This document shows positions 1 to 64,000 of a stretch of DNA of 64,000 nucleotides, piece by piece; positions within the stretch are counted from its first letter, which is position 1; every line of letters starts with the position of its first letter. This stretch comes from Minisyncoccota bacterium (GTDB lineage Bacteria; Patescibacteriota; Minisyncoccia; Phycocordibacterales; UBA918), in NCBI GenBank assembly GCA_017992505.1, contig JAGOON010000001.1, positions 2,532 through 66,531 on the forward strand, read 5' to 3'. The position numbers were made by a program, and so were the translations under genes. A model generated the notes under the pieces. The model was not told where the DNA came from. It saw only the letters and a list, made by a program, of their open reading frames with translations, and did not search any database.

Positions 1-123
1 ATGGCTCGGAAGATGGTTATAGACTACGGTATTGCTAAGACTGGAGAAGCATACATTCTGACCGCGGGTATTCCCTTTGGATCAGCTGGAGCTACCAATA
101 TGATGATTGTTGAGAAGGTCTAA
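1..123 (+). CDS. pyk: Pyruvate kinase, C-terminal fragment (gene starts upstream of window)
   Basis: The translation ARKMVIDYGIAKTGEAYILTAGIPFGSAGATNMMIVEKV* matches the conserved C-terminal end of pyruvate kinase. The stop TAA is at 121-123. Confidence 0.55.
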   Translation: MARKMVIDYGIAKTGEAYILTAGIPFGSAGATNMMIVEKV

Positions 124-130
124 GTAACAA

Positions 131-156
131 AAATACCCCGCTTCGGGGTATTTTTG
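131..156 (+). terminator. Rho-independent terminator after pyk
   Basis: Stem TACCCCG / CGGGGTA with loop CTTC, followed by a TTTTT run. Confidence 0.6.
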
Positions 157-184
157 AAATGAAACTTCTCCACTATCGTATATA

Positions 185-802
185 ATGTCATCTATGAAAA
201 AACAAACTGTTTTAGTCACAATTATGGTTTTACTGGTTGGAGTAATTGGCGGATATACCCTGAGCAAGACTGGGTTATATGGCTCTATCGTGGACAGATA
301 CAATAAAGACAATTCTCATAGCCAACCACCGAAAGAAACGTTTTCATCTGAGATGCACGGGATACATGACGCGGAAGTGCTGAGTGAGAAAAAGTTTATC
401 GAGGGAATGATTCCTCACCACAAGGAAGCCGTTGATACCGCTAACGAAGTCCTTGCCCGTGGAGAAAATGTCGAAGTACGAAAGCTCGCTGAAGCTATCG
501 TGACAGCGCAAGAAAAAGAAATCTCTAACATGAAGACGTGGTATACAGACTGGTATGGGGAAAGTTACATCGCAAAGAGCGACTATGTACCGATGATGCC
601 AGACCTTTCTACGCTCTCTGGAAAGGAACTTGATCGAGCGTTTCTGGAAGGAATGATAGAACACCATATGGGAGCACTGATGATGGCACAGCAAGTTTCA
701 AGAAGTGTCGAGCATCCAGAGATTACCGCACTCATACAAGCCATAGCGGAAACCCAATCCGCAGAAATTATAAACATGCGAATTCTTTTGAAGCAGGTGT
801 AA
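185..802 (+). CDS. DUF305-family protein (metal-resistance associated). N-terminal TM/signal. Probable real start is the ATG at 194, 7 nt after TATAAT
   Basis: Two DUF305 repeats with HH motifs (GMIPHHKEAV; GMIEHHMGALMMAQ). TATAAT at 181-186 overlaps the first ATG. Confidence 0.7.
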   Translation: MSSMKKQTVLVTIMVLLVGVIGGYTLSKTGLYGSIVDRYNKDNSHSQPPKETFSSEMHGIHDAEVLSEKKFIEGMIPHHKEAVDTANEVLARGENVEVRKLAEAIVTAQEKEISNMKTWYTDWYGESYIAKSDYVPMMPDLSTLSGKELDRAFLEGMIEHHMGALMMAQQVSRSVEHPEITALIQAIAETQSAEIINMRILLKQV

Positions 803-809
803 CGAAAAT

Positions 810-882
810 AAAAGAGCCCCGCAACGCCCCTTCGACGAAGCCGCTTCAAGTACCCTCGGGGTGGCCGGGGCTCTTTTATTTT
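810..882. terminator. Compound stem-loop between convergent genes (bidirectional terminator candidate)
   Basis: AGAGCCCCG at 813-821 pairs with CGGGGCTCT at 866-874. There is an internal CTTCG/CGAAG hairpin, and T-runs on both sides. Confidence 0.4.
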
Positions 883-1238
883 GCCTTACACTTCCCTCGC
901 ACCGTTACTTCAAGTTCATCAATAGCAAACGCCTCAAGTCCAAGAAGTTTAATGATTTTTGCATCGGGTGCCTTAAAATGAATCACTTTCTCACAGTCAC
1001 TGCAGATAGCATGGTGGTGTGGCTCGGGTTGGTACTCATAGAGTGCTTCATCAGTACCAAGTGATACCCGTCTAATGAGTTTCTCTTTAGCAAAAGCGTC
1101 CAGGTTTCGATAGATTGTTACCAAATCGATATCAGGAAGCATTTTGTGCACTGCTGAAGCCGAAAGCGCACCCTTCTCTCTTTGGAGTAGAACAAGAATC
1201 TTCTTTCTTTTATCGGTAAGTTTTATAGTCATATGCAA
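876..1238 (-). CDS. Fur-family metalloregulator (probably Zur)
   Basis: Winged-helix N-terminus plus HHHAICSDCEKV metal-binding motif, typical of Fur/Zur. Divergent from a ZIP transporter gene. Confidence 0.75.
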   Translation of the reverse strand: MHMTIKLTDKRKKILVLLQREKGALSASAVHKMLPDIDLVTIYRNLDAFAKEKLIRRVSLGTDEALYEYQPEPHHHAICSDCEKVIHFKAPDAKIIKLLGLEAFAIDELEVTVRGKCKAK

Positions 1239-1286
1239 ATTACTTGCATATTATCACAGCTTTGCTAGAATGCAAATTATTTGCAT
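1233..1286. promoter_or_regulatory. Two Fur/Zur-box-like palindromes in the divergent zur/ZIP promoter region
   Basis: ATGCAAATTACTTGCAT at 1233-1249 and ATGCAAATTATTTGCAT at 1270-1286. Both are near-perfect inverted repeats of ATGCAAAT. Confidence 0.6.
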
Positions 1287-2113
1287 TTATTTTTAGTATG
1301 ATTATTGACGCCCTTATTGCTTCCTTATTAGTCGCTGCAGCTTCACTGATTGGAGCTTTCATTTTTGGTAGTAACCAAACAATTGCTAAATCTGAGCGTG
1401 TCATTGTCCCGCTTGCGGTTGGAGTTTTTCTCGCTCTTGCGCTTTTTGAACTTATCCCCGAAACATTACTTTCCGCACCTGAACTTGGTGGTGTGGCGGT
1501 GATGGCTGGGTTTGTGACATTTTATATGCTTTCAAATTTCCTTCACAAACGATTCCATCACCTCGAGGCTGATGAGTGTGACAAAAAAGGCGCAGCCTCA
1601 CTCATTCTTATCGGCGACGCTGTTCACAATCTCGCCGATGGGTTCATTCTTGGCGGTGCGTTTTTGGTTGATCCTGCCGTAGGTGTTGCCGTCGCTTTTG
1701 GACTCGCGATTCATGAAATCCCACAGGAAATCGTTGAGTTCGGAGTACTCCTACGAGCTGGATACAATCGTACACAAGCAGCTATCCGAAACCTCATCTC
1801 TGCCAGTACTATTGTTTTTGGAACACTTATTATTATTTTGATTGCTGAGCACGCCGATGAATATGTTTGGCTTCTGACAGGGTTTGCAGCTGGTAACCTC
1901 CTCTACTTGGCAGCGTCAGATTTGCTTCCACGTATTCATGGACAACTCAAAGAGTATGGCGGTATGAATAAGGCTGCGATATTCATTGTAATTGGCTTCA
2001 TGGTAATGGCTGGTGTTATAGAATGGACACACGAAACATTTGGACACGGACATGAACACGTCGAGGATGCGGAAGAATCTGAAGACCATCCACATGAGGA
2101 TGAAACCCTGTAA
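1244..2113 (+). CDS. zupT: ZIP-family divalent metal (zinc) transporter. More likely start is the ATG at 1298
   Basis: ZIP signature HEIPQEIVEFGVLL, multiple TM helices and a His-rich C-terminal tail. The first ATG lies inside the Fur box. Confidence 0.75.
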   Translation: MHIITALLECKLFAFIFSMIIDALIASLLVAAASLIGAFIFGSNQTIAKSERVIVPLAVGVFLALALFELIPETLLSAPELGGVAVMAGFVTFYMLSNFLHKRFHHLEADECDKKGAASLILIGDAVHNLADGFILGGAFLVDPAVGVAVAFGLAIHEIPQEIVEFGVLLRAGYNRTQAAIRNLISASTIVFGTLIIILIAEHADEYVWLLTGFAAGNLLYLAASDLLPRIHGQLKEYGGMNKAAIFIVIGFMVMAGVIEWTHETFGHGHEHVEDAEESEDHPHEDETL

Positions 2114-2131
2114 GACTTTCATCATGAATAC

Positions 2132-2164
2132 AAAAGGCGCCGACTCTGTCGGCGCCTTTTGTAT
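2132..2164. terminator. Bidirectional terminator
   Basis: AAAGGCGCCGAC-TCT-GTCGGCGCCTTTT, a perfect 12-bp stem, between convergent ZIP and bcp genes. Confidence 0.7.
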
Positions 2165-2167
2165 TCC

Positions 2168-2689
2168 CTACCTCAATTGCTTCACATCATTCAAAATTTC
2201 AAGTGCGTGTGTGGCTGGGTCTACCTTTGGGTACACTCTTTTGATGCGACCGTCAGTACCTATGAGGTACGAAACTCGCGCAATACCCATAAATGAACGT
2301 CCAAACATTGATTTATTTTGCCATGCTCCATAGGCCTCAATACAGTCGCCCTTTGTATCTGAAAGTAATGTAAACGGAAGTTGGTATTTTTCTTTAAATT
2401 TCTTGTGTGACCTTGGCGAATCCTTACTCACTCCCAAGACACTAATTCCCAATGACTCAAAGTCTTTGTAGACGTCGGCAATCATACAGGCTTCTTTGGT
2501 ACACCCTGGAGTGTCATCTTTTGGATAAAAATACAACAATACTAGTTTTCCTTGATACTGATTAAGGGAGTGTAGTATTTCATTTTCATCGGGAAGAGAA
2601 AACGCAGGAGCCTTTGTGTTGATTTCGAGCATAGTATTATTTTCGTATAATCCATTCGTCATCTTGGCGAACAAGTAGTTCTGAAGCAT
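2168..2689 (-). CDS. bcp: Thiol peroxidase Bcp (peroxiredoxin Q family)
   Basis: FYPKDDTPGCTKEAC peroxiredoxin active-site motif. Length 173 aa. Confidence 0.8.
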   Translation of the reverse strand: MLQNYLFAKMTNGLYENNTMLEINTKAPAFSLPDENEILHSLNQYQGKLVLLYFYPKDDTPGCTKEACMIADVYKDFESLGISVLGVSKDSPRSHKKFKEKYQLPFTLLSDTKGDCIEAYGAWQNKSMFGRSFMGIARVSYLIGTDGRIKRVYPKVDPATHALEILNDVKQLR

Positions 2690-3929
2690 GGTTTGGGTCG
2701 GCCATTACCTCTTCCACAATTCTTTCCGCACGAATCCCTTGCGATGCTTTTACTAAAACCACATCTCCATACTGCAAAAGTGCCTGGAGTTCTCTCCCTG
2801 CCTGTGCACTGTCGTCATACTGGAGGATATTATCCTCAGGCATACCCATATTGAGCGCGCCTTCGGCTATCTTGCGAGCGCGGACACCAACAGTGAGGAG
2901 CATATCTGCGGAACGTGCTACCAGGGCACCAATTTTCTCATGCTCCTCTGAAGAAAAGCGCCCAAGCTCTAGCATGTCACCCAAGACCGCTATCTTACGC
3001 TTGGCGTGTTTCATTTCAGAAAGCGTTTGCAGTGCAAGCTCGCACGCAGTCGGTGAAGAGTTGTATGTGTCATCAATGATCATAGTGGACTTAATTCCTG
3101 GAATAAGTCGCGCTCGACCGTTTGGTGTTCGTAAATCCTTGAGTGAAGTCACTGCTTCTTCAAGTGAAATACCGAGCACATCAGCAACCGCAACTGCGGC
3201 TGCGCATGCGTATGCATGCTGAGTACCAACCGTTCCAGAAATTTGAAGTGGAATGGACTCTCCTGCGTGTGTAATAGTGCACTGCATTCCGACCGCGACA
3301 TCATCGGAATAAATAACCGCATCATCCGTCGCCATGTAGTCGGTTTCAATGTAGCGACTGAACCCAAGCGAGCGCTGCAAGACGTCTCCCAACTGTTGTT
3401 GTATGAGCATATCATCATGATTGTATACAAGTGTTCCATCAACTTTCAGCGCCGACACCAATTTCATTTTTTCTGTAATGACTGCTTCTGGGGTTTGAAA
3501 GTATTCAACATGTACTGGAACCGACGGAAGACGAGTGAGCACCACCACATCTGGTCTTATCCAACGAGAGAGTCGTTCCATGTCACCTGGTCTATCAATA
3601 CCCATTTCAAGTACGAGCACAGCTGGATACTCTTTGGAAAAGAACGCAATAAAAAAACCATCGAGGATATTCTTAATCCAAAGGAGTGGATTACCCCAGG
3701 CGTTATGGAGTCCGAGTACAGTGATTGGTACACCAATTTCAGAATTGAAACTTTTTTCACTCTTACGTGCTGAAACGGAATTCTTTATCGCAGAGTAAAT
3801 GGCGTCCTTGGTGGTCGTCTTACCGACATTACCAGTCACGCAGACAATGGTCGGTTTGTGGCGATTGAGAAGCACCTTTGCTTCATAGGAAAGAATTTTT
3901 ACAACAACAGACTTACAAAATGCTTTCAT
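2637..3929 (-). CDS. murF: Mur ligase, MurF-like (UDP-MurNAc-tripeptide--D-Ala-D-Ala ligase) lacking the usual N-terminal domain
   Basis: P-loop VTGNVGKTTTKDAI (GKTTTK is MurF-like) at residue ~33, followed by Mur ligase middle and C domains. Last gene of the dcw cluster, directly after ftsI. Confidence 0.55.
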   Translation of the reverse strand: MKAFCKSVVVKILSYEAKVLLNRHKPTIVCVTGNVGKTTTKDAIYSAIKNSVSARKSEKSFNSEIGVPITVLGLHNAWGNPLLWIKNILDGFFIAFFSKEYPAVLVLEMGIDRPGDMERLSRWIRPDVVVLTRLPSVPVHVEYFQTPEAVITEKMKLVSALKVDGTLVYNHDDMLIQQQLGDVLQRSLGFSRYIETDYMATDDAVIYSDDVAVGMQCTITHAGESIPLQISGTVGTQHAYACAAAVAVADVLGISLEEAVTSLKDLRTPNGRARLIPGIKSTMIIDDTYNSSPTACELALQTLSEMKHAKRKIAVLGDMLELGRFSSEEHEKIGALVARSADMLLTVGVRARKIAEGALNMGMPEDNILQYDDSAQAGRELQALLQYGDVVLVKASQGIRAERIVEEVMADPNHASELLVRQDDEWIIRK

Positions 3930-3932
3930 AGA

Positions 3933-5654
3933 TTATCGATCGGGAGGAATTGAATAATAGTTAATGAGAAACCGCGCAATCTCCATAAATGGGTCGGTAA
4001 GGGTTTCTGACGCGTATTCTACACCCTGTGGCTCAACTGTATACATAAACACGATAAATCGGGGTTCGTAGGCTGGGAAATAGCCAAAAAAGGAGTGTAG
4101 GTACTTGTCCTCATAGTATCCACCACCGTTAGGGTCTGCTATCTGGGCAGTTCCAGTTTTGGCACCAATTGAATAGTGTGGGAGGGCGACATTTCCACCT
4201 CGAAGAGCTTCATCCACAACGACCGTCAACATGCGTGAAATTTCCTCACTGGTAGATTCCTTGAGCACTTGTTTTGATTCCGGGTACTGTATCTTTTCTA
4301 TGGTGCCGTCATCATATTCAATTCTATCGGCGAGGTGTGGAGTTACGAGCCTGCCACCATTTGCCAAAGTTGATAGGGCTCTAATGGTTTCAATTGGCGT
4401 GAGTGCAATACCCTGTCCAAAAGAGGCAGTTGCATACTCGACATCTCGGGGAGATTTTAAGTTTTCGATGAGGCCATGTGCTTCGCCCGGGAGATCAATT
4501 CCGGTTGGTTCTCCGAGACCGTAGTTTATGAAGTAGTCACGGAAGCGTTCCTTGCCCATTTTCGACACAATATACGCTACACCGGTATTGAGTGACTGAT
4601 TGAGCACTTGTTGCATTGGTACTGTTCCGCGTCCTTTCTTATCAAAGTTACAAATTGTGTACGTATTCAAATCAATGCAACCTGGGTCGTAGTAGGTAGT
4701 GCCAGCATTCACAGTGCCAGCATCAAGGCCAGCTGCCATTGTGAGTGTCTTTATAATTGAACCCATTTCATAAACGTCTTCAACAAGCGGGTTTCTGAAC
4801 TGCTCAATAGTGGCGTCTTCACGGGAATTTAAGTCAAAGCTTGGCACCACATTCATCGCGTAAATCGCGCCAGTATTTGGATCCATAATAATCGCGCCAG
4901 TCATTTTACTCTTATACAGGTCGTTGGTTTGTAGAAGCACCGTATCAAGGAGTCGAGACACCGCTGGCTCAAGCGTCGTTACTACATCACCACTACGCTT
5001 TTGTTCACTTTTATCGACAAATTCACCGACATTACTAAAGAGTTCAGCAAAGAAATTAACTGACATCACTTCACGCTTGCGGTAGAGTACTTCGTCGTAT
5101 TGTCGTTCTAGACCAAACTTTCCGCGAAGTTCATTACCATCTTCGTCGGTATATCCCACAAAGCCCACCGAGCGCGCAGCGACAGAACCTCCTGGGTAAT
5201 AGCGCCACTGGTTGCGATATAAAAGCGCCCCTTCAACGTGCATTTTTTCCAGTTCTTCAGCCTGTTCATTGGAAAGTCTATCTTCAAGTTCAACGTAGGT
5301 TCGATTGTTGAGTGATGCACGCTCCACACAGAGGTCGCGTTCAATAGTAACGAAGTTTCTTATCTTTTCACAAAACTCAGACGCATCGACAACATGCTCG
5401 GGATTTACCGCAAGCAAGTATCCTGCCTGAACAGCAGCAGCGGAAAGTTTTTCGTTGTCTTTGGTGGTAAAAAGAATAGAACCACGCGAGTACAAATCAG
5501 ACTTCGTGTGCACATATTGTTTTTCTGCTTTTTCGCTATAGTAATCAGCGCGAGCAATTTGTAAATAATAGAGTCGACTTATCAAAAGCAGACCAATGAC
5601 AGCAACAACGACCGAGAGCAGCCTAATTCGGTTGGTAAGTTGCTGGCGTCGCAT
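3933..5654 (-). CDS. ftsI: Penicillin-binding protein, peptidoglycan D,D-transpeptidase FtsI
   Basis: N-terminal TM, SxxK (GSIIKT), SxN (SFGQG region) and KTGTA motifs. Sits in the dcw cluster after ftsL. Confidence 0.85.
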   Translation of the reverse strand: MRRQQLTNRIRLLSVVVAVIGLLLISRLYYLQIARADYYSEKAEKQYVHTKSDLYSRGSILFTTKDNEKLSAAAVQAGYLLAVNPEHVVDASEFCEKIRNFVTIERDLCVERASLNNRTYVELEDRLSNEQAEELEKMHVEGALLYRNQWRYYPGGSVAARSVGFVGYTDEDGNELRGKFGLERQYDEVLYRKREVMSVNFFAELFSNVGEFVDKSEQKRSGDVVTTLEPAVSRLLDTVLLQTNDLYKSKMTGAIIMDPNTGAIYAMNVVPSFDLNSREDATIEQFRNPLVEDVYEMGSIIKTLTMAAGLDAGTVNAGTTYYDPGCIDLNTYTICNFDKKGRGTVPMQQVLNQSLNTGVAYIVSKMGKERFRDYFINYGLGEPTGIDLPGEAHGLIENLKSPRDVEYATASFGQGIALTPIETIRALSTLANGGRLVTPHLADRIEYDDGTIEKIQYPESKQVLKESTSEEISRMLTVVVDEALRGGNVALPHYSIGAKTGTAQIADPNGGGYYEDKYLHSFFGYFPAYEPRFIVFMYTVEPQGVEYASETLTDPFMEIARFLINYYSIPPDR

Positions 5655-5659
5655 AGGAA

Positions 5660-5977
5660 TTAGTTGTCACGAAGCACGAGACTAGTCTCACCTCGAGTGA
5701 TAAAGATTTTTTCGGTATCAATGCTATAACCTTCAAGATTTGCAATACGGTCAGCAATTTTGTGTTGCGATTGGATGTACGTGGTTTCAAGCATAGCGAT
5801 TTCGGTACGGAGCTGATTACTTTCCTGAGTTGCCTCTTTACGCATCACCACATGCACCACAGAAAGGTTTAGAAAATACAAATATGCAACGACCGCCGTC
5901 ATTAATAACCCTACACAGAGCGCTGTCTGCTTAGATGGTGAAATTTTTATTGATTTGATAAGCGCGACGTTGTACAT
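5660..5977 (-). CDS. ftsL: Cell division protein FtsL-like (single TM plus coiled coil)
   Basis: 105-aa bitopic protein with a coiled coil, between rsmH and ftsI. Confidence 0.45.
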   Translation of the reverse strand: MYNVALIKSIKISPSKQTALCVGLLMTAVVAYLYFLNLSVVHVVMRKEATQESNQLRTEIAMLETTYIQSQHKIADRIANLEGYSIDTEKIFITRGETSLVLRDN

Positions 5978-5982
5978 GTTGG

Positions 5983-6864
5983 CTATAGTTTGGTGATTAC
6001 TCGTAATTTTGCGCTCCGTGCTCGAGGGTTCTGGCTAAGTTCTTCCCTCGTTGGAGCTATCGGTTTTTTGGTTGTTGGGTTGGCAAGACCCGCGTCTTTG
6101 AGAGTGCGGAAGTAGTGCTTTACTACTCTGTCCTCAAGGCTATGAAACGTGATAATGGCCATTCTTCCGCCAGTATCAAGGGCGGTAAAGCCATCTTTGA
6201 GAAACTGTTCGAGTGCTCCGAGCTCGTCGTTCACGGCGATACGGAGCGCTTGGAAGGTCTTGGTCGAAGGATTTACCTTGCGGTAGTGCATGGGTGGAAA
6301 GACTGATTCGATGATAGTGACAAGCTGTCCAGTAGTCTCAATTGGAGCTACTCTACGAGCGGTGACTATCGCCTTTGCTATCTTTCGAGCCATACGCTCC
6401 TCGCCGTATCCGAAGATAATGTCGGCAAGTGAGCTTTCTCCCCACTCATTCACCATGTCGCGAGCGGTGTACTCGTACTGCGAAGGAGCCCCAAAGGTCA
6501 TATGGAGTGGTTCATCATGCATAAAAGAGAATCCCTTTCCCCCTTCTGCAAACTGTTCCATTCTCCAACCTAAGTCGGCCAAGATGGCGTTCACGTTTTT
6601 AATATGTAAAGAACCTAGAATGTCGGTAATGTTCCGAAAATTGTTGTTGACCAAATGAATGGTCGGCTTCGCGTCAGTGAATGTTTTTCCCTCAAAGGCA
6701 GTTTCGTCTGCATCGATGCCGATGTAGGTACCTTCTGTGTTGAGACGTTTGATGATTTCCTTTGCATGTCCTCCTGCGCCAAAAGTTGCATCAACAACTA
6801 TGTCACTCGAACTGGGCGACAAAGCATCCACAGCTTCCTGCTGTAATACGGTAATGTGTTGCAT
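5983..6864 (-). CDS. rsmH: 16S rRNA (cytosine1402-N4)-methyltransferase RsmH (MraW)
   Basis: VDATFGAGGHA SAM-binding motif and a conserved C-terminal region. Follows mraZ. Confidence 0.9.
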   Translation of the reverse strand: MQHITVLQQEAVDALSPSSSDIVVDATFGAGGHAKEIIKRLNTEGTYIGIDADETAFEGKTFTDAKPTIHLVNNNFRNITDILGSLHIKNVNAILADLGWRMEQFAEGGKGFSFMHDEPLHMTFGAPSQYEYTARDMVNEWGESSLADIIFGYGEERMARKIAKAIVTARRVAPIETTGQLVTIIESVFPPMHYRKVNPSTKTFQALRIAVNDELGALEQFLKDGFTALDTGGRMAIITFHSLEDRVVKHYFRTLKDAGLANPTTKKPIAPTREELSQNPRARSAKLRVITKL

Positions 6865-6879
6865 ACCAACGGTGTGAAT

Positions 6880-7314
6880 TTAGAGGACGCCAATCTCTCC
6901 AAGCTTTTCTGCCAAAGCATCAGCTTGTTCTTCGATTGAGCGCTTGTAAGTCTCCCATCGTTTCTCATCCCAAATCTCGATACGACTATGGATACCAGCC
7001 AAGACTACACTTGACTCAAGTTTTCCAAATTCTTTCAAGAAGTCTGGCACGAGAATACGTCCAACTGAATCCACCTCCACCTCTGTGGCTCCTGACAAGA
7101 AGAATCGATTGAAGCTTCTTGTATCCGCCTGCCCGAGTGGGAGTTCACCGATTTTCGCAGTGATTTTCTCCCACTCCTTGAGCGGATATACGAAGAGACA
7201 GTTATCAAGTCCACGTGTGACGACAAGCCTTTTCCCAAGTTCCTCCCGCCATTTAGACGGTAAGGAGAGCCGTTTCTTAGGATCCAACGTATGCTTGTAT
7301 TCGCCAATTAACAT
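6880..7314 (-). CDS. mraZ: Transcriptional regulator MraZ. The ORF extends to 7350; likely start is MLIGEY at 7314
   Basis: Two MraZ DXXXR repeats (LDPKKRLSLP; VDSVGRILVP). N-terminus MLIGEYKH matches the canonical MraZ start. Confidence 0.85.
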   Translation of the reverse strand: MLIGEYKHTLDPKKRLSLPSKWREELGKRLVVTRGLDNCLFVYPLKEWEKITAKIGELPLGQADTRSFNRFFLSGATEVEVDSVGRILVPDFLKEFGKLESSVVLAGIHSRIEIWDEKRWETYKRSIEEQADALAEKLGEIGVL

Positions 7315-7327
7315 AAACTTGATAGTC

Positions 7328-7393
7328 GAGCTAGTTTGGTGACCAACCACAATCTAATGTGGAGAGGATTGTAGCGGGTCACCAAACTAGCTC
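7328..7393. promoter_or_regulatory. 17-bp perfect inverted repeat bracketing a TACAAT hexamer immediately upstream of mraZ (candidate operator of the dcw promoter)
   Basis: GAGCTAGTTTGGTGACC at 7328-7344 and its exact reverse complement at 7377-7393, with a 32-nt spacer. The spacer contains TACAAT (minus-strand sense, 7368-7373). Confidence 0.5.
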
Positions 7394-7563
7394 TGACATA
7401 CTACTTTCATAGTATACCACTATCTCCCACCACTCGTACATTCTATACCACTTTACCCCACCAGCAACCACAGTTATCCACCTTTTTATTTAAATAAACA
7501 AAAAAGCCGCCCAACCGACTTTTTCTAAAGTGGTGAGCGGTTGTTGGGAACCGAAAGACTGAC

Positions 7564-8130
7564 TTACGTCAGGAAGTCTACCTGTTGTTGACAGTCTTCA
7601 CTGTTCTTCCAGGCAGCATGCGCCATCGCAACTAAGATGTCGGCAACTATCCCCGCGATCAGTTTGTCGATGTGAGGCTGAACGCCAGAACAAGTAACAA
7701 CGATACCGCGCCGTTTGACACCGCCCCAGTAAGGCGTGTCACCTTTGAAAAGCAAGTGCGGAATGCAATCTGTTCGATCATCATTTCGGTCAGTCCAAAG
7801 CTGTGATGCTTTGCAACGAGCGATGCTATCGAAATCTGCCTCCAGCTTTTCTTGGCCGCCAAGAAAACTCTTCTCGTAGAGCAGAACAGGCTTCAACGGA
7901 TAGTCAGGCCAGTTCGGATAATCCTCCTCGCAGTGGTCAACCATGCCAGGCACAAGCACAACAACATGACACTGCTTTCGTTTTGGTTCAAGTTCCTGAC
8001 AAACCATAGACAGCGACACCAGGCCTGTCTGCGGTCCGTTCAGAATTATTTGAACTGCCGCGTCAACAGCCAACAAAGCCATCTCAGCCGTCATAAATTT
8101 TGGCGTGAGGAAAGGTTTTTCTTCGGTCAA
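7564..8130 (-). CDS. Hypothetical protein, possibly DUF336/GlcG-HbpS-like
   Basis: C-terminal GGVKRRGIVVTCSGVQPHIDKLIAGIVA resembles the GGxPIxxxGxxIGAIGVSG motif of the DUF336 family. Weak. Confidence 0.3.
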   Translation of the reverse strand: MTEEKPFLTPKFMTAEMALLAVDAAVQIILNGPQTGLVSLSMVCQELEPKRKQCHVVVLVPGMVDHCEEDYPNWPDYPLKPVLLYEKSFLGGQEKLEADFDSIARCKASQLWTDRNDDRTDCIPHLLFKGDTPYWGGVKRRGIVVTCSGVQPHIDKLIAGIVADILVAMAHAAWKNSEDCQQQVDFLT

Positions 8131-8214
8131 TGTACTTACTCCTTGTTAGGTAGGCTCAGGAAACTTCTCCTTGCACTAAGTTACAACGACTTCTATTAGC
8201 TGTCCACTATCTCT

Positions 8215-9798
8215 TTACTCTTCCCCCCTGAGTCGTTTTATCAAGAAATCTTTATCGAGGGTACTTAAAAACCAACCTACTTTTGGACCACTGTCTTTAC
8301 CAAGAAATACTGTGTAGATGGCACCAAAAAATTCTTTTGGTGAAAGCTCCGACTCACTTTTCACTTCGTGAATGAGTTCGTGGAGGATTTGTCCGTCAAT
8401 AGTTTCAAGTAATTCTATTTTGTCTGAAAGGAGTTTAAGCGCTGACTGTTGTACCTCTGTAAGTGACTGAGTTGCCTTGGGAATGTTTTGCTGTAGCGTA
8501 AAGATGAACTTGTCGTCTGCATACTCTTTGAGCCAACGCTTCGCGTACACGACTCGTTCGTCGAGTTCAGCCACATCAATATCAGTGAGTTCAGTCTCTT
8601 TCATTTTTGCTACCTCATCATAGATATCCATATGCGGCATTTGCACCAGAAAAGCTACTTGTGAGAAGCGTGGTAAATATCGTACAGGCAACTCCGCTCG
8701 TTCATCAGGCAAATGGATGAAGTTGAATACTTGTGAATCATCATCACGTACACCGCTCCAATACTTTTCTGCGAGCTTATCGTAGGTATCAAAGAGAACA
8801 GGAATTGCGTCCCCTTCTGGATCAAAATCAAGCTGACGATTGATTGGTGTCTTGAGTAGTAAGAGGCGCAAAATATGTGGTGGCAGAATATCTGTCATTT
8901 CTCGTGCTGAAGCAGCGTTTCCTTTTGAGGAAGACATTTTCTTTCCACCCACCAAGAAGAATTCGTTGAAGACACCGTATGGTGGCTCATGGTCAAAAAT
9001 TTCGCGACAAATCGCTTCAGCTACTTGCCTCGAACCACCCTTGGTGTAGTGGTCTTTTCCGCCCCCTTCGAAGTTCACATTCTGTGCAACAAACTTCGCC
9101 GCCCAATCGAGCTTCCATGGGAACTTGGCATTACCATTGTATGGCGACATGCGACCACTGTGACCACAACCCTTGGCCCACGCGATAGTGTCTGAACTAC
9201 AAGTATAGTCGACAAGCTCTCCATCAAAGCCGGTGATCTTAGTCGCGCTTAGGTTGCCACAATTTTCACAGATAACATTCAATGGATACCAGTCTTCTGG
9301 CTTCTCGCTCTTTGAAATACGAAAATATATATCACGAACAACGGCACGCCGTTCTAATGCCTTTTGAATCATCTCATTCATCGCACCACTGCGATAAAGT
9401 TCGCTCGCTCGATAGACTTCTGCGCCAAAGCCAATTTTCTTGAGCACTGATACATATTCTTGTCCGTAGTATTCAGCAAAATTATCAAATCCTGGTTCTG
9501 GTGACGGAATGTTGCAAAGTGGCACACCCATGTACTGCTCGTACGTCGCGGTATCGAGATAATTTGGAATACCATCCATGGGATCGAAGTCGTTGATCTC
9601 AAACAAAAACTTTACATTGTGACCTCGACTTTTGAGTACATCAGCAACAATGGCGTGCATTGACGCGCTACGCAGTGAACCAACGTGTACTTGTCCTGAA
9701 GCAGTCTTTTCGTCACGAATAACAATTGGTTGTCCAGACGAAATTAGCGACGCGTATCGTCGCTCAACCTCGTCAGCAATAGCATCTGCCCAAAACAT
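8215..9798 (-). CDS. lysK: Lysyl-tRNA synthetase, class I (archaeal type)
   Basis: HIGH-like motif HVGSLRS and KMSSSKGN (class I LysRS-specific KMSKS variant). Zinc knuckle CENCG. Length 527 aa. Confidence 0.75.
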   Translation of the reverse strand: MFWADAIADEVERRYASLISSGQPIVIRDEKTASGQVHVGSLRSASMHAIVADVLKSRGHNVKFLFEINDFDPMDGIPNYLDTATYEQYMGVPLCNIPSPEPGFDNFAEYYGQEYVSVLKKIGFGAEVYRASELYRSGAMNEMIQKALERRAVVRDIYFRISKSEKPEDWYPLNVICENCGNLSATKITGFDGELVDYTCSSDTIAWAKGCGHSGRMSPYNGNAKFPWKLDWAAKFVAQNVNFEGGGKDHYTKGGSRQVAEAICREIFDHEPPYGVFNEFFLVGGKKMSSSKGNAASAREMTDILPPHILRLLLLKTPINRQLDFDPEGDAIPVLFDTYDKLAEKYWSGVRDDDSQVFNFIHLPDERAELPVRYLPRFSQVAFLVQMPHMDIYDEVAKMKETELTDIDVAELDERVVYAKRWLKEYADDKFIFTLQQNIPKATQSLTEVQQSALKLLSDKIELLETIDGQILHELIHEVKSESELSPKEFFGAIYTVFLGKDSGPKVGWFLSTLDKDFLIKRLRGEE

Positions 9799-10020
9799 AC
9801 GTAATGCTTATCCTAGCGTATACATAACAAAAAAGAAAGGTTCCTTCTGCAGCTCGCTGCCGCCAGATTCAGGTCTAGGAATGGACCTGAATCGTGGCGA
9901 AGCGCCTGCATAAATTCGCAATAGTCGGCTACGCCTCGTTTGCTCATTCAAAAGAAAAGGCCAGAGCTAATGCACTAACCTTTTCTTCTTACCCTGATAC
10001 TTAAAATTGAGAAAGATGTT

Positions 10021-10110
10021 CGGATGCGAGGCGCGGGAGGAAAATTGTGTGAGGCGTACTTAATGTACGGTGAACATAATTTTACCGAACTACAACGAAG
10101 CAGACGGGCG
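10021..10110. repeat. Conserved ~80-nt intergenic element, copy A, immediately 3' of greA. Homologous to 18225-18320
   Basis: About 80% identity to copy B over roughly 75 nt. Shared blocks are GGAGGAAAA, CGTAC-N4/5-GTACG hairpin and TTTTACCGAAC-N-GCAAC-AAGC. Confidence 0.6.
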
Positions 10111-10112
10111 TC

Positions 10113-10580
10113 TTACTCAACTTTTAAGACTTTGTACTTTTGCTTTCCGAGTGGCGTTTCAAATTCAAATTCGTCTCCCTTCTTCTTCCCCATCAATGCT
10201 TCACCGAGCGGTGAAAGGTAAGAGAGCTTGTGCTCGTGGATATTTGCTTCGTCTGAGCCAACGATGGTGTACTCTCGCTTTTCTTTATCCTTGTCTTTTT
10301 GGATTGATACAACTGATCCGAGTCCAACGACGTCACCATGCTTTTCATGTGCGACAATCTTTGCTTCCTTGATAGTCTTTTCGAGGTAGCCAATACGTTC
10401 TTCGATTGCTGCCTGCATATCACGAGCTTCTTGGTACTCGGCATTTTCTGAGAGGTCACCGAGACTTCGAGCGTACTCAAGTGACTCTGCAACTTCCTTT
10501 CGACGAACGGTCTTTAGGTGATCGAGCTCTTTTTTTAATTCTTCGAATTTCTCTGGGGTCAGAAACGCTTGTGTATCCAT
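10113..10580 (-). CDS. greA: Transcription elongation factor GreA
   Basis: N-terminal coiled coil plus C-terminal FKBP-like domain (GDLSENAEY; TIVGSDEAN; SPLGEALMGKKKGDE). Confidence 0.9.
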   Translation of the reverse strand: MDTQAFLTPEKFEELKKELDHLKTVRRKEVAESLEYARSLGDLSENAEYQEARDMQAAIEERIGYLEKTIKEAKIVAHEKHGDVVGLGSVVSIQKDKDKEKREYTIVGSDEANIHEHKLSYLSPLGEALMGKKKGDEFEFETPLGKQKYKVLKVE

Positions 10581-10632
10581 AATGTAAAATTTTCCTAATT
10601 ATACGCACATAGTGCACTCGGTCAAATGGCGA

Positions 10633-12339
10633 TTATTGTGTAGTTTGAAGTTCTGATTCTGCCTTTAAATATTCGGGGCGATGTACACTCATCCACTCCA
10701 TGATTTCCCCCATAATACGGCCAGCTCCAAGCGCGTTACTACGGGGTGCATGGTCCATCATGAGGATATAAGCAAAGCGTGGTTCTTCATACGGCCAGAA
10801 GCCCGCTGACCACGAATTTACGTACGCATTGCCTGCACCCACTTCTGCGGTTCCAGATTTTGAGGCCACCGCCACATCTTTTCGCTCCATACCACGAGCA
10901 GTTCCGCCATCCATTGTCACCGTCTTTCGCATCCCCTCATGAATAATTTGAAGATACCCCTGGTTAAGGCCAATGTCTTTCCCTTCGACTGCAACACCTT
11001 TCTCAACGTGTGGTGTTAAGAGTGTGCCACCATTGGCGAGTGCCGCATACGCACGAAGCATTTGAATCGGGGTCGCCTGAAAACCGTACTGACCAATTGC
11101 TGTGAAATACGTATCACCAAGTCGCCAGTCGTCATCGAATGTTTCAAGCTTCCAGGCGGGATCTGGGACAATTCCTGCTTGTTCTTGGGCAAGAGTAATG
11201 CCAGTGAGTTCGCCCATGCCGAAGCGGCGATAATTTTCTGCCATTTTGGTAATCCCCAATCCAGGCTGGTCACCATAGCCACCACCGATGATGTAAAAAT
11301 AAACGTTTGAAGAAAAAGCGATGGCTTCTCGCATCGTCATTGCACCATGAGCACGCCAGTCGTTGAACCGACTTGGGTTGCTTGGGTTGTAAGGATTGGG
11401 TACCAATATGTACCCGTTACTCACTATTGTTTTATTAGGACTGATAATTCCCTCTTCAAGTGCTTTGTACGCCACAAACGGCTTCACAATCGAGCCAGGA
11501 GTGTATGCACCACCGACAATTTTATTAAGAAACGGAAGACGCTCATCGTTGTTGTATGAGTTAATTGTCTCAATATCATCACCGTCGGCCATTACCTCTG
11601 GGTCATACGAAGGGAAGCTGGTGAGAGCCAGGAGCTCGCCTGTTTTTACATCCATAATCGCCGCTGCCCCACTACGAAAACCAGCTCGCTCACTTGAACT
11701 CGCAATAATCTGATACATCGCTTCTGAGAGTTCGGCGTCAATTGAGAGGTGTAACTCCGCCCCACTCCCTGGGTGATTAATTTCAAATTCACTCACAACA
11801 TGATTGAGCGCATCGACTTCGACCACCTTACTACCATTTTCTCCTTTGAGGATATTGTCATACGCTAATTCGACACCACTTCTCCCGAGATAATCCGTGC
11901 GGAAGAAAAATCCCTTACTGTCTTTCTTTGGATAACTTACATACCCCAAGACCTGTCCCAACCCAAGTCGGTCAGTATAGGCACGAATTGGAAAATCGTA
12001 CTCTCCGGTAGTATCAACTTCATTCCACACAATCATTTCTCCTGTACGATCAAACACTACTCCACGTTCCGCAATAATGTGCACTTTGTCGACACGATTG
12101 TTTTCGGAAATTTGCTTATATTCCTCTCCTTTCACTATCTGCAGAGTGAAGATTTGATAGAAAAAAACAAAGGCAATACAAGAAAAAAGAATACCCACCG
12201 TACGTACACTTCCGCGTTTGATTGGGAGCTCACGCTTCCCTTCCATACGACCCTGATTGAACGAGAGCATATTCGAGGCATCAAGAAGCACTTCCTCCAC
12301 CTCAACATGTGACTGATAGCGATTACGTAGCTTCTTCAT
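10633..12339 (-). CDS. mrdA: Penicillin-binding protein 2 (elongation-specific transpeptidase)
   Basis: SxxK (GSIVKPF), SSN and KSGTA motifs. N-terminal TM. Downstream of mreBCD. Confidence 0.85.
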   Translation of the reverse strand: MKKLRNRYQSHVEVEEVLLDASNMLSFNQGRMEGKRELPIKRGSVRTVGILFSCIAFVFFYQIFTLQIVKGEEYKQISENNRVDKVHIIAERGVVFDRTGEMIVWNEVDTTGEYDFPIRAYTDRLGLGQVLGYVSYPKKDSKGFFFRTDYLGRSGVELAYDNILKGENGSKVVEVDALNHVVSEFEINHPGSGAELHLSIDAELSEAMYQIIASSSERAGFRSGAAAIMDVKTGELLALTSFPSYDPEVMADGDDIETINSYNNDERLPFLNKIVGGAYTPGSIVKPFVAYKALEEGIISPNKTIVSNGYILVPNPYNPSNPSRFNDWRAHGAMTMREAIAFSSNVYFYIIGGGYGDQPGLGITKMAENYRRFGMGELTGITLAQEQAGIVPDPAWKLETFDDDWRLGDTYFTAIGQYGFQATPIQMLRAYAALANGGTLLTPHVEKGVAVEGKDIGLNQGYLQIIHEGMRKTVTMDGGTARGMERKDVAVASKSGTAEVGAGNAYVNSWSAGFWPYEEPRFAYILMMDHAPRSNALGAGRIMGEIMEWMSVHRPEYLKAESELQTTQ

Positions 12340-12595
12340 ATCTCTTATATTGCATTAGAAGCTGTGGTCGGACAAATTCACTGGCGACATACCACAAAAT
12401 AGCTACCATGGTGATCATAGGGACGGAATAGAAGGCTCCAAAATATCCATCAATAAAGACCGCGAGTGGGATGAGCAATAGCGCACCTACCCGAAAGGTA
12501 AATACGACGACTAACAAAAATCCAACAATCAGGTGGTTCTGCATGACCATAAGTGCGATAAGTATAAAAAGTACGCAGTTTAAAAAGAATTTCAT
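12323..12595 (-). CDS. mreD: Rod shape-determining protein MreD-like small membrane protein
   Basis: 90-aa polytopic membrane protein between mreC and pbp2. Confidence 0.5.
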   Translation of the reverse strand: MKFFLNCVLFILIALMVMQNHLIVGFLLVVVFTFRVGALLLIPLAVFIDGYFGAFYSVPMITMVAILWYVASEFVRPQLLMQYKRYEEAT

Positions 12596-13521
12596 AACGA
12601 ACCAACGGTTGCGGTTGCAGTCGAAGTAGCGGTACTGCTCGCAAGATTAAAGTTTTTGGTATCAACAATAAGTGCGTCAGTGATGATGCGTCGGACTCGC
12701 TCTTCTATTTGTGGTGGTTCAACTGGAGTTACAATCTCACTAGCGACCGCGACATAACGAATCCCACTCACTGGACTAGGAAGAGTGATGTATCCATATT
12801 GCTCTGGTTGGGTCGGTCTGTTCTCGACATACTCCACTCGTCCAAACACCCCTGGATCAATACTTGGCACATGAACCAGATTGCCAACATTGAGTGGTAT
12901 TCCTTGCGGTACGCTGACGCGCGCCACACCACCGCCAAAGCCCTCTAGGGTCGTCATCACATTGGCACCACTAATGTATGCTGTGGCGCTAAATCCTGGA
13001 GTTGTAAAGAGCTCCACAAAAGAATAGTGTGCACTCGTATGCGTCACGATACCAATCACATTGTCTGCACCGATATATACAGGTGCACCCTCTATAATAC
13101 CGTCATCGGAACCACGATCGATTTGCATCAGATCGTAAGGGAGCTCTGTTGGACGCGCAATCACCGCTGCTGCGATACGCTCCTTTCCATCGACAGAAAG
13201 GAGTTGTCGTAACCACATGTTTTCTTCAAAGAGGCGCTGTTGGGTGAGGTCTGTACTCACCGCAATAGCGAGCTCGTTTTCAAGTGACTCGATATCTGTG
13301 ATGAGTTTCTGTTGATCACGAAGAAACATCGGTAAACGATCAGATGATGTGCGAATCCACTCACTGGTGAGATGAACTGGATATAGCGCAATACGTCCAA
13401 CAAGCGTGAACACAAACGGCAACGCAACACCAAGCAAGAGAATGACGATAGCAATAAAAAATACCTGCGTGATACGCTTCTGTTTATTAGTCTTAGAATT
13501 GTGTCGAGAATGAACCTTCAT
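12592..13521 (-). CDS. mreC: Rod shape-determining protein MreC. The ORF extends to 13611; start probably MKVH at 13521
   Basis: N-terminal TM, a coiled coil and a beta-rich periplasmic domain. Position between mreB and mreD. Confidence 0.7.
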   Translation of the reverse strand: MKVHSRHNSKTNKQKRITQVFFIAIVILLLGVALPFVFTLVGRIALYPVHLTSEWIRTSSDRLPMFLRDQQKLITDIESLENELAIAVSTDLTQQRLFEENMWLRQLLSVDGKERIAAAVIARPTELPYDLMQIDRGSDDGIIEGAPVYIGADNVIGIVTHTSAHYSFVELFTTPGFSATAYISGANVMTTLEGFGGGVARVSVPQGIPLNVGNLVHVPSIDPGVFGRVEYVENRPTQPEQYGYITLPSPVSGIRYVAVASEIVTPVEPPQIEERVRRIITDALIVDTKNFNLASSTATSTATATVGSL

Positions 13522-14566
13522 GATCAAGGAGAATTTCTTCGTACGCTTCAAGGTCTTCAACAACGATACCGGCACCGCGAATGACTGCCCGAAGTGGGTC
13601 TGGCACGACAATTACAGGTACCTGGAGAGCATGCTCAAGGAGGGCTGAAAGTCCTGGGATGAGCGCCCCACCCCCTGAGAGGTGGATACCGCGCTGCATC
13701 ACGTCAGCAAGCACTTCAGGCGGTGTAATCTCAAGGGCGGCGCGCACATTCTCTACAATCGTATCAATGTGTCCAGCTACCGCATCGCGCACGTCAGAGT
13801 CGGTAATAACCACCTCGCGAGGTAAACCAGTCACCACATCTCGACCACGAATGACAAAATCCTTACCGCCATTTTGTGAGTTTGAAATGGCGGTAAGTGC
13901 AATCTTTGCATCTTCTGCCGTTTTCTCTCCAACATGCACTTTGAATTGATCACGCACATATGAAGAAATAGCAGCATTGAGATGATCTCCTGCAATACGC
14001 AAGTTTTTTGACACGACGAGTCCATTGAGAGAGATGATGGCGATGTCAGTAGTACCACCACCAATATCAACAATCATACTCCCTACTGATTTTCCAATGG
14101 GAAGCTTAGCGCCGATCGCTGCCGCCATTGGCTCTTCAATCAAAAATACGTCACGTGCTCCAGCATTTTTAGCAGCATCGTGTGCAGCACGCATTTCAAC
14201 GTTGGTGATTCCCGACGGCACACCAATAAGCACTCTAGGAGCAATAAACGTACGTACTTCATTGCGTACTTTACTAATAAGATACGCCAACATCTCTTCA
14301 GTTACTTCAAAATCAGAAATGACTCCATCGACAAGTGGTCTGACAACTTCGATATGCGCTGGCGTTCGACCAAGCATGACCTTGGCTTCATTGCCGACCG
14401 CGACGAGCTGTCCCGTCTTTTTATTAATTGCAACAATGGTTGGTTCGTTAAGTAAAATTCCCTTCCCTTTGACGTAGACGAGTGTATTAGCGGTACCGAG
14501 GTCAATAGCGATATCGGTAGATAAGGCACAAAGCAGCGCGTTTAGTTGTCGCGTAAGAAAGTTCAT
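13493..14566 (-). CDS. mreB: Rod shape-determining actin homologue MreB
   Basis: IDLGTANTLVYVKGKGILLNEPTIVA and DIGGGTTDIAIISL actin-fold motifs. Length 357 aa. Confidence 0.9.
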   Translation of the reverse strand: MNFLTRQLNALLCALSTDIAIDLGTANTLVYVKGKGILLNEPTIVAINKKTGQLVAVGNEAKVMLGRTPAHIEVVRPLVDGVISDFEVTEEMLAYLISKVRNEVRTFIAPRVLIGVPSGITNVEMRAAHDAAKNAGARDVFLIEEPMAAAIGAKLPIGKSVGSMIVDIGGGTTDIAIISLNGLVVSKNLRIAGDHLNAAISSYVRDQFKVHVGEKTAEDAKIALTAISNSQNGGKDFVIRGRDVVTGLPREVVITDSDVRDAVAGHIDTIVENVRAALEITPPEVLADVMQRGIHLSGGGALIPGLSALLEHALQVPVIVVPDPLRAVIRGAGIVVEDLEAYEEILLDHEGSFSTQF

Positions 14567-14581
14567 GTGGCGGTAATTGTA

Positions 14582-15850
14582 CTACGAGGCGTCCTTCGGG
14601 GCAAAATCTGCGAAAAGTTGCTCTTCGGTGAGCTGTCGCACTTCACTGGTTGCGCGAGTGACGACTTCGAAGAGTCCGTTTTCCTTCCCTTTCTTACTCA
14701 CTACCACACGATACGGAATACCAATAAGATCACTGTCTCCAAATTTTTCGCCCGCTCGTGCTTCGACACGGTCATCAAAAAGTACTTCGACACCTGCATC
14801 CTTGAGTGATGTGTATACACCCTCTGCCCAATCTTTGATCTCATTATCTTCGAGATTGAGTCCCACAAGATGCACCTTGAATGGAGCAACTGCTTCTGGC
14901 CACACAAGACCCTTGTCATCACCGAGCACTTCAACGAGTGTACCCATGAGACGAGTTGGGCCAATGCCGTATGAACCCATGTAGACAGGAACATCTTCAC
15001 CAGCCTCATTTTTATAGGTGAGTCCAAGTGGTTCTGAGAACTTTGTACCAAGATGGAAAATATTTCCTGATTCAATTGCTTTCTTTTCTACTAAATCAAC
15101 TTTATTGAGACCGAGCTTCGCTATCACTTCATCGGTATACACTTCTTTATTGAGTGCAATGCCAGTTTTTTCGTCAACGTAAATTAAATCTTCTCCGGCG
15201 TCCGAAACTGTTTGGAATTCTTCTGAAAACTCACTGAAGATACCGCCTGAAGCGTAAGTGACATATGTAAGATGTCCCACTCCTACGCGTTCAAAAACGC
15301 GTTTGTACGCTTCGCGCATACGAGCATAAAATTCATTATGTTCAACTTCATCTCTAGAAAAATCGTAAAGATCCTTCATCATGAATTCACGACCGCGCAT
15401 AATACCACTCTTGGCACGAGTTTCGTTGCGAAACTTATTTTGGAACTGATACGCGTACTTTGGCAAATCACGATATGAAGAGATGTGATCTTTCATAATC
15501 CGAGTGAGCGGTTCTTCGTGTGTGATACTAAGTCCGAGTACGGTGCCGTTCTTGAGTTCAGTCTTAAACCAGTTATCGACCTTCGCGTCGTCCCAACGGT
15601 CAGTTTTTTCCCACACTTCACCATCTTGGAGCGCGGTCATAACGATTTCCTGTCCACCTTCGCGATTCATTTCTTCGCGAATGATTTGTACGATTTTATT
15701 AAGTACTCGCAATCCAAGCGGGAGATAGCTATACACCCCAGCCATTTCTTTATAGACATACCCTGCACGGATAAGAAGTTGGGCATTCTTTGCCACTTCA
15801 TCAGCCGGAGCTTCCTTTCGAGTTTTAGTAAATAGTTGTGTCTGTCTCAT
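14582..15850 (-). CDS. proS: Prolyl-tRNA synthetase (short form without an editing insertion)
   Basis: Class II aaRS motifs and a ProRS-like N-terminus (MRQTQLFTKTRKEAPADEVAKNAQLLIRAGY). Length 422 aa. Confidence 0.85.
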   Translation of the reverse strand: MRQTQLFTKTRKEAPADEVAKNAQLLIRAGYVYKEMAGVYSYLPLGLRVLNKIVQIIREEMNREGGQEIVMTALQDGEVWEKTDRWDDAKVDNWFKTELKNGTVLGLSITHEEPLTRIMKDHISSYRDLPKYAYQFQNKFRNETRAKSGIMRGREFMMKDLYDFSRDEVEHNEFYARMREAYKRVFERVGVGHLTYVTYASGGIFSEFSEEFQTVSDAGEDLIYVDEKTGIALNKEVYTDEVIAKLGLNKVDLVEKKAIESGNIFHLGTKFSEPLGLTYKNEAGEDVPVYMGSYGIGPTRLMGTLVEVLGDDKGLVWPEAVAPFKVHLVGLNLEDNEIKDWAEGVYTSLKDAGVEVLFDDRVEARAGEKFGDSDLIGIPYRVVVSKKGKENGLFEVVTRATSEVRQLTEEQLFADFAPKDAS

Positions 15851-15856
15851 GGAAAT

Positions 15857-16954
15857 TTAGAATAAGCGAACAATATCATTAAAAGTAACAGCTGCCATCA
15901 GTACCATAAGAAGCACGAAGCCGAGGAGATTGACCCAGCCCGTGACACGAGCAGGTACACGACGTTTTGTAATGGCCTCTACGACCACAAAGGCGAGTCT
16001 ACCGCCATCAAGCGCTGGAAATGGAAGGAGGTTCACCACAGCGAGATTAAGGGAGATAATAGCGGTAAACATAAGGAGTGGCGTGAGGCCGTATGAGGCT
16101 GCGTCGCCTACCATACCAACAATCCCGACCGGACCGGCAATCGTTGAAAAATCTGCCTCACCAATAAGTGATTCTTTGAGTAATGTACCGAGTCCGACCG
16201 TAATACTGACGAGTCCGTCTACCGTCATCATAAAACCATCGCCGATAGCATTGATGAATGATTCCTTTTTGACTTCAATAAGTGAAAGTGAAGCACCGAC
16301 CACGTACTTTGAAGCGTCTTCAGCAACCAAACCAGTCTTGGGAGTAAGTGAAACACTGACCATTTCATCATCGTGCTCGTATGTTACCGCGATCGCTTCT
16401 GGTGCGTGTTCGGAAACGAAGCTACTGAATGTACTTGGAGTTGGTGTTTTAAGAACATCGTTACCCGATTCTGCCTTTACGATTACCGAACCAACTGGGA
16501 GCACCCCTTCAGCTGGTGCTCCAGGGAGTGTTCCTGCAACAACAAGCTGTGAGTTTGCAGTCGCTTTTGATTCTTCAATAGCAGTTGGCACTCCGATAAT
16601 AAGCACCAGAGTAAAGAGGAGCCAAGCAAAGAGTATATTCATCGTAATACCCGCAACCAACACCACAGCCTGTGCCCACTTTGGGCGCTCATGGAACGCG
16701 CGTCCAACATCTGAAGGATTTCTTTCTTTTCCATCTTCTTCAGCATTCTCTCCGTATATTTTTACATACCCACCGATTGGTAAGAGGTTGAAGTTGTATT
16801 CTGTCTCCCCTCGTTTAATACCAAACATCTTCGGTGGGAACCCAATCGCAAACTCATCAACACGCATACCTGTCTTTTTGGCGGTGATGTAATGTCCCCA
16901 TTCGTGCACCAATACGAGCACGAAGAGAACAAGGAGAAACAAGAAAATGGACAT
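15857..16954 (-). CDS. rseP: RIP zinc metalloprotease RseP (site-2 protease)
   Basis: HEWGHYITAK HExxH motif in the first TM, a PDZ-like middle region and an LDGG motif near the C-terminus. Confidence 0.8.
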   Translation of the reverse strand: MSIFLFLLVLFVLVLVHEWGHYITAKKTGMRVDEFAIGFPPKMFGIKRGETEYNFNLLPIGGYVKIYGENAEEDGKERNPSDVGRAFHERPKWAQAVVLVAGITMNILFAWLLFTLVLIIGVPTAIEESKATANSQLVVAGTLPGAPAEGVLPVGSVIVKAESGNDVLKTPTPSTFSSFVSEHAPEAIAVTYEHDDEMVSVSLTPKTGLVAEDASKYVVGASLSLIEVKKESFINAIGDGFMMTVDGLVSITVGLGTLLKESLIGEADFSTIAGPVGIVGMVGDAASYGLTPLLMFTAIISLNLAVVNLLPFPALDGGRLAFVVVEAITKRRVPARVTGWVNLLGFVLLMVLMAAVTFNDIVRLF

Positions 16955-16957
16955 AGA

Positions 16958-17497
16958 TTATTTTTGTAGTTCGATTTCTTTTTGAGTAAAGAGCGCCTCT
17001 AATGATCGGTTAGCATCATCGACTTGATTTTGTACCTTTTCCTTTTGGGAAAATTTATCGTCTTCACTTATGTCACCGTCCTTTTGTGCCTTATCAATGG
17101 CTTTCATTGATTCGTCACGAACTGCACGAACTGAAATACGAGCGTCTTCAAGTTTTGACTTTGCGAGCTTAAGAAGCTGTACGCGACGCTCCGAGGTAAG
17201 GTCTGGAAAGATTACGCGAACCCCATCTGAATCTGAGGCAGTTGAGATACCGAGATTTGCTTCCTGAATGGCACGCTCAATAGCTGAGACAGCGCCCTTA
17301 TCCCAGACACTAATACGCAGTGTTCGAGCGTCTTCAATATTGACGCTCCCCACTTGGTTGATTGGTAAGTACGAGCCATAACTTTCTACCTTGACCCCAT
17401 CAAGCAACATCGGACTAGCCTGCCCAGTACGAATACCCGCGTACTCTTTTATGAGCCATTCATTAACTTCTTTTAATTTGTCAGAAATATTTTCCAT
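16958..17497 (-). CDS. frr: Ribosome recycling factor
   Basis: 179-aa full-length match to the RRF fold (IRTGQASPMLLDGVKVESYGS...). Confidence 0.9.
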   Translation of the reverse strand: MENISDKLKEVNEWLIKEYAGIRTGQASPMLLDGVKVESYGSYLPINQVGSVNIEDARTLRISVWDKGAVSAIERAIQEANLGISTASDSDGVRVIFPDLTSERRVQLLKLAKSKLEDARISVRAVRDESMKAIDKAQKDGDISEDDKFSQKEKVQNQVDDANRSLEALFTQKEIELQK

Positions 17498-17550
17498 ATC
17501 TATCTAAACGTTTTATGTATGTGCCAGTGTAGCACTTTTTTATGCCTATT

Positions 17551-18168
17551 TTAAGCGGGTAATACCAACGCTAGGTGTTCGAGTAAAAACTTATTTGAAG
17601 CACCACGAGTAAGGAGGAGTCTCGTCACATACTCTAGTTCAGACAGTGTTTCCTTGGGAAGTGTAATGGCGGACTCTTTGAGATACTGTATGAGGCCCTT
17701 TTTGATAGCGTTTTGCCAGATATGATCCTTTTGCTTGGTGGCTTGCTCAATCTGCGCCATGCGCTCACCATAGGAAGCATCTTTAAAAGAAGCAAACGCC
17801 TTGTAGTCAACAATCTCACTAACAGTCCCTACTCGTTCAAAACGAGACTCAAGTGTGGGTAAAAAGCTATATCCTTCTGGGATAATGAATACGAACATTG
17901 TCGAGCGTGGTGGTTCTTCGATAATCTTAAGCAACGCTTGCTGCGCCTCTTCAGTCACAAACTCAGTCGCGACAATAATCGTGCGCGTGTCGGTTTCTCC
18001 ATCTGGCCTGCGGTGGGCGTTTATGATGAGTGTGCGGACATCATCAATACCAAACTGCGCAGTTCGATACTGATCAGTTACGGGCACCGCACTATATGCA
18101 TCAATTGTCGCAATGAGTGGAGCTTCTGAAGAAAACAAAACAGCATGATGGGAATTCATGCCGTTCAT
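17551..18168 (-). CDS. holB: DNA polymerase III delta'-like (HolB-like) short clamp-loader subunit
   Basis: LLKIIEEPP motif (the LLKTLEEPP box of clamp-loader subunits). 205 aa, degenerate P-loop. Confidence 0.55.
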   Translation of the reverse strand: MNGMNSHHAVLFSSEAPLIATIDAYSAVPVTDQYRTAQFGIDDVRTLIINAHRRPDGETDTRTIIVATEFVTEEAQQALLKIIEEPPRSTMFVFIIPEGYSFLPTLESRFERVGTVSEIVDYKAFASFKDASYGERMAQIEQATKQKDHIWQNAIKKGLIQYLKESAITLPKETLSELEYVTRLLLTRGASNKFLLEHLALVLPA

Positions 18169-18173
18169 TATGG

Positions 18174-18179
18174 ATTGTA
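18174..18179 (-). promoter_or_regulatory. -10 hexamer TACAAT 5 nt upstream of the holB-like ATG (leaderless-type promoter). TTGACA lies 11 nt further upstream
   Basis: Minus strand reads TTGACAcatataccagaTACAATccataATG. Confidence 0.45.
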
Positions 18180-18224
18180 TCTGGTATATGTGTCAAAGGG
18201 CTCACAAATTAGAGCGTCACAAAA

Positions 18225-18320
18225 TAATCTGAGGCGAGGCGCTGGAGGAAAACAGATTGAGACGTACCTATGTACGGCGAAATTTTTTTTACCGAACAGC
18301 AACAAAGCTTCAGGTTATTT
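18225..18320. repeat. Conserved ~80-nt intergenic element, copy B, immediately 3' of the Pro-rich gene. Homologous to 10021-10110
   Basis: See copy A. On the minus strand it aligns GCTTTGTTGCTGTTCGGTAAAAAAAATTTCGCCGTACATAGGTACGTCTCAATCTGTTTTCCTCCAGCGCCTCGC with copy A. Confidence 0.6.
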
Positions 18321-18328
18321 TTGGCGTT

Positions 18329-19762
18329 CTAACCTTTTTGCAGATCGAGGATATGGCGTATAACTCGTCGCAGATAGTGTTCGAAGGTTTCGCCCTGTTG
18401 ATAGATTATACCTTGCTCGTAGCGCCATCCGTTCATATAGTCAGTAATACTTTGTTTGATTTCCTGCGTCGCCCCCTCAAAACGCCCAGCAAGTAGGAGT
18501 GGGATATGAAGCGGTGCAATCTTTTTAAAGAGTGGGTGCTCGTGACCTTTAGGACCAGTACCGAAAAGACCGCTCTTTTTAAATATAGACCATTCTGAGA
18601 GTAACTGTTCAAGACCATCATCAACTTCCTTATTAAAAAGTGGATCACCTGACGAAATCGCGGAAGCTTTGAGGGATGCAGTCGCCTGCAAATCTTCGAG
18701 AGTATGTGGCTTCTTTAAATCTGCAAGTGACGCGAAGCCAGCTGGTTGAGCTGGCGCTGGGGCCGGAGCAGCAGACGGAGCTGCTTCTTCATGCGACCAT
18801 GAAGGAGACGCCACTGTTGCAGGTTGTGGGAGAATATCTTTTTCACTTGGTTTATAGGCAGGAACTGGCTGAAACGGCTCACCAGTAGGAACGGCAGCGA
18901 CTCTATGCACTGGTTCGGCTTGAAGAACTGGAGTTTCTTCAACTGATATATTTACTTCCTGTACTGCTGGGGTGGTTTTTGGGCTCACAGCGACTACATT
19001 CACTGTACCGCCACTCGTCTGGTGGGTTTCAAGGGCCTTGAGTACCGATGCGTACGACTCCTCAAGACGCTTCATTGCTGAGGCAGCCGAAGAACCGCTA
19101 TTGAGTTTCTTCATCGCATCGAGGAGTGCTCCCATGTATTCACGCCCAACTTCATTATCAATATCGACAAGATTCACTGGGTTACCGACTTTTTCGTTTA
19201 CAGAGGCTTTAATCTCTCGAATACGAGTAAGGTACTCTCCAACATCAGCTACTGGAGTCACTGGCTCTGGAACAGCCGATACTACAGGAACTGGTTCAGG
19301 CACCTGTTGTGGAATTGGTGCCTCGACCACTGGTGCAGGCTGAACAACGGGCTCTGGGGTGGCTTGGTGTGGTGTCCAAGCTGGCTGTGCACTAAAGACT
19401 GGAATCGAAGAAACGGGCACCTGTTGTGGCGCACTTTGTGCTACGGGTGCAGGCGTGAAAGTCGGAGCAACACGAAACTTTCCGATAGTCGGTTGAGGTG
19501 GAAGTGTTTGGGTTGATTGAGGACTAATTTTTCTTGGTGCTGGGGTTACCCGATATGCGACTATTTTTTGTTCAAGCGCGAGACGAACAGTCTGATCCTT
19601 TCCGCCGTTTGTATACAAAAAAACCAAGTCACGGAGTTCGCTTTTTTGTGGAGCCCCAATTTCACTTGTTCGGATAGACGCAAGTAAATGCATCACTCCT
19701 GCTTGTGACTCAAAATCAAAGACGGCGTTCCCATTTATGGGCAAAGAACCAACACTCACCAT
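18329..19762 (-). CDS. Hypothetical Pro/Ala/Val/Gln-rich protein (third gene of the ATPase module)
   Basis: 477 aa. Three predicted globular segments separated by PxxP/PAPV low-complexity linkers. No signal peptide or TM seen. Confidence 0.5.
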   Translation of the reverse strand: MVSVGSLPINGNAVFDFESQAGVMHLLASIRTSEIGAPQKSELRDLVFLYTNGGKDQTVRLALEQKIVAYRVTPAPRKISPQSTQTLPPQPTIGKFRVAPTFTPAPVAQSAPQQVPVSSIPVFSAQPAWTPHQATPEPVVQPAPVVEAPIPQQVPEPVPVVSAVPEPVTPVADVGEYLTRIREIKASVNEKVGNPVNLVDIDNEVGREYMGALLDAMKKLNSGSSAASAMKRLEESYASVLKALETHQTSGGTVNVVAVSPKTTPAVQEVNISVEETPVLQAEPVHRVAAVPTGEPFQPVPAYKPSEKDILPQPATVASPSWSHEEAAPSAAPAPAPAQPAGFASLADLKKPHTLEDLQATASLKASAISSGDPLFNKEVDDGLEQLLSEWSIFKKSGLFGTGPKGHEHPLFKKIAPLHIPLLLAGRFEGATQEIKQSITDYMNGWRYEQGIIYQQGETFEHYLRRVIRHILDLQKG

Positions 19763-19830
19763 ATAGAGTTCATGATAGCATTTTTTAAAAAATGAAAAAC
19801 AAAAAAGTTATGAACAGGCTGTGTATTACA

Positions 19831-21357
19831 CTACGCAGCCATTGTCTCGTCATGTTGCAATAATGTTTCAAGTTCGGCACGAATGAAGAGCTCACCAAAT
19901 GTTATCGTCGGATGAGCATGGGTGATGTCTATCATTGAATTCAGTGAATCAATCCAATCAAGATAAACTTCATACTTAATATCGCGCTCTTGCAGTTTTG
20001 CTCTAACAACATCACGTGACTGACTATCAAAGTCGACCACTTCTTTTACAGTCATACTTCGGAGAAAATCATAGAAGGCGCTTTTGTATGCAAAACCAAA
20101 GGCAGAGTCAAATTTTGATGGCGCTTCGATTCCCTGAATCTCACGTCGCACCATTGCCTCAAACTGCGCTACCGATGGAAAGTTGTATGCAACGAACTTT
20201 CCATAACGAGGGATTGCCAAGACTTTTTCGATTACCCCACCCCATTCGCCCTTATAAGCTCTTTCAACGCGCTCGATTGAGGGTTTGGTTGGTGAATTAT
20301 GAATTGCCTTCGGTCGAGGCGGGTTGCTTGCTATGAGCTCTGGCTTTTTGACGAGTGTAATTGGAACAATTTTCTCTTCAGTTTCTGCTTCCTTTGCAAC
20401 TTCAATAGCACCAGTTGGTTGTCTTTTTATATCAATGTTAACGAGCGGAATTTCTTCGTCCTTTTCAAAGAAACCCCCAAGACCCTTATCGAGCTGAATG
20501 AGATTATCTGATATTTCATCTACTGCATCTTCAAAATGCTCGGACGTTAGTTCAGTGACTTTATCATCCCTATCGAGATACTCCCTGATACTTTTAAAAG
20601 TCGTTCGCGCACGGTCAGTGGTGATGACGAGTTGTTTGTAGTAGTGTTGCCCTACATTCAAAACAGCATCCGGAGATACTACCTCGTTAATTTCTTGGTA
20701 CTTTGCGAGAAGTGCTTCTGCTTGCTCAATGAGCATTTCAGTTTTTTCCTCAAGTGTATTCAATTTACTTTTCTCAACAGTGGCACTCTCATCAACAACC
20801 AACTCCTTATCAGGCTCAACTTGAGGACCGGCAACTATTTCTTCAATTTCTTTTATAACAATCTCTTCTTCCGCAACCATTACTTGTTCCACTTCTGGTT
20901 TTACAAAGTCTTGGGTCATACTGTCTTCAGGAACCAACTCAACGGGGACTGATTCGGAGACAGTTTTTATCGGTAAGGTGTCGACCACAATCGGTGTGAC
21001 TTCTGGCATTACCACCACCTCATTTTCTACGACCGCCTCAATGGATTCAATACCATCAAGAATATCAATGAGCTCGTTGTAATGGGTTTGAATTTCGTTC
21101 GCAAGCGTTTCATCTACATCACCCCCTTCATCTTTAAGTAAAAAGGCAGTATTGAGTTTTTCTTTCAGCGTCTCGTAGAGATGAGACACATTTTCTAATT
21201 GGTTGTGTGATGACTCACCCGAGTGAGCCTTGATGTACTCTATGAGTTCAGTATACGCATCTTCCGTGTGGCGCGAAAAAGCCTGTAGGCCTTCCCTAGT
21301 ATTGATATCAATATCTTCTTGCACCTCTTCGGCGGTGGTCATTCGTTCCATGCTCAT
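19831..21357 (-). CDS. Hypothetical highly acidic (Glu/Asp/Val-rich) protein, start overlapping the upstream ATPase stop
   Basis: 508 aa. Its ATG overlaps the stop of the upstream ATPase gene (ATGA). The acidic coiled N-terminal two-thirds are followed by a conserved-looking C-terminal domain (EWGGVIEKVLAIPRYGKFVAYNFPS...). Confidence 0.5.
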   Translation of the reverse strand: MSMERMTTAEEVQEDIDINTREGLQAFSRHTEDAYTELIEYIKAHSGESSHNQLENVSHLYETLKEKLNTAFLLKDEGGDVDETLANEIQTHYNELIDILDGIESIEAVVENEVVVMPEVTPIVVDTLPIKTVSESVPVELVPEDSMTQDFVKPEVEQVMVAEEEIVIKEIEEIVAGPQVEPDKELVVDESATVEKSKLNTLEEKTEMLIEQAEALLAKYQEINEVVSPDAVLNVGQHYYKQLVITTDRARTTFKSIREYLDRDDKVTELTSEHFEDAVDEISDNLIQLDKGLGGFFEKDEEIPLVNIDIKRQPTGAIEVAKEAETEEKIVPITLVKKPELIASNPPRPKAIHNSPTKPSIERVERAYKGEWGGVIEKVLAIPRYGKFVAYNFPSVAQFEAMVRREIQGIEAPSKFDSAFGFAYKSAFYDFLRSMTVKEVVDFDSQSRDVVRAKLQERDIKYEVYLDWIDSLNSMIDITHAHPTITFGELFIRAELETLLQHDETMAA

Positions 21358-24188
21358 ATCATATCAGGCATTGCCGAGATTGGTGGCGGTGGCGGTGGAA
21401 CGGGCTTTTGGTACCGTACACGTATTTCCTCTTCGATTTCGGCTCGTGCTCGCCCATAGCGAGCGTAACTTTGTTCAATCAACATTGCTACTCGTTCTGG
21501 ATTTGATGCTTGTGGCGGTAATGTTGAGAGACTAAATGGCGGTGTTGGCGTACCGTTGGCCAAAATGCGCATGTACGCACTGCGATTTGGAACATTCATA
21601 AGATCGCTTGCACTAAAGGTTGGTGCGTATTGTTGCTCCAAGAACTGCGCATCCTCAGGGCCCACCCTGAAAGCTGCAAGTGAGCCGACATTCCCGAAAA
21701 CTGCGTCTTTTATGTCTGGTTGAAGCTGAGCGATAAATTGGTGCGCCATAGTGAGTCCAAGTTTGTATTTACGAGCTTCTGAAAGAATCGCCGAGATAGA
21801 ATCCGTAGAAATATTCTGAAATTCGTCCATATGAAGGTAGAATGGTGGATATTTTTTGAGGGGGTCATCAACGCGCGAAAGCGCAGCCATGAGGAGTTTC
21901 CCTACAAAAATCATACCGATAAGATTGGCATTAATTTCACCAATACGACCTTTGGCAAGATTTACCAGCAAAATCTTTCGCTCATCCATAAGAAGGCGGA
22001 AATTGAAAGCGCTACGCTGCTGTCCGATAATTGGTCGCATATAGTCATTTGCGGTGAAGACGTCAAATTTTGAAACGATGTATGGCACGATGTTTTCGAG
22101 CGCAGCTTCCCCACCTGCCTTTGTTGCAATCTCTCGCCAGAACTGGACGACGACTGGGTTCGTTGCTTTTTCGAGTTTCTGTCGTCGATAGCGAGCATCG
22201 ACCATTACTCTTGAAATATCCATGAGTGTATTCCCACTTTCTGGATCTTCCATTACAAGCATAGTGGCATTGCGGAAATACTGCTCAAACATTGGACCCA
22301 TAGATTCTGGATTGCCACCGTAGAGCTTTTTAAAAATAGAAAAGAGTTCGTTGACCACAAACGTCTTTTGTTCTGGCTTTGAGTAATCAAACTCGAGCAT
22401 ATTGAGGCCAATGACTCGATCAAGACGAGCGGGATCAAAATAGATGACGTCCTGCTCTCGGTGTGGCGGAACGGCAGCGAGGACATCTTCGATGTCTGTG
22501 CCATGCGGATCAATCATACACACACCGTCACCACGCATAATATCTTGAACAATCATGTTCTTCATGAGTGTTGTCTTACCTGTCCCTGTCTGACCAATGA
22601 TATAAAAATGACGCAGACGGTCTTCAGCGGTGATGAAGATTTTTCTTTCCGTACCACGGTGAGCATTAATGCCAAGAACAGTACCTTCGATAGGCATAGT
22701 GGTGGGCGCTGGAGCTGTTTGTGCGTATGACTGCTTAAACTGAGGGGCCGCAGCGCCAGAAGCAGCATTTTGAGGGAAATGCACCAATGTCGCTAACTCT
22801 CGAATTGAGAGTGGCACAATCCCTTTCACAGATAACTCACGAAATGAAAATGCTCGAAGCGCCCGCTTCTGCGCCAGACCAGTGAGACGATTGAACACAA
22901 AGGCATTTCCATCAACTGAATTAAAAGCTAAAAATGTCGATTCTATTTCTGACATTATCTGTTTAGCCCGCACATCTGTCTTTGCCGAGACCACCATACG
23001 GATGTTTGTTTCAACAATATCGGTAGTGATTTTCTTGCGGAAGAGTTCGATGGAACGTGTGTCAATTTCTTTTGGTGGTACCTGCACCTCTTCCTTTTTC
23101 TTATTGGTGAAAAAGAGGTCAGTGACAGTATTTTTAAATTCACCAATCATTGAACTCCGTGCAATTGCGTCCGCTGGTTTCGTGCCTTTTTCAACTTCTT
23201 TAATGATAGATTCGTATGTACTGCGATACTTGTCATGTGGGTACCGCACAATAAACTGAAGCGCCGCTCCTCCACCTTCACGTTCGATTTTTGAGAAGGC
23301 GTTTAAAATAACTGAGAATGGGTCAGCAGTGAATTCATCATGTGGTTTCAAAGGATAGATGGGGTGCTTTCTGAGACTTACTTCAGAAACGAGTGCCACT
23401 CCACCATCGGCAAAAATATTATAATCATGCGGTTGAATTGTCAGTACTGCGTGTGGAAAGAGTGAGAGTGTCTGCTTTTCAAAAAGCGTCGCAAATTCAT
23501 TTGGCACTGCAACGTAGTACACGATATCGTCACTATTATCAGCAACCGCTACCTCGATGACGAAGTGATTCCCCGCTTGAACTGAACCAATCGTTCGAAG
23601 ACCCGCCAACAGTTGCTCCATAACGCCGACCAGTTGCGCAAGTTGTTGTGCATTTCCATCTGGAGTACTTTGTGACGGAAGTATCACTTCAAAGAGCGTC
23701 ATATGAAGGATGTGCCATGGTGGCAAGCCTTCGCGCAAATCCGCTATCTGTGCACCAGAGCGAATTTGTTCAATAAGTTGACGATGTACTTCGTCGACAA
23801 TGTAGGTGTTATTTGTTTGTTCGAGTACAGTGAGAGCATTTTTGATTCCCTTCTCGTATGCCAACTGCATAATATCCTCAACAGGATTATGTGACACTAC
23901 CACCGCTTCAACGGAACGATTGAGTTCGTCACCACTAAGTTCATAGTTTTTATCGAGCACCATTTTGGGGGTAAAGCTCATGTAGTTTTTTATCTCCTGT
24001 TTACCAAGCGTTTCGATGTCGGTGCGGTCAATGGAGGGCGTACGATCCAGCATCTGACGCTCCCGCTGTGCGATACGCGCACGCAAAAACTCAAGCTCTT
24101 CTTGAGGAGAGGAAAACTGCCTTGGCACACCTTCAATCATGCGTTCATTGTACACGCAAAAGGCGCGCCAAAGGCGCGCCTTAACCAC
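21354..24188 (-). CDS. Soluble TraG/TraD/VirD4-family (TraG-D_C-like) P-loop ATPase with a ~480-aa N-terminal domain of unknown function. Alternative start Met17 at 24140
   Basis: Walker A GQTGTGKTT and Walker B LHMDEFQN, then RKYKLGLTMAHQFIAQLQ...GNVGSLAAFRVGPEDAQ matching the VirD4/TraD C-terminal signature. No N-terminal TM helices. Poly-Pro C-terminus. Confidence 0.55.
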   Translation of the reverse strand: MVKARLWRAFCVYNERMIEGVPRQFSSPQEELEFLRARIAQRERQMLDRTPSIDRTDIETLGKQEIKNYMSFTPKMVLDKNYELSGDELNRSVEAVVVSHNPVEDIMQLAYEKGIKNALTVLEQTNNTYIVDEVHRQLIEQIRSGAQIADLREGLPPWHILHMTLFEVILPSQSTPDGNAQQLAQLVGVMEQLLAGLRTIGSVQAGNHFVIEVAVADNSDDIVYYVAVPNEFATLFEKQTLSLFPHAVLTIQPHDYNIFADGGVALVSEVSLRKHPIYPLKPHDEFTADPFSVILNAFSKIEREGGGAALQFIVRYPHDKYRSTYESIIKEVEKGTKPADAIARSSMIGEFKNTVTDLFFTNKKKEEVQVPPKEIDTRSIELFRKKITTDIVETNIRMVVSAKTDVRAKQIMSEIESTFLAFNSVDGNAFVFNRLTGLAQKRALRAFSFRELSVKGIVPLSIRELATLVHFPQNAASGAAAPQFKQSYAQTAPAPTTMPIEGTVLGINAHRGTERKIFITAEDRLRHFYIIGQTGTGKTTLMKNMIVQDIMRGDGVCMIDPHGTDIEDVLAAVPPHREQDVIYFDPARLDRVIGLNMLEFDYSKPEQKTFVVNELFSIFKKLYGGNPESMGPMFEQYFRNATMLVMEDPESGNTLMDISRVMVDARYRRQKLEKATNPVVVQFWREIATKAGGEAALENIVPYIVSKFDVFTANDYMRPIIGQQRSAFNFRLLMDERKILLVNLAKGRIGEINANLIGMIFVGKLLMAALSRVDDPLKKYPPFYLHMDEFQNISTDSISAILSEARKYKLGLTMAHQFIAQLQPDIKDAVFGNVGSLAAFRVGPEDAQFLEQQYAPTFSASDLMNVPNRSAYMRILANGTPTPPFSLSTLPPQASNPERVAMLIEQSYARYGRARAEIEEEIRVRYQKPVPPPPPPISAMPDMI
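24147..24152 (-). promoter_or_regulatory. -10 hexamer TACAAT 6 nt upstream of the Met17 ATG of the ATPase gene
   Basis: Minus strand reads GGCGCGCCttttgcgtgTACAATgaacgcATG. Confidence 0.4.
24160..24182. promoter_or_regulatory. Perfect GC palindrome GGCGCGCC-AAA-GGCGCGCC (candidate operator) abutting the ATPase-module promoter
   Basis: AAGGCGCGCCAAAGGCGCGCCTT. Each half is itself palindromic. It is located in the -35 region of the putative promoter. Confidence 0.45.
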
Positions 24189-24222
24189 ACCTCCAAATTT
24201 AAGAGCGTCCTAAAAAGTACCT

Positions 24223-24262
24223 ATCTACTTTGTATCCTTAAATACAAAGTAGATGAGTGCTC
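24223..24262 (-). terminator. Rho-independent terminator of the mreB-paralogue gene
   Basis: Minus strand ATCTACTTTGTA-tttaagga-TACAAAGTAGAT (12-bp perfect stem) followed by a T-run. Confidence 0.7.
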
Positions 24263-24274
24263 TTTGGGACGCGG

Positions 24275-25309
24275 TTATTTTTTGCTCAAGACTGCTCGTT
24301 TGTATACATCTAGGTGTTCGAGCGCCGTCCCGGTTCCTTTTACTACACAAAAGAGTGCTTGGTCGGCCACAACCGCCTTCACCCCCAAACGTCGGCGAAT
24401 GAGCTCTGGAAAATTACGGAGCTGAGACGTACCACCAGTCATGATAATACCCCCATCGATAATGTCTGCAGCAAGCTCTGGTGGAGTCTCTTGAAAAACA
24501 TCTCGTATTGCCTTTATCATTTCCTTCAATTCTTTTCCAATCGCACGTACAACTTCATTACTCTTGATTTCGGTTGTACGAGGCAAACCAGAAATCATGT
24601 CCCTTCCTTTAATTTCCATCACCAACTCTTCTTCAAGTGGAAGTGCTGAACCAACTTTAATTTTTATATCCTCAGCCGTCTTTTCACCAATCGCGAGATT
24701 TCGAGTCTTCTTCACATAGTCCACAATCGACATATCGATACGGTTGCCCGCGCACTTAACTGAGTTCGAGGCTACGATACCCCCAAGCGAAATTACTGCC
24801 ACATCGATAGTACCGCCACCGATATCAACAATCATATGTCCTTGCGCTTCATATATAGGTACACCTGCACCAATAGCAGCGAGAATTGGTTCTTTCACCA
24901 CAAACGCATTCTTGGCGCCCGCCCGCATGGCAGCTTCTACTACCGCCCGACGCTCAGTTGAAGTCACGCCCGCTGGCACCGACACCATCACATCTGGCCT
25001 AAAGAGGCTGTACTTACTCATGGATTTTTTGAGGAAGTATCGAAGCATCGCTTCAGTAACGCGATAATCAGCAATGACGCCGTCACGCATTGGACGATAG
25101 GCTCGAATACTATCGGGAGTACGTCCAATCATTTGCTTGGCTTCGGTTCCAACAGCAAGCACCTCGTTGTCCTCAGAAATAGCAACAACTGACGGCTCAT
25201 TAAGTACAATTCCTTGTCCTGGAATAAACACCAAAATACTGGTAGTACCAAGGTCGATGCCGATTTTAGGAGTTAAGCTACCAAACATGTTAGGCACATA
25301 TACTACCAC
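24275..25309 (-). CDS. Second MreB-family actin homologue (Mbl/MreBH-like paralogue)
   Basis: IGIDLGTTSILVFIPGQGIVLNEPSVVAI and VDIGGGTIDVAVISLGG. Length 344 aa. A distinct paralogue from the mreB at 13493-14566. Confidence 0.8.
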   Translation of the reverse strand: MVVYVPNMFGSLTPKIGIDLGTTSILVFIPGQGIVLNEPSVVAISEDNEVLAVGTEAKQMIGRTPDSIRAYRPMRDGVIADYRVTEAMLRYFLKKSMSKYSLFRPDVMVSVPAGVTSTERRAVVEAAMRAGAKNAFVVKEPILAAIGAGVPIYEAQGHMIVDIGGGTIDVAVISLGGIVASNSVKCAGNRIDMSIVDYVKKTRNLAIGEKTAEDIKIKVGSALPLEEELVMEIKGRDMISGLPRTTEIKSNEVVRAIGKELKEMIKAIRDVFQETPPELAADIIDGGIIMTGGTSQLRNFPELIRRRLGVKAVVADQALFCVVKGTGTALEHLDVYKRAVLSKK

Positions 25310-25339
25310 AAAGCCTATACCCAGCCCATGGATACACCT

Positions 25340-25357
25340 TATAGCATATCTGCTATA
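25340..25357. promoter_or_regulatory. Inverted repeat TATAGCA-tatc-TGCTATA upstream of the HTH-MurA gene (candidate autoregulatory operator overlapping a -10-like TATACT)
   Basis: 7-bp perfect arms sitting 12 nt upstream of the murA ATG. Confidence 0.4.
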
Positions 25358-25368
25358 CTCACCTTTGT

Positions 25369-26868
25369 ATGCAAGATATAGGAACCCGCATTGCGGACGT
25401 ACGAGAAACCCTCGGTCTTACTCAATCTGATTTAGCTAAAAAATTAAAAACTACCCAAAGTGCCATCGCTCGCATAGAGAGCGGAAAGCAAAATGTTAGT
25501 GCAGATATGCTTAAACGCATCGGCAAGGCGCTGGGGAAAAATCTCATCACCCTCTCCCCAGGTACGGTAAATGTTCAAGTAAACGGCGGAAAGAAGCTTT
25601 CCGGTACCATACAAACCAACACCTCTAAAAACGGTGCAGTAGGACTCCTTTGCGCTTCTCTTCTTAATAAAGGCACAACTACCCTTCATGGTATGCCACG
25701 TATCGAAGAGGTGCACCGTCTCATTGAAGTACTGCAAAGTATCGGCGTGAGGGTTGAGTGGATCAAAAACTCCGTTCGCATTACCCCTCCTGAGAAAATC
25801 AATCTTGCAAAAATTGATGTTGAAGCGGCCCGCCGTACTCGTAGTATCGTAATGTTCATCGGCCCCTTAATTCACCGTATGAACACCTTCGCACTTCCGC
25901 AGTCTGGCGGTTGTAAACTTGGTAGTCGAACAGTGCGACCGCACTTTTATGCACTCGAAGAATTCGGCGTTTATATCAATACCACCGACAGCGCCTATGA
26001 GGTGTCAGTAAAGCCCAAGCAACCTAAAGAAATTATCCTCTATGAATCAGGTGACACCGTGACCGAAAACGCACTCATGGCAGCGGCACTCTTTAAGGGC
26101 ACTACCACTATCAAGTATTGCTCAGCCAACTACATGGTGCAAGAAATGTGTGTATTTCTTCAGCATCTTGGTGTTCAGATTGAAGGAATTGGTACCACTA
26201 CACTCACTATCACGGGTTGTAAAGAAATCAAGCAGGATGTTGAGTACCACCTTGCGGAGGACCCAACCGATAGTATGTTTTTCTTGGCTACTGCAATTGT
26301 CACCAATTCTTCAATTACTATCACACGCTGTCCGATTGAGTTCCTTGAACTTGAGCTCCTCACACTCAAAAAGATGGGCTTCAAGTACACGCAGTCAAAG
26401 CCATACCTTGGTAAGAATGGTCAGGTGAAGTTGGTTGATATTGTAACCAAATCATCAAAGATGGTCGCAGTTTCCGAAAAAATCCACTCCCGTCCCTACC
26501 CTGGCATCAACGCCGATAACCTCCCTTTCTTTGCGGTCATCGCGACGCAAGTGAGCGGACAAACCCTTATTCACGACTGGATGTATGAAAAGCGAGCAAT
26601 TTACTTTACCGAACTTGATAAACTTGGTGGTGATACCGTCCTTGCTGACCCGCACCGTATCTACATTACTGGTCCAAGCAAGCTCCGCGCTAACGAACTC
26701 GTCTGTCCGCCCGCACTTCGTCCAGCGACTATTCTTTTGATTGCAATGCTCGGCGCCGAGGGGCGATCAATTCTTCGCAACATCTACAGCATTAATCGCG
26801 GCTACGAAAAGCTCGTCGAGCGACTTGAATCACTTGGCGCCAGCATCAGCTACCTTGACGAGTTCTAA
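25369..26868 (+). CDS. murA: UDP-N-acetylglucosamine 1-carboxyvinyltransferase MurA with an N-terminal XRE-type HTH domain
   Basis: The N-terminal ~65 aa are a Cro/C1-type HTH (LGLTQSDLAKKLKTTQSAIARIESGK). The rest is full MurA with the catalytic-Cys loop PQSGGCKLGSRTVRPH and C-terminal SINRGYEKLVERLESLGA. Confidence 0.8.
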   Translation: MQDIGTRIADVRETLGLTQSDLAKKLKTTQSAIARIESGKQNVSADMLKRIGKALGKNLITLSPGTVNVQVNGGKKLSGTIQTNTSKNGAVGLLCASLLNKGTTTLHGMPRIEEVHRLIEVLQSIGVRVEWIKNSVRITPPEKINLAKIDVEAARRTRSIVMFIGPLIHRMNTFALPQSGGCKLGSRTVRPHFYALEEFGVYINTTDSAYEVSVKPKQPKEIILYESGDTVTENALMAAALFKGTTTIKYCSANYMVQEMCVFLQHLGVQIEGIGTTTLTITGCKEIKQDVEYHLAEDPTDSMFFLATAIVTNSSITITRCPIEFLELELLTLKKMGFKYTQSKPYLGKNGQVKLVDIVTKSSKMVAVSEKIHSRPYPGINADNLPFFAVIATQVSGQTLIHDWMYEKRAIYFTELDKLGGDTVLADPHRIYITGPSKLRANELVCPPALRPATILLIAMLGAEGRSILRNIYSINRGYEKLVERLESLGASISYLDEF

Positions 26869-26924
26869 ATTCATGATATAAAAATACTAGTACATAGTTT
26901 CCAATCTCAGAAGAGGTGTAGCCA

Positions 26925-27197
26925 ATGAGCGCAAATAATAAACAACCCGTGACTATCCGGCTTAACCCAAAGCTGTACGAGCATCTCAAAACACTTGCCA
27001 AGGAAGGAGTCACTGTTTCTTACCTCATAAATCAGGCAGTTCAGGAGTTCCTAGATGGAAAAACAACAGAATCCGCAAAAGACAGGTCTGTTGTTGCAGA
27101 AGAAGTCGAGGCTGTGATTCCAGTGCTGAAGCTAATCGGAAAACCCATTCATGTCGATTTGTTTTTTGAATTAATCGAGACACAACAGGGTCGCTAG
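26925..27197 (+). CDS. Ribbon-helix-helix (CopG/Arc/MetJ-like) small DNA-binding protein
   Basis: PVTIRLNPKLYEHLKTLAKEGVTVSYLINQAVQEFL has the RHH beta-alpha-alpha pattern. Confidence 0.45.
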   Translation: MSANNKQPVTIRLNPKLYEHLKTLAKEGVTVSYLINQAVQEFLDGKTTESAKDRSVVAEEVEAVIPVLKLIGKPIHVDLFFELIETQQGR

Positions 27198-27210
27198 ACC
27201 TTCTTTCATC

Positions 27211-27242
27211 AAAACCCCGGTTCTCACGAGCCAGGGTTTTTT
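27211..27242 (+). terminator. Terminator after the RHH gene
   Basis: AAAACCCCGG-ttctcacgag-CCAGGGTTTTTT. Confidence 0.6.
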
Positions 27243-27244
27243 GC

Positions 27245-27250
27245 TATAAT
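27245..27250 (+). promoter_or_regulatory. TATAAT -10 box 7 nt upstream of the priA-like ATG (27258)
   Basis: ggttttttgcTATAATgccacccATG. Confidence 0.5.
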
Positions 27251-27257
27251 GCCACCC

Positions 27258-29150
27258 ATGTACGTCATTCAGGTTATTCCCCTCATCCGCGGCACCCAAC
27301 TTGAATCACTCTCTTATTTCTCAAGCATTACCTATAAGCCAGGGACTTTTCTCGAAGTGCCCATTCGTGGCAAAAACCAACGCGCGATAGTAACCAGTAG
27401 TGAACCAGTGAGTGCCACCAAAACAGCTTTAAAAGCAGCCACCTTCTCACTTCGTAAACTTCCCTCCCAACCAAATGCGACAAGTGTGCCCAGTGTTATT
27501 TATAAAACGGCCGAAACACTCGCAAAGCGCTATCCTGCTTCTATTGGATCCATTCTTTTTAACCTTCTCCCAAACGACATTCGAAACGGGACTCGTCTCT
27601 TTAAAAACACTACGACTATTATTCACGAAGAGGAGATAACACCGCAGGTTTTTCAAGCGCGTCTTGATGAACGTTTTCTCAGTTACCAAAGTCTAGTGCG
27701 AAGTAGTTTTGCAAAAAAAGGCTCAGTACTCTTTATTGTGCCAACTAATGCTGATATAAAATTCGCGGCCCAAAAACTAAGTCATGGCATTGAAGATCGA
27801 GTAGTTATCTTAAGTAATTCAACGAGCAAGAAAAAGACCGAAGTAATGATTCAAGCGCTTGAAGACACGATATACTCAAAACTAATCATTACCACTCCTG
27901 CCCACGCTTATACTGGACGACCTGATATTACCAGTATCGTCATTGAACAATCAGCGAATGCTCACTACGTCGATAGAGTACGGCCATATATCGATCATCG
28001 CGATGCGCTTATAGCCTATGCAAAACACGCTGGTGCCTGTGTGATACTTGGAGATACTGTTGTGCGTACCGAAGATGAAGCTAAGCGACGCGATGATATG
28101 TACCTCACTTACGGCGAAGACATTAAGCGGCTTGTGTTTCCTGCACCCCTCACCGTCATCACACAAACCGATAAGCCAAAGGTTGAAATGCCATTTCAGC
28201 TTTTTTCGCCAAGCCTTATTAAAAATATAACCACAACAATCGAAGGTAACGGTCATGTGTTTCTTTATTCTGCACGACGTGGACTGGCACCTGTTGTCGC
28301 GTGTATTGACTGCGGACACATCTTTCGCTGTCCCGATTCACACACCCCTTATTCATTGGTGCGAACCATGAAGAACGACGTTGAAGAGCGTTGGTTTATT
28401 TCGAGCACATCTGGTCGACGTGTTCGTGCAGCTGACACTTGTGACAACTGTGGTTCGTGGCGTTTACGCGAACGCGGTATTGGCATCCAGCAAGTATATG
28501 ATGAATGGAAAGAAAAAGTTCCTCACATCGACATCACTATTCTCGACCATACCGTCGCCCCAACGCCACTTAAGGCCCAGAAAATTGTTGATGGATTTTT
28601 TTCCAAAAAATCTGGAGTACTGCTTGGTACACAAATTGCACTTCCATACCTCAATCGCGGTGTAGAGCTTAGTGCAATTATTTCACTTGATGCCGCCCGC
28701 TCAACGCCAACCTGGCGCGCTGATGAATCGCTCTTCCGACTACTCATCAAGCTTCGGGAATGCACCGCTCGTGAAGTACTCGTACAAACCCGCAGTGAAC
28801 CAGACCCTCTTGTGGGGTATGCAGCCCGAGGCGCCGTCGAGCGTTTCTTTGATGATGAAATCGCACTTCGCAAGCAACTTAAATACCCTCCCTTTAGCAC
28901 TTTCATCCTGCTCACCTGGTCGGGAGCTCCTGAAGTTGTCGCTGAAGCAGAGAAGGTAATCAAAAACACGATTGATTCTCCGATTGCGCAGTACTACACG
29001 AACCCACACTCGAGTAAGGAGCAATGTCATCGCCACGCGCTTCTACGAATTGATATAAACGACAGCATAACCTATGAACAAATAATTGAGCGAATCAAGA
29101 AAGTACCTCCGTATGTAAAGATAGAAATCAATCCGGAGCGAATAGTGTAG
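27258..29150 (+). CDS. priA: Primosomal protein N' (PriA) homologue with degenerate helicase motifs
   Basis: Matches PriA in the region after Walker A (KKGSVLFIVPTNADIKFAAQKL), the Zn-finger region (CIDCG...CDNCGS) and the C-terminal domain (VLLGTQIALPYLNRGVELSAII...KYPPFSTFILLT). It has no GxGKT P-loop, and DEAH is replaced by IEQS. Confidence 0.6.
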   Translation: MYVIQVIPLIRGTQLESLSYFSSITYKPGTFLEVPIRGKNQRAIVTSSEPVSATKTALKAATFSLRKLPSQPNATSVPSVIYKTAETLAKRYPASIGSILFNLLPNDIRNGTRLFKNTTTIIHEEEITPQVFQARLDERFLSYQSLVRSSFAKKGSVLFIVPTNADIKFAAQKLSHGIEDRVVILSNSTSKKKTEVMIQALEDTIYSKLIITTPAHAYTGRPDITSIVIEQSANAHYVDRVRPYIDHRDALIAYAKHAGACVILGDTVVRTEDEAKRRDDMYLTYGEDIKRLVFPAPLTVITQTDKPKVEMPFQLFSPSLIKNITTTIEGNGHVFLYSARRGLAPVVACIDCGHIFRCPDSHTPYSLVRTMKNDVEERWFISSTSGRRVRAADTCDNCGSWRLRERGIGIQQVYDEWKEKVPHIDITILDHTVAPTPLKAQKIVDGFFSKKSGVLLGTQIALPYLNRGVELSAIISLDAARSTPTWRADESLFRLLIKLRECTAREVLVQTRSEPDPLVGYAARGAVERFFDDEIALRKQLKYPPFSTFILLTWSGAPEVVAEAEKVIKNTIDSPIAQYYTNPHSSKEQCHRHALLRIDINDSITYEQIIERIKKVPPYVKIEINPERIV

Positions 29151-29160
29151 TCTTGAAAGA

Positions 29161-29195
29161 GGCTGGATTTGCTTCGCAAATCCAGCCTCTTTTGC
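29161..29195 (+). terminator. Terminator after the priA-like gene
   Basis: AGGCTGGATTT-gcttcgc-AAATCCAGCCT followed by CTTTT. Confidence 0.65.
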
Positions 29196-29207
29196 TATAT
29201 TAAGCGC

Positions 29208-29744
29208 ATGGCAAAACTCGTCGCCCAAAACCACCCTGCGCTCCATACCATTTCGGAAGAAATCACTTCGGAGGAATTTTCTAATGGGACTGTAGCAAAA
29301 ATTCTCAAAGATATGAGGAAAGCTATAAAGGAATATAGTGTTGATGGGTTTTCGGCGGTTGCAATAGCTGCTCCTCAAATTGGGGTTGCTAAGCGAATGT
29401 TTCTGATTGAAGACCAAAGTGGTTCCGAAGAGGAACGTTTTCCGACTATTATTGCAATTAATCCTCATATCGTTAAAACTTCAAAGAGGACTCATGTTGT
29501 TGGTGAAGGTTGTCTATCTGTTCCCAAACTCTACGGTGTCGTAAAGCGCCACACAAACGTCACCCTCGAAGCGCTCGATGAAAATGGCAAGTCTTTTACT
29601 CGTGGTGCGGGTGGACTACTCGCTCAGATTATCCAGCACGAGTGTGACCACCTTGATGGGACACTCTTCATTGACCGTGCTGAAGATGCTTGGCCAGTTG
29701 AGAAGGAGCAAGCAAAACGTAAAGATGATAAAAGTCATGAGTAA
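29208..29744 (+). CDS. def: Peptide deformylase
   Basis: GVAKRMF / EGCLSVP / QHECDHL motifs, the three PDF signatures. Confidence 0.85.
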   Translation: MAKLVAQNHPALHTISEEITSEEFSNGTVAKILKDMRKAIKEYSVDGFSAVAIAAPQIGVAKRMFLIEDQSGSEEERFPTIIAINPHIVKTSKRTHVVGEGCLSVPKLYGVVKRHTNVTLEALDENGKSFTRGAGGLLAQIIQHECDHLDGTLFIDRAEDAWPVEKEQAKRKDDKSHE

Positions 29745-30612
29745 CCAGAAACTTAAGATTGCGTTTTTTGGTGGTGAACCTCTTGGACTCCCTGCTCTTA
29801 AGGCTCTTGTACATGCTGACCTTATTCCAACACTTGTTGTTTGTAATCCTGACCGCCAGGCTGGCCGTGGGCAGAAAGTGACCCCTTCCCTTATTAAGAC
29901 GTGGGCGACTGAACAGTCAATTGAGGTGTTTCAACCAACCACCTACAAAGAGCGAAACAATCTAACGAGACTGACTTCAGAAGAGTGGGATTTGTTTGTA
30001 GTCGTTGCATACAATTTTATTTTGCCAGAGTGGTTTTTAAAATTACCTAAGCACGGTGTTGTAAATGTTCACCCATCTCTCCTTCCCAAACTCCGTGGAG
30101 CGAGCCCCATTCGCACTGCTATTCTTAAAAATCTTCGCGAAGAGATTGGTGTCAGTATCATGCTAATGGACAAGGAGATGGATCATGGGCCGATTCTTAC
30201 CCAAACACCCCTCACCCTAAACGAATGGCCAATTGATGGCCCCCTCCTCGATGATATGTTGGCGCAAATTGGTGGTGAAATGCTTGCACGGACAATCCCC
30301 CGCTTTATAGCTGGAGAAATAACCCCTGTAGAGCAAGACCATTTGACTGCTACATACACCAAAAAATTTGAAAAGGCCGATGCCGAACTTCACCTCGATC
30401 CGCAGAACCTACCAACTGGTAACTTAGCTTTTGAAATACTTTGTAAAATAAAAGCCCTTGCTGGCATGTCCGATTGTTTCTTCTTTGACAATGGACTCCG
30501 TATTAAAATAAAAGCAGCCAACCTCAAAGAGGACGGTCAACTTCAGATTCTTCGTGTAATTCCAGAAGGCAAAAAAGAGGTTGATTTTGAAACCTATCTC
30601 CGTTCTCGCTAG
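29737..30612 (+). CDS. fmt: Methionyl-tRNA formyltransferase
   Basis: N-terminal formyltransferase fold (KIAFFGGEPLGLPALKAL...VVCNPDRQAGRG) plus a C-terminal domain. Its ATG overlaps the def stop (ATGAGTAA). Confidence 0.85.
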   Translation: MSNQKLKIAFFGGEPLGLPALKALVHADLIPTLVVCNPDRQAGRGQKVTPSLIKTWATEQSIEVFQPTTYKERNNLTRLTSEEWDLFVVVAYNFILPEWFLKLPKHGVVNVHPSLLPKLRGASPIRTAILKNLREEIGVSIMLMDKEMDHGPILTQTPLTLNEWPIDGPLLDDMLAQIGGEMLARTIPRFIAGEITPVEQDHLTATYTKKFEKADAELHLDPQNLPTGNLAFEILCKIKALAGMSDCFFFDNGLRIKIKAANLKEDGQLQILRVIPEGKKEVDFETYLRSR

Positions 30613-30971
30613 TTGTTTTGTAATTGCTCTTTCGCTTCTCTTTCAGCCACCCTATCGAGAGTGATGTGCTTATCTTTTGCGCGACTGAGTTCCTTATCTA
30701 GTTCGTTTCGTACTTCGTCAATCGCTGACTCAAAATTTTCCTCTGTCGCTTCCGCACGGTAAAGCACGCCGTCAACTGAAAGGTTCGCTTCTACCCGAAA
30801 GATACGACCATTGTGCTGTGTCGTCAGCTTTTGGAACTCGACTTCACAAAACGTACTTGCAGTCTCATTGATAAGACGTTCAAGTGGTGCCATTTTTTGA
30901 TCAACAATCGTTTCAAGTGACTTTGCTTCTTCAAGACCATTAAATTTATAGGTAATGATTGGAAATGTCAT
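30609..30971 (-). CDS. hpf: Ribosome hibernation promoting factor / RaiA family
   Basis: 120-aa YfiA/HPF fold (ANLSVDGVLYRAEATEENFESAIDEVRNELDKEL). Confidence 0.8.
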   Translation of the reverse strand: MTFPIITYKFNGLEEAKSLETIVDQKMAPLERLINETASTFCEVEFQKLTTQHNGRIFRVEANLSVDGVLYRAEATEENFESAIDEVRNELDKELSRAKDKHITLDRVAEREAKEQLQNN

Positions 30972-30979
30972 ATGTATTG

Positions 30980-31210
30980 TTATTTATCGCCTCTTATAAC
31001 CTCAAGGATTTTACTCGGACTATGGTGACCAGTTACAAAACGTACTGCACTCACGGGAACTTCATATTGCACTGCTATCAATTCCCTCACTCGAACATTT
31101 GCAAGATTTCGTTCAGCGGGGGCTTTTGTGATTACTTCAAAAGAATCTTCCCCTACTTTAGTAATTGACTCTTTCTTCATTCCTGGATACACCCGAACCT
31201 TTATGTACAT
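30980..31210 (-). CDS. DUF167 / YggU (UPF0235) family protein
   Basis: 76 aa. VKPGxKKxxI ... APAERNLANVRVRELIA pattern of DUF167. Confidence 0.65.
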   Translation of the reverse strand: MYIKVRVYPGMKKESITKVGEDSFEVITKAPAERNLANVRVRELIAVQYEVPVSAVRFVTGHHSPSKILEVIRGDK

Positions 31211-31212
31211 GA

Positions 31213-31521
31213 TTATCCTTCGCAGGATTCACACACAGAACCCCCAACATGGACTCGCGGTCTTGATACTGCAACCGGGGAACCTTGCCTTCCAAACTCG
31301 CGGAGATGATCAATGATATCACTCGACTCGTACATAGATACATTTCGTTCTGAATCAACAAGGAACGGGACCTCTCCCTTTCCACCAAGTGCAATCAGTT
31401 CTGACATGGCTTCTGCACTTTCAGAAACATCTTTAAGCTCTAGTGTTACATTGAAGTTTTCCGCCATTTGCAACACTCGTTGTGAGAATGCGCAAGATGG
31501 TTTGTAGTACAAGGTGAACAT
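31213..31521 (-). CDS. Glutaredoxin-like protein (monothiol CxxS). The ORF extends to 31662; likely start MFTLYYK at 31521
   Basis: YYKPSCAFSQRV thioredoxin-fold active site and GKGEVPFLV. C-terminal CESCEG tail. Confidence 0.55.
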   Translation of the reverse strand: MFTLYYKPSCAFSQRVLQMAENFNVTLELKDVSESAEAMSELIALGGKGEVPFLVDSERNVSMYESSDIIDHLREFGRQGSPVAVSRPRVHVGGSVCESCEG

Positions 31522-31603
31522 AGGTTTAGATGGATTAGATATTAATACTTTCATTATACTACGAATTACAAAATTGTTTATTTCACAAAAGTACCCACCC
31601 ACA

Positions 31604-32914
31604 ATGCCGTACAATGCTTGTATGCAGTCAATATTGAGCTGGTTTAGCCGAAGTACACCCATTGGGCTTTTGATATTAGGATTCTTGGTAGGCGTCGGTG
31701 GAGCCCTCGGTGCAGCCCTGTTTCATATTCTCATTTTCCTCTCCACCACCGCGTTTTATGGACTAAGTACCGATGTGGGTTTTATTGAAAACCTGGAATC
31801 AATGTCTGTTTGGCAGAGACTACTCATTCCTACTCTTGGTGGACTCTTGGTGGGGATTATTTACAAAATCTCAAGAGTCACTGAGGCAGAGGGTGAGGGT
31901 GTGCCAGAGGTAATGGAAGCACTTGCACACAAGCGCGGTAACATCCGACCAATTGTTGGGCCGATAAAGATTATTACCGCCGCCATTACGCTCGGTTCTG
32001 GAGGTTCTGCTGGTCGCGAAGGACCAGTTATCCAGATTGGTTCGGCAATTGGTTCTTCTATTGCGCAACTCTTTCGACAGGCGACTTCAGAAAAGAGTCT
32101 TCTCTTAGCTGCTGGTGCTGCAGCCGGTATCGGAGGCACTTTCGGTGCTCCCATCGCCGGAATACTCTTCACTATCGAAATCCTCCACCATCGACCAAAT
32201 CCTCTGCGTTCAACGATCCTTGTACTCGCCGCTTTTACTGGCGCTGTGGGCGCCCGTTTCCTAACTGGGTACGAGGGTCTTCGGTTTAAAATGGAGGAAA
32301 TTTTTACTTTTGAGCCTTACTCAATTGGTGGCGTCCTTGGACTTAGTGTTATAGCTGTTTTTGTGGCGCTTCTTTTTGGAAAAATTCTCAATCTCAGTCG
32401 AACCTTCCTTAAAAATCTAGAAATTCCACACATTATCAAACCCGCCTTTGGCGGACTGGTGATTGGAATCGTCGGACTCCTTGTTCCCCACATCCACGAA
32501 CCAGCCACCTACCCCCTTATGATTGATTTAATTTCACTCACTGCTCTTCCTCTTACCTTTTTAGTACTACTGCTCTTTATAAAAATGTTTGCAACGGGGG
32601 TCACACTTGGCTCAGGTGGATCGGGCGGTATTTTTGCACCACTACTTCTTATGGGGGCTCTAACGGGAAGTATTCTTGGTGGATTACTTGTACTGTTTGG
32701 ATCTGTACCTCTTACTTTTGTTCCTGTACTGATATTTACTGGTATGGCAACCGTTTTTGCGGCGGCGGCTCACGCATCTCTGACAGCTGCTTTTATCACC
32801 TACGAAATGACTGGCGAATTAACACTCCTTATTCCACTTCTCATCACCTGTCTCATCGCTAGTTTTCTTGCAAAACGAATCAAACCAGAAAGTGTTTACA
32901 ATCACAATATGTAA
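31604..32914 (+). CDS. ClC-family voltage-gated chloride channel / H+-Cl- antiporter. The ORF begins at 31514
   Basis: GSGGSAGREGP, GIGGTFGAPIAG and GSGGIFAP ClC selectivity-filter motifs. Confidence 0.8.
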   Translation: MPYNACMQSILSWFSRSTPIGLLILGFLVGVGGALGAALFHILIFLSTTAFYGLSTDVGFIENLESMSVWQRLLIPTLGGLLVGIIYKISRVTEAEGEGVPEVMEALAHKRGNIRPIVGPIKIITAAITLGSGGSAGREGPVIQIGSAIGSSIAQLFRQATSEKSLLLAAGAAAGIGGTFGAPIAGILFTIEILHHRPNPLRSTILVLAAFTGAVGARFLTGYEGLRFKMEEIFTFEPYSIGGVLGLSVIAVFVALLFGKILNLSRTFLKNLEIPHIIKPAFGGLVIGIVGLLVPHIHEPATYPLMIDLISLTALPLTFLVLLLFIKMFATGVTLGSGGSGGIFAPLLLMGALTGSILGGLLVLFGSVPLTFVPVLIFTGMATVFAAAAHASLTAAFITYEMTGELTLLIPLLITCLIASFLAKRIKPESVYNHNM

Positions 32915-32969
32915 AGAAAAAGCGAGGAGTGTAAGCTCCTCGCTTTTAGAATGTATTCTTCAATATATA

Positions 32970-34163
32970 TTACTTGTGCGGTGCATGTGGATGCCAGCCC
33001 AAAAGAAAAAGCGAAGCGAAGCCGATGATATACGCGACTGGAATAATCCAGGACTCTTTGATAAATGTCCGAGTGTCACGCATACGTGGATTGTCTTTTG
33101 CAAGTGCAACACCTGCAGAAGAACCAAACCACATCATCGAACCACCGAAGCCGACCGAGTAGGCCAACCAACCCCAGTCATACCCACCCTGTACCAGCGC
33201 GAGCTTGGTAAGTGGGATGTTGTCGAAGACAGCCGAAATAAAGCCAAGTGAGAACACCGTTTCTGGTGATGCGAATGGCAACGTCTCGACTGGCATTAGA
33301 CTAGCGCAGAGCACCAACGCCAACAGGAAGCAAGCATTGAGTGTTGCTGATGGCACATCTTCCCAGTGTGGTCTGCGATACAAAGCCGAAACGAGGATAG
33401 CCACCCAGAGACCTGCTGCGGGAAAATCAATGAGAATATTACCCGCAACCACACCGACAAGCATCGCCATGGCCACAAACACGCGCCCGTAGTCAACGAT
33501 AGCGTGATCCGAACCATGACTAGCGATTTCGTCTTTTACAATCGACTGGAAGCGTTGTTGTGCTTTTGAAAGCGGAATGCCAAAGACAAAGAGTGCCACT
33601 ACAGCTGGAAGAAAGGCATGTGTGACGTCAAGCCAACTCACTCCATCAATCCACATCATCGTCGTAGTCGTATCACCGATAACGCTTCCTGCACCACCCG
33701 CGTTGCTGGCAGCAACGATACCAGCAAGGTACCCGACACGTACTTTACCCTGGAAGACCACCTTAGCGAGTGAGCCACCAATCATTGCTGCTGCGATGTT
33801 GTCGAGAAAAATCGACAACACAAAGACGAGCATAAGGAGCACAAACGGCCCCTTCCAATCATCTGGCAAAATGGCTGGCGCTTTAAGTGCCAACTTTGAC
33901 CGCTGAAAATGATCAGCCATCAGTTCAAACCCAACCAAGAGTCCTAGTAGATTGAGAATGAGTGGTGTCTCATGAAGCGCGTGTGCGACAAGATTCACCT
34001 CGGTGAAAAACAGTTTGTACGTGACAATAGATGCGAGTCCAACCAATGCCACTTGCAAGTGCTTTCCGTGGAGTAACATGACCCCAAGGAGCGTAGCTCC
34101 AAAGAGTATGAATTCAAATGGAAACATCAGTATCCCCTTTATATTGAAGAATGGAAGGAACAA
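32970..34163 (-). CDS. ArsB/NhaD-superfamily ion permease
   Basis: 12-TM profile with IFLDNIAAAM and NAGGAGSVIGDTTT motifs typical of the ArsB/NhaD/CitMHS permease family. Confidence 0.5.
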   Translation of the reverse strand: MFLPFFNIKGILMFPFEFILFGATLLGVMLLHGKHLQVALVGLASIVTYKLFFTEVNLVAHALHETPLILNLLGLLVGFELMADHFQRSKLALKAPAILPDDWKGPFVLLMLVFVLSIFLDNIAAAMIGGSLAKVVFQGKVRVGYLAGIVAASNAGGAGSVIGDTTTTMMWIDGVSWLDVTHAFLPAVVALFVFGIPLSKAQQRFQSIVKDEIASHGSDHAIVDYGRVFVAMAMLVGVVAGNILIDFPAAGLWVAILVSALYRRPHWEDVPSATLNACFLLALVLCASLMPVETLPFASPETVFSLGFISAVFDNIPLTKLALVQGGYDWGWLAYSVGFGGSMMWFGSSAGVALAKDNPRMRDTRTFIKESWIIPVAYIIGFASLFLLGWHPHAPHK

Positions 34164-34245
34164 AAAGAGCGAAGTGGCAACACTATACTACGAAAATGGT
34201 TTTTGTAAATTAAAAACACCTTGGTTGTTACCAACCAACTCCATC

Positions 34246-35160
34246 TTAATCTTGTACCACCACCCCAGTTCCAAGTTCGGCCCATCCATAAAGCCTTTTT
34301 GCTTCCTTTGGTGGTAGGTTTACGCAACCATGTGAGTAGGGGCTACCAAAACTATCGTGCCAGTACGCCCCATGGATAACCGCCCCACCTTCAGTAAAGT
34401 AGAGATTCCATGGCACACCAGGCAGATCGTAGTACTGCTTATCAACCAGATATGGGAGTGGTCCCTGCATATATCTACTTGGTGTCTTTCTAAAGATATG
34501 GAAGATGCCTCGCGGTGTTGGTGTTAGTTCTAACCCCGTTGAAATACTTACCTCCATAAAGAGCACTTCTCCGTCATAGGCTCGAAGCGACTGTTCACTT
34601 CTGTCAACAATAATTTGCTTAGTTCCCGTCGCGTAGTCTGTTTCGTACTCGAGTGATCCATCATCATAAAAAATTTCTGTATATTCTCCAGATACATACC
34701 ACTCACCAACTATTCGCTCAGGATAACGAAGCCACTCATCAAAAATAATCCTATGCCACAATACCCCATCAACCTCTTTACTTTCATCGCTACGAAGTAC
34801 TATCCCCTTTCTGAGTCTACCGACAATAGGAAACTCCTTTCCTGGACCACTGCGAACTAACAGACAGTCTTCGCTATATCCGATTTCGCAACTATCCACA
34901 ATTTCAAGATATCGTAGTGTCCCTGTAGCAAAAGGTACTGCATTAAGGGGAATAATAACTTCATTGACCAGTTCAGTGATGACGGGTTCCTCCATATATT
35001 CAACCGAGACGACATCATTAGAAAGTACACCAAAGAATGTCAGAACACCGTCTGCAACAAGTCGAGAAAAAATAGCCACACTAAGCCCAATAATTAAAAG
35101 AATAATGAGTGTTCCGAGTACAAAAATTGAGCTCCTGTTCTTATAGGTACGGCTCGCCAT
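34246..35160 (-). CDS. L,D-transpeptidase (YkuD domain), membrane anchored
   Basis: Catalytic HGCVNLPPKEAKRLYGW motif (His/Cys of the YkuD fold) and an N-terminal TM. Confidence 0.75.
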   Translation of the reverse strand: MASRTYKNRSSIFVLGTLIILLIIGLSVAIFSRLVADGVLTFFGVLSNDVVSVEYMEEPVITELVNEVIIPLNAVPFATGTLRYLEIVDSCEIGYSEDCLLVRSGPGKEFPIVGRLRKGIVLRSDESKEVDGVLWHRIIFDEWLRYPERIVGEWYVSGEYTEIFYDDGSLEYETDYATGTKQIIVDRSEQSLRAYDGEVLFMEVSISTGLELTPTPRGIFHIFRKTPSRYMQGPLPYLVDKQYYDLPGVPWNLYFTEGGAVIHGAYWHDSFGSPYSHGCVNLPPKEAKRLYGWAELGTGVVVQD

Positions 35161-35235
35161 ACCCTATCGTAGGCTGTAGAGGGCTAATATGCAAAGGGGG
35201 CCAGTGCTTAAAGTGGTATGATGTAATAACAAACG

Positions 35236-35931
35236 ATGAAACGTGTTATTGAACTCATAGTCATGGCCTCCACTCTCGCTGCTATTGTCAGTACCTTTTT
35301 CCTATATCGCTCTCATGTTTTTTCACCACAACTTACCGCAAGCCTCATTCTCGCAGATACGCCTGACGAATCCGAAGCGGTAACAAAGGTGATGTTTTCT
35401 GAAACCGCAAGCTCAACACCATCATACGAACCCACACCCCAAAAGCCATCGGAAAAAACTGACATTTCAGAAAACAAAGAAAATAGTATCATTATTGAGA
35501 AACTTCCTATTACAATAAATGAGATTGAAACCCTGACTGCACAGATTCACTCACTCACCAATCTTTCTCGCTCGCAAAATAATCTCCCCACTTTTACACT
35601 CGACACTTCACTTTCTGCTATCGCTAAAAAACGTAGCGATGAGATGATTCAAAAAAATTATTTTTCTCACACATCACCCAGTGGTTGCGATATTTCGTGT
35701 CAGATAGAGGGTGCTAAATATCAGACGAAAGTCTGGGGCGAAAATCTTGCTCTCACAAATGACTATCACTTATATACCACCACCGAGCTCGCACAGACGT
35801 TCATCGAAAATTGGCTCAAAAGTTATACGCACCGAGACAATATACTGTCTAAAAAATTCACTCATCACGGTATTGGTATCGCCTCAGAGGGAGAACGAAT
35901 TATCATTACTGTCGTGTTCGCCGCCCCTTAA
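35236..35931 (+). CDS. CAP/SCP/PR-1-like extracellular domain protein with N-terminal TM anchor
   Basis: C-terminal CAP signature (HYTQ-like: FSHTSPSG...; NWLKSYTHRDNILSKKFTHHGIGIA). Confidence 0.65.
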   Translation: MKRVIELIVMASTLAAIVSTFFLYRSHVFSPQLTASLILADTPDESEAVTKVMFSETASSTPSYEPTPQKPSEKTDISENKENSIIIEKLPITINEIETLTAQIHSLTNLSRSQNNLPTFTLDTSLSAIAKKRSDEMIQKNYFSHTSPSGCDISCQIEGAKYQTKVWGENLALTNDYHLYTTTELAQTFIENWLKSYTHRDNILSKKFTHHGIGIASEGERIIITVVFAAP

Positions 35932-36012
35932 CAAAATCTGTTTCTAGATTAGCTTTATGCTTTTAATGTAAGTTCCTGTCAAGCTTTTGCAAGTCATTAT
36001 CTTCACGACCAA

Positions 36013-36564
36013 ATGATATACTGTCTACTCATGAAAAAATCATACGTTTGTTCGGCTTTTCTTCTTCTGTTCGCGAGTATCAGCATCACCAGCGAAGCTC
36101 ACGCCGGAACAGCAAGCACGATCCCTAAAGCCGTATATTCTCCGATCGAAGTAGAAAAAAAAGTTCGTGAATATTTTAAAGACACACCACAAATGATTGA
36201 AATCGCGCGCTGTGAATCGAAATTTCGCCAATTTACTGATGCTGGAAATGTCCTCCGTGGCGGGAGTGGTGGTGGCATGATTGGAGTATTTCAATTTTAT
36301 GAATCCATTCACGCACCAGCCGCCCAAACCCTTGGATTTGATCTCGCTACTCTTGAAGGCAACCTCGGCTACGCCAAACATGTACACAAAACACAAGGCA
36401 CAGCCCCTTGGAATTCGGCTAAGTATTGTTGGGATGTTCCCTTCATCTCACAAACCGCCACGGTGGCTGTAAGCACAGAGCGTGAAAGACTCCTTAAACA
36501 AATTGAGACCCTCACAAAACTCATCACACTCCTACAAAAGCAACTCAATACTAAGTCATCTTAA
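36013..36564 (+). CDS. Secreted transglycosylase-like (Rpf-like) domain protein
   Basis: Signal peptide, then IARCESKFRQF...GGSGGGMIGVFQF matching the transglycosylase-like CES...G...G(L/V)FQ core. C-terminal coiled coil. Confidence 0.55.
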   Translation: MIYCLLMKKSYVCSAFLLLFASISITSEAHAGTASTIPKAVYSPIEVEKKVREYFKDTPQMIEIARCESKFRQFTDAGNVLRGGSGGGMIGVFQFYESIHAPAAQTLGFDLATLEGNLGYAKHVHKTQGTAPWNSAKYCWDVPFISQTATVAVSTERERLLKQIETLTKLITLLQKQLNTKSS

Positions 36565-36595
36565 ATAACCTAATAGAACACTTAAAAATATAGAA

Positions 36596-36625
36596 AAAAG
36601 CGATGCACTCGTGCATCGCTTTTAA
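36596..36625. terminator. Bidirectional terminator
   Basis: AAAAGCGATGCAC-tcg-TGCATCGCTTTT, perfect stem. Confidence 0.7.
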
Positions 36626-36634
36626 GTTTACCGT

Positions 36635-37192
36635 TTAGCCGAGACAAAGCGCGATGAGAATTGAATTTGTTCCAATGGCTGTCCATGGAACAATTGTATT
36701 TGCTATGTCTCTTTTTTCAGCACCATAAATCGCCAGCATACAAGCCACCATTGACCATCCCCATACCCAAATAGTGTTTGGTTCAGGATGATGCCAAAAG
36801 TCGACAGCAAGTGGTAGGCCCGACAATAAGAATGCTAATAGGTAGGCAAATATTGCAATTCGAGCACTACACTTTAACCAAAGTGTCACCGCCAAGGCAC
36901 AAAGTAATACTGACAATGTTTCAATACTCCCCCAGTGCCACGGGCTGTCACTGAACAAAATAGCAAGAACGATACAAGCTGCGGCAACACACCATCCTAT
37001 CTGAAGATATGGCTTTTTGTTTCCACTTTTATAAACCAACGTAAGTCCAAGAAAGTCGAGAAAAAGTATCATAATCCATGTTGCAAGATTTTGTGGAATA
37101 TTTTCTTGAAAGATAATCCAAGCGAAGTAAGCTGGAATTAAAAATCCAAGCACACCGCTTCCGAATAATGCCCAGTTTTTTGAATGAGCCAT
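36635..37192 (-). CDS. Hypothetical polytopic membrane protein
   Basis: 185 aa with 5-6 predicted TM helices. No recognisable motif. Confidence 0.4.
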   Translation of the reverse strand: MAHSKNWALFGSGVLGFLIPAYFAWIIFQENIPQNLATWIMILFLDFLGLTLVYKSGNKKPYLQIGWCVAAACIVLAILFSDSPWHWGSIETLSVLLCALAVTLWLKCSARIAIFAYLLAFLLSGLPLAVDFWHHPEPNTIWVWGWSMVACMLAIYGAEKRDIANTIVPWTAIGTNSILIALCLG

Positions 37193-37304
37193 TCCACTCC
37201 CCTATGTTAAAGAACCTCAAACAATTTCTTGTGCATTAGAGCACATCTGACCCCTAAATCAAAATGTACTTAGCTACACGTTCCAAGTTAGACTAACTTT
37301 GTAG

Positions 37305-37712
37305 TTACTTCTTGTATCGTTTAACTTTTTTAAAGAAATAACGAATAGTTAACGCAAGGAGAGTCCAGTAGAAAAGAAATCCTATGCCAAAAAATGGTGG
37401 TGGGGTATCTGGTTCTTGTTTTAAGAAGTTAATATAAGGCATCAACGGTCCTATCAAAACAATTTTAATGGGCAAGATGGCAGTAGCCACTGTTCTCTTC
37501 CAGACTATGGGTGAATCGGCGCCAGTTTCGAGGACGGAGTCAGGATATTGAGGGAATCCCCGTGGACCCGTTGTTCCTAAAAGAGTGGTAGTAACAAAGA
37601 GAAAAGAAAAGCCACATACAAGAAAGGTGATAACAAACTTTGTCTTTGAAATACTCATACTGTTTAGAACGTCAGTTTTCTTGTCTTCGTTACAAAGCAA
37701 AATAAAAACCAT
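37305..37712 (-). CDS. Hypothetical membrane protein (start may be Met19 at 37658)
   Basis: Hydrophobic 135-aa ORF. The annotated start overlaps a terminator hairpin. Confidence 0.3.
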   Translation of the reverse strand: MVFILLCNEDKKTDVLNSMSISKTKFVITFLVCGFSFLFVTTTLLGTTGPRGFPQYPDSVLETGADSPIVWKRTVATAILPIKIVLIGPLMPYINFLKQEPDTPPPFFGIGFLFYWTLLALTIRYFFKKVKRYKK

Positions 37713-37735
37713 ACGTAGTATGGTTTTTATTTTTA
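37703..37735. terminator. Hairpin terminator downstream of tRNA-Asn and the small ORF
   Basis: AAAAACCATAC-gta-GTATGGTTTTTATTTTT. Confidence 0.55.
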
Positions 37736-37753
37736 TTGCCCCTATCTTTTGGT

Positions 37754-37879
37754 CTACTTCTTTCCGCCTCGACCAGCCTTTTTTGCAAGCATTTCTTTTT
37801 TTGCTTCCAAGCGCTTCGGTGATTTATAAGGTCGTTTAGATGTGTTCTTTTTGGGACTTAATGCAATTATTCGTGTCAT
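37754..37879 (-). CDS. Small basic ORF (41 aa), possibly a ribosomal or nucleic-acid-binding peptide
   Basis: MTRIIALSPKKNTSKRPYKSPKRLEAKKEMLAKKAGRGGKK. Lys/Arg-rich. Sits between tRNA-Asn and a terminator. Below the ORF-track size cutoff. Confidence 0.25.
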   Translation of the reverse strand: MTRIIALSPKKNTSKRPYKSPKRLEAKKEMLAKKAGRGGKK

Positions 37880-37926
37880 GACTGTGTATGTAGTTAAGGT
37901 GTTTTAAATAATAGTTCATTTCCTTG

Positions 37927-37998
37927 CTCCGCGAGTAGGATTCGAACCTACGACCAATCGCTTAACAGGCGACTGCTCTACCGCTGAGCTATCGCGGA
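37927..37998 (-). tRNA. tRNA-Asn (anticodon GTT)
   Basis: Minus-strand sequence TCCGCGATAGCTCAGCGGTAGAGCAGTCGCCTGTTAAGCGATTGGTCGTAGGTTCGAATCCTACTCGCGGAG folds as a cloverleaf with a 7-bp acceptor stem and GTTCGAATC T-loop. Anticodon loop is CTGTTAA. CCA is not encoded. Confidence 0.85.
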
Positions 37999-38078
37999 AG
38001 TGTAGCTCTGACTTACTCTCGTAAGTCGCACCATTGTACAGTTTTTTCGCTTCTTTTCAATGTTTATAAATGACACAG

Positions 38079-38648
38079 TTAAAAGACCCAAAAAGCCCCA
38101 CCTACCGTTGCCAAAAGATACGTAAAAGTGATATTTCCAGCGGTAAGTGCTGTAAGTACAAACCAATATGGCTGACGGGCCAAACCAAGCATAATAGTTA
38201 GTAAATCAGTAGGAAGTGGGGTGAAGCCCGTATACGTGTAGATAAAGAGACCAACAACAAGACGACTTCTGTCATTAAGCCAGATCGCAATTCTATCAAT
38301 CCTGGTGCTCATTTGAGGAGAGTCAATAATATGATGAGCATGATGCCCAATCCAAAAGAAGAGGCTATCGCTCATGGTAATACCGATACCTGAAGCAAGG
38401 GCAAGAAAAAGTGGATTAAGGCCACCAGCTGACAATGTTAACACTGTTGCAACAAACGAAACGCCCGTAAATGAGGAGACTCCGCCAAAGAGGGCGATCA
38501 GGAACATCACAATATACCCATTTCGAATACCAATTATATTAACGAGATCTTCGGGTGATAAATAGTGCAAAAGCAGGACCCACGCGGCGACCGAGAAAGA
38601 AAGTACGCAAAATACCAGAATGCCATGCTGATACGTACTGCGAGTCAT
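38079..38648 (-). CDS. Hypothetical membrane protein (DedA/VTT-like?)
   Basis: 189 aa, 5 TM. Weak resemblance only. Confidence 0.3.
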   Translation of the reverse strand: MTRSTYQHGILVFCVLSFSVAAWVLLLHYLSPEDLVNIIGIRNGYIVMFLIALFGGVSSFTGVSFVATVLTLSAGGLNPLFLALASGIGITMSDSLFFWIGHHAHHIIDSPQMSTRIDRIAIWLNDRSRLVVGLFIYTYTGFTPLPTDLLTIMLGLARQPYWFVLTALTAGNITFTYLLATVGGAFWVF

Positions 38649-38700
38649 GTACTAAGCGTATCACACAAAAACACCTCGCCTAGCGAGATGTTTGTTACTT

Positions 38701-39279
38701 TTATTTTTGCCGGGCTTCTTTAAGGGCTTGTCCCCACCACGCGAGTTGATCGAGCATACCCTTAAGTGAGTCGGTGTAAACATCAAGTGCACCTGTTTTT
38801 AGAGAGCCGTCTTCTTCAAGCAAAAACCATGGTGCTTGAATATGAACAGCATTTCGAGTAGAAGCCATTTGAAGCTCAACCGCTACCTGACGAAGCTGCT
38901 CAACCACGCGACCACCACCAACGCTCCCATATGACACAAAACCAACTGCTTTTTTATTCCATTCACCGTACACGACATCAAGCGCATTCTTAAGTACAGC
39001 AGTGTAACCATGATTGTATTCGGGAGCGATAATAAGGTACGCATCAGCTTCACCAATTTTCTTTGCCCAGGCATTTACGACATCGTTACCATACTCTCCA
39101 TTTTGAACATAGGCTGGACTCATCGGCATATCAAAATACGGAAGCTCATACTCACGCAAATCCAAAACCTCAATATTCATGTCATTTCGATTTCCTAATT
39201 CCGTCTCGAGCCACGGGAGTACCTTCTCACTAAAACGAGATGGTCTCGTACTTCCAACAATTACTTTTACATTTAACAT
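38701..39279 (-). CDS. NAD(P)H-dependent FMN reductase (flavodoxin-fold quinone/chromate reductase family)
   Basis: VIVGSTRPSRFS...LIIAPEYNHGYTAVLKNALD signature of the NADPH-dependent FMN reductase family. Confidence 0.75.
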   Translation of the reverse strand: MLNVKVIVGSTRPSRFSEKVLPWLETELGNRNDMNIEVLDLREYELPYFDMPMSPAYVQNGEYGNDVVNAWAKKIGEADAYLIIAPEYNHGYTAVLKNALDVVYGEWNKKAVGFVSYGSVGGGRVVEQLRQVAVELQMASTRNAVHIQAPWFLLEEDGSLKTGALDVYTDSLKGMLDQLAWWGQALKEARQK

Positions 39280-39320
39280 AACCTTTTTTAAATTTTATAA
39301 CTACATTGTTATGCAATTAC

Positions 39321-39380
39321 TTTACTTTGTAAAGTATATAACATATTTAGCAACACTAACTTTACATTGTAAAGTACGGG
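39321..39380. promoter_or_regulatory. Two palindromic operator candidates between the divergent FMN reductase and HxlR genes
   Basis: TTTACTTTGTAAAGTA and CTTTACATTGTAAAGTAC, with inverted arms TACTTT/AAAGTA and CTTTACA/TGTAAAG. Confidence 0.5.
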
Positions 39381-39394
39381 GACTATGGTATAGT

Positions 39395-39691
39395 ATGCAG
39401 ATGAAAGGTACGAAGACCACCTGCCCTATCACCAAAGTGGCGACCCTCCTCTCGGACACTTGGACGATGCTTATTATGCATGCGCTCACTGAGGGTCCGA
39501 AGCGTTTTTGCGAACTTGAAAACACACTTAGTGGTATCTCAACCCGCACTCTCACACTTAAGCTACAAAAACTAACTGCCGAAAATCTTATAGAAAAACA
39601 TAACAACCTGTACCGGGCAACAAAAAAAGGAGCTGGTCTCAAGATTATCGAAAAAGCCATGCGGAAGTATAGCGAGCAGTACTTAGACTAA
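39395..39691 (+). CDS. HxlR-family (MarR-like winged-helix) transcriptional regulator. The ORF track start 39179 is unlikely
   Basis: CPITKVATLLSDTWTMLIMHALTEGPKRFCELENTLSGISTRTLTLKLQKL is a full HxlR domain. Typical divergent partner of NAD(P)H oxidoreductases. Confidence 0.75.
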   Translation: MQMKGTKTTCPITKVATLLSDTWTMLIMHALTEGPKRFCELENTLSGISTRTLTLKLQKLTAENLIEKHNNLYRATKKGAGLKIIEKAMRKYSEQYLD

Positions 39692-39695
39692 TACC

Positions 39696-40559
39696 ATGCC
39701 CGAGCTACCTGAAGTCGAAACAGTTCGCCTCCAACTGAAACACAAGGTTACTGGTAAAGTTATTGATTCAGTAGAAGTTTTCCACCAAAAGACTGTCGAA
39801 CATAATCGAAGTATCGTAAAAAAACTTAAAGGCAAACAGATTTGTGATATTGACCGCGTAGGCAAATTGATGATCTTTTCTTTTACTAATGAGAACAATC
39901 TTTTTTTGCTTGCTCACCTTAAAATGACGGGGCAGTTCTTTTATGTAGACAAAAGGGGTATCGTCAGTGGCGGTGGCCATAGCATGACCGCCGCCGACAC
40001 TAATCTCCCCCACAAACACACGCGCGTCGCATTCCACTTCACCGATAATACTTCCCTCTTTTTTAATGACATGCGATTATTTGGTTACACCAAGCTCGCT
40101 ACTGCAAAGGAAGTGACCGAGGCTCGTCAAGGTTACGGCCCCGAACCAATCGATCCCGAGTTTAATATAGACTGGTTTACTACAGAGGTACGGAAACGAC
40201 GCTCTCCTATTAAGGCTGTCCTACTTGACCAGTCATTTATAGCTGGACTTGGTAACATCTATGTCGATGAAGCACTGTGGCGGGCACAAGTAAAACCAAT
40301 ACGACGAGCAAATACGCTCACGAAGAGAGAAGCTACAGAGATAATCAAAGCTTCTCGCGATGTTATGCTTGAATCAATTGCTGTTGGAGGTACCACTTTT
40401 CAGCACTTCATAGATACTGGTGGTAACAATGGAAACTTTACCGATTACCTTAATGTCTTTGGTAAGCAGGGCACACCATGTTCACGATGTGGTACCGTCA
40501 TCAAAAAAATTAGGTGTGCGGGTCGAGGGACTCACTACTGTCCGAAGTGTCAGAAATAA
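39696..40559 (+). CDS. mutM: Formamidopyrimidine-DNA glycosylase
   Basis: N-terminal MPELPEVE catalytic Pro2/Glu3, an H2TH domain and a C-terminal zinc finger CSRCG...CPKC. Confidence 0.85.
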   Translation: MPELPEVETVRLQLKHKVTGKVIDSVEVFHQKTVEHNRSIVKKLKGKQICDIDRVGKLMIFSFTNENNLFLLAHLKMTGQFFYVDKRGIVSGGGHSMTAADTNLPHKHTRVAFHFTDNTSLFFNDMRLFGYTKLATAKEVTEARQGYGPEPIDPEFNIDWFTTEVRKRRSPIKAVLLDQSFIAGLGNIYVDEALWRAQVKPIRRANTLTKREATEIIKASRDVMLESIAVGGTTFQHFIDTGGNNGNFTDYLNVFGKQGTPCSRCGTVIKKIRCAGRGTHYCPKCQK

Positions 40560-40580
40560 AATAGATATATAATAACGCTT

Positions 40581-41243
40581 ATGGAAATCAAACTCGAAGC
40601 AACATGGAAAAACGCTCTCCAAGCAGAATTTGAAAAGCCATATTTTCACAAACTTACCGAAAAAGTCCGAGCCGCCTACCTTACTGGTGGTGTCTATCCC
40701 CCGCCAAAGTTTGTCTTTAACGCCCTTAGTCTCTGCCCATTTAAAAATGTTCGAGTCGTCATCCTCGGACAAGACCCGTACCATGGCGACGGACAAGCGC
40801 ACGGACTTTCCTTTTCAGTTCCTGAAGGAGTACGAATTCCGCCTTCACTACAAAATATCTACAAAGAAATTGCGAGTGATCTAAATAAGCCAATTCCGCT
40901 TTCAGGTAACCTCGAACATTGGGCAACCCAGGGTGTCCTCCTTCTCAATGCCACACTCACTGTAGAGAGTAGCAAACCTGCCTCTCACCAAGGTTGGGGT
41001 TGGGAAATATTCACCGATGCGATTATTGAAACTATTTCCAAAAACAAGGAGCATGTGGTCTTTCTTCTCTGGGGAAACTACGCTCGTGCCAAAAGATCAC
41101 TTATCGATGGCACAAAGCATTTAATACTCGAGGCACCGCATCCCTCTCCCTTTTCAGCACATACTGGTTTTTTGGGGTGTAAACATTTTAGTAAAACAAA
41201 TGATTATTTGGCAAAGCATGACCTCCCAATAATTGAGTGGTAG
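40581..41243 (+). CDS. ung: Uracil-DNA glycosylase (family 1)
   Basis: ILGQDPYHG water-activating motif and HPSPFSA. TATAAT lies 7 nt upstream of the ATG. Confidence 0.85.
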   Translation: MEIKLEATWKNALQAEFEKPYFHKLTEKVRAAYLTGGVYPPPKFVFNALSLCPFKNVRVVILGQDPYHGDGQAHGLSFSVPEGVRIPPSLQNIYKEIASDLNKPIPLSGNLEHWATQGVLLLNATLTVESSKPASHQGWGWEIFTDAIIETISKNKEHVVFLLWGNYARAKRSLIDGTKHLILEAPHPSPFSAHTGFLGCKHFSKTNDYLAKHDLPIIEW

Positions 41244-41253
41244 ACTTTCCACT

Positions 41254-41826
41254 ATGCGAAATAGAATTATTCTTGGATGTATTCTTTTTACCATCATTAC
41301 TGGTGGCGGATATTATCTCTATCAAAAGTACAACCCTACCACCTACTACAGTGACAAAGTACACGTGCATTCTGACTTTATTATTGTTATCAACGACGAA
41401 CATGTACGCCTCACTGATGAAAAATATCAATCATCAGCTGAACATATTCGACACAAAAACATTCATGTTCATGACGGAAAGGACGATGTAGTACATCGAC
41501 ATGCTGAAGGTATTACATTTGCCGAATTTCTTCAATCAATCGGTTTTACCCTCACTGATACCTGTCTCACTAATGACAAGAATGAGACGTTCTGCACCGA
41601 TGACACCAATTCTCTCGTATTATTTGTAAATGGCGAACCTGCCTCCCCTACTACTTATATAAACCAAGAAGAAGACAGGATATTTCTTTACTACGGCACT
41701 CGCAACAATCCAAAATTGCAAGAGTACGACACACTCATTACCAACAACTCATGTTTTTACTCAGGCACTTGCCCCGAGCGTGGTATTGCTCCACCAGAGA
41801 GTTGCGGACTCACCTGTGAGTTATAG
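41254..41826 (+). CDS. Hypothetical membrane-anchored extracytoplasmic Cys/His-containing protein
   Basis: N-terminal TM, then a His-rich segment (HVHSDF...HIRHKNIHVHDGKDDVVHRH) and a C-terminal Cys cluster. No family recognised. Confidence 0.4.
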   Translation: MRNRIILGCILFTIITGGGYYLYQKYNPTTYYSDKVHVHSDFIIVINDEHVRLTDEKYQSSAEHIRHKNIHVHDGKDDVVHRHAEGITFAEFLQSIGFTLTDTCLTNDKNETFCTDDTNSLVLFVNGEPASPTTYINQEEDRIFLYYGTRNNPKLQEYDTLITNNSCFYSGTCPERGIAPPESCGLTCEL

Positions 41827-41828
41827 AA

Positions 41829-41860
41829 AAAAGCCGGCACTTGTGCCGGCTTTTTTCTAT
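41829..41860. terminator. Bidirectional terminator
   Basis: AAAAAAGCCGGCAC-ttgt-GCCGGCTTTTTTCT. Confidence 0.7.
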
Positions 41861-43389
41861 ACCGCTCCAGAAAAAAAATCTGTCTTAATCTGCTTTCGTG
41901 CTACACCTGCTTTCTGGAGGAGTTTCTTGTAGTTCTGCACCATACCTGGTGGACCTGAGATGTACCACGTTCGCTCCAAGAAATCTGGTGTGCGACGTAC
42001 CAACATATCGGCGGTTACAAAGCCCTTCTCAAAGGGTTCTGTAACCTCTTCTTTGGCAACCACTGGGATAAACGTGAATGCCATCTTCTCCGTCGCAGTA
42101 TTCCATAAGTCACCATACGCAACCTCATCTTTTGTGTTCACACAGTAATACAAAACGGTGTCATGTGACTTATCACTATCAATCATGTACTGCACATGAC
42201 TCCGAAACGGCGTCACCCCAATTCCACCAGCAATAAAACCAAGTTTTATGGAAGTCTTACCAGGAAGAAGAAAGTCTCCTGCTAATTGACTCGCAATAAC
42301 AGGCTTCTCAATATCAATTGACTGTAGTGTTTCTTTAAATGAACTTCTGTTTTCAAGAATCTTCATTGCCACTCGTAGCTCTGGTTCAGTCGGAGATGAT
42401 GCAATAGTGAAGTAGCGACGAATCCCCTTACTATCAGCGGGACTGTGTGGAAGCATCCATTCAAGATACTGTCCCGCTTCAAACGTAAAACCATGGGGTT
42501 TTTTGAAGGCAAACTCATAGGTATCTTTTGCCACTTTATATTTGGCCTCCAGTGAAAGAAAAAGTTTCTGCCGTAAGCGCCATGGAATCATCAATACATT
42601 TGCTACCACCAGAGCAAATTCAGGAGTAATGTGAATCAATCCCATAAACATTGAAGTATTGGAGAGAAACCCAACTATCCCACCGTACAAAAACTGCGCC
42701 TCCTTTTTGGCGGGCATGGTAAATGGTTCGGTCAGCATAAAGAATGCTAAAAAGAGCGTTGGCCATGAGGTAAAGAATGTCTTTACCGATGTCGTGATCA
42801 CGTCCCCATAACTCATTGCCTCAGCAAGGTAGATAATAATACTCACTCCCACAAAAGCCAGTACTGGCACCCACTTACGCACCTTCATCACTACCAAAAT
42901 ACCAAGTACCAACAACGGGATAAATAAGGTTGGATTTGCAACCCACCAACTAAACGTATAGAGGCCCGTCATACTAAGTACAGCAGCACCAAGTGCAGCT
43001 GGATTCATGAAGTGCTGCTTTTTGTAGACTAAGAAGTATTTTGAAGCAATACCAATTACTACCGCAGCAATCAGTGGCCACGTCGCAAAAATGTTCTCTT
43101 CTGGAAGCGCCAAAAAAAAGAGTATCAGTGCAGTAATAATTGCTGACTCATGATTAGCTGGAATTTTCAATATCCATGCCAATACAAAGTTACACACAAG
43201 CGCAACCAATATGGCTAGTGCTAAGGAAAAAATTTGACTCAGTCCACTGTACGGTAGCCAATCTAAAAACCCGAAGAGTATAGAGAGTGCCGCAAGTGTT
43301 GCAAGTGAACCAGAAACTAAGCGATACATTCCAATATTATCAACAAATTTTTGGGTAAGTGTGAATGGTTTTGAAATTAATGTAAACAT
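41857..43389 (-). CDS. Membrane-anchored FNR-like oxidoreductase (polytopic N-terminal domain fused to FAD- and NAD(P)-binding domains)
   Basis: About 270-aa multi-TM N-terminus, then RRYFTIASSP (FAD RxYS motif), GGIGVTPF (NAD-binding) and YISGPPGMV. Confidence 0.6.
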   Translation of the reverse strand: MFTLISKPFTLTQKFVDNIGMYRLVSGSLATLAALSILFGFLDWLPYSGLSQIFSLALAILVALVCNFVLAWILKIPANHESAIITALILFFLALPEENIFATWPLIAAVVIGIASKYFLVYKKQHFMNPAALGAAVLSMTGLYTFSWWVANPTLFIPLLVLGILVVMKVRKWVPVLAFVGVSIIIYLAEAMSYGDVITTSVKTFFTSWPTLFLAFFMLTEPFTMPAKKEAQFLYGGIVGFLSNTSMFMGLIHITPEFALVVANVLMIPWRLRQKLFLSLEAKYKVAKDTYEFAFKKPHGFTFEAGQYLEWMLPHSPADSKGIRRYFTIASSPTEPELRVAMKILENRSSFKETLQSIDIEKPVIASQLAGDFLLPGKTSIKLGFIAGGIGVTPFRSHVQYMIDSDKSHDTVLYYCVNTKDEVAYGDLWNTATEKMAFTFIPVVAKEEVTEPFEKGFVTADMLVRRTPDFLERTWYISGPPGMVQNYKKLLQKAGVARKQIKTDFFSGAV

Positions 43390-43470
43390 GGAACGTATAA
43401 CTTGGTGACGATAAATACTTGTATTATCAGGTAGTACGTCTCTTTATCTTTATAATTTCATCATTTTACC

Positions 43471-44076
43471 ATGCCCTACTTCATTGCCGTTCTCGCACTC
43501 ATTGTTGTGAGCGTTGGTTTTACACTTTTTAAATCTCCAATTGAAGTTGGGCAGACTACGACTGAACCAACATCGACAGAGTTTGTAAACGAGGCCGTAA
43601 ATGCACTTACGGCAACCAACACGCCCCAAACTAATACTGAGGAAGCAGTCGAAACAGTTAGAGTGGTTTCAAAAACAGAAGAGCCTACTTCGCAACCTGA
43701 GTCAACCATAGTGCCAGTGACACCAAAATCAACGACTCCGACACCCGTACCATCCCCGACACCGACACCGGTAATAACAACTGAGTACCGTAACGGTACC
43801 TATAATACCCAGACAAGCTATCGAACACCAGACGGAACCTACCGGATGGATGTCAGCCTTACTATCGCTAACGACAAAATTACCTCTACAAATCTAAGCT
43901 TTGATTCCAAAGGTGCGCGTGATGGGTATTCAAAGCGTTTTAGTAACTCATACCAAGGCCAGCTTATCGGACAAGACCTTGGGGATGTAAACTTGTCTCG
44001 AGTTGGTGGTGCTTCTCTAACCACAAAAGCATTTAACACTGCTATCGACTCCATCCGAAGCCAAGCCACATCTTAA
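43471..44076 (+). CDS. FMN-binding domain protein (ApbE substrate candidate), TM-anchored with Thr/Pro linker
   Basis: C-terminal FMN_bind-like domain (DGTYRMDVSLTIANDKITSTNLSFDS ... LSRVGGASLTTKAFNTAIDSI) with the flavinylation-type motif [S/T/G]GAS. N-terminal TM. Confidence 0.6.
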   Translation: MPYFIAVLALIVVSVGFTLFKSPIEVGQTTTEPTSTEFVNEAVNALTATNTPQTNTEEAVETVRVVSKTEEPTSQPESTIVPVTPKSTTPTPVPSPTPTPVITTEYRNGTYNTQTSYRTPDGTYRMDVSLTIANDKITSTNLSFDSKGARDGYSKRFSNSYQGQLIGQDLGDVNLSRVGGASLTTKAFNTAIDSIRSQATS

Positions 44077-44139
44077 GAGATTTTTAAAGAACAAAAATCT
44101 GTATTACAATGGCAGACATAAAATTAAATTAGTTATTGT

Positions 44140-44577
44140 ATGCCATACATTATTGCCGTTTTAGTTATTGCTGTTCTTGGAATCGGGTTTACACTCTTGC
44201 AATCAAATAAAGTAGAAGAGACCCCGACACCAGTAGTTCAAGAAGTAGCCGTTCCCAATACAGAAACCACTACCACCAATGATTACAGGGACGGAAGTCA
44301 CACTACTAAAGTTACCTATCTCACTCCAATGAAGAGTGAGTACATACTTGATGTAACTCTAATGGTCACAAATGACATCGTGACCGATGCACAGATTGTT
44401 TACAGTCAAGGTGCTGAGAATGACCCAAACGCACAGCGTTTTGAAACAGCTTACCGAACCGAAGTAATTGGAAAAGATATCGACACCCTCAATCTCTCTC
44501 GGGTTGGTGGAGCATCCCTCACAACCAGCGCATTCAACGAAGCACTTGCAAATATCAAGACCGACGCAAAGTCATAA
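44140..44577 (+). CDS. FMN-binding domain protein, paralogue of the preceding gene
   Basis: Same architecture and clear paralogy (N-terminal MPYIIAVLVIAV... and C-terminal NLSRVGGASLTTSAFNEALANI). Confidence 0.6.
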   Translation: MPYIIAVLVIAVLGIGFTLLQSNKVEETPTPVVQEVAVPNTETTTTNDYRDGSHTTKVTYLTPMKSEYILDVTLMVTNDIVTDAQIVYSQGAENDPNAQRFETAYRTEVIGKDIDTLNLSRVGGASLTTSAFNEALANIKTDAKS

Positions 44578-45458
44578 TGTCAAAACAATTCACATTTGAG
44601 GCCATTGGGACTCATTTTTGGATTGAGATTTTTGATGAAATATCAGACGAGGAGCTCAAGGCAACCCAAGGTCGCCTTGAGCTCCTTTCGTCTGTTTTTA
44701 ATCAGGAGTATTCACGCTTTCGTCCTGATTCATTTATCTCAGAACTAAACCGAGAACGTATTCTCCAAAATTCGACCAAAGAGTGTCGTGACCTACTCTC
44801 TCTTGGCAAAGAACTCTATACCCAAACGGAGGGCGTGTTTAATATCCTGACAGGACACATCCTTGAAGCACGTGGCTATGATGCCGAGTATTCGTTTAAA
44901 GCAAGGGAAGGAGTCGAGACACTTACCATGTGTAATCCACTTACTGATCTCAATATTTCTAAAAGTGAAATCACCCTCAGTTGTGGCAATGTTGATATTG
45001 GTGGTTACGGAAAAGGTTACTTGATTGACAAGCTCGCCCGTAACCTAAGAGGACATGGTATAAAATATTTTCTTGTGAACGGTGGAGGTGATATGTACGG
45101 GACAAGCAATCACGATGAACCAATCGAAATCTATCTTGAGCACCCGACCGAGGATAAGAAATACCTCACTAAAACAACACTTCTGAATCAGGGTTTCGCT
45201 GCTTCTTCACCATTCAAACGTCAGTGGAAACATGACGAGAAGACATACACGCATATTGTATCGAATAATGAGACGCCCAATCTCGCAGTATTTGTAAAAG
45301 CAGAAAATGGTGTTTTGGCTGACGCCTTTTCCAAGGCATGCCTACTTCTATCCGAAAACAATCTTCTTCAAATAGCAGAACCAGGGACTATTACATTCGC
45401 GAGATTTAATCCCGCCACTAACCAATTCTGGCAAACGAAAGGTTTTGATGCGATATAA
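44577..45458 (+). CDS. apbE: FAD:protein FMN transferase (ApbE family)
   Basis: DIGGYGKGYLIDKLA ApbE motif. Its start overlaps the stop of the preceding FMN-binding gene. Confidence 0.8.
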   Translation: MSKQFTFEAIGTHFWIEIFDEISDEELKATQGRLELLSSVFNQEYSRFRPDSFISELNRERILQNSTKECRDLLSLGKELYTQTEGVFNILTGHILEARGYDAEYSFKAREGVETLTMCNPLTDLNISKSEITLSCGNVDIGGYGKGYLIDKLARNLRGHGIKYFLVNGGGDMYGTSNHDEPIEIYLEHPTEDKKYLTKTTLLNQGFAASSPFKRQWKHDEKTYTHIVSNNETPNLAVFVKAENGVLADAFSKACLLLSENNLLQIAEPGTITFARFNPATNQFWQTKGFDAI

Positions 45459-45611
45459 TGCAAACATATGAAATTTGTCATACTTGCACTCGGTGCTGTG
45501 ATTCTTCTCATGATGGTAAACGCTCATCTGGGAGGGAGTCCGATTTAAAAAAGAGCCAGCCTTTGGGCTAGCTCTTTTCTTTTCTACAACTTACCGTAGT
45601 ATGCTTTCATT

Positions 45612-46427
45612 ATGGAGAAATATGCTGTACTCGAAAAAGAAGTCGGCGAAACCCCACTCTCATGCGCAGAGCGGTTTCGAGCGACCCGTCCTGACTTGAT
45701 AGGAATCCCACTCTCATATGCAGGACGTCTCGACCCAATGGCCTCGGGTAAGCTCCTCATCCTGATTGGTGAAGAATGCAAACACCAGACCGATTACCAT
45801 GGACTCGACAAGGAATACGAATTTTCTGTGCTCTTTGGTATTTACTCTGATACACAGGACGTGCTCGGTCGACTGCAAACTACTTCAAAAGAGAATAATG
45901 CACTGGAAGTGGTTGAACAAAATTTGACCCCAATCATTGACGCAATGATTGGGGAACTGACTTTCCCCTACCCCCTTTTTTCTGCGAAGACTGTCCAGGG
46001 TAAGCCACTCCACATGTGGACACTAGAAGGCCGACTTAATGAAATCGAAATCCCTATTCGCACTTCGGAAATCTATGAACTTGAACTTACCAAAATCGAA
46101 ACCAAGCCACGCCAAGAGATTGTTGCATCAGCATTACGAAAAATAAATACTATTCCTCCAGTCACCGACCCGCGAAAAGCGCTTGGTAACGATTTCCGAC
46201 GTGAAGATGTTCGCACTGATTGGCAAGACATTGCTACCAATTTTTCTCTTCCAACTGAATACACCATCGCACACTTTCGCTGTGTAGCAAGCTCTGGTGC
46301 ATACATGCGCACTCTAGCTACACTCATCGCGGAAAAAATGAACACGGTCGGATTGTCCTGGCACATTCATCGCACCACCATCGGTACCTACAACAGAAAC
46401 ACCCATTTGTGGGAACGAGTGTTTTAA
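45612..46427 (+). CDS. truB: tRNA pseudouridine(55) synthase
   Basis: GRLDPMASGKLLIL catalytic Asp motif of TruB. Length 271 aa. Confidence 0.85.
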   Translation: MEKYAVLEKEVGETPLSCAERFRATRPDLIGIPLSYAGRLDPMASGKLLILIGEECKHQTDYHGLDKEYEFSVLFGIYSDTQDVLGRLQTTSKENNALEVVEQNLTPIIDAMIGELTFPYPLFSAKTVQGKPLHMWTLEGRLNEIEIPIRTSEIYELELTKIETKPRQEIVASALRKINTIPPVTDPRKALGNDFRREDVRTDWQDIATNFSLPTEYTIAHFRCVASSGAYMRTLATLIAEKMNTVGLSWHIHRTTIGTYNRNTHLWERVF

Positions 46428-46655
46428 CTATTTTCCAAGGTCCTTTATTTCTTAAATATAAAGAAACATAGAGAATCACTTTCTCATCATCAATGATCAG
46501 ATCTCACTGAACACCTGACAGCCCTTCGGACCTGCTACTTTGTAGAACAAATCCCAAAAAAAATGCTTATTTTACGACCCGCGAAACCATGGCTATTCTA
46601 GGTTTTCACAGTACAAAAGTGCGTGAACGAACCTGATAATAAGCCTTTTGGGCGA

Positions 46656-46684
46656 TTGACCTTTCTGGTGCACTCTGGTACAAT
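46656..46684 (+). promoter_or_regulatory. Sigma-70-type promoter TTGACC-17-TACAAT, 10 nt upstream of the rpmG ATG
   Basis: TTGACCtttctggtgcactctggTACAATcgcggtcactATG. Confidence 0.6.
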
Positions 46685-46694
46685 CGCGGTCACT

Positions 46695-46874
46695 ATGTCA
46701 CAGGATTTACTTATCAAGATGGTGTCACAAGGCGACAAAAATGGCGTTGGGAAGGGTCACACCTACTACACCCGTTTTAATAATAAGAACAAAAAGGATC
46801 CGAGCAAGAAATACGAAGCGAAAAAGTTCAATCCTGTTGCCAAGACTCACACAGTCTACAAACAAAAGAAATAA
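46695..46874 (+). CDS. rpmG: 50S ribosomal protein L33 (Cys-less variant). The ORF track starts at 46623; start inferred from the promoter
   Basis: C-terminal YYTRFNNKNKKDPSKKYEAKKFNPVAKTHTVYKQKK matches the L33 pattern Y.T.KNKkN.P.kLE.KKy.P...kH.....K. Confidence 0.5.
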   Translation: MSQDLLIKMVSQGDKNGVGKGHTYYTRFNNKNKKDPSKKYEAKKFNPVAKTHTVYKQKK

Positions 46875-46876
46875 GA

Positions 46877-46908
46877 AAAGCGCCCCTCCTCGGGGCGCTT
46901 TTCTTTTA
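46877..46908. terminator. Bidirectional terminator
   Basis: AAAGCGCCCC-tcct-CGGGGCGCTTTTCTTTT. Confidence 0.7.
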
Positions 46909-47907
46909 GAGACGTCCTTGGCTGGCAAGACTGTTCTCTTTACAGTTATCAAGAAGGGCTTTTTGGGAGACATCTGCATTTTCTTTCTTCCCTCCCCACG
47001 CCATAAGCATAGGCTCTTCAATAGCTCGTGAAAAAGAATATGTAATCGGCCACGGTTGTGGGCCCATCTTGGCAATCGCGTTGAGGTTTTCAGTTGAACG
47101 TCGTGGTGTCTGTCCGCCTGAGAGAAATACAATACCAGCGACTTCATGAGGGACCGACATATGAAAAGTACGGAGGGTGGCATTGGCGACTTGTTCTGGT
47201 GTTGATACTTCCGAGTGTTTGCTTCCTGCGAGCACCATTGAAGATTTAAGAATAAGACCCGAGAGGTCGACACGATACTCCATGAGTGTCTGGAAGAGAA
47301 TCTGAAGAGCGCGAGTTGTAACCATTTCTGCCTTCGCGAGTGAATGGTCACCTTCAAAGATTACTTCTGGCTCTACGATAGGAACAATCCCCGCTTCTTG
47401 TGCAAGTTGAGAGTATCGAGCCAATGCCATTGCGTTCATACGAAGTGACGCATCGGTCGGAAGCTCATCTTCATCGATACTGACAACCATGCGCCATTTT
47501 GCAAAACGTGCACCGAGGTCATAATATTCTTCGAAGCGCTTATCGAGATCATCAAGACCCTGTGTCACCACTTCTCCTTTAAATCCATGTAAATCCTTTA
47601 CACCGAGGTCGACTTTGATTCCTGGAACAATTCCTCGAGCAGTGAGTAAATCAGCAAACGGTGTCCCGTCGCTTGTTTCGTCTTTAATGGTTGAATCATA
47701 AAAAATGACACCTGAAATGTATTCTTCGAGTCCTTCAGTGCCAAGCATAATCTCTCGCCACTCCCGACGATTTTCTGGAGTGTTTGGCAGATGCACCATA
47801 TCAAGGCGCTTGCCTGCAGTACTGTCACTTTCGTCAGCTGCTAAAATTCCTTTTCCTGGAGCTAAAAGTGCTGCAGCGATTTCATAAAGTTTGGTGTTCT
47901 TTTTCAT
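46906..47907 (-). CDS. fba: Fructose-bisphosphate aldolase, class I
   Basis: GKGILAADESDSTAGKRL class I aldolase motif. About 333 aa from MKKNTKLYEI. The ORF extends to 47931. Confidence 0.8.
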   Translation of the reverse strand: MKKNTKLYEIAAALLAPGKGILAADESDSTAGKRLDMVHLPNTPENRREWREIMLGTEGLEEYISGVIFYDSTIKDETSDGTPFADLLTARGIVPGIKVDLGVKDLHGFKGEVVTQGLDDLDKRFEEYYDLGARFAKWRMVVSIDEDELPTDASLRMNAMALARYSQLAQEAGIVPIVEPEVIFEGDHSLAKAEMVTTRALQILFQTLMEYRVDLSGLILKSSMVLAGSKHSEVSTPEQVANATLRTFHMSVPHEVAGIVFLSGGQTPRRSTENLNAIAKMGPQPWPITYSFSRAIEEPMLMAWGGKKENADVSQKALLDNCKENSLASQGRL

Positions 47908-48029
47908 ACTGAGATTAGTATAACAAAGCACGACGCCTTCGCCCTAATTTTTAAGAACACATCAGTGGACTATAAAAATGGAAGTACCCCTGGGGTGGCA
48001 GTCGTGCTTTTTAAAAAATGTAGATAACA

Positions 48030-48797
48030 CTACGCACGGATTTTCCAACCTCGACGAAAGAGTTGTGTAACAGTAAATCCAAGGACAATGACGAGACCAA
48101 TAATTACCACAAGTCCAACCGTACTATTCGCTTCACTATATCCAATCATGCTACTGCGCACACCGTCAGCGAAATAGAAGAATGGGTTAAAAAGCGTGAT
48201 TTGTTTTGCAAGTGGTGGTAGGAATGTAATCGAGTAGAAAATACCTCCAAGATATGTAAGCGGTGTGATTACAAATGTATTTAAGACTTGAAGTTGCTCA
48301 AATCCTTCTGCCCAGAGTGCGACCAAGATACCGAGCATCGCAAAGATGGCTGCGATGGCCGATACATAGAATACGAATCCTAGCGGATTCACTAGTGAGA
48401 CTGCACCAAATAGCGTACCTACTGCCAAAATCAGAAACGCCACCATAAGGGCACGAGTCACCGCACTTCCAACGAATCCAACCAACATTTCTAAATATGA
48501 GAATGGTGTGATTAGGATTTCTTCAATTCCTCGTGTAAAGCGCATAAAATATAGGGCTGAAGAAGCACTTTGAAACGAGGCATTAATAATAGAAAGCATA
48601 AGTACTCCCGGGAACACAAACGAAATGTATGGGACCCCCGCGAAGTCATCGATCTTTGTTCCGATGACTGTTCCGAAGATGAAGAGGTAGAGTGCTGCGG
48701 AAATTACTGGTGCGACCAGTGTCTGAATCACTACACGCAAGGTTCGCTCCACCTCACGTTTAAACATCGTATACAATCCAATCCAATTTGTTCCCAT
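48030..48797 (-). CDS. ABC-2 type transporter permease
   Basis: 6-TM ABC-2 permease pattern, adjacent to the ABC ATPase. Confidence 0.7.
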   Translation of the reverse strand: MGTNWIGLYTMFKREVERTLRVVIQTLVAPVISAALYLFIFGTVIGTKIDDFAGVPYISFVFPGVLMLSIINASFQSASSALYFMRFTRGIEEILITPFSYLEMLVGFVGSAVTRALMVAFLILAVGTLFGAVSLVNPLGFVFYVSAIAAIFAMLGILVALWAEGFEQLQVLNTFVITPLTYLGGIFYSITFLPPLAKQITLFNPFFYFADGVRSSMIGYSEANSTVGLVVIIGLVIVLGFTVTQLFRRGWKIRA

Positions 48798-48798
48798 A

Positions 48799-49533
48799 CT
48801 ATTTCTTTAACAATTCCAAATAACGCTCCTCGACCGATCTTCCACCTTCCATAAACTCTTCTTTACTCCCATGCCAGATAATATTGCCATGATTGATGAC
48901 TGCAATTTCGTTACAGAGTTGCTGAATTTCTTCGAGGTAGTGTGAGGTCAAGATGATTGTTTTACCTTGTTCATTCATTTCCTTAAGATACTCCCAAAGC
49001 GAATGCCTCTGCTCAACATCAACACCGGCGGTTGGCTCATCAAGAATAAGGAGTTCTGGTGTATGAATAAGTGCGCGAGCTAACATTGCACGACGCTTGA
49101 GTCCACCTGAGAGTTTTTGGAATTTTACCTTTCGGTGTTCTTGTAAATCAAAACGCTTAATGAGCTCGTTGGTTCGTATCTTTCTTTCTTCCGCTTCAAT
49201 ACCATAGTAACCACCCATGTAGTCAATGAGTTTTTCGACTGGCGCGAAAAAATCGAGATTGAATTCCTGTGGTGAAAGGCCGACTTTGGTGCGTGCAATT
49301 TTGTAATCCTTTACAACATCAATGCCGTCAATAAGAATCTCTCCACTCGTTGGTTGAGCAATTCCAGTAATACAGTGAATCGTGGTACTTTTGCCGGCAC
49401 CATTTGGACCAAGAAGTCCAAAGAAAGCACCTTTTTGTACCGTCAGTGAGATACCATCAACCGCAACTTTTTGTTCCTTTCCTGAATCGTACTTCTTTAT
49501 AAGATTTTTAATTTCTAACATTGGTGTAGACAT
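48799..49533 (-). CDS. ABC transporter ATP-binding protein
   Basis: Walker A GLLGPNGAGKSTT, signature LSGGLKRR, Walker B LLILDEPT. Confidence 0.85.
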   Translation of the reverse strand: MSTPMLEIKNLIKKYDSGKEQKVAVDGISLTVQKGAFFGLLGPNGAGKSTTIHCITGIAQPTSGEILIDGIDVVKDYKIARTKVGLSPQEFNLDFFAPVEKLIDYMGGYYGIEAEERKIRTNELIKRFDLQEHRKVKFQKLSGGLKRRAMLARALIHTPELLILDEPTAGVDVEQRHSLWEYLKEMNEQGKTIILTSHYLEEIQQLCNEIAVINHGNIIWHGSKEEFMEGGRSVEERYLELLKK

Positions 49534-49645
49534 AGCGACAAGTATAGCAAAAATTAAGTAATGCTCCCCACTTCATACATTTATAAAGAAGAAGAATTTC
49601 AATTATAAATATTGACATTCTAAATAATGAGAGCATAGTAATTTC

Positions 49646-50383
49646 ATGCCAAAAGAAGAGACCTGGCTTTTGAAGGAAAAATATCACGGCGAAAAGAGCG
49701 ACGCTTTTTTCGCTGATTGTAAGCGTCTTGCGCTTGGCGAACCGCTCGGGTACCTCATCGGGTATGTCCCCTTCCTCGACTGTAAAATCTGGCTTGATTC
49801 TCATCCGCTCATCCCACGCCCTGAAACTGAATTTTGGGTAGAGAAAGCCATTACTCAAATTGGCGCCGAAGCAACAAAATCACTCCGAATACTCGACCTT
49901 TGCGCTGGCTCGGGCTGTATAGGCGTTTCAGTCGCAAAAGCCATCTCAACATCAATCGTCGATTTCTCAGAAATTGACCTCTCACACCTCCCCACTATCA
50001 AAAAAAATATTACTGAAAATGATATTGCTCAGGAGCGCACAAGCATCTATCACACCAATCTATTTGATGGAATTGAGCGAACATATGACTATATATTGAG
50101 TAATCCTCCGTACATAGATTTAACACTCGGTCAGACTGACGAGAGTGTTCTTAAATACGAACCTTACGTCGCTCTCTCAGGTGGCCTCGCTGGACTTGAA
50201 GTAATTGAAGACATTATTAAGCGGGCGCCACTTTTTCTTAACCCACACGGTCAACTCTGGCTCGAACATGATCCCGAACAAACTAAAGCTATCAATGCTC
50301 TGGCTTCAGAAAGTGGTTTTTCTGTTACTACCCACAATGACCAATACGGGGTCAGCCGCTACACAATCCTGATGCTACAATAA
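49646..50383 (+). CDS. prmC: Release factor glutamine N5-methyltransferase PrmC (HemK)
   Basis: ILSNPPYI (NPPY) motif and DLCAGSGCIG SAM-binding motif. Confidence 0.8.
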   Translation: MPKEETWLLKEKYHGEKSDAFFADCKRLALGEPLGYLIGYVPFLDCKIWLDSHPLIPRPETEFWVEKAITQIGAEATKSLRILDLCAGSGCIGVSVAKAISTSIVDFSEIDLSHLPTIKKNITENDIAQERTSIYHTNLFDGIERTYDYILSNPPYIDLTLGQTDESVLKYEPYVALSGGLAGLEVIEDIIKRAPLFLNPHGQLWLEHDPEQTKAINALASESGFSVTTHNDQYGVSRYTILMLQ

Positions 50384-50387
50384 TTAC

Positions 50388-50633
50388 ATGGATTCAACAC
50401 CTACCGTCGCGCTTCCAGACATTTCATATCTCCCCGTAATTCCAGGAGTTGACTTGGTAATGCTATTTTTTTATCTCGTGCTAGGTTTCTATGCAATATT
50501 CACTGGTATCTTCTATTACCACTGGAGCGCCTACTCAAGTGACGTAAAGGTCTCACTTGCGACATATGTCGCCTACGCAGCCATTACCATTCCACTCATG
50601 CTTGTGATGATTGGAAGTCTCTTCGCTATCTAA
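50388..50633 (+). CDS. Small 2-TM membrane protein
   Basis: 81 aa, two hydrophobic helices. Co-oriented with the following bPH_2 gene. Confidence 0.35.
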   Translation: MDSTPTVALPDISYLPVIPGVDLVMLFFYLVLGFYAIFTGIFYYHWSAYSSDVKVSLATYVAYAAITIPLMLVMIGSLFAI

Positions 50634-50637
50634 TTAT

Positions 50638-51225
50638 ATGTTGTTCGAAAAACTAGACTTGGAAGCTGACGAAGAGGTACTACGTATCGTCCGTAAACAC
50701 TGGTTTATTATTGTGAGTGAACTCATTGGTGTAGCCGTCTTTGCACTCACACCAATTATTCTTCTTTTTATTGGTCTTGAACTTCCAAAAATCCTTGGCG
50801 GGTTTGACGTTCATGCTGAACGATTTACCGCGTATATCACTTTTGTAATCGCTACCTGGTTGCTACTTTCTGTACTTAGTGGATTTGTCGTCTGGACACA
50901 CTATTACCTCGACCTTTGGATCATCACTGACCGTCGCATTATCGCGGTTGAACAAGTCCACTTCTTCAACCGTAGCGTAGCTATCTTTCGTCTTGAACGA
51001 TTACAAGACATCGAATTTTCAGTAAAAGGCCTCCTGCAAACATTTTTTAACTTCGGTACGCTCAGTGCTCAGACTGCTGGTCACAACGAGGCGAATTTTA
51101 AATCCACTGGAATGCCAAGTCCCGACGAACTTCAAGCGATTATTCAAAAGGCAATGGATGCTCGTTTGGGCGAACTTAACAACCGACCAAATCTCTCCGC
51201 AGCTATTGAATCTTCTGGCGAATAA
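50638..51225 (+). CDS. Bacterial PH-domain (bPH_2/YdbS-YdbT-like) membrane protein. The ORF begins at 50611
   Basis: Two TM helices, then a YdbS-like PH domain (DLWIITDRRIIAVEQ...). Confidence 0.5.
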   Translation: MLFEKLDLEADEEVLRIVRKHWFIIVSELIGVAVFALTPIILLFIGLELPKILGGFDVHAERFTAYITFVIATWLLLSVLSGFVVWTHYYLDLWIITDRRIIAVEQVHFFNRSVAIFRLERLQDIEFSVKGLLQTFFNFGTLSAQTAGHNEANFKSTGMPSPDELQAIIQKAMDARLGELNNRPNLSAAIESSGE

Positions 51226-51252
51226 TCAGATGCCCATAAGCTTTTTGAACAT

Positions 51253-51281
51253 TTGATTTAAGCTCATTTCTCCCCTACAAT
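51253..51281 (+). promoter_or_regulatory. Promoter TTGATT-17-TACAAT, 6 nt upstream of the hisS ATG (leaderless-type)
   Basis: TTGATTtaagctcatttctccccTACAATctccctATG. Confidence 0.55.
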
Positions 51282-51287
51282 CTCCCT

Positions 51288-52613
51288 ATGAGCAACAAAC
51301 ACCTCCCGACCGACTCCTATAAAGGTGTCCGTGATTTTTACCCAGAAGATATGGCGATTCAGCGCTATATTTTTGATACTTGGGCTAAGACTGCTGAGAA
51401 GTTTGGTTTTGAACGCTACGATGCTTCTATTCTTGAGCCTGCCGACCTGTACAAGGCCAAAGGGGCTGAAAACGCGGAACTGGTGAACGAGCAGACTTAT
51501 ACCTTCACTGACCGTGGTGAACGTGAAGTGACACTCCGTCCTGAAATGACCCCGACGGTTGCACGTATGGTGGCAGCCAAACACCGTGAACTTTCGTTTC
51601 CGCTTCGCTGGTACTCAATTCCAAACCTTTTTCGCTACGAAAACACACAGAAAGGGCGACTTCGTGAGCACTGGCAACTTAACTGTGATATCTTTGGCGC
51701 AACTGACTACACGGCTGATATTGAGATTATTGCGCTCGCATATCAGACACTAATTGATTTTGGAGCAACGCCAGATATGTTTGAGATTCAAATCAATGAT
51801 CGAAAACTCATGAATCGTCTTTACACCGCACTTGGAGTAAAGGAAGCAATGATTCCAGCCATCACCCGCCTTAACGATCGTCGCGAAAAAATCGACCCCC
51901 AAGCATATAGAACTGAACTAAAAGAAATTGTTGGTGGTGACGGCCTCATGGTAGAAAAAATCATCATGATGCTCGATAATAGTGACGAACAAACAGACGT
52001 TGTCGTTGGTCTTGCAGAACTTGGTATATCAAATGTTGTCTTCAATAAAAGTCTGGCTCGCGGTTTCGATTATTACACTGGAACTATTTTTGAAATTAAA
52101 GACACTTCTGGTGAAAATAAGCGTTCTCTACTTGGTGGTGGTCGCTATGACAATCTTACCTCTCTCTTTACTGACGAAATCGTTTCTGGAATTGGCTTTG
52201 GAATGGGTGACGTAACAATGCGAGATTTCTTAAAAACTCACAGTCTTCTTAATACAAGATATAAACTTTTTAAAAACTATATTGACTTAGTCATTATACC
52301 CGCAGAAAAAGAATATAACCTGTGTTCACAAAAAATCGCTCAAGAATTCAGAAGTAATGGAATCAATTGTTATGTTGATATCTCAAGTAAAAAACAAAAC
52401 AAGAAAGAGCAGGCAGCCATAAAACTAAGTGAATCTATTAATTCTTTTTTCTCTGACAAGAAAGTGGCTTCTTTTATCGTCGTCGACAAAACAACTTCAA
52501 AAACAAAGAAGTTTATCGTAGGAGGAAAGAAGCTATCTATTAGTTCACTTTCAAAGAAAATAAGTAAAAATAGAAAGGACTCTCAAAAATATCTTAATTT
52601 TCTGAACAAATAG
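51288..52613 (+). CDS. hisS: Histidyl-tRNA synthetase with a Lys-rich C-terminal extension
   Basis: Class II motifs (YKGVRDFYPED; RYDNLTSLF...GFGMGD), HisRS-specific HisA/HisB regions and an anticodon-binding domain. Confidence 0.85.
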   Translation: MSNKHLPTDSYKGVRDFYPEDMAIQRYIFDTWAKTAEKFGFERYDASILEPADLYKAKGAENAELVNEQTYTFTDRGEREVTLRPEMTPTVARMVAAKHRELSFPLRWYSIPNLFRYENTQKGRLREHWQLNCDIFGATDYTADIEIIALAYQTLIDFGATPDMFEIQINDRKLMNRLYTALGVKEAMIPAITRLNDRREKIDPQAYRTELKEIVGGDGLMVEKIIMMLDNSDEQTDVVVGLAELGISNVVFNKSLARGFDYYTGTIFEIKDTSGENKRSLLGGGRYDNLTSLFTDEIVSGIGFGMGDVTMRDFLKTHSLLNTRYKLFKNYIDLVIIPAEKEYNLCSQKIAQEFRSNGINCYVDISSKKQNKKEQAAIKLSESINSFFSDKKVASFIVVDKTTSKTKKFIVGGKKLSISSLSKKISKNRKDSQKYLNFLNK

Positions 52614-52641
52614 CAACTTTGTATATTGGCACTATAGCCAT

Positions 52642-52649
52642 GCTACAAT
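52642..52649 (+). promoter_or_regulatory. Extended -10 (TGcTACAAT) 10 nt upstream of the exonuclease ATG
   Basis: catgcTACAATctccccacttATG. Confidence 0.4.
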
Positions 52650-52659
52650 CTCCCCACTT

Positions 52660-53235
52660 ATGCGATACGTTGTCTTTGACCTCGAAACCCAAAATATCTT
52701 TCAGGAAGTAGGTTCAAGTGACCCGACCGATCTCGATATTTCGGTTGCCTCTGCGTACGATAGTGCGTCTGATACCTATACTACAGTCACTCATGATGAG
52801 ATACACAAACTTTGGCCAATCATTGAAAAGGCTGACGCTCTGGTAGGATATAACAGCAATCACTTTGATATTCCCCTTTTAAATAAATACTACCCCGGTG
52901 ATTTAACCACTATTAAAAGTATCGACTTGCTTGAAGATATCAAGAATGCGCTTGGTCGTAGATTACGGCTCGACAGTGTGGCGCAAGCAACCATCGGTGC
53001 AAAAAAATCAGCAGACGGTCTGCAAGCTGTTCGCTGGTGGCGCGAAGGAAAGATTAAGGAAATTATGAAATATTGCGAACAGGACGTAAAAGTCACAAAG
53101 CAGGTGTTTGAGTACGCGCGAAAGAATGGTCATATAAAATTTAAAGACGGTGCTCGCAATCGTGAACTTGTACTTAACACTACTCACTGGGAAGAGCTAG
53201 ACGACGAAGCTGCAATGACGCACTCGATGTTCTAA
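52660..53235 (+). CDS. DEDDy-type 3'-5' exonuclease (DnaQ/RNase D-like)
   Basis: Exo I FDLET, Exo II NSNHFDIPLL, Exo III YCEQDV. Confidence 0.6.
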   Translation: MRYVVFDLETQNIFQEVGSSDPTDLDISVASAYDSASDTYTTVTHDEIHKLWPIIEKADALVGYNSNHFDIPLLNKYYPGDLTTIKSIDLLEDIKNALGRRLRLDSVAQATIGAKKSADGLQAVRWWREGKIKEIMKYCEQDVKVTKQVFEYARKNGHIKFKDGARNRELVLNTTHWEELDDEAAMTHSMF

Positions 53236-54041
53236 GAAATAAGGGACACATACCCAACAAGCGCTGAGAGAATCACGCTGTACCAAATAAATGGCCATAG
53301 TGTGTAACGACGGATGAAGGCCAAGAAAAAGTGAATCACAATAAAGGCAGTCACCGCAGCGACGCCAGCACCAATCAGAATCACTCCCCAGTCAACACTT
53401 CCACCGTTTTGTAATAAGTCGATGGATTTTTTACATCCGACACCAAGCGTGATTGGGATCGCGAGAAGAAATGAGAATCTCGACGCTTCATAGCGCGACA
53501 TTCCAAGCATCATACCACCTGCAATAGTTGCACCCGAACGTGAGAATCCAGGGAGCAACGCAAGCGCCTGAAAAAGCCCCACTAAAAATCCTCGCTTAGC
53601 CGTGACAGTCCCGTGAGTTGGACGTAAATAGTATCGCCACTCAACATACATAAAAAAGACAGAGGCCATAAAGAGCATAAGCGCCACAAGTCCAGTTGAT
53701 TGGGTATTTTTATCAAAGAATGGTTCAAGAGCGACCCCAAGTATGACAGCGGGTACCGTACCGATAGCAAGAGCATAAAAGAGCGTCAAGTCTTTTTGAT
53801 TAACAGGAAGCCTACCAAGCTTTCGAAGCATTGCTTGTATCAGTACCCACAAATCATTTCGGAAATAGACAATGACTGCGAGCGTAGTCGAAAGATGCAG
53901 GACTGCATCATACGCAAGCGCGTTTGTGGCATCTATTGAAAGGAGATCACGAACCAAAATGAGGTGTCCCGAAGATGAAATGGGAAGAAATTCTGTTATC
54001 CCTTGTACCAGACCAAGCACTACCGAATCGAATATGTCCAT
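53232..54041 (-). CDS. uppP: Undecaprenyl-diphosphate phosphatase UppP (BacA). The ORF extends to 54092
   Basis: GITEFLPISSSGHLIL and PGFSRSGATI motifs. 8 TM. Confidence 0.85.
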   Translation of the reverse strand: MDIFDSVVLGLVQGITEFLPISSSGHLILVRDLLSIDATNALAYDAVLHLSTTLAVIVYFRNDLWVLIQAMLRKLGRLPVNQKDLTLFYALAIGTVPAVILGVALEPFFDKNTQSTGLVALMLFMASVFFMYVEWRYYLRPTHGTVTAKRGFLVGLFQALALLPGFSRSGATIAGGMMLGMSRYEASRFSFLLAIPITLGVGCKKSIDLLQNGGSVDWGVILIGAGVAAVTAFIVIHFFLAFIRRYTLWPFIWYSVILSALVGYVSLIS

Positions 54042-54114
54042 ATATCTGAGTATAGCATGAGAGCAATATGCTATACTTTTTCTGTTACACACAGTAATTT
54101 ACTCAGCATATTTT

Positions 54115-54879
54115 ATGGAACCCTCATCCTCAAATCAGAGTCATCCAGCTATTCCTCTCGCGATTATTATTGGTTTCGCGATGATTGCCATAGCAATCTT
54201 TTTTACTAGTGGCGGCTCAAAATCAAAACTCACTGCAGAAGATATCGCAACAACAACCCCAAATATGACGGGGATTCCGCGCCCAATAGATGCGAGTGAC
54301 TACATCAAAGGTAATCCAAATGCACCAATTCTAATTGTTGAATACTCTGATTATGACTGTCCGTACTGTAAGCAGTATCACACTACACTCAAGCAAATCA
54401 TGGATGAATATGCGATTAACGGTCGTGTCGCGTGGGTCTACCGACAATTCCCAATTCAGCAACTCCACCCAAACTCACCAAAAATCTCTGAGGCAGCGCT
54501 CTGTGCAGGGTCTCTTGGTGGTAACGACGCGTTTTGGAAATTCACTGATTTAGTGTTTGAAGAGCGAGAGATTGACGAACCAACCAACTCTATCAAACTT
54601 CCCGAGTACGCAGAAAAAGCTGGTGTAAATCGTTCGGAGTTTGAGGCCTGTGTCTCTAGTGGAAAAATGGAAGAACAAGTACGCAATAGTGTAGAAGATG
54701 CCTTCGATATCGGTGCGCGTGGTACCCCATATACAGTGATTATGGTTGGTAGTGAACAAGCCGTCATAAATGGCGCCCAGTCTTACGAAACAGTAAAAGG
54801 AATTCTCGACAACCTTATAGGCCAACTCGACGGAACACTCAATACCGCCCCCCCTGCACAAGGAGTCCCAGTACAATAA
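54115..54879 (+). CDS. DsbA-family thiol:disulfide oxidoreductase, membrane anchored
   Basis: N-terminal TM. CPYC active site in a thioredoxin fold (YSDYDCPYCKQYH). Confidence 0.7.
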   Translation: MEPSSSNQSHPAIPLAIIIGFAMIAIAIFFTSGGSKSKLTAEDIATTTPNMTGIPRPIDASDYIKGNPNAPILIVEYSDYDCPYCKQYHTTLKQIMDEYAINGRVAWVYRQFPIQQLHPNSPKISEAALCAGSLGGNDAFWKFTDLVFEEREIDEPTNSIKLPEYAEKAGVNRSEFEACVSSGKMEEQVRNSVEDAFDIGARGTPYTVIMVGSEQAVINGAQSYETVKGILDNLIGQLDGTLNTAPPAQGVPVQ

Positions 54880-54909
54880 AAAAAGCCTCTCCTAAGAGAG
54901 GCTTTTTAT
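54879..54909. terminator. Bidirectional terminator
   Basis: AAAAAAGCCTCTC-ctaa-GAGAGGCTTTTTAT. Confidence 0.7.
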
Positions 54910-57902
54910 ATTTGCCAAACTGAGACCAAATCACAATAATGGCAGTGTTCACTGTCGCATACCACCGCCAACGCCTTACCACCTACAATCTCCTTAGTGA
55001 CTCTAATCAATGTTTCCTTTAGTTCAGCAATCTCTTCATCGGTTATGATAAAGGTCTCTTCTTTGATTACACCATTGGTGTCCGGCTCAACAAATGATAG
55101 TACTCCCGTTCGACAATGAACGCTTGAGTCTTTTTGTAACGAAAGTAAGAGTGCATAAAAAACAAGCTGTCGCTTATAATCACCATCACTACTTGCTGTC
55201 TTACCCTCAATGTGATTTCGAGTCTTTGGTTTGCCGGTTTTGTAATCAATAACCCGTGACAAAACACCATCCTTAAAATCAACACGGTCTAAATTACCAT
55301 TAAGTTTTAATTCTGGGTATTCAGATAATCCCGTTTCCATAAGCGCCTCGAGATGATATTCCGTCTTGCTGTCTTTTAGATTAGTTTGGTGCATATGTGA
55401 TAAATATGCCACTAGCGCATTGGTACCACGCTCATGCAGGCGTACAAATTCTTCGTCTGAGATAGCTTCCTTATCGAGTGATTGCTTAAGCAGCGAAGGT
55501 ACTGTATTCAGCCATTCATCAAGTGTTTCATTACTATGAAAACGAACGAGTACATCAAGGACACCGTGTATTGCTGTTCCGAATTGTAATTCAGTGGTTT
55601 TAATTTGTGGAATACGAAGGACATTACGGAAGAAATATTCCCATGGGCTTTTTAAGTAGTTATTGAGTGCGGTCGGCGAAAGACCTCGCTCACTGAGCAC
55701 TGAGAGCATAATCTCTGTAGCCATGGATTGTGGTAGGGCACCCGAAAATGAATCGAGTGCTGAAAATGATTCGGTGAATGCGGTAGTATCGACGGTTGTT
55801 ATCAAATCAATTGGAACCACTCCCAAGAAACGTGAGGTGAGTTGCTCCTTACCCGAGATAGACATGGTAGCAGAAGTGAATACCAACTTACGCTTGGCAC
55901 GAGTCATTGCTACATAAAAAAGTCTCCGTTCATCTTCTTCTGCCATATCTGTGTCTTTTGTATCGAAGCGGATGATTGGCAAATTAAACAAATCACGAGA
56001 TGTTTTACCCCCCCATGTTTTGTCGGTTACGTGTGGAATATACACTGCCTCATATTCAAGACCTTTTGATTTGTGCGCGGTGAGAACTTGAACAGCTGAT
56101 GTTCCATAAGAGACGAATGGTGCGGGGAGCGGAACGTTATATGTTATATGAAGCGCAAACTGTGTGGCGACATCCGCAAGTGAATCGACCTCTCTTCGCT
56201 CAACCATTCCTTCAACCTCATCATACAAACGACGAAGCACGCGCACCCCTTCCTCGGGGTCGTATTTGAGCACATGTGAGACGAGCCCACTCTCAACCAA
56301 AAGCAACTCCAAGAGCCTGTGTGGTGGTGTAGTGATGGATTTCTTTTGAAGCCCGAGCAAGAGTGGTACCACCTTTCGAACGGCAGCCTCAGCCCCAATA
56401 CCAAGTTCATCAAGAGCCGTATCTGAAGCGAGCAGAGTTCCAAGTGGCTTGCTTCGCGAAACAGCTTTTAGAAGTATCCCTAAGTCTGCCGGTGCAATAT
56501 TCCAAAATGGTTCATGGATAGTTCTGGTCAATAGTGCGTCGTTGGTAGGATTTTGAAGTAAGCACATCAGTCTATTTACACTCCCAAGAAGCGGGTGATC
56601 AAGAATATCACTATCAGCTGACGGAGCTACGGTTATTCCCTTCTTTCGTAAAGCAATAGTAAATTCTTCCACTTCACGATTAGTTCGTACAATGACCGCA
56701 ATCTCCTCTGGTGATACCCCCGATGAAATGTCTGTCTGAATAGAATCAACTAGCCAGTCAAGCTCGATTGCGCTATGGGAAAATTCCGCAACTTCGATGA
56801 GCGCTAAATCGGCGGTCGTAGCAGTAAGTGGAACACGCAATTTCGCTAGTGATTCATCGTCAGTCGCAATTACTTCTTGTGACACATCAAGAATAGACTG
56901 TCCTGAACGATAATTTTCTGTAAGCGAGATGAGTTTTGCGTCAGGAAAAACTTCCTCGAAGTACAAAAAATTTTCAAGTGAGGCTCCTTGGAAACGATAA
57001 ATTGCTTGTTTCTCATCTCCCACCACAAAGAGATTTGGGTGGTCATGAAAATTCACCAGCAATTCAAGAATTTTGTTTTGAGCTCCATTTACATCTTGAT
57101 GTTCGTCAGCAAGCACATAGTGGTATTGCTCCTGTAAATCACGAAGCATTTCTTCGTTGCTTTCAAGCGCATGGACGGTTTCAAGAATCATGTCATCAAA
57201 GTCATAGCGTTTTTTGTCACGAAGGAGTTGTTCATAAAGACGGTATACTTGGAGTAATTCAAAATTTCGTTCAAGATGTTTTTTTGCTTCCTTGTATTCA
57301 CCACGCTCCTTTCCTTTGTGTGCACCCTTATCATGGTACTGATCAATTTCTTGCAGTCCTTGTTCTTGAATTCTAATTGCCGATGCAAAAGCGTCAGGAG
57401 TAACGTTCTCTTGCTTAAGGGTTTGAATTGCTCGCAGAAGTGGCTGCACATAAAAAGAGGGGTCTCCGCTTGGACGAACGGATTTGAAACTAGTATCCAT
57501 TAGAATCTGTTCAATGATTTGAATTCGTTCAATTGTAGACGCGGCTTTCCCTCCAATAATTTTTGGATATGCTTCTGGATAGCGAGACACCAAACTATCA
57601 GCAAGTGCATGGAAGGTGGAAATGTTTACATCGTAGGCTTCATCTCCAATAAGACCATTAAGGCGATTTCGCATCGCCTTAGCACCAGCATCAGTAAAGG
57701 TGATGGCGAGAATATTTGAGGCTTTTGAATCTGTTTGTCTCAGGATGTTCGCAATACGAAGCGTGAGAATTTGTGTCTTCCCTGTTCCTGGGCCAGCGAT
57801 AACCATTACTGGCCCCTCAATCGTATCGACAGCTTCTCTTTGAGCAGTGTTTAACGAGGTATATGCCTCGTTAAATGCCACCCTATCGCCCTGTTTTTTC
57901 AT
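54906..57902 (-). CDS. UvrD/PcrA/AddA-family ATP-dependent DNA helicase with C-terminal PD-(D/E)xK nuclease and Cys cluster
   Basis: Walker A GPGTGKTQ, a UvrD-like helicase core (DEHQDVN Walker B; FTSATMS region) and a C-terminal Cas4/AddB-like nuclease region ending CDSEHCHYCDL. Confidence 0.7.
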   Translation of the reverse strand: MKKQGDRVAFNEAYTSLNTAQREAVDTIEGPVMVIAGPGTGKTQILTLRIANILRQTDSKASNILAITFTDAGAKAMRNRLNGLIGDEAYDVNISTFHALADSLVSRYPEAYPKIIGGKAASTIERIQIIEQILMDTSFKSVRPSGDPSFYVQPLLRAIQTLKQENVTPDAFASAIRIQEQGLQEIDQYHDKGAHKGKERGEYKEAKKHLERNFELLQVYRLYEQLLRDKKRYDFDDMILETVHALESNEEMLRDLQEQYHYVLADEHQDVNGAQNKILELLVNFHDHPNLFVVGDEKQAIYRFQGASLENFLYFEEVFPDAKLISLTENYRSGQSILDVSQEVIATDDESLAKLRVPLTATTADLALIEVAEFSHSAIELDWLVDSIQTDISSGVSPEEIAVIVRTNREVEEFTIALRKKGITVAPSADSDILDHPLLGSVNRLMCLLQNPTNDALLTRTIHEPFWNIAPADLGILLKAVSRSKPLGTLLASDTALDELGIGAEAAVRKVVPLLLGLQKKSITTPPHRLLELLLVESGLVSHVLKYDPEEGVRVLRRLYDEVEGMVERREVDSLADVATQFALHITYNVPLPAPFVSYGTSAVQVLTAHKSKGLEYEAVYIPHVTDKTWGGKTSRDLFNLPIIRFDTKDTDMAEEDERRLFYVAMTRAKRKLVFTSATMSISGKEQLTSRFLGVVPIDLITTVDTTAFTESFSALDSFSGALPQSMATEIMLSVLSERGLSPTALNNYLKSPWEYFFRNVLRIPQIKTTELQFGTAIHGVLDVLVRFHSNETLDEWLNTVPSLLKQSLDKEAISDEEFVRLHERGTNALVAYLSHMHQTNLKDSKTEYHLEALMETGLSEYPELKLNGNLDRVDFKDGVLSRVIDYKTGKPKTRNHIEGKTASSDGDYKRQLVFYALLLSLQKDSSVHCRTGVLSFVEPDTNGVIKEETFIITDEEIAELKETLIRVTKEIVGGKALAVVCDSEHCHYCDLVSVWQI

Positions 57903-58021
57903 ACCTGCCTAGTATACCAAATCCGACACAAAACCCTGTATAAACAAGCTTGCAAAGGGCCTACAGCAGGCGTATATTTTGGGCCGACCTCTGCGCGAGG
58001 TTCTATTAAATAATAATCTTT

Positions 58022-60094
58022 ATGTTAACCATCGGTTCAACGCTCGCGATTTTTCTCATTCTCGGCATTTCGAGCTTGGCACTTTTCTGGGCAAAACGGC
58101 TCAACCTGCCACACACAGTATTACTTGTCATTATCGGTATGGGACTTGGTCTTTTAAGCTACACACATACCTTTGCATTTTTTGGCGAATTCAACCTCAC
58201 CCCAGAGCTACTCTTTTATCTTCTCCTTCCAACTTTAATTTTTGAATCTGCATACAACATCAATGCTAGACGGATGGTGGAAGACGCCCCCATTATTCTT
58301 ATTCTCGCGATCATCGGACTATTGGTATCAACTGGGCTTATAGCGGGTGGACTCTATTACCTCTTGCCATTCCTTGGTATGGAAATTCCGTTTATGGTGG
58401 CTCTCCTTTTTGGAGCGTTGATTTCGGCAACTGACCCAGTAGCAGTACTTGCACTCTTTAAGGAATACGGGGCCCCTCGCCGACTCTCACTTATCTTCGA
58501 AGGCGAAAGCCTCTTCAATGACGCGACAGCAGTCGCACTCTTCCTCATTCTTCTTGAGGTAGCACGCTTCGGTTACCATGGTGTTGATACGATTGTCGAA
58601 GGCACACTCACCTTTCTCTCAATGCTCATCGGTGGTGTTATTTTCGGTATCATCATCGGCGCTGTCTTCGCCAAAATCGTTGGTTGGTCACGCGAAAACG
58701 AAGTCGCTTCAATTACCCTCACCATCGTCCTCGCGCATATAACCTTTATCATGGCTGAACTCCTCTCACACCATCTCGTGATTGGCGGCTTCCACTTCTA
58801 TCTTTCACCAATTATTGCCACCACCATTGCAGCCCTTCTCATGGGTAACTACGGACGGAGCAAGATTCATCCACGCGCCGAGGAATTCGTGGAAAAGCTC
58901 TGGGGTCAGCTCGCTTTCTGGGCCAACTCGCTCATATTCATTCTCATTGGTGTTCTCTTTGTGGGTATTCCAAGTTTGAGTACAGACATGATTATTGTGG
59001 TACTAGTGACTATCCTTGTAGTAGCTATCGCTCGTGCTATTTCTATCTACCCAGTGGTGGAAGCATTTAATGCGTTTGTTGGAAAAGAAACTAAAGTACC
59101 AATGAGTTGGCAACATCTCCTCTCATGGGGATCACTCCGTGGTGCACTTGCAGTCACAATGGTACTGCTTATTCCTGACGACCTTACCTTTGAAGGTTGG
59201 ACACTAGCGCTTTCTCCAAAAGAATTCTTACTCGCACTTACGGTGGGGTGTATTGCCGCGACATTGTTTATAAAAGCCACGACTATTCAGAAGGTGATGA
59301 AAAAACTAAAGCTTGACGTCCTCACAGATATCGAGAAAGTTGAAGCGAAGGAGGCTCGGGCACTCATCCACCACGAGGTGCAAGAACGAATAAAGACATA
59401 CGAGGAACGTGGTTACGTTGATCCTATAGTGGCAGCAAAGCTCTATAAGCAACACCAGGATGAATTCTTGGCTGCATGTGCAGACCTTAACGCACAGGAT
59501 ACAAAAGAGCTTGCCTTACGAGTACTTCGCATGTACGCGGTTGGTATAGAGAAAATGCACCTCAAGCAGCTCTACCACTACAACGAAGTAAACGAGCGGG
59601 TCTTCCGCCGCCTCACTGGCAAGCTTCAACTTCAACTTGAAGCAGTTGAAGTAGGTAATCTTGCGCCAAATATGTCGATTCACTCAGACGGAAAAGACGT
59701 GTTTGAACACATGGCAAATAAATTCCGTGCTATCTTTGAGACAGAAACTGAAGAACAGAAGGTAGACAACAACTACCTTTACTACCGTGCGCAGACTATT
59801 ATTTCTCGAAAAGTGCTTAAGGAGCTACAAACAATTGACACTGACAGTGCAGAGCACATCTTTACCAAAGAAGCGCTGACACACGTGCTTGAGCTCTATA
59901 CCACCTTCAAGAACCAATCTGAAAAGAAGATGAACGAATTAGCATCTGCGCACCCAGAACGCTACCGTGCTCTTTCAGAAAAACTTGCTCTCTACGGCAT
60001 CAACAAAATTGAAGAACACACACTTACTGAACTCTACGAACGACAACTTATTACCCCAAAGCTCTACATCACATTAGCAGAGGAACTGAAGTAA
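58022..60094 (+). CDS. CPA1-family Na+/H+ antiporter (NhaP-type) with cytoplasmic C-terminal domain
   Basis: 12-13 TM with ATDPVAVLALFKE exchanger motif. About 280-aa soluble C-terminal tail. Confidence 0.7.
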   Translation: MLTIGSTLAIFLILGISSLALFWAKRLNLPHTVLLVIIGMGLGLLSYTHTFAFFGEFNLTPELLFYLLLPTLIFESAYNINARRMVEDAPIILILAIIGLLVSTGLIAGGLYYLLPFLGMEIPFMVALLFGALISATDPVAVLALFKEYGAPRRLSLIFEGESLFNDATAVALFLILLEVARFGYHGVDTIVEGTLTFLSMLIGGVIFGIIIGAVFAKIVGWSRENEVASITLTIVLAHITFIMAELLSHHLVIGGFHFYLSPIIATTIAALLMGNYGRSKIHPRAEEFVEKLWGQLAFWANSLIFILIGVLFVGIPSLSTDMIIVVLVTILVVAIARAISIYPVVEAFNAFVGKETKVPMSWQHLLSWGSLRGALAVTMVLLIPDDLTFEGWTLALSPKEFLLALTVGCIAATLFIKATTIQKVMKKLKLDVLTDIEKVEAKEARALIHHEVQERIKTYEERGYVDPIVAAKLYKQHQDEFLAACADLNAQDTKELALRVLRMYAVGIEKMHLKQLYHYNEVNERVFRRLTGKLQLQLEAVEVGNLAPNMSIHSDGKDVFEHMANKFRAIFETETEEQKVDNNYLYYRAQTIISRKVLKELQTIDTDSAEHIFTKEALTHVLELYTTFKNQSEKKMNELASAHPERYRALSEKLALYGINKIEEHTLTELYERQLITPKLYITLAEELK

Positions 60095-60197
60095 AATGTT
60101 TTTAGAAAGGCGCGTCACAAAGACGCGCCTTTTTATTTACAAAAATGACTTTTAATGTATAATACTTCAGGTATCTTCCACAACAAGGACTGTATAA

Positions 60198-60689
60198 ATG
60201 AGTTCAATCCCCATTATTTCTGATGAAGCACTTTTAATCGCACTCGTCAGAAAACTTAGAGTTCAAGAGACCTCCAATCAAAGCGATCAATTGGCCGTGG
60301 GAGGAACACATTTTGACTCACTGTTTGCAACCGCAGTTACCACCTCTCTTTTCAAACAAGAAGCGTTCGACAGTATCATGCGTAAACTCGTCCTTGATGG
60401 GACGCTCGTACTTACAGGACGACTTTCTTTCCATGACGGAGAGGATCGGAAGATTAAAAATTCGGAGCATGGGCGTATCACAACACTTCACCCCGAAGGA
60501 CCCACACTCGAACATCAGTTCTTTACAGAAAACTGGACTCCGATAATCGCACATCGAAGCAAAGAGACAAATCGTCGACTCTACCCGCTCGACAACATGT
60601 CATACTACCGTCTTAAAATCATGATGGTATATATTGCCTCTGACGGACTACCGACTGTGGACACTCCAGTCATTTACCCCGTCACCTGA
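60198..60689 (+). CDS. Hypothetical protein
   Basis: 163-aa ORF with its own terminator. No recognisable motifs. Confidence 0.35.
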   Translation: MSSIPIISDEALLIALVRKLRVQETSNQSDQLAVGGTHFDSLFATAVTTSLFKQEAFDSIMRKLVLDGTLVLTGRLSFHDGEDRKIKNSEHGRITTLHPEGPTLEHQFFTENWTPIIAHRSKETNRRLYPLDNMSYYRLKIMMVYIASDGLPTVDTPVIYPVT

Positions 60690-60695
60690 CGGCAT

Positions 60696-60732
60696 AAAAA
60701 ATCGCGACCCTTGCAGGTCGCGATTTCTTTTT
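60696..60732. terminator. Bidirectional terminator
   Basis: AAAAAATCGCGACC-cttgcag-GTCGCGATTTCTTTTT. Confidence 0.75.
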
Positions 60733-60735
60733 ATC

Positions 60736-62136
60736 TTAGTAAGATTTCAGTCTGCGAGCCTTATCGTGTTGTCGGATTTTTTCCAAGGCTTTTGCTTCAA
60801 TCTGACGGATACGTTCGCGGGTCACGCCAAATTCCTTTCCTACCTCTTCAAGTGTGTGGTATGTACCATCTAGAAGTCCGTGACGCATCTCAAGAATCTT
60901 ACGTTCCTTCTCAGACAAGGTGTCGAGAATTTCCATAATTTGATCCGTGAGAATACTGTGTGCAACTTCTTGGTCTGGTGAAATAATCTTGTCGTCTGAG
61001 ATAAAGTCAGAGAGTCGTGAACGATCGTCATCGTCTCCAACGGGAAGTTCAAGTGAGATGGTGTCCTGGGAAATCTTTTCGATTTGATAAATCTTTTCAA
61101 CTTCAACATTCATTTCAGTAGCGATTTCTTCTGGCATCGGATCGCGACCGAGGTCTTGCGCGAGACGTCGAGAAACCTGCTTATACTTTGCCATCGTTTC
61201 TACCATGTGTACTGGAATACGAATCGTTCGTGACTGATCAGCAAGTGCGCGGGTAATCGCTTGGCGAATCCACCACGTTGCGTAGGTAGAAAACTTAAAA
61301 CCTTTGGTGAAGTCGAATTTATCAACCGCTTTGAAAAGACCCAGGTTCCCTTCTTGAATGAGGTCAAGGAGTGTCAAATCTGGTGAACGTCCGACGTACT
61401 TCTTGGCGATTGAAACCACAAGACGCAGGTTGGCGCGAGCGAGGAGGTTACGAGCCTCTTCATCACCATCGACGATACGTTTAGCGAGCACACGCTCTTC
61501 GTGAGCGTTAAGAAGTGGGTACTGGCCAATTTCGCGGAGATACATCTGAATTGAGTCGTAGCTTGAATCGCTTCGCTTGAACGCATTCTTTTGTGCGAGA
61601 ATGGCATCACTTGGATCATCGCCGAGCATACCGCCTGAGGCGAGCACATCAATACCCGCGATAGTAAATCGTTCATAGAGCACATCGAGGAATTCGACAT
61701 CCTTTTCAATTTCTGGGAATGAACGGAGGAGCTCGTCATGTGTGACGTACCCACGAGTCTTTCCCATTTGCATCAAATCAGCCGCCTTAGCTTCAAGTAG
61801 TTTTTCACTTCGAGTAAGCGCACGTGGTGGGGCTACTTTTTTTGGAACCTCCTTCTTTGGTACGACTGTTTTTTTGGCAACTGGTTTTACTACTTTTTTA
61901 GCGACAATTTTCTTCGAGACTTTTTTAGGTACAGCTTTTACCGCTTTTTTAGGAGCGGTCTTTTTTGGTGCAGCTTTTTTAACTAGCTTCTTTGCTGGCG
62001 TCTTTTTGGCGACAGCTTTTTTAGCAACGGCTTTTTTGGCTACTGGAGCCTTCTTCACGGTTGCTTTTTTTATTGGTTTAACGGCTTTTTTTACCGCTTT
62101 TTTGACAACTTTTTTTGTGGCCTTTTTGGTTGCCAT
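60736..62136 (-). CDS. rpoD: RNA polymerase sigma-70 factor RpoD with a Lys/Ala/Val/Pro-rich histone-H1-like N-terminal tail
   Basis: Regions 1.2 to 4 are present ([11 protein letters not shown]; [14 protein letters not shown]; region 4 [20 protein letters not shown]). The N-terminal ~100 aa are KKAVKK-type repeats. Confidence 0.85.
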
Positions 62137-62171
62137 AATGCCCCCAACTATACAGAAAAACCTTAAAAAGT

Positions 62172-63971
62172 CTAGTCCTTTTTACCACTGAAGAATTCCG
62201 GTGTGTATGGTGGCAATTTTCGCCTCTGATGGAGAAGATTGGTCTTTTCTAGAGTCGCATGGTACATCTCTTCATCTCCGGTTGCCTGTGCCTCATCAAG
62301 AAGCTGTCGGTGCATCGCCAACTGCCTACGAGTGAGCCCGTCACGAAACTGATTTAATCGCGCTACCACCTCTTCTTCGATTGCCTGCTTCGGTAACTTG
62401 CCAAATTGCTGTTCAAGTGAAAAAGTAACACCAGCTAACTCTGATTCTTCTATAGATATCTCATCTTCATCAGAAAGCAACGCTTCGATGGTTTCTTTAA
62501 GCCTCGCTGAGGACGACTCTTCAAGCACTTCAACCGCGCCACGAAGATACAGATAGACACTTCGCACTGGATCTGGCTTTTCTTGACCTTGTCGTACCAC
62601 CTCTTCAACAAGTTCACGATGCGAGAGTGGTCCTTGTTTGGTTTCCTCTCTCAGTCGCTCCACCTCAAAGCGGACAGCATCAGTGGTGCTGTGTATTGCT
62701 TTAGCTACAACACCAATGAAGTGTTCTTGGTCAATGCGATCTGGGAGTAGGAGTAGAAACGGAAGAATTTCGCTGCGGGTACGGCGTTTGAGACTTCGTT
62801 CGTCATCTTCTTCACGAGTAAGAACATGGAGAAGGAACTCAATCACATGAACTGACTTCCCTACGATTTGTTTAAATTGCGCTACGTCTTCTTTAATAAT
62901 ATCTGCAGGGTCTTTTCCTAGTGGCATTTCTGCAACCTTCACATCAACACCTCGTCTGAGCATCAAATCCGCCGCACGCTTCATAGCTGCTATTCCTGCT
63001 CTATCGGCATCAAGTGCAAGTACTACGCGGTCCGAAAGACGCTCCAGAAGCTGTACATGGTGCAACGTAAGTGCAGTTCCTGATACCGCCACCGTATTGC
63101 TGTACCCCGCTTGATGCGCCATCACCACATCAAACTGCCCTTCCACAATAAGTGAGAAGTTAAACTGACGAATGCCCTGCCGAGCTTTGTCATAGCCGAA
63201 AAGGAGTTCTGATTTTTTGTATAGTTCGGTTTCAGGAGAGTTTACGTATTTAGGAGCATCACTGTCCTTACTAAGAATACGCCCCGAGAACGCGACAATT
63301 TTTCCGTTCTGGTCAGCCATCGGAAACATGATGCGATCGCGAAAGACATCAAAAGGTTCCTTGCCTCCCCCAGCACTTTTGATAAGTCCTACTTTGAAGA
63401 GTTCTTCGTTTGTATACCCCTTACTCACAAGATGATCTTTCACGACTCGCCAACCATGTGTTGGTGGCCCAGGCGCAAAACCAATCTGCCATTTCAGGAG
63501 GGTCGCTTTGGTAACGCCACGGTTCTCAAGGTACTCAAGCGCCACAGGCTCCTTGTCTAGTGCGCTAACATAGAATGCAGTTGCATCGTGCATCGCTGCA
63601 TACCACCGTTCACGCTCGGTCTTTTTCTTTGGATCTTCGGCGACCAATTCCACTCCTGCTTTCTCAGCCAGTATCTTAAGCGACTCCTTAAAGTCCACCC
63701 CTTCCATTGTCTGAATGAAGGTAAACATATCGCCACCTTGCGAAGTTGAGAAGCAGTAGTACATACCCCGATCTGGTGAGACATAGAAAGACGGCGTCTT
63801 CTCCGCAGTAAATGGCGACTTCCCCTTAAAGTTCTTCCCCGCCCGATGCAACTCCACATACGGCGAAATCACATCGAGAATACTTAGCCTGTCTTTGATT
63901 TGCTGAATCGAGTCGCTCATACTTGCCGTGTAGCTGACTTTAGCCAGCTGTGTGGTGTCAGTAGTATACAA
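62172..63971 (-). CDS. dnaG: DNA primase
   Basis: CHC2 zinc finger ([13 protein letters not shown]), an RNA-polymerase domain and Toprim (LIVEGQFDV; ALDADRAG). Classic dnaG-rpoD arrangement. Confidence 0.85.
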
Positions 63972-64000
63972 GACGGTTTAAGTTTGAGCGAAATCATTGA

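Follow-up and report, generated by a model that had tools for sequence, protein, structure and literature searches.

A candidate leader RNA hairpin of the dcw operon encoded by a long inverted repeat upstream of mraZ in a Minisyncoccota bacterium

The long inverted repeat that lies directly in front of mraZ in this Minisyncoccota genome is, as judged from the way it changes among related genomes, the DNA copy of a long RNA hairpin (here called P3) in the leader of the mraZ/dcw operon. It is very probable that the repeat encodes an mraZ-leader RNA hairpin acting in cis after transcription initiation, and a cis-acting leader RNA hairpin of the dcw operon is also, in our judgement, probably the best explanation of the locus as a whole.

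The inverted repeat and its setting

The window, by which is meant the whole 64-kb stretch of DNA that was analysed, carries mraZ and an operon downstream of it on the minus strand. Features of the locus are as follows, in coordinates of the window.

6880..7314, minus strand: mraZ, 144 aa, identified by Pfam and TIGR00242 matches
2168..6864, minus strand: operon downstream of mraZ, made up of the genes on the next lines
6864-5983, minus strand: rsmH
5977-5660, minus strand: 105-aa ORF of FtsL size
5654-3933, minus strand: PBP transpeptidase
3929-2637, minus strand: Mur ligase
2689-2168, minus strand: AhpC/TSA peroxiredoxin
2126-2166: perfect 19-nt terminator-like inverted repeat after the peroxiredoxin gene
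7500..7525, minus strand: terminator-like hairpin with a T-run, from the terminator scan, ending the upstream gene (7564-8130)
7328..7393, minus strand: P3, predicted long RNA hairpin of the mraZ leader, from fold, covariation and covariance model; 5' strand 7393-7368, apical loop about 7367-7356, 3' strand 7355-7328
7368..7373, minus strand: TACAAT hexamer in the upper 5' strand of P3, pairing with 7347-7352

The mraZ product matched both the Pfam MraZ model (5.8e-37) and TIGR00242 (4.8e-44). Residues K13, R15 and R86, which contact DNA in Mycoplasma genitalium MraZ (PMC12957436), are all present in the encoded protein. On its 5' side, the mraZ control region is bounded by the terminator-like hairpin at 7500..7525.

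The geometry of the repeat was as first reported: the 17-nt arm GAGCTAGTTTGGTGACC occupies 7328-7344 on the plus strand, its exact reverse complement occupies 7377-7393, and the 32-nt spacer holds TACAAT in the mraZ orientation (minus strand, 7373-7368). The probable mraZ ATG at 7314 could likewise be confirmed, with 13 bases between it and the proximal arm. The repeat is longer than initially noted, having 27-nt arms that are 89% complementary as DNA; read as mraZ-sense RNA, the three DNA mismatches become two G-U wobbles and one C/U opposition. When 7393-7328 was folded as mraZ-sense RNA, P3 formed 26 pairs at -48.2 kcal/mol within a compact element of about 66 nt. The fold had a z-score of -7.8 and none of 200 dinucleotide shuffles folded as well, which bears out the earlier statement that the 17-mer repeat is unlikely to have arisen by chance.

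Comparative evidence for the P3 helix

This clade's MraZ shows extreme conservation: the protein clusters at 80% identity or above number in the thousands, and their source names are Paceibacterota, Parcubacteria or Kaiserbacteria. Eighty metagenomic mraZ loci were retrieved and their upstream regions compared, and a further protein search, with a divergent member as its starting point, brought in clade C and relatives without P3. The common upstream architecture consists of operator boxes with a -10 hexamer, an invariant 23-nt block, a short hairpin (P2), P3, the conserved sequence CUAUCAAG and the ATG. This comparison, which the preliminary description had suggested as a check, found P3 at the orthologous position in 54 Patescibacteria/Paceibacteria loci, of which two are truncated at the edge of a contig. 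The P3 alignment was turned into a covariance model (R1), which gave one match per locus over 81 loci, always immediately 5' of mraZ, and no matches in the 2.5-kb flanks. P3 was absent from about 22 of roughly 75 evaluable related loci, and it is thus an accessory element. Its length is 25-28 pairs in clades A and B and greater in clade C (about 85 nt). Some relatives carry P2 alone and others have no leader whatever; the leaderless locus L099 reads GTGGTATAAT-N8-ATG.

As a second approach, the 17-mer itself was sought in a one-genome-per-species scan of 185,579 species-representative genomes (596 Gb). Both arms occurred together in a single genome, the Patescibacteria MAG L006, again in front of mraZ. 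Seven single matches in unrelated genomes were consistent with chance over 596 Gb. In L006 the position of the spacer TACAAT reads CGCAAC.

RNAalifold, applied to a MAFFT alignment of 40 distinct leaders, found compensatory changes in 23 of 27 pairs. A separate MAFFT alignment of P3 only comprised 39 distinct sequences, 23 named pairs and 895 helix cells; 96.1% of the cells were paired, and 21 of the 23 pairs showed compensatory changes on both sides. The covariation score was 0.73 as against 0.27 in shuffles, and no shuffle of 500 scored as high. When the 3' partner was displaced by one, two or three columns, pairing fell to 28-44%. The arm sequences vary at most positions, with complementarity kept: between the window and the closest relative found, in which MraZ is 97% identical, GGUG/CACC has been replaced by CCGA/UCGG, an exchange of four pairs in a row. 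Since only the complementarity of the arms is selected, a sequence-specific DNA-binding site in the arms is excluded. The suggestion of a site for another dimeric DNA regulator therefore could not be upheld, arm sequence being free, and a palindromic operator for such a regulator was rejected because no half-site sequence is conserved among orthologous promoters.

The P3 alignment also distinguishes between RNA and DNA, and between the two strands. Across the 895 helix cells, 98 G-U pairs were counted against 10 A-C oppositions. In the window, R1 gave 70.8 bits for the mraZ (minus) strand as compared with 44.7 bits for the plus strand, and a sense-strand excess of about 25-40 bits was seen in the window and in every related locus. 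Together, the preponderance of G-U over A-C and the sense preference of R1 point to an RNA structure on the sense strand. Such an asymmetry would be expected neither of duplex or cruciform DNA nor of an antisense RNA, all of which are therefore disfavoured; the cruciform that had been offered as one possibility is disfavoured specifically because the sense strand alone tolerates G-T/G-U pairs. The other possibility offered with it, a long 5'-UTR hairpin on the cell-division operon, is the one favoured by the compensatory changes, the G-U/A-C asymmetry and the strand preference of R1. Taken overall, the preliminary description was right that the repeat is non-random, that it is no MraZ operator and that it may be a 5'-UTR hairpin; the dimeric regulator, the cruciform and a reading of TACAAT as a conserved promoter element did not hold.

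Promoter, leader and apical loop

Upstream of P3, and within the leader, the following features were located.

7448..7481, minus strand: canonical four-box MraZ operator, GTGG-N6-GTGG-N6-GTGG-N6-GTGG, from a pattern scan
7440..7445, minus strand: TAGAAT, probable -10 of the upstream mraZ promoter, from its position and from relatives
7411..7433, minus strand: block GTGGTGGGAGATAGTGGTATACT, invariant in 40 of 40 aligned leaders
7416-7411, minus strand: TATACT, a second -10-like hexamer, in the invariant block
7419..7424, minus strand: GAUAGU, predicted P1 5' strand inside the invariant block, from single-sequence folds
7395..7418, minus strand: P2, predicted short hairpin GGUAUACUAU-GAAA-GUAGUAUGUC, from single-sequence folds
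7359..7364, minus strand: CUCCAC (CTCCAC), apical loop motif of P3, from the alignment
7321..7326, minus strand: ACUAUC, predicted P1 3' strand, part of the conserved CUAUCAAG before the start codon

The MraZ operator is known as an array of at least three direct GTG(G/T) boxes with 10-bp periodicity (PMC12957436; bioRxiv 10.1101/2022.02.09.479790). The four-box array (GTGK-N6 repeated four times), which the preliminary description had overlooked, was the only match in the 64-kb window, and 100 shuffles gave none. Three more GTGG boxes are held by the invariant block (5' ends 7433, 7430 and 7420, spanning 7433-7417), and all seven lie 27-88 bp upstream of the P3 hairpin. The repeat had been described as not of the known MraZ operator type. 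This stands for the repeat itself, as 7328-7393 contains one sense GTGG and one inverted GTGGAG and no array; it does not stand if it is taken to mean that MraZ control is absent, because the boxes adjoin the repeat upstream.

TAGAAT adjoins the last box of the four-box array, and relatives have TACAAT, TATAAT or TATAGT at this position. It is the probable active -10 of the mraZ promoter, since covariation of P2 requires that transcription start upstream of P2. Whichever -10 is used, both P3 arms should be transcribed, given that the operator and the -10 hexamers lie upstream of the repeat; the start site is placed here from the layout. Hexamers of the TGGTATACT type precede many leaderless genes of the window. 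A Shine-Dalgarno-like sequence was found in 5 of 53 genes, and TAnnnT was present 5-17 nt before the ATG in 25 of 53, compared with 10 of 53 at a control position. With Shine-Dalgarno sequences few and TAnnnT frequent, translation from leaderless mRNAs seems to be the rule for the genes of this genome, and a long structured leader would then be exceptional in it. The sequence CTATCAAG before the mraZ ATG was considered as a degenerate -10 (TATCAA) and judged unlikely, as it has no final T and is 4 nt from the ATG in the window.

Within the leader, P2 ends in a GNRA-type tetraloop both in the window and in many relatives. Its two top pairs covary, and the remaining changes are one-sided and G-U-compatible, with pairing kept; in clade C a 5' strand that reads UAUAGAAC instead of UAUACUUC is matched by the 3' strand. 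Pairing of GAUAGU with ACUAUC (P1), which encloses P2 and P3, was predicted in most single-sequence folds. In the alignment, 95% of P1 cells were paired and there was no covariation, because the 5' side never varies; the 3' strand variants GCUAUC, CUAUU and ACUGUC keep pairing through G-U. These predicted folds suggest that P3 is one of the arms of a leader built as a three-way junction. Neither length nor sequence is constant in the linkers that join P2 to P3 and P3 to P1; what is conserved in the leader is the 5' block, the hexamer of the loop and CUAUCAAG only. Such a distribution would tend to speak against a riboswitch aptamer, whose conserved nucleotides would be expected to gather in junctions or internal loops and form a ligand pocket. 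An upstream ORF in the leader was also considered and rejected: AUGs in the 3' strand of P2 (AGUAUG) are unconserved, clade B having AGUAUA.

The apical loop is the conserved part of P3. Each of the six positions of CUCCAC is conserved in 37-39 of the 39 aligned sequences, and in clade C the motif forms an exact hexaloop on the longer P3. The loop variants CUUCAC, UUCCAC and UUUAC are C-to-U changes only, by which pairing with G would be kept. One Kaiserbacteria lineage is an exception, with a UUAAAU loop on an intact stem, showing that the motif is not indispensable. The loop complement, GTGGAG, is exactly the hexamer of the Bacillus subtilis MraZ box (GTGG[A/T]G). Loop positions 1-2 (CU) are as conserved as CCAC, and the matching positions 5-6 of the seven DNA boxes vary; conservation of CU is therefore more than an MraZ DNA box needs.

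Several partners for the loop were evaluated. It could pair, at -9 to -15 kcal/mol, with the transcript's own 5' tail, a G-rich complementary stretch copied from the boxes (GUGGUGGGAGA). Against composition-matched shuffled loops this pairing was marginal (mean z = -1.2, median fraction 0.16). A pseudoknot between loop and 5' tail is thus energetically feasible, at about one standard deviation better than shuffled loops, and was kept as a possibility, one that covariation cannot decide because the 5' tail is invariant. A protein partner for the loop is equally possible. Pairing with GUGGAG at mraZ +234, found in 33 of 44 loci, was discarded, being no more conserved than many hexamers of the ORF. 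A phased distal MraZ box was discarded too: operator-to-loop distances take nearly every value from 64 to 84 nt, without 10-bp phasing. The loop as an anti-Shine-Dalgarno mimic or part of a split ribosome-binding site (CUCC against GGGAG of the 5' block) was not retained, as the genome barely uses Shine-Dalgarno sequences. By eye, a subset of the sequences resembles 16S rRNA helix 44 and the 16S 3' end, the substrate of RsmH (CCGCC; GUGGUUGGUCACC).

Possible modes of action and relation to known systems

These observations can be accommodated by the following model. An MraZ-controlled promoter would start transcription upstream of the repeat, using the boxes at 7481-7448 and the -10 TAGAAT at 7445-7440, with TATACT at 7416-7411 as a second hexamer. 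P3, with its 25-28 bp, would then sit in a roughly 120-nt 5' leader of the mraZ-rsmH-ftsL-pbp-mur operon mRNA. This leader is predicted to fold as a three-way junction of P1, P2 and P3, in which P1 would close the junction 6-7 nt before the AUG and the long arm P3 would display the nearly invariant CUCCAC loop. P3 would act on the RNA level, atop MraZ repression at the DNA operator, and would itself be neither DNA operator nor promoter. It may provide an unusually long leader, devoid of a Shine-Dalgarno sequence, with a rigid structural domain that protects against nucleases, CUCCAC being a specific contact point for either the 5' G-rich tail or a protein; this contact may determine the half-life of the mRNA and how accessible the mraZ start codon is. 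Among RNA-level mechanisms we consider such a protective domain with a loop contact the likeliest, albeit with somewhat less than an even share of the probability.

RNase III processing is the strongest of the alternatives, possible although on balance unlikely. Here P3 would be cut, the 5' part of the leader removed and the stability or translation of the dcw mRNA changed. This would be a sub-mechanism on the RNA level and is compatible with P3 as a leader element. RNase III needs about two helical turns of double-stranded RNA. The helix is always long enough for this: nearly all members have 25-28 predicted pairs, where about 20 bp or more of near-continuous dsRNA characterizes a substrate, and clade C has a longer stem. 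The stem sequence is free and its length constrained, and the stem survives where the loop motif has been lost (L113). However, RNase III is not known to read apical loops, and the near-invariant CUCCAC would be left unexplained. Long near-perfect stem-loops near the 5' end of an mRNA, likewise free in sequence and constrained in length, are familiar from RNase III-processed or stabilizing elements such as the E. coli rnc and pnp leaders, phage T7 R1.1 and the ompA 5' stem-loops. To our knowledge, and unlike P3, these have no strongly conserved apical loop motif.

A further reading, which we regard as rather improbable, makes P3 an RNA 'anti-operator'. Any box downstream of the promoter must also appear, as RNA, at the 5' end of the transcript. 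The loop (complement GTGGAG/GUGGGAG) could pair with that G-rich tail or with the operator region itself, or could compete for a box-recognising factor. If true, this would couple the DNA operator to its own transcript, which is undescribed for MraZ, and would place an RNA feedback layer on MraZ autoregulation of cell division in ultrasmall Patescibacteria.

Less probable again is a DNA-level element, in which the isolated inverted MraZ box (GTGGAG) at the apex recruits or loops MraZ, or in which another dimeric regulator or a cruciform is at work. The identity of the loop complement with the B. subtilis MraZ-binding-repeat hexamer would suit this idea, as would the proximity of the main operator. 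A single box can seat an MraZ octamer (PMC12957436). Against it stand the arms, kept in complementarity alone; the excess of G-U over A-C, which indicates selection on one strand only; and the spread of box-to-operator distances without helical phasing. The apex box is also oriented opposite to the direct repeats, and its variants GTGAAG and GTAAA (box strand) break the GTG(G/T) rule, yet are G-U-compatible in RNA. P3 does share the control region with the MraZ operator, and its loop is the reverse complement of the box hexamer; it differs from that operator in having no direct-repeat array, in the free sequence of its arms and in evolving as an RNA helix.

That the spacer TACAAT is a promoter -10, from which the proximal arm alone would be transcribed, is very improbable. 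TACAAT and TATACT are the commonest -10-like hexamers before genes of the window. Nevertheless, the hexamer is unconserved in orthologous leaders (relatives have CGCAAC, TGCAAC, CGCAAT, CATAAC or CACAAC there), its bases take part in the covariation of the stem, neither a -35 nor a TG extension accompanies it and the promoter scan makes no call; moreover, RNA initiated at this point would be unable to fold into the hairpin that selection maintains.

We give practically no weight to an intrinsic terminator or attenuator, a mobile palindromic repeat (REP/MITE) or a chance palindrome: the other perfect inverted repeats of 16-19 nt in the window are indeed terminators, but these are flanked by A/T runs, and the P3 stem is followed by GACUAUCAAG with no T-run and no call by the terminator scan; a mobile repeat is opposed by the single copy in the window (no further 17-mer with up to three mismatches, a check of the kind suggested earlier, and no second P3 by R1 with filters off) and by the one representative genome with both arms, which has them only at mraZ; and chance is opposed by the orthologous position in 54 loci and the fold z-score.

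No Rfam 15 family, mraW included, was found in 6800-8200 by cmscan at E <= 10, which returned only chance matches to miRNA-precursor hairpins (E > 4); at gathering thresholds, the scan of the whole window yielded one tRNA only. The nearest known counterpart is the mraW RNA motif, which we take to be RF01746, a candidate cis-regulatory RNA of Actinomycetes. Like P3, it is a conserved RNA structure inferred from covariation and located 5' in the dcw (mraZ/mraW) operon. P3, in contrast, occurs in Patescibacteria without a match to that model; it precedes mraZ, and it consists of one long hairpin that bears a CUCCAC loop and belongs to a predicted three-way junction. In the papers cited here, described control of mraZ comprises the DNA operator bound by MraZ (PMC12957436) and a G-quadruplex proposed in Staphylococcus aureus, in the G-rich MraZ-box region downstream of PmraZ (PMC11796246). 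The latter is also a secondary structure in the mraZ promoter or leader, involving G-rich boxes and proposed to tune dcw expression; it is formed by the boxes themselves, whereas P3 is a Watson-Crick hairpin downstream of the boxes and has covariation. In open-access full text, no literature was found on an mraZ leader RNA or on such structured RNAs in Patescibacteria. P3 is therefore apparently a previously undescribed, well-supported cis-regulatory leader RNA motif of the dcw operon, as far as comparative analysis can establish it.

A large uncultivated clade would thus have a strongly selected RNA structure placed between the MraZ operator and mraZ, and cell-division genes of organisms with ultrasmall cells would be controlled at the RNA level as well. 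Sister lineages without P3, with a changed loop or without any leader provide natural controls; with these and so compact an element, post-transcriptional control of cell division in Patescibacteria becomes directly testable. The covariance model R1 can be used for annotating these genomes. Gene callers often start MraZ inside the P3 hairpin, by which the protein is lengthened to 154-162 aa.

Proposed gain and variation of the mraZ leader

In some relatives (loci L099 and L100, about positions 775–803), mraZ is present without a leader, with 8 nt separating GTGGTATAAT from the ATG downstream. Other relatives (L097 and L098) carry a leader of 66 nt with only P2, the short hairpin upstream of P3. 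The CUAUCAAG/CUAUCGAG found 5' of the mraZ ATG is similar to TATAATCGAG of the leaderless form. Based on the leaderless relatives and the P2-only 66-nt leaders, the structured leader looks like the product of stepwise insertion between the ancestral -10 element and the start codon of mraZ.

The upstream regions of the 53 ORFs of at least 150 amino acids in the whole window were examined. Shine-Dalgarno sequences preceded only five of these, and -10-like hexamers (TATACT, TACAAT, TATAAT) lay 5–17 nt 5' of the start codon in 25 ORFs, as compared with 10 of 53 at the control position. The scarcity of the former, together with the closeness of the latter to the starts, suggests a genome in which mRNAs are as a rule leaderless.

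The apical loop of P3, the long hairpin of the leader, was also found to vary. In L113–L115 (from Kaiserbacteria GCA_001783565.1 and two metagenomes), a loop-loss variant occurs naturally: UUAAAU replaces CUCCAC in an intact P3 of 28 bp, some 60 nt 5' of mraZ. Additional branches were seen in other leaders: L020 (872–995) and L026 (2363–2483) carry a hairpin of about 60 nt inserted at the P3 apex, immediately after CUCCAC, and P2 is greatly enlarged in L024 and L083. CUCCAC remains unpaired in the predicted fold of the L026 leader.

Operator region and upstream ORF

The features in the control region and upstream of it are as follows.

7408–7481, minus strand: part of the mraZ control region with the boxes and the direct repeat
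7417–7433, minus strand: three further boxes beyond the four-box operator
7448–7481, minus strand: four GTGG boxes separated by 6 nt each, forming a canonical MraZ operator
7564–8130, minus strand: 188-aa ORF that separates the control region from the class I lysyl-tRNA synthetase gene
8215–9798: class I lysyl-tRNA synthetase gene

Judged from a 25-nt direct repeat (copies at 7408–7432 and 7439–7463, 31 nt apart), the control region looks like a tandem duplication of a unit of two boxes and a -10 hexamer. The 188-aa ORF had no match in Pfam or NCBIfam. In the related MAG L006, a terminator and then the MraZ boxes directly follow the lysyl-tRNA synthetase gene with no such ORF between, which makes the ORF a lineage-specific insertion.

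MraZ start calls and codon conservation

Several database entries (P0002, P0005, P0012, P0126, and P0191) give MraZ as 154–162 amino acids and not 144, because gene callers chose a GTG or ATG within the 3' arm of the hairpin (mraZ region, window 6880–7350). The N-terminal extension is unconserved, making an annotation artefact likely. Within the gene, third positions of codons 84–90 (V-G-R-I-L-V-P; about 7064–7044) are nearly invariant among 44 loci, with conservation of 0.95–1.0 at six of seven codons and 0.52 at codon 89. Such nucleotide conservation exceeds what the protein sequence alone demands; codon bias or an overlapping constraint may be the cause.

Other inverted repeats

An A/T-rich, long imperfect inverted repeat at 24195–24282 (41-nt arms, 78% complementary, 6 nt between) is flanked by two minus-strand genes, and gave only a weak generic-hairpin match to R1, the covariance model built from the P3 alignment. 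A perfect 17-nt inverted repeat at 805–882 (arms AAAATAAAAGAGCCCCG and CGGGGCTCTTTTATTTT, 44 nt between) lies directly beyond an ORF end at 802 and has the appearance of a bidirectional terminator whose loop is unusually large.

Follow-up and report, generated by a model that had tools for sequence, protein, structure and literature searches.

What kind of element occurs in similar form directly behind the stop codons of two different genes? This question is raised by a stretch of 64,000 nt from a Minisyncoccota bacterium, referred to here as the window. One of the two genes, on the minus strand at 10113..10580, encodes GreA, with both GreA/GreB Pfam domains present in the product. The other, the minus-strand ORF 18329-19762, encodes a Pro-rich protein of 477 aa that has no Pfam match. 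Downstream of the spacers lie the genes for a class-I lysyl-tRNA synthetase (copy A) and a DNA polymerase III delta'-like protein (copy B). An initial annotation had quoted one string from each spacer and described them as paralogous non-coding copies with about 80% identity over some 75 nt and a likely function. Both strings are present exactly on the minus strand (copy A 10101..10026, copy B 18308..18234) and are identical at 60 of 76 positions with one 1-nt gap, and the view that they are paralogous, functional-looking conserved copies directly after stop codons is supported. The conserved core begins 8 nt past the greA stop in copy A and 17 nt past the stop of the Pro-rich ORF in copy B. 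An nhmmer profile made from 61 family members, all from other organisms, matches the two copies at E-values of 2.6e-25 and 1.3e-20 and gives no third match in the window at E<=10. Since a profile from other organisms alone finds both sites and nothing else in the window, the resemblance of A and B is not due to chance. A covariance model run with filters off assigns them 102 and 98 bits, the next best match in the window scoring 13 bits, and a search with nhmmer, blastn-short and the unfiltered covariance model together found no window copies beyond A and B. The 90-nt unit delimited at first is too short, since the full hairpins, which we call rods, extend beyond it on both sides (Table 1). 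On the plus strand, the RNA minimum free energy (MFE) is -51.2 kcal/mol for rod A (z -8.9) and -51.7 kcal/mol for rod B (z -8.9), compared to -27.8 (z -3.7) and -28.2 kcal/mol (z -3.2), respectively, on the minus strand.

Table 1. Positions of the two rods and of adjoining features in the window.
Feature	Position	Strand	Basis or context
Rod A, complete 129-nt hairpin	10000..10128	+	antisense to greA; RNA MFE and boundaries
Rod A conserved core, helices P1-P4, GA-rich internal loops; includes the earlier 76-nt string (10026-10101)	10020..10105	+	nhmmer and covariance-model matches, covarying consensus structure
greA stop codon and last 13 coding nt	10113..10128 (stop 10113-10115)	-	complement is the 3' arm of the rod A outer stem
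Terminator-like hairpin for greA (GAAAAGG...CCTTTTC, then TTTTG)	9950..9988	-	beyond rod A; sequence reading and terminator scan
Rod B, complete 124-nt hairpin	18209..18332	+	antisense to Pro-rich ORF 18329-19762; RNA MFE
Rod B conserved core; includes the earlier 75-nt string (18234-18308)	18228..18312	+	nhmmer and covariance-model matches
Pro-rich ORF stop codon TAG	18329..18331	-	complement base-paired at the base of rod B
Sigma-70-like holB promoter, TTGACA-18-CATAAT	18167..18196	-	13 nt past the distal base of rod B; lies outside the rod

We show here that both window sites belong to a widespread family of rod-shaped hairpins in Patescibacteria of the Paceibacteria/Kaiserbacteria type. 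Scanning one genome per species for the pattern GGAGGAAAA-N28-42-TTTTACCGAAC returned 53 stretches, among which true homologues occupy about 21 loci, nearly all of them in genomes labelled as Patescibacteria groups. The same GGAGGAAAA/TTTTACCGAAC scan of metagenomes gave 53 more stretches. The covariance model R1 collected 63 copies (56 distinct) from 50 sources, comprising Patescibacteria genomes and metagenomes. Several diverged R1 copies do not match the scan pattern, hence the family is broader than the pattern; in such members GGAGGAAAA and TTTTACCGAAC are replaced by other complementary sequences, and the apparent invariance of the two motifs is partly an artefact of having used them for the search. 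Some contigs (L109, L065, L061, L021, L036 and L008) carry two to four copies within a few kb, with up to four in 3 kb, and tandem duplicates as well as relic units of a gene end plus a rod are present. A weak model match of 30 bits lies in a stretch without long ORFs (L026:3728-3841) and is not counted as evidence. A phage origin was rejected: viral contigs were scanned three times, and the only matches to appear were chance half-matches, which the covariance model did not accept. With Rfam 15, the whole window yields only a tRNA at the gathering threshold, the region 9800-10200 has no rod match above 18.5 bits at E<=10, and nine other rod-bearing loci show scattered sub-threshold matches to generic hairpins with no recurring family. 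A search of the full-text literature found no description of such an element in Patescibacteria/CPR.

The family fold is a single long hairpin with a median full length of 127 nt and a core of four covarying helices. In the core alignment, which was fitted to the covariance model and therefore favours structure, 96.5% of cells form standard pairs and changes on both sides are seen in 25 of 28 pairs; an independent MAFFT alignment still shows 21 of the 28 pairs to be compensatory. The covariation score is 0.626, compared to 0.196 for column shuffles (0 of 500 reach 0.626) and at most 0.105 when the partners are slid by 1-3 columns. RNAalifold agrees with the consensus structure and with the covariation. 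Thus, the further copies and the covariation that the initial annotation had suggested looking for are both abundant (63 copies; 25/28 compensatory pairs). The helices are separated by internal loops rich in purines, which show almost no variation in the collected copies (GA/GA, GAGG(C)/AAC-RAAG, GA/GAA and GA(G)/YGA), and the conserved unpaired bases are almost all purines on the strand that folds. The apical loop varies in length and sequence. The apical hairpin CGTAC...GTACG that had been read from the two copies is real; it corresponds to helix P4 and covaries across the family. A second proposed hairpin, CGGT...(A/G)CCG, finds no support, since its bases are taken up by other helices, with GGUAAAAU pairing with AUUUUCC, and the rest of the family does not conserve the pairing. 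Coding explanations were considered and rejected. A protein-coding sequence or leader peptide is incompatible with an apical loop of variable length, helices that covary freely and the lack of a fixed frame relative to the stop. The reading of GGAGGAAAA as a Shine-Dalgarno sequence followed by a small ORF fails because in many members no start codon is found at the next position and no frame is conserved, and the motif itself is missing in the diverged members L008:2505, L052:1418 and L049:5496. Likewise, a peptide made by read-through of the stop is rejected, because the distances from stop to rod follow no consistent frame.

The initial annotation had read the element on the gene strand, that is, the minus strand. 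The compensatory changes point the other way: the fold under selection is that of the plus strand, antisense to greA and to the Pro-rich gene. Written in plus orientation, the core pairs of the family contain 99 G-U against 11 A-C combinations (p = 7e-19). For the mRNA strand this means A-C mismatches in 6% of the cells and G-U pairs in only 0.7%. The MFE stems contain 108 G-U versus 3 A-C, and the outer arms, compared in a strand-neutral DNA alignment, go in the same direction, with 30 G-U against 2 A-C on the fold strand. The MFE is lower on the fold strand in 42 of 42 copies (mean -60.1 versus -44.4 kcal/mol), and an uninterrupted duplex of 16 bp is reached by 14 of 42 rods on the fold strand compared to 4 of 42 on the sense strand. 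When one arm of a palindrome undergoes a transition, G-T results on one strand and A-C on the other, so that selection on one strand is needed to account for these counts. A cruciform or another double-stranded site is rejected on the same grounds, as a structure involving both strands predicts no asymmetry and 99:11 is observed; a double-stranded protein-binding site, one of the candidates proposed earlier, does not account for strand-specific compensatory changes. Deamination bias (C-to-T on the leading or non-template strand) would push the counts opposite to the asymmetry observed. GC skew is negative on the plus strand across the whole window, which makes the minus (gene) strand the likely leading strand. 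Selected RNA structures typically tolerate G-U pairs and conserve unpaired purines. Single-stranded DNA also tolerates G-T wobble and sheared G-A pairs, and in the window copies the plus strand is also the better folder under DNA parameters; hence RNA and DNA cannot be separated by sequence alone.

The core is extended in each case by an outer stem of about 17-30 bp that is specific for the locus. One of its arms is complementary to the end of the upstream gene, covering the stop codon and the last codons. In 31 of 45 copies all three bases of the stop codon are paired. The outermost pair is located within the coding sequence, at a median depth of 7 nt, and the stem of rod A reaches 13 nt into greA. 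SSB genes at orthologous loci end in different last codons and stops (CCTTTCTAA, CCCTTTTAG, CCATTCTAG and others), and these differences are matched in the distal arm. Because the distal arm changes along with the differences in the SSB gene end, the pairing is maintained and not accidentally inherited. The orthologous KH and SSB loci show compensatory change in situ, and where rods persist, the compensatory changes include some that face synonymous and stop-codon differences. Template-switch "palindrome correction" during replication, which a preprint reportedly describes as a general mechanism for hairpins, could be the source of the outer stems, with selection then keeping the G-U-compatible versions.

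The position of the rods follows a simple rule. In one count, 19 of 25 copies have the stop of a convergent ORF no more than 25 nt from the core; in another, 32 of 38 copies have it within about 24 nt, the exceptions being mostly second copies of tandem pairs, copies at contig edges or copies beside small ORFs. Polarity is fixed, in that every copy with a callable neighbour gene is antisense to the gene whose stop it abuts. Contig L109 has four rods, located on both strands and each antisense to its own gene, with a single terminator between two of them. As the rods on both strands follow their own genes there, polarity appears to be set by the gene, and this one clear locus argues against a polarity determined by replication. 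The upstream genes encode SSB, bS18 (rpsR), a KhpA-type KH protein, EF-Tu, EF-P, LepA, GyrA, GyrB, PBP2, Ndk, a class-I aldolase, RseP, a PPIase, a HAD phosphatase, GreA and the Pro-rich protein, and a rod with this structured core follows at least 15 different genes. These are core genes, presumably with high expression. The rod is a strand-specific, structurally selected hairpin module that is fixed at the 3' boundary of core genes.

The two window sites are not shared by close relatives. GreA homologues with 86-96% identity come from metagenome-assembled genomes labelled Patescibacteria, Paceibacteria, Parcubacteria or Kaiserbacteria, and the surroundings of greA were compared in three relatives, one of which has a GreA that is 94% identical. 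The gene orders PBP2-greA-lysS/lysK and X-holB-frr are the same in all three, and the rod is absent from the greA-lysS and X-holB spacers of each. In the relatives lacking the rod a canonical terminator follows directly after greA, and the gap between X and holB is only about 10-20 nt. The terminator-like hairpin beyond rod A aligns with the greA terminator of two rod-less relatives (L001 and L004). Since the orthologous spacers are empty, the rod is a lineage-specific gain at both window sites. Its presence or absence also varies at orthologous sites between lineages.

Rods sit either between the stop codon and the terminator of the gene or between cistrons, as is seen on contig L065 with the order ssb-rod-rpsR-rod-terminator. 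A canonical G+C-rich hairpin with a T run is found on the gene strand within about 120 nt beyond the rod in 25 of 52 copies, a count in which the match for window copy B is false because it lies inside holB. This terminator is often only 16-35 nt away from the rod and often has an A run on its other side. Because the terminator lies beyond the rod and rods occur between cistrons, the DNA of the rod should be transcribed within the 3' UTR or the intercistronic spacer of the mRNA. The rod itself does not resemble an intrinsic terminator. On the fold strand, 3.3 T per 10 nt follow the rod compared to 2.9 in controls, on the gene strand no T run directly follows the rod in the sequences read, and a terminator scan of the window called no terminator at rod A or rod B. 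An intrinsic (Rho-independent) terminator in either direction is therefore rejected, given that there is no U tract and that the real terminator is separate in 25/52 copies. In consensus scans, 23 of 51 copies have a promoter-like match on the fold strand and 21 of 51 have one on the other strand, at scattered positions. A promoter cassette is thus rejected as well, since the matches are neither enriched on one strand nor fixed in position and the holB promoter is a separate sequence (Table 1). Hence, the idea of a terminator/promoter cassette feeding lysK and holB had to be abandoned: neither strand has a U tract, and a separate terminator or promoter lies beyond the rod. The proposal of a small RNA or 3'-UTR element holds in part. 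The location in 3'-UTR DNA stands, but the mRNA strand is not the one selected for structure, and no promoter or terminator of its own was found for a small RNA.

Which molecule does the selected strand act as? We tentatively favour an RNA from the antisense strand acting in cis, a possibility to which we give clearly less than even confidence. It is suggested by the purine-rich loops and the G-U pattern, by a polarity that follows the gene, and by a stem that closes at the gene boundary. Low-level antisense transcripts would arise by read-through or by spurious transcription back towards the gene. Such an RNA would fold during its synthesis, giving a rod of very high stability whose closing stem would become complete at the moment when the polymerase passes over the stop codon. 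The long outer duplex and the GA loops might then be bound or cut by a factor, for example RNase III or a loop-binding protein, so that antisense transcripts would be halted or degraded early enough to prevent interference with a strongly expressed gene. The mRNA strand gives a much weaker hairpin, and sense expression would be spared. On contig L109, a transcript passing the shared terminator would meet the rod of the next gene in the orientation in which it folds. However, several observations speak against an antisense RNA. A scan of 51 copies gave no conserved promoter on the fold strand, and at many loci a terminator flanked by A and T tracts is located only 16-35 nt upstream in the direction of the fold. 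With a terminator that close, there is no room for a promoter and incoming antisense transcripts should stop. Since no U tract follows on the fold strand, the rod would not be a canonical intrinsic terminator for antisense RNA either. A wider, and in our view unlikely, proposal is that the rods form a new class of cis-element, a strand-specific "stop-codon clamp" that carries the complement of the gene end in its closing stem and works only opposite the mRNA. One possibility is a factor-dependent gatekeeper, by which antisense transcripts would be terminated or degraded exactly where a highly expressed gene ends; another is a hairpin in the template DNA strand where replication meets heavy transcription, for example a site for re-priming or restart past the gene.

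The main rival to the antisense RNA is a hairpin in single-stranded DNA of the bottom strand, comparable to attC or REP/RAYT elements, that would be selfish or linked to recombination or replication and whose polarity would reflect insertion or tolerance. We consider it rather unlikely. It would explain why the fold is on the ORF-complementary strand at or over the stop codon, which is the geometry of attC, and why the rods are patchy at orthologous sites and present in several copies per genome (up to 4 in 3 kb). Tandem duplicates and relic units of gene end and rod suggest turnover at the DNA level, no promoter or terminator of an RNA gene was found, and the plus strand folds better with DNA parameters. 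On the other side, there are no conserved terminal inverted repeats, the outer arms differing between A and B and between loci, and no consistent target-site duplication. RYYYAAC/GTTRRRY boxes, a cassette array and an adjoining integrase or transposase are likewise missing, and the neighbours are syntenic housekeeping genes. The fold strand in the window is the leading-strand template, which is least exposed as single-stranded DNA, and at L109 polarity tracks the gene and not replication. Furthermore, orthologous copies persist across species with compensatory change in situ, which is unexpected for immobile selfish copies, and conserved purine-rich loops are more typical of RNA.

The remaining alternatives do less well. 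Genes for small RNAs acting in trans, as a protein sponge or a guide, might be tolerated only beside gene ends in compact genomes. A multi-copy rod with strongly conserved loops and free helices does resemble protein-binding RNAs, and a promoter-like match (9 of 12) overlaps the 5' arm of copy B, but no conserved promoter or terminator was found in consensus scans, at many loci a promoter would not fit between the rod and the neighbouring terminator, and neither the strict polarity nor the co-evolution of outer stem and stop codon is explained, so that we judge this quite improbable. There is similarly little chance that the rod works as a sense-strand 3'-UTR hairpin, which would protect from exonucleases, set differential expression within an operon or couple translation termination to a downstream event. 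A REP element at malE-malF sets differential expression within its operon. The rod does lie in transcribed DNA (between stop and terminator, or in the ssb-rpsR spacer), the hairpin of the mRNA strand retains a fair stability (mean -44 kcal/mol), and the stop codon is part of a stem that a terminating ribosome would melt. However, 6% A-C against 0.7% G-U on the mRNA strand is the reverse of the pattern known for selected RNA, the outer arms show the same reversal, the conserved loops are pyrimidine-rich on that strand, and the sense fold is the weaker one in all 42 copies. That the rods are ordinary features or a product of chance, be it an intrinsic terminator, a promoter/UP-element cassette or a double-stranded protein-binding site, is extremely improbable. 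They are intergenic, with a terminator near copy A and a promoter near copy B, but profile E-values of 1e-20 to 1e-25, a covariation that is strand-specific and the missing U tract argue against such an assignment, the true terminator and promoter are separate sequences, and relatives keep the terminator without the rod.

The rods are thus an unannotated, widespread and strongly covarying interspersed intergenic hairpin element with an unusual polarity rule and no Rfam family. There is a meaningful chance that they represent a new kind of cis-element. To our knowledge, almost no regulatory RNAs have been described in Patescibacteria. The tiny and tightly packed genomes of these bacteria keep a structured element of about 125 nt behind ssb, rpsR, tuf, efp, lepA, gyrA/B and greA, and for a 3'-UTR element it is the "wrong" strand that is under selection. 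If the active molecule is RNA, the rods would point to an unrecognised policing of antisense transcription at gene ends; if it is DNA, they would be an attC-like bottom-strand structure outside integrons. In either case, they offer a testable motif for uncultured bacteria, with a covariance model, 63 examples and a clear position rule.

Several known systems share part of these properties. Interspersed intergenic hairpins are known as ERIC/IRU (about 127 bp for ERIC), BOX, Correia (CREE) and bcr1-type repeats. Like these, rods are imperfect palindromes of about 100-150 bp that occur in multiple copies in transcribed intergenic or 3'-UTR DNA, are patchy between related genomes and are predicted to form one long hairpin. 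The terminal inverted repeats of these known elements are conserved, a duplicated target is often present (TA for Correia), and both orientations occur. In contrast, the outer arms of the rods are locus-specific and derived from the end of the neighbouring gene, their polarity is fixed, and selection acts opposite the mRNA. A MITE of the Correia or ERIC type is rejected because there are no shared terminal inverted repeats, the outer arms of A and B being unrelated to each other and complementary to the local gene end. The bases of 42 hairpins showed no recurrent direct repeat that could be a target-site duplication (mostly 2-4 nt, the few longer ones sharing no sequence), and insertion in either orientation, as in MITEs, was not seen among the copies with a callable neighbour gene.

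A second group is formed by elements for which folding of one DNA strand is known or has been proposed. attC sites are imperfect hairpins of 57-141 nt at or over the stop of the preceding ORF; they fold from the bottom strand, are conserved more in structure than in sequence and, in chromosomal integrons, have their folding strand on the leading-strand template. Rods share the bottom-strand hairpin directly 3' of, or overlapping, the ORF stop, and in the window the fold strand is on the leading-strand template. However, their internal loops are strongly conserved in sequence and the preceding genes are syntenic core genes (greA, ssb, tuf). The attC core sites R'' (RYYYAAC) and R' (GTTRRRY) are not seen in the outer-arm alignment, as judged by reading the alignment and not by an attC model, and beside the window rods there is neither a cassette array nor an integrase; the flanking lysK, greA, PBP2 and holB are ordered as in the relatives lacking the rod. 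Without core sites, cassettes or a nearby integrase, an attC site is rejected. REP/BIME elements with their RAYT transposases are extragenic palindromes after stop codons and inside operons, for which a role in mRNA stability and strand-specific DNA folding have been proposed, and rods are extragenic palindromes in the same kinds of places. REPs are 20-40 bp long and marked by a GTAG or CGTC tag, and their copies number in the hundreds and often form inverted pairs, whereas rods have about 125 nt, show no GTAG/CGTC tag in the alignment and are present in only two copies in 64 kb. The wrong size and the lack of a conserved tag rule out a REP element.

A parallel to an antisense RNA acting in cis is given by cis-antisense RNAs to mRNA 3' ends such as GadY/gadX, in which an RNA encoded opposite the 3' end of a gene acts in cis on the transcript of that gene with involvement of RNase III. 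The antisense RNA that we propose for the rods would resemble GadY in being encoded opposite a gene 3' end and acting in cis. GadY has its own promoter and terminator at a single locus, whereas neither signal was detected for the rods and the rod core recurs behind at least 15 genes.

Rods, the hairpin elements of about 125 nt at gene ends, also occur in tandem, and the pairs sit behind ssb or gyrB at three other loci (see table). In L021, a degenerate 3' end of ssb lies within the flank of the second copy, and the pair looks as if gene end and rod had been duplicated as one unit. In L006, the real stop codon of the KH-protein gene (6121-6123) is followed by an insert of about 130 nt (6124-6255) and then by a vestigial copy of the end of this gene, TGAGAATCTAAATTGG, which continues to make the outer stem of the rod. 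This insert holds a short rod-like hairpin (GCGAGGC..GGAGG..TGAG..CGAAGCG..ACC) in sense orientation, opposite to that of the rod, and the covariance model built from rod copies gave it no score.

Coordinates of tandem rods, the holB promoter and the second conserved motif
Feature	Location	Strand
Tandem rod pair	L021:1833-1947 + 2230-2344	
Tandem rod pair	L036:5753-5868 + 6185-6300	
Tandem rod pair	L061:637-752 + 770-885	
holB promoter, near-consensus TTGACA-18-CATAAT	window 18167-18196	-
Second conserved non-coding motif, between greA terminator and lysK	window 9832-9950	-
Second-motif homologue	L065:1076-1118	-
Second-motif homologue	L075:1019-1061	-
Second-motif homologue	L026:2232-2273	+
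Second-motif homologue	L084:3556-3600	-

The second motif is composed of GAATGAGCAAACGAG-GCGTAGC-CGACTATTGCGAATTTA, followed by a hairpin that varies. Its homologues precede other genes (rpsR; the gene after khpA) and read in the sense direction, and the small 5' hairpin shows some covariation among only four sequences. The motif had no match in Rfam and is missing from the corresponding spacer of L001, a relative without the rod.

In L026, the roughly 2 kb that follow trmD (3400-5400) lack any long ORF and might hold a gene for rRNA or another large RNA; this region includes a weak match to the rod model (30 bits), which was left out of the evidence. Of the 16 bins of 4 kb in the window (1-64000), 15 show negative GC skew on the plus strand regardless of gene orientation, and therefore the minus strand is probably the leading strand throughout.

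Two junctions can be compared with those of relatives that lack the rod. The holB gene of the window is served by a promoter of its own within a 160-nt spacer, and in the relatives only about 10-20 nt lie between the upstream gene and holB (L004:2350-2370, L005:1600-1625). Rod B, the copy in front of holB, and this promoter appear to have interrupted a junction within an operon. In the same relatives the greA terminator (L004:10472-10535, L005:9716-9780) forms a perfect palindrome, about 30 bp long, with a G+C-rich centre inside an A/T-rich outer part; its first base is the last one of the stop codon. It may be generally true of these genomes that palindromes lie tight against stop codons.

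Follow-up and report, generated by a model that had tools for sequence, protein, structure and literature searches.

Analysis of a 64,000 nt stretch of DNA from a Minisyncoccota bacterium (hereafter the window) firmly established that the interval at 18225–18320, referred to as copy B, belongs to a typical antisense member of an undescribed, ancient and strand-specific Paceibacteria family of approximately 125 nt hairpins. The family is new but of a known general kind, the bacterial structured non-coding RNA, and the rule by which its members are placed next to genes is matched to no described system. The first-pass annotation had presented the interval as the second of two copies of a conserved intergenic element, and the element was present at that place, with a likeness to the other copy (copy A) far above chance. 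The 22-mer TTTTACCGAACAGCAACAAAGC had two matches in the window at up to three mismatches (18287–18308 and 10080–10101) and none in 100 shuffles, and the block GGAGGAAAA, reported as shared, was exact in both copies. A third such block, GACGTACCTATGTACGG, was not shared as written; copy A has GGCGTACTTAATGTACGG in its place, and a search allowing up to three mismatches gave no other match. The position was also borne out, 57 nt from the annotated ATG (18168) of a holB-like gene and directly 3′ of the last gene of a module, 9 nt from the stop codon of the gene at 18329–19762. The interval sits in a 160 nt spacer with a minus-strand gene on either side. It lies inside the element, but the true unit is larger, a 124 nt hairpin (Table 1). 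The element is repeated, conserved, intergenic and directly 3′ of a gene; the full hairpin overlaps the stop codon of the upstream gene, which falls in its outer stem. The flanking genes are all on the minus strand, whereas the fold is on the plus strand, copy B being antisense to both its neighbours.

Folding of the copy B plus strand gave a minimum free energy (MFE) of −53.9 kcal/mol (z −6.2), compared to −33.3 kcal/mol (z −1.9) for the minus strand, and covariance model R1 scored copy B at 107.8 bits (E 1e-27). The 5′ strand of the junction between helices P3 and P4 lies inside the Shine–Dalgarno (SD)-like GGAGGAAAA, and the GG of P4 pairs with CC at 18292–18293. Directly after the hairpin, the plus strand reads CCUUUUUG, i.e. 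UUUUU; a promoter and terminator scan did not call copy B as a terminator. The protein encoded upstream belongs to a cluster of only two members. For the holB-like gene, a TTGACA/TACAAT promoter had been suggested, but its spacer is merely 11 nt and the scan preferred TTGACA-18-CATAAT. As a separate observation, this promoter-like site (18159–18196, minus strand) overlaps the annotated ATG, and a second in-frame ATG at 18159 would then lie at or near the transcript start, giving a leaderless mRNA.

Table 1. Coordinates of copy B, copy A, neighbouring features and forward-facing relatives (positions without a locus prefix refer to the window)
Feature	Position	Strand	Description
Copy B, full hairpin	18209–18332	+	124 nt, approximately 44 base pairs; encloses 18225–18320
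Copy B, conserved core	18231–18310	+	P2 to P5 with purine-rich internal loops; alignments A2 and A3, RNAalifold structure
Copy B, P3/P4 junction, 5′ strand	18241–18248	+	P3 (GCUG), loop GA, first GG of P4
Copy B, apical hairpin P5	18263–18276	+	CGUAC-CUAU-GUACG; flanks GAG and GCGA (tandem G·A)
Copy B, P3/P4 junction, 3′ strand	18291–18300	+	A-CC-GAA-CAGC
Gene upstream of copy B	18329–19762	−	477 aa, no Pfam family (ORF list, Pfam scan)
holB-like gene downstream of copy B	17551–18168	−	DNA_pol3_delta2, Pfam E 1e-11, 205 aa
Promoter-like TTGACA-18-CATAAT of holB-like gene	18196–18167	−	Promoter scan
Copy A, paralogous hairpin	10000–10128	+	Core approximately 10025–10101
Ordinary terminator-type hairpin	9948–9986	−	Follows copy A as read from greA; seen in the sequence and in an Rfam terminator-like alignment
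rpmI-leader copy	L022:5487–5607	−	
rpmI-leader copy	L059:9646–9767	+	L059/L060
rpmI-leader copy	L065:9517–9638	+	
rpmI-leader copy	L067:9625–9745	+	
tmRNA gene	L067:1156–1752	+	Approximately 600 nt; family copy inside, forward, 1245–1368

Copy A displayed the same asymmetry between strands, with an MFE of −52.3 kcal/mol (z −6.9) on the plus strand and −28.5 kcal/mol (z approximately −2) on the minus strand, and scored 113 bits with model R1. It lies between greA (10113–10580, minus strand) and a class-I lysS (8215–9798, minus strand) and its 3′ arm overlaps the greA stop codon (10113–10115); in each of copies A and B, the 3′ arm enters the stop codon of the upstream minus-strand gene. The cores of the two copies share 79 % identity across approximately 140 columns, including a 5 bp stem (CGTAC/GTACG) with differing loops, and their outer stem sequences differ yet pair in each. 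A filter-free covariance-model scan of the 64 kb window recovered copies A and B only, with no third copy. An interpretation of the pair as template and variable repeats of a diversity-generating retroelement was rejected, as the differences between them are not adenine-specific.

Pattern scans and covariance models identified approximately 60 distinct relatives in Paceibacteria/Parcubacteria metagenome-assembled genomes (MAGs) and metagenomes. An exact-pattern scan of one genome per species yielded 11 true matches, all in Paceibacteria, Parcubacteria, Kaiserbacteria or Minisyncoccia MAGs except one labelled Saccharibacteria, whilst a metagenome scan with a two-sided pattern added 30 further loci. 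The loci found by pattern yielded 47 distinct copies with covariance models R1 and R2, and 13 further copies came from loci fetched via L20 homologues, which were thus chosen independently of the element. One genome match (L017, Bacteroidales) and three metagenome matches (L025, L039 and L045) were attributed to chance, as were viral-contig matches to the looser pattern GGAGGAAAA-N-TTTTACCGAAC, which reflected only an SD followed by an ORF. At gathering thresholds, Rfam 15 reported only tRNA-Asn in the window; at E values up to 10, copies A and B returned noise only, and the relatives in L022 and L018 gave terminator-like noise with no match to L20_leader. Literature searches on structured RNAs of CPR/Patescibacteria turned up nothing relevant. 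Readings as SRP RNA, 6S RNA, Y RNA, T-box or K-turn were ruled out by sequence and by the lack of an Rfam match. A small plus-strand protein gene following the SD-like GGAGG was also rejected, as the frame is not kept between copies A and B and several relatives reach a stop codon early on, after a few codons; GGAGG itself is partly base-paired and missing from many family members.

The secondary structure was supported by extensive covariation. RNAalifold predicted 31 pairs from 13 sequences, 17 of them with compensatory changes, and among 47 distinct sequences 27 of the 31 pairs had changed on both sides. In the alignment of these 47 sequences, which was fitted to the model and therefore favours pairing, standard pairs occupied 93.5 % of cells, compared to 71 % for column shuffles and 29–47 % for slid partners, and the observed pairing values were reached in none of 500 shuffles. 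An independent MAFFT alignment gave the same helices. Whole hairpins are usually 120–130 nt long with 41–46 pairs. The outer stem (approximately 20 bp) is free and variable in sequence, often with tandem G·A pairs next to it, and is followed by P2 (UGC/GCA), a loop of GA-G-GC opposite AA-C-AAA (also given as GAGGC/AACAAAG), and P3, a freely covarying helix of 4 bp (GCAG/CUGC, GUGG/CCAC, GCCG/CGGC and others). A GA/GAA loop then leads to P4, in which GGAAAAU and five variable pairs face a 3′ strand ending in AUUUU-A-CC. Beyond a GAG/GYGA tandem G·A element, the apical hairpin P5 comprises 5 bp, which covary (CGUAC, GGGAC and GCGAC types), and a variable loop. Conservation peaks in the middle of the hairpin rather than at its ends. 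An A-rich tract at alignment columns 4–7 and a U-rich tract at columns 106–109, within the 3′ arm, flank the stem, and no consistent U-tract follows the outermost base pair across copies.

The strand that folds could be determined from the paired columns, in which G·U pairs outnumbered A·C combinations by 101 to 24 (P=2e-12), and by 53 to 23 when the two pairs richest in G·U were left out. The element strand was the more stable in 60 of 61 copies, by a mean of 13 kcal/mol. On the sense strand a long hairpin still forms (mean −34 kcal/mol), but the conserved loops turn into U/C mismatches. Mutational bias was rejected as the origin of the surplus of G·U pairs. The window has a negative GC skew throughout, and cytosine deamination linked to replication (C-to-T) is expected more often on the sense strand, here the leading strand, such that the expected bias would enrich G·U on the other strand. 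As the expected bias runs opposite to what was observed, this reasoning, together with the GC skew, argues that the asymmetry reflects selection.

Members of the family follow a consistent placement rule, whereby the 3′ arm abuts the stop codon of a gene on the opposite strand or, more rarely, the start codon of a gene on the same strand. An opposite-strand stop codon was found within the last 0–18 nt of the model in approximately 38 of 48 copies, the exceptions being mostly at contig ends, and the rule was kept in nine of the 13 copies from independently chosen loci. The most frequent host genes were khpA (approximately ten loci), ssb (seven), rpsR and secY (four each), lepA (three to five) and gyrB (two), with single or occasional copies at efp, ndk, greA, rseP, rplT, rpmI, rplF and infC. 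The first-pass annotation had also suggested testing whether the element marks operon boundaries; as such this did not hold, as relatives also occur in 5′ leaders, in a tmRNA gene and within operons (ssb|rpsR, khpA|trmD, rpmI|rplT and rplF|rplR). Approximately half of the loci have an ordinary terminator, complete with A- and U-tracts, just past the element in the sense direction of the gene. Such terminators and the copies inside operons indicate that sense transcripts appear to read through the element. Copies in both orientations occur within 0.3–3 kb of each other in L057, L065 and L067, so that orientation tracks the gene and not replication. Readings linked to single-stranded DNA or replication (IS200/IS605-like or attC-like) were rejected because orientation depends on the gene and the strand that folds would be the leading-strand template. 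In L057, all that separates two copies is a 55 nt terminator hairpin, so that promoters could hardly fit between them. Antisense copies had no conserved promoter upstream, where a −10-like hexamer was present on the element strand in 22 of 46 cases and on the other strand in 15 of 46. One further member (L035:14292–14409, plus strand) lies approximately 150 nt past the 3′ end of a 16S rRNA gene (approximately 14560 onward, minus strand) and is antisense to it.

Forward-facing members were seen in three settings. Four genomes carry a sense-oriented copy between infC and rpmI with its 3′ arm ending at the rpmI AUG, and the leaders in L022 and L059 have in common an upstream promoter-like TAGACT-17-TATATT. 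These copies had no Rfam match and probably serve as the operator of the L20/L35 operon in these bacteria. Directly upstream of rpoB in L018 (3609–3960, plus strand), a TTGACG-17-TATCAT promoter is followed by a divergent member (3731–3850) and an intrinsic terminator (approximately 3884–3920), an arrangement that would be either an attenuator-type leader or a separate small RNA (sRNA). In L067, a forward copy lies inside a tmRNA gene, within approximately 235 nt inserted after pseudoknot 1 and before the resume codon, as judged against the tmRNAs at L059:6164–6558 and L065:898–1310; the gene was missed by ARAGORN, and Rfam matched its 3′ end only. The forward copies at rpmI, rpoB and tmRNA indicate that the element strand is transcribed in at least some contexts.

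The copies are old. Paralogues within a genome share 35–66 % identity with no near-identical set, which shows that the family is not a recently active repeat, and orthologues at the same site in different genomes share 42–69 %. At khpA, ssb, secY and rpmI, different genomes retain orthologous copies with pairing kept, and because prolyl-tRNA synthetase of the window organism is 66 % identical to that in L024, the family spans at least family- or order-level divergence. The greA site offered a closer view of turnover. Relatives L007, L010 and L003, which share approximately 79–87 % DNA identity with the window and encode identical GreA proteins, lack the copy downstream of greA (L007 and L010) or carry a divergent variant of it (L003). 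In the window, the greA–lysS spacer is 315 nt and holds the element, the terminator and two more small hairpins (9800–9947); in L007 it is 65 nt (L007:1592–1657) with a plain terminator only, and homology between the two ends exactly at the greA stop codon and restarts 22 nt before the lysS start. These differences indicate that gain and loss occur, albeit slowly. Copy number is likewise uneven, some genomes having several copies per 20 kb and others none. Conserved termini and target duplications were absent among the copies. The outer stem differs at each locus. Its pairing partner is coding sequence that was already in place, such as the final codons of greA and khpA, so that the stem must have been adjusted after arrival of the element. 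A Y1 (HUH, PF01797) transposase gene was observed adjoining rplT on a 1.08 Mb Paceibacteria contig (L062:10622–11281, minus strand), with no hairpin copies in the surrounding 20 kb.

One lead to a binding partner came from the P3/P4 junction, [GCAG]-GA-[GG…]/[…A-CC]-GAA-[CUGC] in the family and [GCUG]-GA-[GG..]/[..A-CC]-GAA-[CAGC] in copy B. At the level of sequence this resembles the H40/H41 junction of Escherichia coli 23S rRNA (rrlH), [AGCU]-AA-[GGU]/[ACC]-GA-[AGCU] at positions 996–1004 and 1151–1159. The H40/H41 junction is bound by the C-terminal domain of L20 and is mimicked by the L20 operators before rpmI in E. coli and infC in Bacillus, two adenines being the only conserved loop bases of L20 sites (PMC1865079, PMC1888825). 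The 5′ side of the junction is GA in the subfamily of copy B, as opposed to AA in rRNA, and the rpmI-leader copies have AA. The family model did not match the E. coli rrn operon, and a second likeness, to 23S positions 1510–1560, was judged generic. As with known L20 operators, four relatives lie directly upstream of rpmI-rplT, the hairpin closing over the start region; in contrast, copy B and most other members are far from rplT and antisense to their neighbours, copy B lying between an orphan gene and the holB-like gene and not in a sense leader of infC or rpmI-rplT. The junction likeness and the four forward copies at the classical operator position before rpmI-rplT make L20 the only concrete candidate partner.

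We tentatively favour, as one possibility among several, that the family constitutes an RNA module, active on one strand, by which transcripts entering genes in the antisense direction are stopped or marked, with a bound protein probable. G·U and sheared G·A pairs would stabilize the element strand, with A·C and U·C mismatches on the opposite one. With these pairs lost on the sense strand, the sense mRNA would carry only a weakened hairpin and the antisense transcript would form the full structure. At gene 3′ ends, antisense transcripts may thereby be stopped or marked for processing before they enter the gene; forward-facing copies, in tmRNA and the leaders of rpmI and rpoB, may attenuate the RNA that contains them or direct its processing, and the conserved purine-rich loops are a putative protein-binding platform. 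Plus-strand transcription at copy B is inferred, as are the function as a barrier or processing mark and any partner protein. Several points weigh against this reading. They include the absence of a conserved promoter upstream of antisense copies, the lack of space for promoters between the two copies in L057 and the absence of a consistent U-tract after the outermost pair. Where an ordinary upstream terminator in the element direction already stops antisense transcripts, a second barrier looks redundant, and the need for strand asymmetry alone does not explain the conserved loop sequences. Against a role specific to L20, several copies per 20 kb in some genomes would be many, and the GA on the 5′ side of the junction and the absence of a model match in E. 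coli rRNA also count. A broader version, which we regard as quite unlikely, is that a single module mimicking the L20 site, set backwards at many gene ends and forwards at a few starts and in tmRNA, forms a genome-wide protein-responsive system gating antisense transcription and the expression of ribosome-related genes. We know of no described system of that kind.

Among the alternatives, it is possible, though doubtful, that each copy is a dedicated cis-antisense sRNA gene with its own promoter in the spacer, the RNA either controlling the adjoining gene, through base pairing at the 3′ end or 3′ UTR of that gene or through convergent interference, or titrating a protein such as L20 in trans. 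The folded strand and covariation, the constant hairpin size (approximately 124–130 nt) at any locus and the junction likeness to the L20 site are consistent with this, as are the ordinary terminator often found just 5′ of the element, as for an insulated unit, the TATANT-like hexamer that frequently follows it, and the strong promoter and terminator of the L018 relative. Yet −10-like hexamers are not enriched relative to the opposite strand, the 3′ arm antisense to the gene is locked in its own stem and poorly free for pairing, and a free-standing gene need not abut a stop codon nearly every time. Known cis-antisense 3′-end RNAs (the type I antitoxins RatA and SR4, and riboswitch-controlled antisense RNAs) are similarly convergent and overlap the last codons of their targets, but the family abuts housekeeping genes instead of small toxins and reuses one structured core at many loci. 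A type I toxin–antitoxin system was rejected on the same grounds, the abutting genes being greA, khpA, ssb, rpsR, secY, gyrB, lepA and others, with no small hydrophobic toxin ORF. An origin as an old selfish or neutral insertion hairpin, in the manner of rRNA intervening sequences, REPINs or MITEs, appears unlikely. Under such a scenario copies would survive only where, and in the orientation in which, they are harmless; forward copies in a 3′ UTR would undergo cleavage or block expression, so that only antisense ones remain there, whilst forward copies would be tolerated in leaders and tmRNA. The presence/absence pattern at greA, the insertion in tmRNA relative to two other genomes, the uneven copy number and the Y1 transposase gene in one related genome all fit insertion. 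The divergence of copies within genomes, the absence of conserved terminal inverted repeats or target duplications, the pairing of the outer stem with existing coding sequence and the persistence of orthologues with compensatory changes across genomes at approximately 66 % protein identity argue against it; furthermore, the enrichment in G·U pairs falls on a strand left untranscribed under such a model, and the genome with the Y1 transposase had no copies in the 20 kb examined. Comparison with REP/BIME, ERIC and REPIN elements was similarly mixed. These are also multi-copy imperfect hairpins of approximately 100 nt in gene 3′ regions and within operons, and some REPs lie within approximately 15 nt of stop codons; unlike REP, REPIN and MITE elements, the family has no near-identical set, its orientation to the gene is strict and the non-coding strand folds. 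No RAYT was found at copy-bearing loci. Intervening sequences and expansion hairpins resemble the relative inserted in the tmRNA gene in that RNA's own orientation, a long closed hairpin that RNase III could putatively remove, but most family copies are antisense in spacers of protein-coding genes and their internal loops are conserved. Integron attC sites were rejected, as there is no GTTRRRY/RYYYAAC pair, conservation is central and not basal, and the hosts are housekeeping operons.

That the sense mRNA carries the function, with the reverse complement forming a 3′ UTR hairpin from the stop codon that serves as a terminator, attenuator, RNase III site or stabilizer, as in REP/ERIC, is very unlikely in our assessment. 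Sense transcripts must contain the element, since it always lies between the stop codon and the ordinary terminator where one is present, and the long sense-strand hairpin and the A/U tracts flanking the stem in both directions would suit such a role. Set against this are the excess of G·U over A·C, the lower stability of the sense strand in all but one copy, the conversion of conserved loops into pyrimidine-rich mismatches, the use of the element strand by the forward copies at rpmI, rpoB and tmRNA, and the copies within operons, where a sense terminator would be harmful. Bidirectional intrinsic terminators share with the family a hairpin between A-rich and U-rich tracts at gene ends; in contrast, the family hairpin is four to five times longer, with conserved loops and strong strand asymmetry, and is often beside an ordinary terminator and sometimes within an operon. 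Were the element a self-cleaving ribozyme of a new kind or a site for a dedicated nuclease, both its tolerance in leaders and tmRNA and its antisense-only placement in 3′ UTRs would be explained. The dispersed copies and the logic of their orientation fit this, and a long hairpin with two to three conserved internal loops and covarying stems presumably recalls the architectures of the hairpin and twister-sister ribozymes. We nonetheless consider it highly improbable: no Rfam ribozyme model matched copies A and B at E values up to 10, and the alignment holds no equivalent of the N-GUC/AGAA loop A. Least credible of all is the original interpretation of a double-stranded DNA signal at operon borders, whether operator, promoter-associated site or boundary mark, which had been drawn from an intergenic, repeated element adjoining the holB-like promoter region. 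Covariation largely refuted it, since the helices covary as base pairs on the strand opposite the genes and such pairwise change at 27 helix positions is unexpected for a duplex site bound by protein. The strand asymmetry and the copies within operons and the tmRNA gene also speak against a DNA signal.

To our knowledge, very few regulators can be recognized in CPR bacteria, and descriptions of non-coding RNAs from them are almost lacking. A strongly covarying RNA family that is outside Rfam and reaches several copies per 20 kb in some genomes provides a concrete RNA for testing and a covariance model usable for annotating these genomes. If the family suppresses or processes antisense transcripts, it would represent a genome-wide means of orderly expression in minimal cells, and if it binds L20, ribosomal-protein feedback would extend from one operon to many genes.

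Several features of the surrounding window were observed in passing. GC skew is approximately 0 at 16000–24000, compared to approximately −0.08 over the remaining window. This low-skew region includes a three-gene module (18329–24188) that encodes a 944 aa HerA/DUF87- and ResIII-like ATPase and two orphan proteins belonging to clusters of two to three members, and copy B lies at its 3′ edge. The region looks like acquired DNA and the module is possibly a defence module. An 88 nt near-perfect hairpin (24195–24282) abuts the stop codon of the gene at 24275–25309 (minus strand) and the start of the 944 aa ATPase gene; it had no match to the family model, and a U6 tract follows it on the plus (antisense) strand only. 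Elsewhere, an almost perfect 66 nt hairpin at 7328–7393, with z of approximately −9 to −10 on both strands, covers the start of an mraZ-like gene (6880–7350, minus strand).
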